24,000 nt of DNA, from assembly GCA_021163245.1 (NCBI GenBank), contig JAGGXB010000005.1:5713-29712 (forward strand), given 5' to 3'. The translations under genes were made by a program, and so were the position numbers. Below are positions 1-24,000 of the stretch, piece by piece. Source of the DNA: Thermoproteales archaeon (GTDB lineage Archaea > Thermoproteota > Thermoprotei > Thermofilales > Thermofilaceae). The notes below the pieces were generated by a model that did not search any database, was not told where the DNA came from, and was given only the letters and a program-made list of their open reading frames with translations. Every line of letters starts with the position of its first letter. The first letter of the stretch is position 1.

Positions 1-264
1 CACTATATAAACTTTACTTATATCAATGTTACTAACAATTGACAAAACACGAACTATAATCTTTTCTATTTCTTCTTTCATCTTTAGAGAAAACTCTTTT
101 TGTTCAACTATTTTAATAGCTATTATCTCATTATTCTTTCCACGAAACATAAGGTCAAAAAAATTATTTAATAAATCCTTATACTCTTCAGATAAAAAAG
201 TAACATATCCTCTACTCTCAAAATATTTCTCAATCAGAGATAAAAACTCACTATGAGACAACAT
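1..264 (-). CDS. Hypothetical protein, 5' part only (gene runs off the left edge of the window)
   Basis: Manual reverse-strand translation from ATG (complement of 262-264) gives MLSHSEFLSLIEKYFESRGYVTFLSEEYKDLLNNFFDLMFRGKNNEIIAIKIVEQKEF..., open to position 1. It is absent from the ORF track because no stop lies in the window. The listed + strand ORF 26..256 is low-complexity and looks like its shadow. There is a vague resemblance to small nuclease-fold proteins (D...IIAIK), but no clean D/ExK motif. Confidence 0.4.
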   Translation of the reverse strand, partial: MLSHSEFLSLIEKYFESRGYVTFLSEEYKDLLNNFFDLMFRGKNNEIIAIKIVEQKEFSLKMKEEIEKIIVRVLSIVSNIDISKVYIV

Positions 265-305
265 TTTTCCAACAACTATATGAAACAGAATTATATATTT
301 TTAGT

Positions 306-1580
306 TTAGTAGTGTTTTCCTCTCTTATACCATCCCTCCTTCTTCTTCCAGTCCCATAGATAATCGTCGGGAACCGCTATACTATAGACTATAGTGCCCT
401 TCCACACTGAATACACTGGATCTTTAGCTAACTCAACATTAGCTTCTATTCCCATATCTCTCAGTTGTTTTCTAACCTTTGTAGCGGCATCTACTGCTAC
501 ATCTCTAAGACCTTGCGGTACTTGCCATGAAAAATTTCCTCCACTAAGTATTATTTTCTTAAACAGTGATGGAGCTAGTTCTACAGGAGTATAGTTCACA
601 GACTTTTCTATTGCTTCCCCTAGAGGCAATGTTCCTCTAATTCTTTCCCCACCTACAACAGTATCACTTGGTCTTGACATTCCTCTATTATAATAACTTT
701 CAAATATCTCGTGTTCAGGATTAAAAATAATCTCCCCTATGAGAAAACGCATCCAAGATTTATCTCCCATATCTATCTCAATTCTAGTACCTGGAACACG
801 ATATTTAACATAAAATCTTTTAGGTTCTTCTTTAGCCTTTCTAATAGCCTCATCTAAGTCTAAAGGTATCAAACCCACTTTTTCTTTAAACGTCCTAACA
901 AATTTTTCTTCGCGAGCCCTATCTTCATATCCTAGATCCCTAAGTATCTCTGCTGCAACAGCATCTGCTTCAGCACCTCCACGATTCAATGTAACAATAG
1001 CATTCCTAATCGGATACATAGAAATAGGTGTAATCTGTGTATTTCCATGACCAGATTCAACAACCACACATGTCACAGTTTTCTGGGCAATAGCCACAGC
1101 TAAGGGCTGAGGTATTATAGTAACAGCCTTAACAACATTTAGCTCACTATCGATCCTAGAATGAATTTCAAATATTTTTTCATACATATAATCTGGCGCT
1201 ATTGCTGAAAGAGCTGCAGTTACATAAAATCCATCAAAATCTCTATCGTCCGGCTTAAATTTTTCAAAACCATATCTGGTTAACTCATATATAACCTTCC
1301 AGGCTTTTTCATCGTTCCTCTCTACTCTACCATCCTTCATCGGATATATAAGATATCTTGCTATATCGCTCCTTGATCCTAAATATAGAGAAACCTCCGG
1401 TCCAACAATAATGTTTCTAGATACTCCAAATATTTTAAAAATTATTGATTCGCCATCAGAAACAAATATTCCTCTATTTTCAATTATTTCAGGCTTCTCA
1501 GCTAATGGCCCAAATTTAAAGTAACTAGTTCCATAATCCTCTCCATAAGCATATTTCCTTTTATAAGCATCCATCGACAA
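306..1580 (-). CDS. cren-1: Crenactin (archaeal actin homolog)
   Basis: 424-aa ORF with actin-fold signatures: DYGTSYFKFGP (phosphate-1), VVVESGHGNTQITPIS (phosphate-2), LNRGGAEAD and ILSGGNFSW (adenosine). The blocks ALSAIAPDYMYEKIF, IIPQPLAVAIA, WMRFLIGEIIFNPEHE and YSVWKG are collinear with Pyrobaculum crenactin as I recall it. The listed start at 1580 is TTG; an ATG at 1574 is the alternative. Confidence 0.9.
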   Translation of the reverse strand: MSMDAYKRKYAYGEDYGTSYFKFGPLAEKPEIIENRGIFVSDGESIIFKIFGVSRNIIVGPEVSLYLGSRSDIARYLIYPMKDGRVERNDEKAWKVIYELTRYGFEKFKPDDRDFDGFYVTAALSAIAPDYMYEKIFEIHSRIDSELNVVKAVTIIPQPLAVAIAQKTVTCVVVESGHGNTQITPISMYPIRNAIVTLNRGGAEADAVAAEILRDLGYEDRAREEKFVRTFKEKVGLIPLDLDEAIRKAKEEPKRFYVKYRVPGTRIEIDMGDKSWMRFLIGEIIFNPEHEIFESYYNRGMSRPSDTVVGGERIRGTLPLGEAIEKSVNYTPVELAPSLFKKIILSGGNFSWQVPQGLRDVAVDAATKVRKQLRDMGIEANVELAKDPVYSVWKGTIVYSIAVPDDYLWDWKKKEGWYKRGKHY

Positions 1581-1583
1581 TGC

Positions 1584-1808
1584 TCACCATCCCCCACTTC
1601 CCGTAATATATTTTAATTGAGCTAATCTATCCATAATTTCTATAAATTCCTTCTCCAACTTCTTTTTTCTTTCATCAAAAACATTTTTGTCAATTTCTCC
1701 TTTCTCTAATTTTTTATGTAAAAACTCAAACTCCATTTCGATCTCCTTTTTCCGCTTAGATAACTTTTTTAATGCCTCCTCAGGCGACTTATATCCTGCC
1801 AGTGACAT
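1584..1808 (-). CDS. Small coiled-coil protein with a SHOCT-like motif, co-transcribed upstream of crenactin (candidate crenactin partner)
   Basis: 74-aa ORF whose stop lies 3 nt before the crenactin start on the same strand. It is lysine/glutamate-rich with heptad-like spacing. GEIDKNVFDERKKKL matches the G-x-I-[TSD]-x3-[FY]-x2-[KR]-K-x2-L pattern of SHOCT helical hairpins. The C-terminal stretch FIEIMDRLAQLKYITGSGGW is amphipathic. Confidence 0.6.
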   Translation of the reverse strand: MSLAGYKSPEEALKKLSKRKKEIEMEFEFLHKKLEKGEIDKNVFDERKKKLEKEFIEIMDRLAQLKYITGSGGW

Positions 1809-1920
1809 ACAATACCCCCCATTTAAATAATCCTAAATCTTATAAAAACACTATAATATGATAATGATAAAATATCTAAAAAACTATATTATATGAAACA
1901 ATAAATCTAAGTGAATATAA

Positions 1921-2292
1921 ATGACCGATGCCTTTAATATTGCTATATCCTTACCAAATAATAAGATAGCAAAAGGCAAAATTTACAGAAGTTGGACTCC
2001 ATTCAATTATGAAAAAATAACCAATTCATTACCTTTAAAAACAAGAGTTTATTATATTGGAAGAGATCTAATTTATCTCCCATTTAATATTAAATTTAAA
2101 CCCGAAAAATACATAGAAAAAATATCCAAGGGTCAAATCCTAATAATACACTATCTAAATAGTCTCTCCATTTCCTTAGCGCCCCAACGTATATATAGAT
2201 ATAAAGCAACATTAGTTGGAGAAATAACAGAGGGACTAGAAAATCTTAAATTTTTGAAAAAAGGAGACATAGTTACAATAAAAGGTGAATGA
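1921..2292 (+). CDS. Hypothetical protein (first gene of a 3-gene operon divergent from the crenactin operon)
   Basis: 123-aa ORF with an ATG start and no motif I recognise. Its stop overlaps the next ORF's start by 8 nt, which suggests translational coupling. Confidence 0.55.
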   Translation: MTDAFNIAISLPNNKIAKGKIYRSWTPFNYEKITNSLPLKTRVYYIGRDLIYLPFNIKFKPEKYIEKISKGQILIIHYLNSLSISLAPQRIYRYKATLVGEITEGLENLKFLKKGDIVTIKGE

Positions 2293-2656
2293 AATGTTAG
2301 ACGAAAAAGTTATAAACATTAAGCTAAAGAATTTAAAAGATTTAGGTAGATTTGCATACTCATTAATTTCAACAGGACAAACAAGCTATATAATTCATTA
2401 TAAAAAATCTGGAAAAAATATTTATGGAATATTAATGATCTTTCGTGATTACTATAAGTATTATGGGATACCGATGTTTTATTATATTTCACTCGATAAA
2501 CCTATAGAGGGAACATATCTTTTAGTGAAAGTCGATGATACTGGAGAAATTGTAAAGCCATCAAAATCTAGCCGACCTGGATGGATTCATATACCTATAA
2601 TAGAATTAGATAAGGAACCAATATTTTTAGATGTTCAAAACGATGAAGAAAAATGA
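2285..2656 (+). CDS. Hypothetical protein (second gene of the operon)
   Basis: 123-aa ORF that overlaps the upstream gene by 8 nt and the downstream gene by 4 nt (ATGA). It is Tyr-rich with an acidic C-terminus (DVQNDEEK). I recognise no family. Confidence 0.55.
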   Translation: MNEMLDEKVINIKLKNLKDLGRFAYSLISTGQTSYIIHYKKSGKNIYGILMIFRDYYKYYGIPMFYYISLDKPIEGTYLLVKVDDTGEIVKPSKSSRPGWIHIPIIELDKEPIFLDVQNDEEK

Positions 2657-2934
2657 TATCAGAACTTATACTTTTAAATTCAATAATATTATTCTCTTCT
2701 ATCATAACACTCATATTTTTATTTAAAAATACCACAATAAGAAAAAAATTCAAAGTTCTTAGGATAATCTCCAGCTATGCAATTATATCATTCTTATCAG
2801 ACATTTATTTCCTCGGAATGGCTACAAGTACCATAATTGAGATAAATATACAAATAGTAGGAATATCGTTGTTCCTCAGCATCTTTAGTATAGTTCTTCT
2901 ATGGCTACTAGTATACAAATACTGGAGTGATTAA
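2653..2934 (+). CDS. Small integral membrane protein (about 3 predicted TM helices)
   Basis: 93-aa ORF with an ATGA overlap on the upstream gene. It has three long hydrophobic stretches: LILLNSIILFSSIITLIFLF, IISSYAIISFLSDIYFLGMA and IVGISLFLSIFSIVLLWLLVY. Confidence 0.5.
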   Translation: MISELILLNSIILFSSIITLIFLFKNTTIRKKFKVLRIISSYAIISFLSDIYFLGMATSTIIEINIQIVGISLFLSIFSIVLLWLLVYKYWSD

Positions 2935-2977
2935 ATTATAAATAAAAATAAAGGAAAAAATTCTCTAGAAAATTATT

Positions 2978-3256
2978 CTATTCCTTTCTCTCAAGAACTA
3001 TCTCAATAGTAGACACTGTTCTCTCTTTTCCTGGTTCGCCGACTTTTTCACTACCAATTTTTACGGTAGAAATATCTACTTGATCTGGCAAAAATCTAGT
3101 TCTTACTATTTCAGCTGTATCTACTGCTTTAGATATTGCCCTACCTCTAGCCTTTAAAAGAACTTTTTGTGCACCTTGATTAAATTGTATAACAGTTGCC
3201 AAAACATAGTTCATTACATTTTTGTTTCCTATCAATATTGTACCTTCTGTGCTCAT
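2978..3256 (-). CDS. albA: Alba (Sso10b-type DNA/RNA-binding chromatin protein)
   Basis: 92 aa. The blocks NVMNYVLATVIQFNQGAQKVLLKARGRAISKAVDTAEIVRTRF and the C-terminal TVSTIEIVLER are the canonical Alba fold sequence. Confidence 0.93.
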   Translation of the reverse strand: MSTEGTILIGNKNVMNYVLATVIQFNQGAQKVLLKARGRAISKAVDTAEIVRTRFLPDQVDISTVKIGSEKVGEPGKERTVSTIEIVLERKE

Positions 3257-3379
3257 TCCAATACTACACCCTTTTTTGCATCTTATGCTTGGTTAAATAT
3301 AAATTAAATCTTATAAGTTTATCGCATAGTTTTTATAATTTAGATCTATAGTTATCTTAAATAATTATAAAAATATTTC

Positions 3380-3913
3380 CTATTCAATTTTAATTTTTAC
3401 CCCTTTACCACCTTTACTCTTCTTAACCTTTTCAAAAATAATAGTAAGTACTCCATTCTTATAGCTTGCTTTGGCAGACTCTGGTTTAACAGCATCGGGC
3501 AAAGAAACCACTTTATAATATTTCCTATCATCTCTTTCTGCAGAAACCTTTACTTCGTTCTCGGTAGCCTCAATATTTATATCATCTTTTTCAACGCCAG
3601 GAATATCCATTATAATTCTTATTTTGTCTTCTTCTTCTATTACATCAGTAAATGGTTCAATAGCCTCTCGGAACACTGGCTGAATATAGCCCGGTTTAAT
3701 ATTACCCCACTCCTTGACCCGTGGAATACCATCAGGACCTACTGTTACGGAGAACCCATAGTAATAGGGACCGTAAACCTTTCTTTTAGACCTTTTTTCA
3801 AGTGGCTTCTCTTCTTCTAGGAAAAATGATTCTTTAAACATTCTTTCAAATAACTTATCAATTTCATCAAAGAACCTTTTTGTCCTTCTATACCATTCAT
3901 CAAACTCGCTCAT
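3380..3913 (-). CDS. Small heat shock protein, Hsp20/alpha-crystallin family (paralog 1)
   Basis: 177 aa. The alpha-crystallin domain reads DKIRIIMDIPGVEKDDINIEATENEVKVSAER...VSLPDAVKPESAKASYKNGVLTIIFEK. Confidence 0.9.
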   Translation of the reverse strand: MSEFDEWYRRTKRFFDEIDKLFERMFKESFFLEEEKPLEKRSKRKVYGPYYYGFSVTVGPDGIPRVKEWGNIKPGYIQPVFREAIEPFTDVIEEEDKIRIIMDIPGVEKDDINIEATENEVKVSAERDDRKYYKVVSLPDAVKPESAKASYKNGVLTIIFEKVKKSKGGKGVKIKIE

Positions 3914-4029
3914 AATATCACCCCCAAATAAAATAGTGATATCTATTTTATTATTAATTTATCTATATTCATGGATGAGAAAACTAAGTCTTTAAATCTT
4001 ACATTTATTATAGTTAAAAGGGAATCTGT

Positions 4030-4380
4030 ATGGTTAGTAAAATCATAATAAAAGCCGTTGTAAGTAATATCTCCATCATAGATAACCCCTGGGGCGAAAA
4101 AATGATCAAACTGGATCTAACAGAAGAACGAGAAACACCTGGAACAGTTATGATACAAAAAGGAGGAAGAGACGATATAGCTCGAGAAATAATGCCTATA
4201 GTTTCTCAAGTATTAAAATCTATGCCCATGTTTGGTACACAGGGAAAAGTACGAATACCGCGTTTAACTCTTTACCTAACAGAAGATGAATGGGATAAAA
4301 TACTCAACAAACCTACAATTGGCGAAATAATAGAAATAGAACTAAATGATAAAAAAATATCCGTAAGACAAGAAGAATAA
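4030..4380 (+). CDS. Hypothetical protein
   Basis: 116-aa ORF with an ATG start and non-repetitive composition. It is divergent from hsp20 and convergent with rpoK. I recognise no motif. Confidence 0.5.
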   Translation: MVSKIIIKAVVSNISIIDNPWGEKMIKLDLTEERETPGTVMIQKGGRDDIAREIMPIVSQVLKSMPMFGTQGKVRIPRLTLYLTEDEWDKILNKPTIGEIIEIELNDKKISVRQEE

Positions 4381-4384
4381 AACT

Positions 4385-4654
4385 TTAGTATTTAAGATAT
4401 TTTAGCGGAATGTCCTGATATTTTCCATTGGGTTTCCAACGTCGTATTATAATTGGTAATATCTTAAGTTCTAATTCTCTAATAGCTATATTTATAGGAT
4501 CTTTATCCTTTACCTCCTCTAGCGGAATCAAAGAAGGAGCACCAAGCGAAATCTGAAGAGCCCTAACACCAATTATTCTAGCTTTCTCATATTTAGTTAA
4601 CCAAGGAGGTCCTATCTTGACAGTAAACTCATCATCTAAAACATTCATATGCAA
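4385..4654 (-). CDS. rpoK: DNA-directed RNA polymerase subunit K (Rpo6)
   Basis: 89 aa. LTKYEKARIIGVRALQISLGAP is the conserved Rpo6/RpoK core. Confidence 0.9.
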   Translation of the reverse strand: MHMNVLDDEFTVKIGPPWLTKYEKARIIGVRALQISLGAPSLIPLEEVKDKDPINIAIRELELKILPIIIRRWKPNGKYQDIPLKYLKY

Positions 4655-4713
4655 AAAATAAAATAATTGTATTTAAAGATTAATATCAATATTTGTATAA
4701 GAAAAATAGTTTT

Positions 4714-6360
4714 TTAGTAGCCTGGCATTCCACCAGCTCCAGGCATTCCTCCGCCTTCTCCTCCTTTCTTTTCCTTTGGTGGCGCTGCAGCTATTATGTC
4801 ATCGATTCTAAGTATCATTATAGCTGCCTCGGTAGCTGATTTAAATACCTGCTTTTTAACGCTTGCCGGCTCTATTACACCTACATCCATTGTATTCTCA
4901 ATCTTACCAGAATACACGTTTATACCTGCCCATTTCTCTGCTTCACTATGTCTTTTTCTCAACTCAGCTATTATATCCACTGGTTCTAATCCAGCATTCT
5001 GTGCCAATATTTCTGGAATACTTTCAACAGCCTCAGCATATTTAATAACAGCTAATTGTTCCTTACTCGGTAATGTCTTAGCAAATTCCTTTAATTTTAG
5101 AGCAACCTCTATCTCTACTGCTCCACCACCAGCAACTATTTTAGGCTCTCTAATAACATTCCTTACAACACTAAGAGCATCATGTATCGCTCTTTCTGCT
5201 TCATCAACAACATGTTCAGCTCCACCTCGAAGTAATATCGTTACTGCTTTGGGGTTGGGGCATCCTTCTACGAATACCATTTTTTCATCTGCAACCTTCC
5301 TCTCCTCGACTAGCTCAGCGCTACCAAGAACATCACTAGAAAGATCCTCTATCTTAGTAACTATACGAGCCCCAGTAGCCCTAGCAAGCTTCTCCATATC
5401 ACTCTTCTTAACCCTACGAACAGCCAAAATACCAGCCTTAGCAAGATAGTGCTGAGCCACATCGTCTATACCTTTCTGACAGAAAACAACATTAGCTCCC
5501 GATTCCTTTATCTTATCTACCATCTTCTTTAATATCTGAGCCTCTTGCTCTAAAAATAACCTTAATTGTTCTGGATCTGTTACATTTATCTTTGCTGTCC
5601 ATTCAGGCTTTTCAACCTCTAATGGAGTGTCGAGTAATGCAATTTTAGCATTCTCTATTCTTCTAGGCATGGCCGGATGAACAACCTCCTTATCTAAAAC
5701 TATTCCTTTAACTAGCTGTGACTCTTCAAGTGATTCCCCCTTCTTTTTCTCAATTTTTACCTCATCTAACGAAAATGTATATTTGCCATCCTTTTCGCTA
5801 ACAACCTGTAAAGCAGCATCAACCACAAGATCAGCTAAGAAATCCTTATATTCAGATACGATCTTACTACTTAAAGCAGTCATAGCAATCTTCTTTAAAA
5901 CGTTCTTATCAAGAGGATCTATTTTCTCTGCTATTTCATCAATAACTTTTACAGCTTGCTCCATTGCCTTCTCATATCCTTCTGTTATTATTGTAGAATG
6001 TATTTCTTGATCAAGTAACTCATTAGCACTTTCCAATAGTTTGCCAGATAAAACTACAACAGATGTTGTACCATCACCAACCTCATCGTCTTGTGCTTTG
6101 GCTACCTCTACAAGCATCTTAGCCGCTGGATGCTGTACTTCCATTTCTTTTAATATTGTTGCTCCATCACCGGTTATCGTAGCATTACCAAATGAATCAA
6201 CAAGCAGTTTATCCATTCCTCTAGGTCCTAAAGATGAAGCAAGTGCCTCAGCTATTACTCTAGCAGCATATATATTTGACCTTCGAGCATCCTTACCGGT
6301 TGTTCTAGAAGTTCCTTCTTTCAAAACCAAAATAGGTACAGCTTGCTGTGCCATACTCAT
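4714..6360 (-). CDS. ths: Thermosome subunit (group II chaperonin)
   Basis: 548 aa. Motifs: GPRGMDKLL, ITGDGATILKEM, EVGDGTTSVVVL, VAGGGAVE and a C-terminal GGMPGAGGMPGY tail. Confidence 0.97.
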   Translation of the reverse strand: MSMAQQAVPILVLKEGTSRTTGKDARRSNIYAARVIAEALASSLGPRGMDKLLVDSFGNATITGDGATILKEMEVQHPAAKMLVEVAKAQDDEVGDGTTSVVVLSGKLLESANELLDQEIHSTIITEGYEKAMEQAVKVIDEIAEKIDPLDKNVLKKIAMTALSSKIVSEYKDFLADLVVDAALQVVSEKDGKYTFSLDEVKIEKKKGESLEESQLVKGIVLDKEVVHPAMPRRIENAKIALLDTPLEVEKPEWTAKINVTDPEQLRLFLEQEAQILKKMVDKIKESGANVVFCQKGIDDVAQHYLAKAGILAVRRVKKSDMEKLARATGARIVTKIEDLSSDVLGSAELVEERKVADEKMVFVEGCPNPKAVTILLRGGAEHVVDEAERAIHDALSVVRNVIREPKIVAGGGAVEIEVALKLKEFAKTLPSKEQLAVIKYAEAVESIPEILAQNAGLEPVDIIAELRKRHSEAEKWAGINVYSGKIENTMDVGVIEPASVKKQVFKSATEAAIMILRIDDIIAAAPPKEKKGGEGGGMPGAGGMPGY

Positions 6361-6458
6361 TCACCTCTCTTAAAACTGTAAACAGCATTTTATCACTTCT
6401 ATATAAATCTTTCTATAAAAAATTAATATAAATAACGTGAAAAAGATATAGTGATTCT

Positions 6459-6887
6459 ATGGATAAGAAAAAAATGCTTAATATAATAACTATAATACTA
6501 CTAATACTGACTGCAGCTATAGCATTAAATATCAACCAAATTTTAAGAACACCTCTTAAAACTGAAGTACCTCTAGCTGTTGTTTCAAGCTGGAGCATGG
6601 AGCCGATATTTCATGTAGGTGACATGATTATAGTACAAGGATGTAAAAAATATAATATAGGAGATATTATTGTATATCAAGATCATTTTATAAAAACCAA
6701 GTTAATAGTACATAGAGTTATAAAAGTTAAAAATGATGCATATATTACTAAAGGTGATGCTAACTATAGTCCAGATGTTCACCCCGTGAAGAAAAATCAG
6801 ATTAAAGGTAAGGTTATTCTAGTTATACCCTATTTAGGTACAATTAAACTTTTATTTGAAAGAATTTATTATGCATTGAAAAGATAA
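6459..6887 (+). CDS. Signal peptidase I, archaeal Sec11/S26B type
   Basis: 142 aa. It has an N-terminal TM anchor, the catalytic-Ser box SWSMEPIFHVGD, the His box VHRV, and TKGDANYSPD. Confidence 0.85.
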   Translation: MDKKKMLNIITIILLILTAAIALNINQILRTPLKTEVPLAVVSSWSMEPIFHVGDMIIVQGCKKYNIGDIIVYQDHFIKTKLIVHRVIKVKNDAYITKGDANYSPDVHPVKKNQIKGKVILVIPYLGTIKLLFERIYYALKR

Positions 6888-6906
6888 AAGATTTTATAAA
6901 CATTTA

Positions 6907-6914
6907 TTTAAATA
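6907..6914 (+). promoter_or_regulatory. Putative TATA box (TTTAAATA) for a leaderless tbp transcript
   Basis: This AT-rich octamer is centred about 27 nt upstream of the GTG at 6939. That is the usual archaeal TATA-to-TSS distance, and no Shine-Dalgarno motif lies in between. Confidence 0.35.
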
Positions 6915-6938
6915 CCATATATAAAGTTATTTTACTAG

Positions 6939-7528
6939 GTGATAGATATCCCAAGACCATCATTTGAAATTCAAAATGTAGTAGCTTCAGTAACTCTGAA
7001 TCAACGTCTTGATTTAGAAAAAATTGCAGAACTAGTCCCTAATGCTGAATATAGCCCGGAACATTCTAGACCATATGGTCTAGAATCCGAGAGTTTCCGG
7101 GACTAGTTCTGCGACTATCAAAACCAAAGACTGCAACATTAATATTTTCGAGTGGAAAAATGGTATGTACTGGAGCAAAATCTGAATCTGAAGTATATAA
7201 AGCGGTAAAAAATATAATAAAACTTTTAAAGAATCACGGAACAGAAATTAAAAATGAGCCAATAATAGAGATACAAAATATAGTAGCAAGTGCAAACCTA
7301 AAAGCCGGAGTTGATCTGGAAAAAGCAGCTTATCTTCTAGAAAATGCTATGTATGAACCAGAACAATTTCCTGGATTAATTTATAGGATGCGTCAACCAA
7401 GAGTTGTACTTCTAATCTTTTCAAGTGGAAAAGTTGTATGTACCGGAGCTAGAAAAGAAGAAGAAGTAAAGGAAGCTGTAGATAACATATATAAGAAACT
7501 TAAAGAAATTGGCGTTTTATTACTCTAA
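6939..7528 (+). CDS. tbp: TATA-box binding protein, split gene: exon 1 6939..7062, exon 2 7092..7528 (186 aa after removal of the 29-nt BHB intron)
   Basis: Frame A from GTG 6939 (immediately after an in-frame TAG) reads [41 protein letters not shown]. Frame B from 7094 reads [33 protein letters not shown]... and continues into the listed ORF 7160..7528. Joined at 7062/7092, the two frames give both TBP repeats intact ([14 protein letters not shown]... and [14 protein letters not shown]...). The ORF-track entry is only an internal-Met fragment. Confidence 0.85.
7063..7091 (+). other. Candidate bulge-helix-bulge (BHB) archaeal intron inside the tbp coding sequence, 29 nt (ATTCTAGACCATATGGTCTAGAATCCGAG)
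   Basis: Central 4-bp helix: C7057-G7089, G7058-C7088, G7059-C7087, A7060-U7086. It is flanked on opposite strands by 3-nt bulges 7061-7063 (ACA) and 7090-7092 (AGA). The inner helix is 7064-7072 paired with 7077-7085 (9 bp, loop ATAT). Cutting after the second bulge nucleotide on each side removes exactly 29 nt and yields GAA C|AG TTT = E-Q-F. Confidence 0.7.
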
Positions 7529-7556
7529 AACTTTAAAATTTTATTTTTTATAACAA

Positions 7557-24000: not shown

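Follow-up and report, generated by a model that had tools for sequence, protein, structure and literature searches.

A predicted bulge-helix-bulge intron in the TBP gene of Thermofilaceae and related archaea

In a 24,000-nucleotide stretch of DNA from a heat-loving Thermoproteales archaeon (contig JAGGXB010000005.1; hereafter "the window"), the tbp gene is split across two reading frames by a short insert that contains a 24-nt palindrome. From comparison with related archaea we consider it highly likely that positions 7063–7091 are a 29-nt bulge-helix-bulge (BHB) intron in the TBP pre-mRNA. By the same comparison, tbp very probably joins cbf5 as a second family of archaeal protein genes that needs BHB-type RNA splicing.

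The predicted pathway is as follows. The transcript would fold so that CGGA in the exon pairs with UCCG at the 3' end of the intron; this 4-bp helix, with 3-nt bulges on opposite strands on either side, would run into a 9-bp hairpin within the intron. The archaeal RNA-splicing endonuclease, presumably the broad-specificity (alpha-beta)2 EndA of the crenarchaeal type, would cut after C7062 and after G7091, with 2',3'-cyclic phosphate and 5'-OH ends as its products, and an RtcB-type ligase would probably join the exons as ...CCG GAA C|AG UUU... (Pro-Glu-Gln-Phe). The peptide expected across the splice junction is ...AEYSPEQFPGLVLR. Full-length TBP would come from the spliced mRNA alone, the unspliced mRNA giving a 55 amino acid fragment. 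Both the enzymes and the removal of the insert from the RNA are inferred from the pathway known for tRNAs and cbf5.

The split tbp gene and the fold across its junction

The gene lies on the forward strand and ends at 7528. Its start is either GTG 6939 or ATC 6948; comparison of N-termini suggests that the latter may be the true one. Exon 1 (6939–7062), as delimited by ORF and translation, encodes the N-terminal 41 amino acids, and its last base, C7062, is the first base of a Gln codon. Exon 2 (7092–7528) starts with the AG of this codon, continues as FPGLVLRL... and, by translation and Pfam TBP domains, includes all of TBP repeat 2; it shows 81–88% identity to Thermofilaceae TBPs. Without splicing, the ORF from GTG 6939 has 41 amino acids of TBP sequence followed by non-TBP residues and ends after 55 amino acids at TAG 7104–7106, while the remaining TBP (FPGLVLRL...GVLLL, then the stop codon) is in another frame, up to 7528. 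TBP repeat 1 is left uncovered by the unspliced ORFs. When the 29 nt at 7063–7091 are deleted, a single ORF of 186 amino acids results, which reads ...AEYSPEQFPGL..., contains two tandem PF00352 (Pfam TBP) domains (E = 1.3e-70) and is 81–83% identical to full-length archaeal TBPs. The preliminary description of this DNA had proposed that the two halves lie in different frames, that the unspliced product has 55 amino acids and stops at TAG 7104–7106, and that removal of the 29 nt restores a TBP with the EQFPGL motif; ORF analysis and translation bear out all three.

Since a downstream ORF is present (7160–7528) and split genes exist in some archaea, one could suppose that the two ORFs are translated separately and that the fragments assemble into a working TBP. 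We find this very unlikely: the first downstream start, ATG 7160, is 22 codons past the junction, so that a conserved segment would be lost; the 55 amino acid product would finish with 14 unrelated residues; and the conserved BHB and frozen exon codons described below would be left without a reason.

Positions 7063–7086 (ATTCTAGACCATATGGTCTAGAAT) are a perfect 24-nt palindrome, the longest inverted repeat of 100% complementarity within the window. The predicted intron (7063–7091, forward strand) interrupts the Gln codon in phase 1 (C|AG), and homologous inserts are found elsewhere. The 5' strand of the central helix H is CGGA at 7057–7060, which belongs to the exon and is part of Pro-Glu codons; it pairs with UCCG at 7086–7089 in the intron, as assigned by RNAalifold and covariation (99.3% of alignment cells paired). 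The 5' bulge (A-C|A, 7061–7063), whose consensus columns are unpaired, and the 3' bulge (A-G|A, 7090–7092) contain the predicted cuts after C7062 and G7091, respectively. The inner helix h' (7064–7072 with 7077–7085, closed by the AUAU loop 7073–7076; 7064–7085 overall) makes up the body of the palindrome, with 97.1% of cells paired. On the outer side, C7056–G7093 is the sole conserved pair. The preliminary description had named the palindrome, the helices and the bulges, and all are present in the sequence.

The fold of lowest energy (MFE) for the window sequence is not the BHB. It pairs exon with exon, CCCGGAA at 7055–7061 in exon 1 with UUCCGGG at 7095–7101 in exon 2. At 37 C it reaches -28.5 kcal/mol and the BHB core -18.0; this difference narrows to approximately 2 kcal/mol at 75 C and 0.8 at 90 C. 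The competing helix is not conserved: only 7/38 and 20/38 rows of the alignment of homologous inserts preserve its pairs, with no compensation, and we rejected it as the relevant structure. The isolated outer pair C7056–G7093 is destabilizing in the energy model and has no energetic worth. A loose single-sequence BHB scan is likewise uninformative, as it returns 99 motifs in the window versus approximately 108 in shuffled sequence. BHB-like geometry alone is thus not significant, and its significance rests on comparison with relatives. A BHB-aware fold or scan had been proposed as a check: the consensus of homologues gives the central helix, the 5' bulge and the inner helix, but the single-sequence scan does no better than shuffles and the MFE favors the competing helix. 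As for the class of the motif, the outer helix of the strict hBHBh' form is lacking, C7056–G7093 alone being conserved and also fixed by coding. The element fits the relaxed HBh' class, as the preliminary description had it. Because the outer helix is essentially absent, cleavage would need a broad-specificity enzyme; the EndA types that accept relaxed motifs are (alpha-beta)2 and epsilon2.

Homologous inserts in related archaea

An exon-anchored scan, combined with protein look-ups, identifies 69 further loci with an insert of 26–32 nt at the identical codon, i.e., 70 with the window, and 47 of the 70 junction-plus-insert sequences are distinct. The pattern used on metagenomes was anchored on exon codons only and left the insert free. 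It was far more productive than a protein-based scan of one genome per species, where uninterrupted genes ranked first and only two of the best 80 (L017 and L038) were interrupted. The insert-bearing loci belong to Thermofilum, Infirmifilum and related MAGs with 32–57% G+C. Their spliced ORFs encode TBPs of approximately 170–200 amino acids. Insert lengths cover all three phases, and every phase-0 locus (15/15) has an in-frame stop within the insert, so the unspliced reading is always truncated or out of frame.

The window's perfect 24-nt palindrome comprises two restriction sites (XbaI and NdeI) and appears artificial, as might be expected of a chimeric or linker-like hairpin introduced in assembly or sequencing. 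However, the same insert occurs in L123, an independently assembled contig sharing 98.8% identity with the window along 5.6 kb, and L136 has a copy identical at 28/29 positions between flanks that are only approximately 76% identical. Moreover, the 47 distinct homologous inserts span numerous samples and assemblers (NCBI MAGs, ENA, JGI, Logan). We regard an artefact as extremely improbable.

Related genes without the insert are also found, a comparison with tbp of close relatives having been proposed as a check. The intronless orthologues L148 and L149 have identical synteny and the insert is precisely absent, while the intronless close relative L150 shows an exact 29-nt gap at the junction when aligned with L104 and L135.

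A covariance model of the inserts (R1) matches the window at 7055–7095 (56.7 bits, E = 3.6e-19), the sole real match there, and gives no matches in intronless loci. The same model, untrained on that site, detects a second intron in L108 and L130 at the equivalent site of repeat 2 (48.3 bits). Across 0.58 Mb of related loci there is no non-tbp copy above a marginal 17.3 bits; one marginal match (L112:7867-7899) is antisense to an ORF and lacks the hairpin, and we judged it to be due to chance.

Four loci (L114, L132, L147 and L084) have short exon-1 ORFs, and we considered an additional upstream intron for them. Their exon 1 is intact, and the ORFs are short because the start codons are non-canonical. 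AUH start codons show no correlation with intron presence; the intronless L001 also has one.

Covariation, frozen codons and cut sites

We examined structural constraint in a set of 38 distinct homologous inserts (rows). Without any guidance, RNAalifold returns the inner hairpin, the central helix of 4 bp and, on the 5' strand of the latter, a bulge of 3 nt, the same arrangement that had been drawn from the single sequence. In the BHB structure 97.7% of cells are paired, versus 82.1% in shuffles and 6–50% in slid registers. Compensatory double changes are seen at 10 of 14 pairs, namely all nine of the inner helix and one of the central helix. The inner helix has 8–10 bp in every variant and is otherwise unconserved in sequence. 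The central-helix pair 7058/7088 is G-C in 35 rows and A-U in three; the switch consists of a synonymous CCG to CCA change in the exon and a UCCG to UCUG change in the intron, and the UCUG intron strand is found exactly where the exon reads CCA GAA. One lineage (L104, L133 and L135) has an A x G mismatch at one central-helix position. The 5' bulge has A and C at its first two positions throughout, followed by A in 36/38 rows (G in L017, U in L104); in the 3' bulge the first and last columns are A, and the middle one is G, A or U. The outer pair 7056/7093 is C-G in 37/38 rows, yet both bases are also fixed by coding.

The exon strand of the central helix shows a corresponding constraint. At the intron-bearing site in repeat 1 (56 distinct sequences), Pro is CCG in 53 and CCA in three, and Glu is GAA in all 56. 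At the intron-free site in repeat 2 of the same genes (52 sequences), Pro is CCA in 17, CCT in 16, CCC in 10 and CCG in nine, and Glu is GAG in 39 and GAA in 13. The intronless loci (51) are similarly mixed, with Pro as CCA (18), CCT (17), CCC (8) and CCG (8), and Glu as GAG (22) and GAA (19), the other loci having Asp (GAC in five, GAT in five). In these alignments the helix codons CCG GAA are frozen only where the insert is present. The Pro codon downstream of the junction is unconstrained.

Could tbp in the window be a pseudogene, inactivated by a palindromic MITE-like DNA element while an intact tbp elsewhere does the work? The insert does disrupt the frame, and public annotations of relatives give only truncated TBPs of 140–153 amino acids. 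However, in 49 distinct intron-bearing genes the pN/pS is 0.185 for exon 1 and 0.168 for exon 2, with synonymous sites saturated; by this measure purifying selection acts strongly, and equally, on the two exons. Compensatory changes maintain the structure of the insert, synonymous sites in the exon co-evolve with it, and the insert persists in genomes of 32 to 57% G+C. Nor does it behave as a repeated element, since the 20-nt core of the palindrome is single-copy in the window even with 3 mismatches allowed, and R1 has no non-tbp copy beyond the marginal score given above. Inactivation of tbp is very improbable.

The preliminary description had placed the cuts after the second base of each bulge. 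In each of the 70 loci this register restores the whole TBP ORF and places Gln at the junction, the rebuilt codon being CAG or, in L120, CAA. Shifted registers give Arg in L017 and Lys or a TAG stop in AAG and TAG variants. Among the variants compared, cutting after 7062 and 7091 is the only register that yields Gln in every case, so the predicted cut sites are fixed by the requirement for Gln at the junction, and the 29 nt absent from L150 coincide with them.

Ribosomes might instead bypass the hairpin, or frameshift at it, with no RNA cleavage. The short stable in-gene hairpin and the nearby stop resemble bypass elements, and in the window GAA (7059–7061) could serve as a take-off codon matched by GAG (7091–7093). 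However, this match is not conserved, the landing codon being AAG or UAG in many variants, and a GAA to GAG bypass would remove Gln from EQFPG, a motif that both TBP repeats retain here. The three length phases exclude a single frameshift rule, and the 4-bp helix with two 3-nt bulges and exon–intron covariation suits a splicing endonuclease and not a bypass. We find translational recoding very unlikely.

Splicing machinery, significance and known systems

The window offers a view of the splicing context. It contains a tRNA-Cys(GCA) gene (10056–10147, forward strand) with a 13-nt intron at 37/38 (10094–10106), as found by ARAGORN in intron mode, i(37,13); the spliced sequence folds as tRNA-Cys, and the default ARAGORN call is tRNA-Ala. 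An intron-bearing tRNA-Cys gene means that the organism needs tRNA-splicing machinery. An Rfam scan of the window at gathering thresholds matched no family, tRNA included; the tRNA was missed because its gene holds an intron. No EndA or other endonuclease gene is present in the 24-kb window, and we assume the EndA type of the host from its Thermofilaceae-like affiliation and from the literature (PMC6379350).

Among the 120 best database matches there is no spliced-junction protein or transcript of the intron-bearing lineages. None of these matches exceeds 93% identity to an intron-bearing locus. We considered the one at that level (P0003, from L150) as a spliced transcript or a protein joined by hand, but its contig carries a neighboring acetyltransferase gene and looks genomic.

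We found no description of a TBP intron in the literature searched, and the earlier statement that cbf5 is the sole established case of a BHB intron in archaeal mRNA agrees with that literature. If the present reading is true, tbp would be a second family after more than two decades, and mRNA splicing by the tRNA machinery would not be a one-gene curiosity. The intron would be conserved over a clade of family rank, some of whose species are in culture. An annotation error would also be explained, in that database entries for TBP from Thermofilum and Infirmifilum lack the N-terminal part and have their start within the intron. The natural intron-plus, intron-minus and two-intron alleles would provide a tractable system for gain, loss and recognition of BHB introns in mRNA, and would permit testing for a link between TBP supply and the tRNA-splicing machinery.

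A bolder reading, which we think rather unlikely, is that the intron is more than a passively tolerated insert: that it is mobile, that TBP output is tuned through EndA and RtcB, and that the RNA acts as a conformational switch. BHB introns may be able to colonize mRNA sites that offer the half-helix CCGGAAC|AG; the second, different intron in the same repeat-2 context of L108 and L130 fits the transposition proposed for Thermoproteales tRNAs. TBP production may depend on, and might be tuned by, EndA and RtcB, as an archaeal counterpart of XBP1/HAC1. Finally, the competing exon–exon helix and weak non-AUG starts could set a balance between splicing and translation.

Two eukaryotic and viral systems offer partial parallels. 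In HAC1/XBP1 splicing, IRE1 cuts twin stem-loops in a stress-regulated manner and a tRNA-type ligase (RtcB in metazoans) joins the exons; the XBP1 intron has 26 nt. The TBP case would share with it a very short intron in a transcription-factor mRNA, a spliceosome-independent endonuclease with a tRNA-type ligase, and a removal that shifts the reading frame so that the active factor comes from the spliced mRNA only. It would differ in its enzyme, predicted to be EndA recognizing a BHB rather than IRE1 recognizing twin stem-loops. Bypass elements, such as those of phage T4 gene 60 and the mitochondrial "byp," need matching take-off and landing codons and stay in the RNA. In both those elements and the TBP inserts, a short hairpin-forming insert breaks an otherwise intact ORF, but the latter show no conserved codon matching, and the features that they do conserve belong to a BHB.

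The Thermoproteales are known for intron proliferation, and transposition of their tRNA introns has been proposed (PMC6379350, PMC4033280). Their non-canonical tRNA introns have relaxed HBh'/hBH motifs and are cut by an (alpha-beta)2 EndA with a Crenarchaea-specific loop (PMC6379350, PMC4033280). The TBP element resembles these in its 4-bp helix, 3-nt bulges, predicted cuts after the second bulge base and weak or absent outer helix, and the window itself has an intron-bearing tRNA-Cys gene. Unlike in tRNAs, the substrate would be an mRNA that has no tRNA body to aid recognition, and the exon strand of the helix doubles as coding sequence, with frozen synonymous sites.

The closest known system is cbf5, which encodes a pseudouridine synthase and has BHB introns in Desulfurococcales and Sulfolobales (Watanabe 2002; Yoshinari 2006; Yokobori 2009, PMC2738675). 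In no other archaeal protein-coding gene has an endonuclease-spliced intron been demonstrated (PMC2738675, PMC6379350, PMC4033280). In Crenarchaeota its pre-mRNA introns are unconventional BHBs in codon phase 1 that are cut by a hetero-oligomeric endonuclease, the splicing having been shown experimentally; cbf5 of Thermofilaceae and relatives is intronless (PMC2738675). Like the introns of cbf5 (22–31 nt in the tabulated species), that of tbp is short, falls between the first and second codon base of a protein-coding gene, shows a BHB of unconventional or relaxed form in which the predicted cuts separate the second bulge base from the third, and is patchily present among related lineages; in both genes, genome annotation routinely misses the intron or takes it for a frameshift. 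Unlike cbf5, tbp encodes a general transcription factor, and the clade concerned is Thermofilaceae and relatives. Its predicted intron has a long, perfectly paired inner hairpin and is doubled in one lineage, at equivalent sites of an internal protein repeat. Whereas splicing of cbf5 is an experimental result, that of tbp is read from sequence comparison.

A tbp gene divided between two frames

The coding region for the TATA-binding protein (TBP) lies at 6939-7528 on the forward strand of the window (32% G+C) and is distributed over two frames. The upstream ORF begins at GTG 6939, reads through ...AEYSPE into non-TBP residues and stops at TAG 7104-7106 (55 amino acids), while the downstream part, FPGLVLRL..., lies in a different frame that ends with the stop codon 7526-7528. 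Between the halves stands ATTCTAGACCATATGGTCTAGAAT (7063-7086), which is indeed the perfect 24-nt palindrome that the preliminary description reported and is the longest perfect inverted repeat of the window. That description proposed a bulge-helix-bulge (BHB) intron at 7063-7091, and on re-inspection all of its fold coordinates are correct: a central helix (7057-7060 with 7086-7089), bulges at 7061-7063 and 7090-7092, an inner helix (7064-7072 with 7077-7085) and a single outer pair, C7056-G7093. Removal of the 29 nt restores the frame as predicted, giving a 186-amino-acid protein in which Pfam recognises two TBP domains (E = 1.3e-70). Separate production of the halves as a split protein is contradicted by the downstream frame, where 22 conserved codons would be lost before the first start codon.

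GTG 6939 lies inside AGGTGATAG (6937-6950); the codon that lines up with the Met of MPKPTY is ATC 6948. This codon is ATT, ATA or ATC in the tbp of many relatives (loci L001, L084, L087, L090, L099, L109, L114, L119, L132, L136, L146 and others), where it follows a GGTGAT-like Shine-Dalgarno motif by a few nucleotides; in-frame stops just upstream often leave no usable ATG, GTG or TTG in the frame. TBP of this clade may use a non-canonical AUH start codon; since the intronless L001 also has it, the feature is uncorrelated with the presence of the intron.

The neighbours of tbp are genes for crenactin and arcadin-1, for Alba, for two Hsp20 proteins and a thermosome subunit, for an S26-type peptidase and a GNAT acetyltransferase, for ribosomal protein L6 and deoxyhypusine synthase, and for pyruvate:ferredoxin oxidoreductase subunits, SUI1 and reverse gyrase. 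We take reverse gyrase to mark the host as a hyperthermophile, and crenactin with arcadin presumably places it among Thermoproteales-like Crenarchaeota. The nearest TBPs are from Thermofilaceae, and the order Alba, Hsp20, arcadin, Rpb6, thermosome, S26 peptidase, TBP, GNAT is common to Thermofilaceae MAGs. Three consecutive ORFs at 1921-2934 (123, 123 and 93 amino acids) and a 313-amino-acid ORF at 8063-9004 have no Pfam match; their position is kept in related loci (e.g., L084:850-1883).

The same insert in relatives

Inserts at the same codon occur in tbp DNA of Thermofilum and Infirmifilum, in two loci from a species-genome collection and in 54 metagenome loci, the latter retrieved by a pattern that specifies no more than the exon codons EY(S/N)PE ... 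FP ... GKMV and leaves the insert unconstrained. Altogether there are 70 insert-bearing loci with 47 distinct junction-plus-insert sequences, on contigs of 32-57% G+C. One locus from an independent assembly (L123; 98.8% identity to the window over 5.6 kb) carries the identical insert, and independent assemblies of this kind exclude an assembly artefact. Insert length varies from 26 to 32 nt, all three phases are represented, and phase-0 inserts all contain an in-frame stop within the loop, so unspliced translation never yields TBP. Frameshifting at the insert is contradicted by the three phases. With a single removal rule, TBP ORFs of about 170-200 amino acids result throughout, except on contigs that end within the gene and in L108 and L130, where a second excision is required for the full ORF.

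The predicted cuts, after C7062 and after G7091, rebuild a Gln codon (C/AG, or C/AA in L120) in every variant, and this is the Gln of the conserved EQFPG motif. A +1 register would give Arg or Leu, because the first intron base is G in L017 and U in L104; a -1 register leaves GAA ahead of GAG, AAG or UAG (Glu, Lys or stop). Translational bypass across the insert is contradicted, since it would lose the Gln and its landing codon is unconserved among variants. A comparison with close relatives, which the preliminary description had called for, bears out the junction: the alignment of intronless L150 with L104 and L135 (93% protein identity, 76% DNA identity) has a gap of exactly 29 nt there. The alignments thus show one unique junction rule that restores TBP.

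The public TBP annotations of Thermofilum and Infirmifilum species, and of related MAGs (P0066, P0077, P0080-P0086, P0089, P0090, P0100, P0117) are N-terminally truncated, at 140-153 amino acids. Those of 148-153 amino acids have their start codon within the intron and begin M(SGSGI)REFPGL..., a read-through of the 3' end of the insert; the 140-amino-acid records P0089 and P0117 skip the first few codons of exon 2 (MLRL.../VLRS...). Judging from these sequences, the truncated records look like a systematic misannotation caused by the intron.

Conserved structure and exon codons

For the window sequence by itself, folding is a poor guide. The RNAfold optimum pairs exon 1 (7055-7061) with exon 2 (7095-7101) around the hairpin and scores -28.5 kcal/mol at 37 C, where the BHB core reaches -18.0; at 75-90 C they are nearly equal. 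This 7-bp exon-exon helix stems from the window's codon choices (CCG GAA ... UUU CCG GGA) and competes with the BHB central helix. The scan for BHB motifs that the preliminary description suggested gave no excess, since a loose scanner finds 99 in the window versus about 108 in shuffled sequence. The fold alone therefore proves nothing.

Among the relatives, the variants share the layout ...CC(G/A)GAAC, then R-(8-10 nt)-loop-(8-10 nt complementary)-U-C(C/U)G-A-R as the intron, then AG-UUY..., with a hairpin whose sequence varies freely. Unguided RNAalifold on 38 distinct sequences returns the central helix, 3-nt bulge and inner helix originally proposed. In the full BHB model 97.7% of cells form a standard pair, versus 82.1% in column shuffles and only 6-50% after a shift of the partner by 1-3 columns. 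Double changes occur in 10 of the 14 pairs, including 9/9 in the inner helix. The central-helix pair G7058-C7088 is replaced by A-U in three distinct rows through a synonymous exon change (CCG to CCA) together with intron UCCG to UCUG. The exon-exon helix is unconserved, with pairs present in 7/38 and 20/38 rows and zero compensation. Comparison among relatives thus shows a conserved, covarying structure of the BHB type that spans the exon 1-intron boundary and the intron 3' end.

The exon codons tell the same story. Beside the intron, 56 distinct genes have CCG 53 times and CCA 3 times for Pro (every CCA compensated) and GAA 56 times for Glu. In repeat 2 of the same genes, where the equivalent site lacks an intron (52), Pro is CCA 17, CCT 16, CCC 10, CCG 9 and Glu is GAG 39, GAA 13; in 51 intronless loci the counts are CCA 18, CCT 17, CCC 8, CCG 8 and GAG 22, GAA 19, with Asp as GAC 5, GAT 5. 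Synonymous sites are therefore frozen exactly at the positions that the BHB requires, and only with the insert present. The Pro codon 3' of the junction, part of the exon-exon helix, is under no constraint, and Ser-Pro-Glu in intronless L150 is TCG CCT GAG, codons freed from constraint. A pseudogene is contradicted by selection on both exons: synonymous differences have reached saturation among 49 distinct intron-bearing genes (pS about 0.82-0.86), and pN/pS is 0.168 in exon 2 and 0.185 in exon 1, where the last five codons are preset by the search pattern and the remaining 21 are free.

The central helix of L104, L133 and L135 (insert CTTCCCGGG...CCCGGGAGCCGAGAG) contains an A x G mismatch, and an alternative U.G pair to the first intron base is possible; their nearest relative in the data is the intronless L150 (93% protein identity), and their insert may be an intron in decay, close to an event of loss. 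In L136, compared with 5462-8739 of the window, the flanks are only about 76% identical and the intron is 28/29 identical, including palindrome and loop; L110, about as distant, has a wholly different hairpin. The likeness of L136 reflects either slow stem evolution or intron exchange.

A second insert and known archaeal introns

Other Thermofilaceae MAGs have intronless TBPs (P0021 in L148 and L149) that lie in the same synteny and are therefore orthologues. Intronless sequences are nested among intron-bearing ones in a neighbour-joining tree, implying repeated loss or gain, although the tree is rough and too weak for counting events. A distinct intron type (AGCC...GGCU; L106, L115, L138, L142, L144) forms a separate branch in this tree, and the two members compared, L106 and L142, share the window's gene neighbourhood.

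In one lineage, L108 and L130, the product of the first excision (introns at L108:1117-1159 and L130:1107-1149) still ends ...YEPEQ/PRA and a stop. A second insert of 27 nt, AGCCCAGGGCTTAGCCTGGGCTCCGAA between CCGGAAC and AGTTCCC, occupies the equivalent site of repeat 2, EPEQ/FPGL (L108:817-855, reverse strand; L130:1411-1449, forward strand). It has the same central helix and bulges, a hairpin of different sequence and an in-frame TAG. The covariance model R1, trained on repeat-1 introns only and hence without this insert, gives the site 48.3 bits, and it has no comparable hit either in intronless loci or in the rest of the window. A weak R1 match at L112:7867-7899 (GCGGAACATAAATCTCATAGGATCCGAGAATT; 17.3 bits, E about 0.006) is probably chance: it is antisense to a 398-amino-acid ORF, lacks a hairpin and resembles the introns only at their conserved ends. 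Both TBP repeats offer the same target sequence, which suggests spread of the intron to a matching site, or gene conversion between repeats. Such spread has been proposed for Thermoproteales tRNA introns (PMC4033280), and the repeat-2 insert fits the same pattern.

The host itself needs the tRNA-splicing pathway, since its tRNA-Cys(GCA) gene (10056-10147) carries a 13-nt intron at 37/38 (10094-10106). For this gene the default call of tRNA-Ala(TGC) was dropped; the variable region, at 7 nt, seems unusually long, and the Rfam tRNA model at gathering threshold does not match it. Because its outer helix is vestigial, the tbp motif is of the relaxed HBh' kind. The endonuclease of Crenarchaeota is an (alpha-beta)2 enzyme; no endA gene lies within the window. 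Relaxed motifs are cut efficiently by (alpha-beta)2 and epsilon2 endonucleases only (PMC6379350). By analogy with archaeal tRNA, rRNA and cbf5 processing, the splicing endonuclease would cleave the tbp pre-mRNA and RtcB would ligate the exons (PMC6379350, PMC2738675).

The literature searched agrees with the earlier claim that cbf5 is essentially the sole spliced archaeal pre-mRNA, apart from unconfirmed predictions in Sulfolobus and a rudivirus; Thermofilum cbf5 is given as intronless by Yokobori et al. (PMC2738675). In that literature, where coverage of subscription journals is incomplete, we found no description of a TBP intron. The evidence, which is purely comparative, argues strongly for a BHB intron in tbp. 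There is a strong case that tbp would join cbf5 among the archaeal protein genes with BHB introns.
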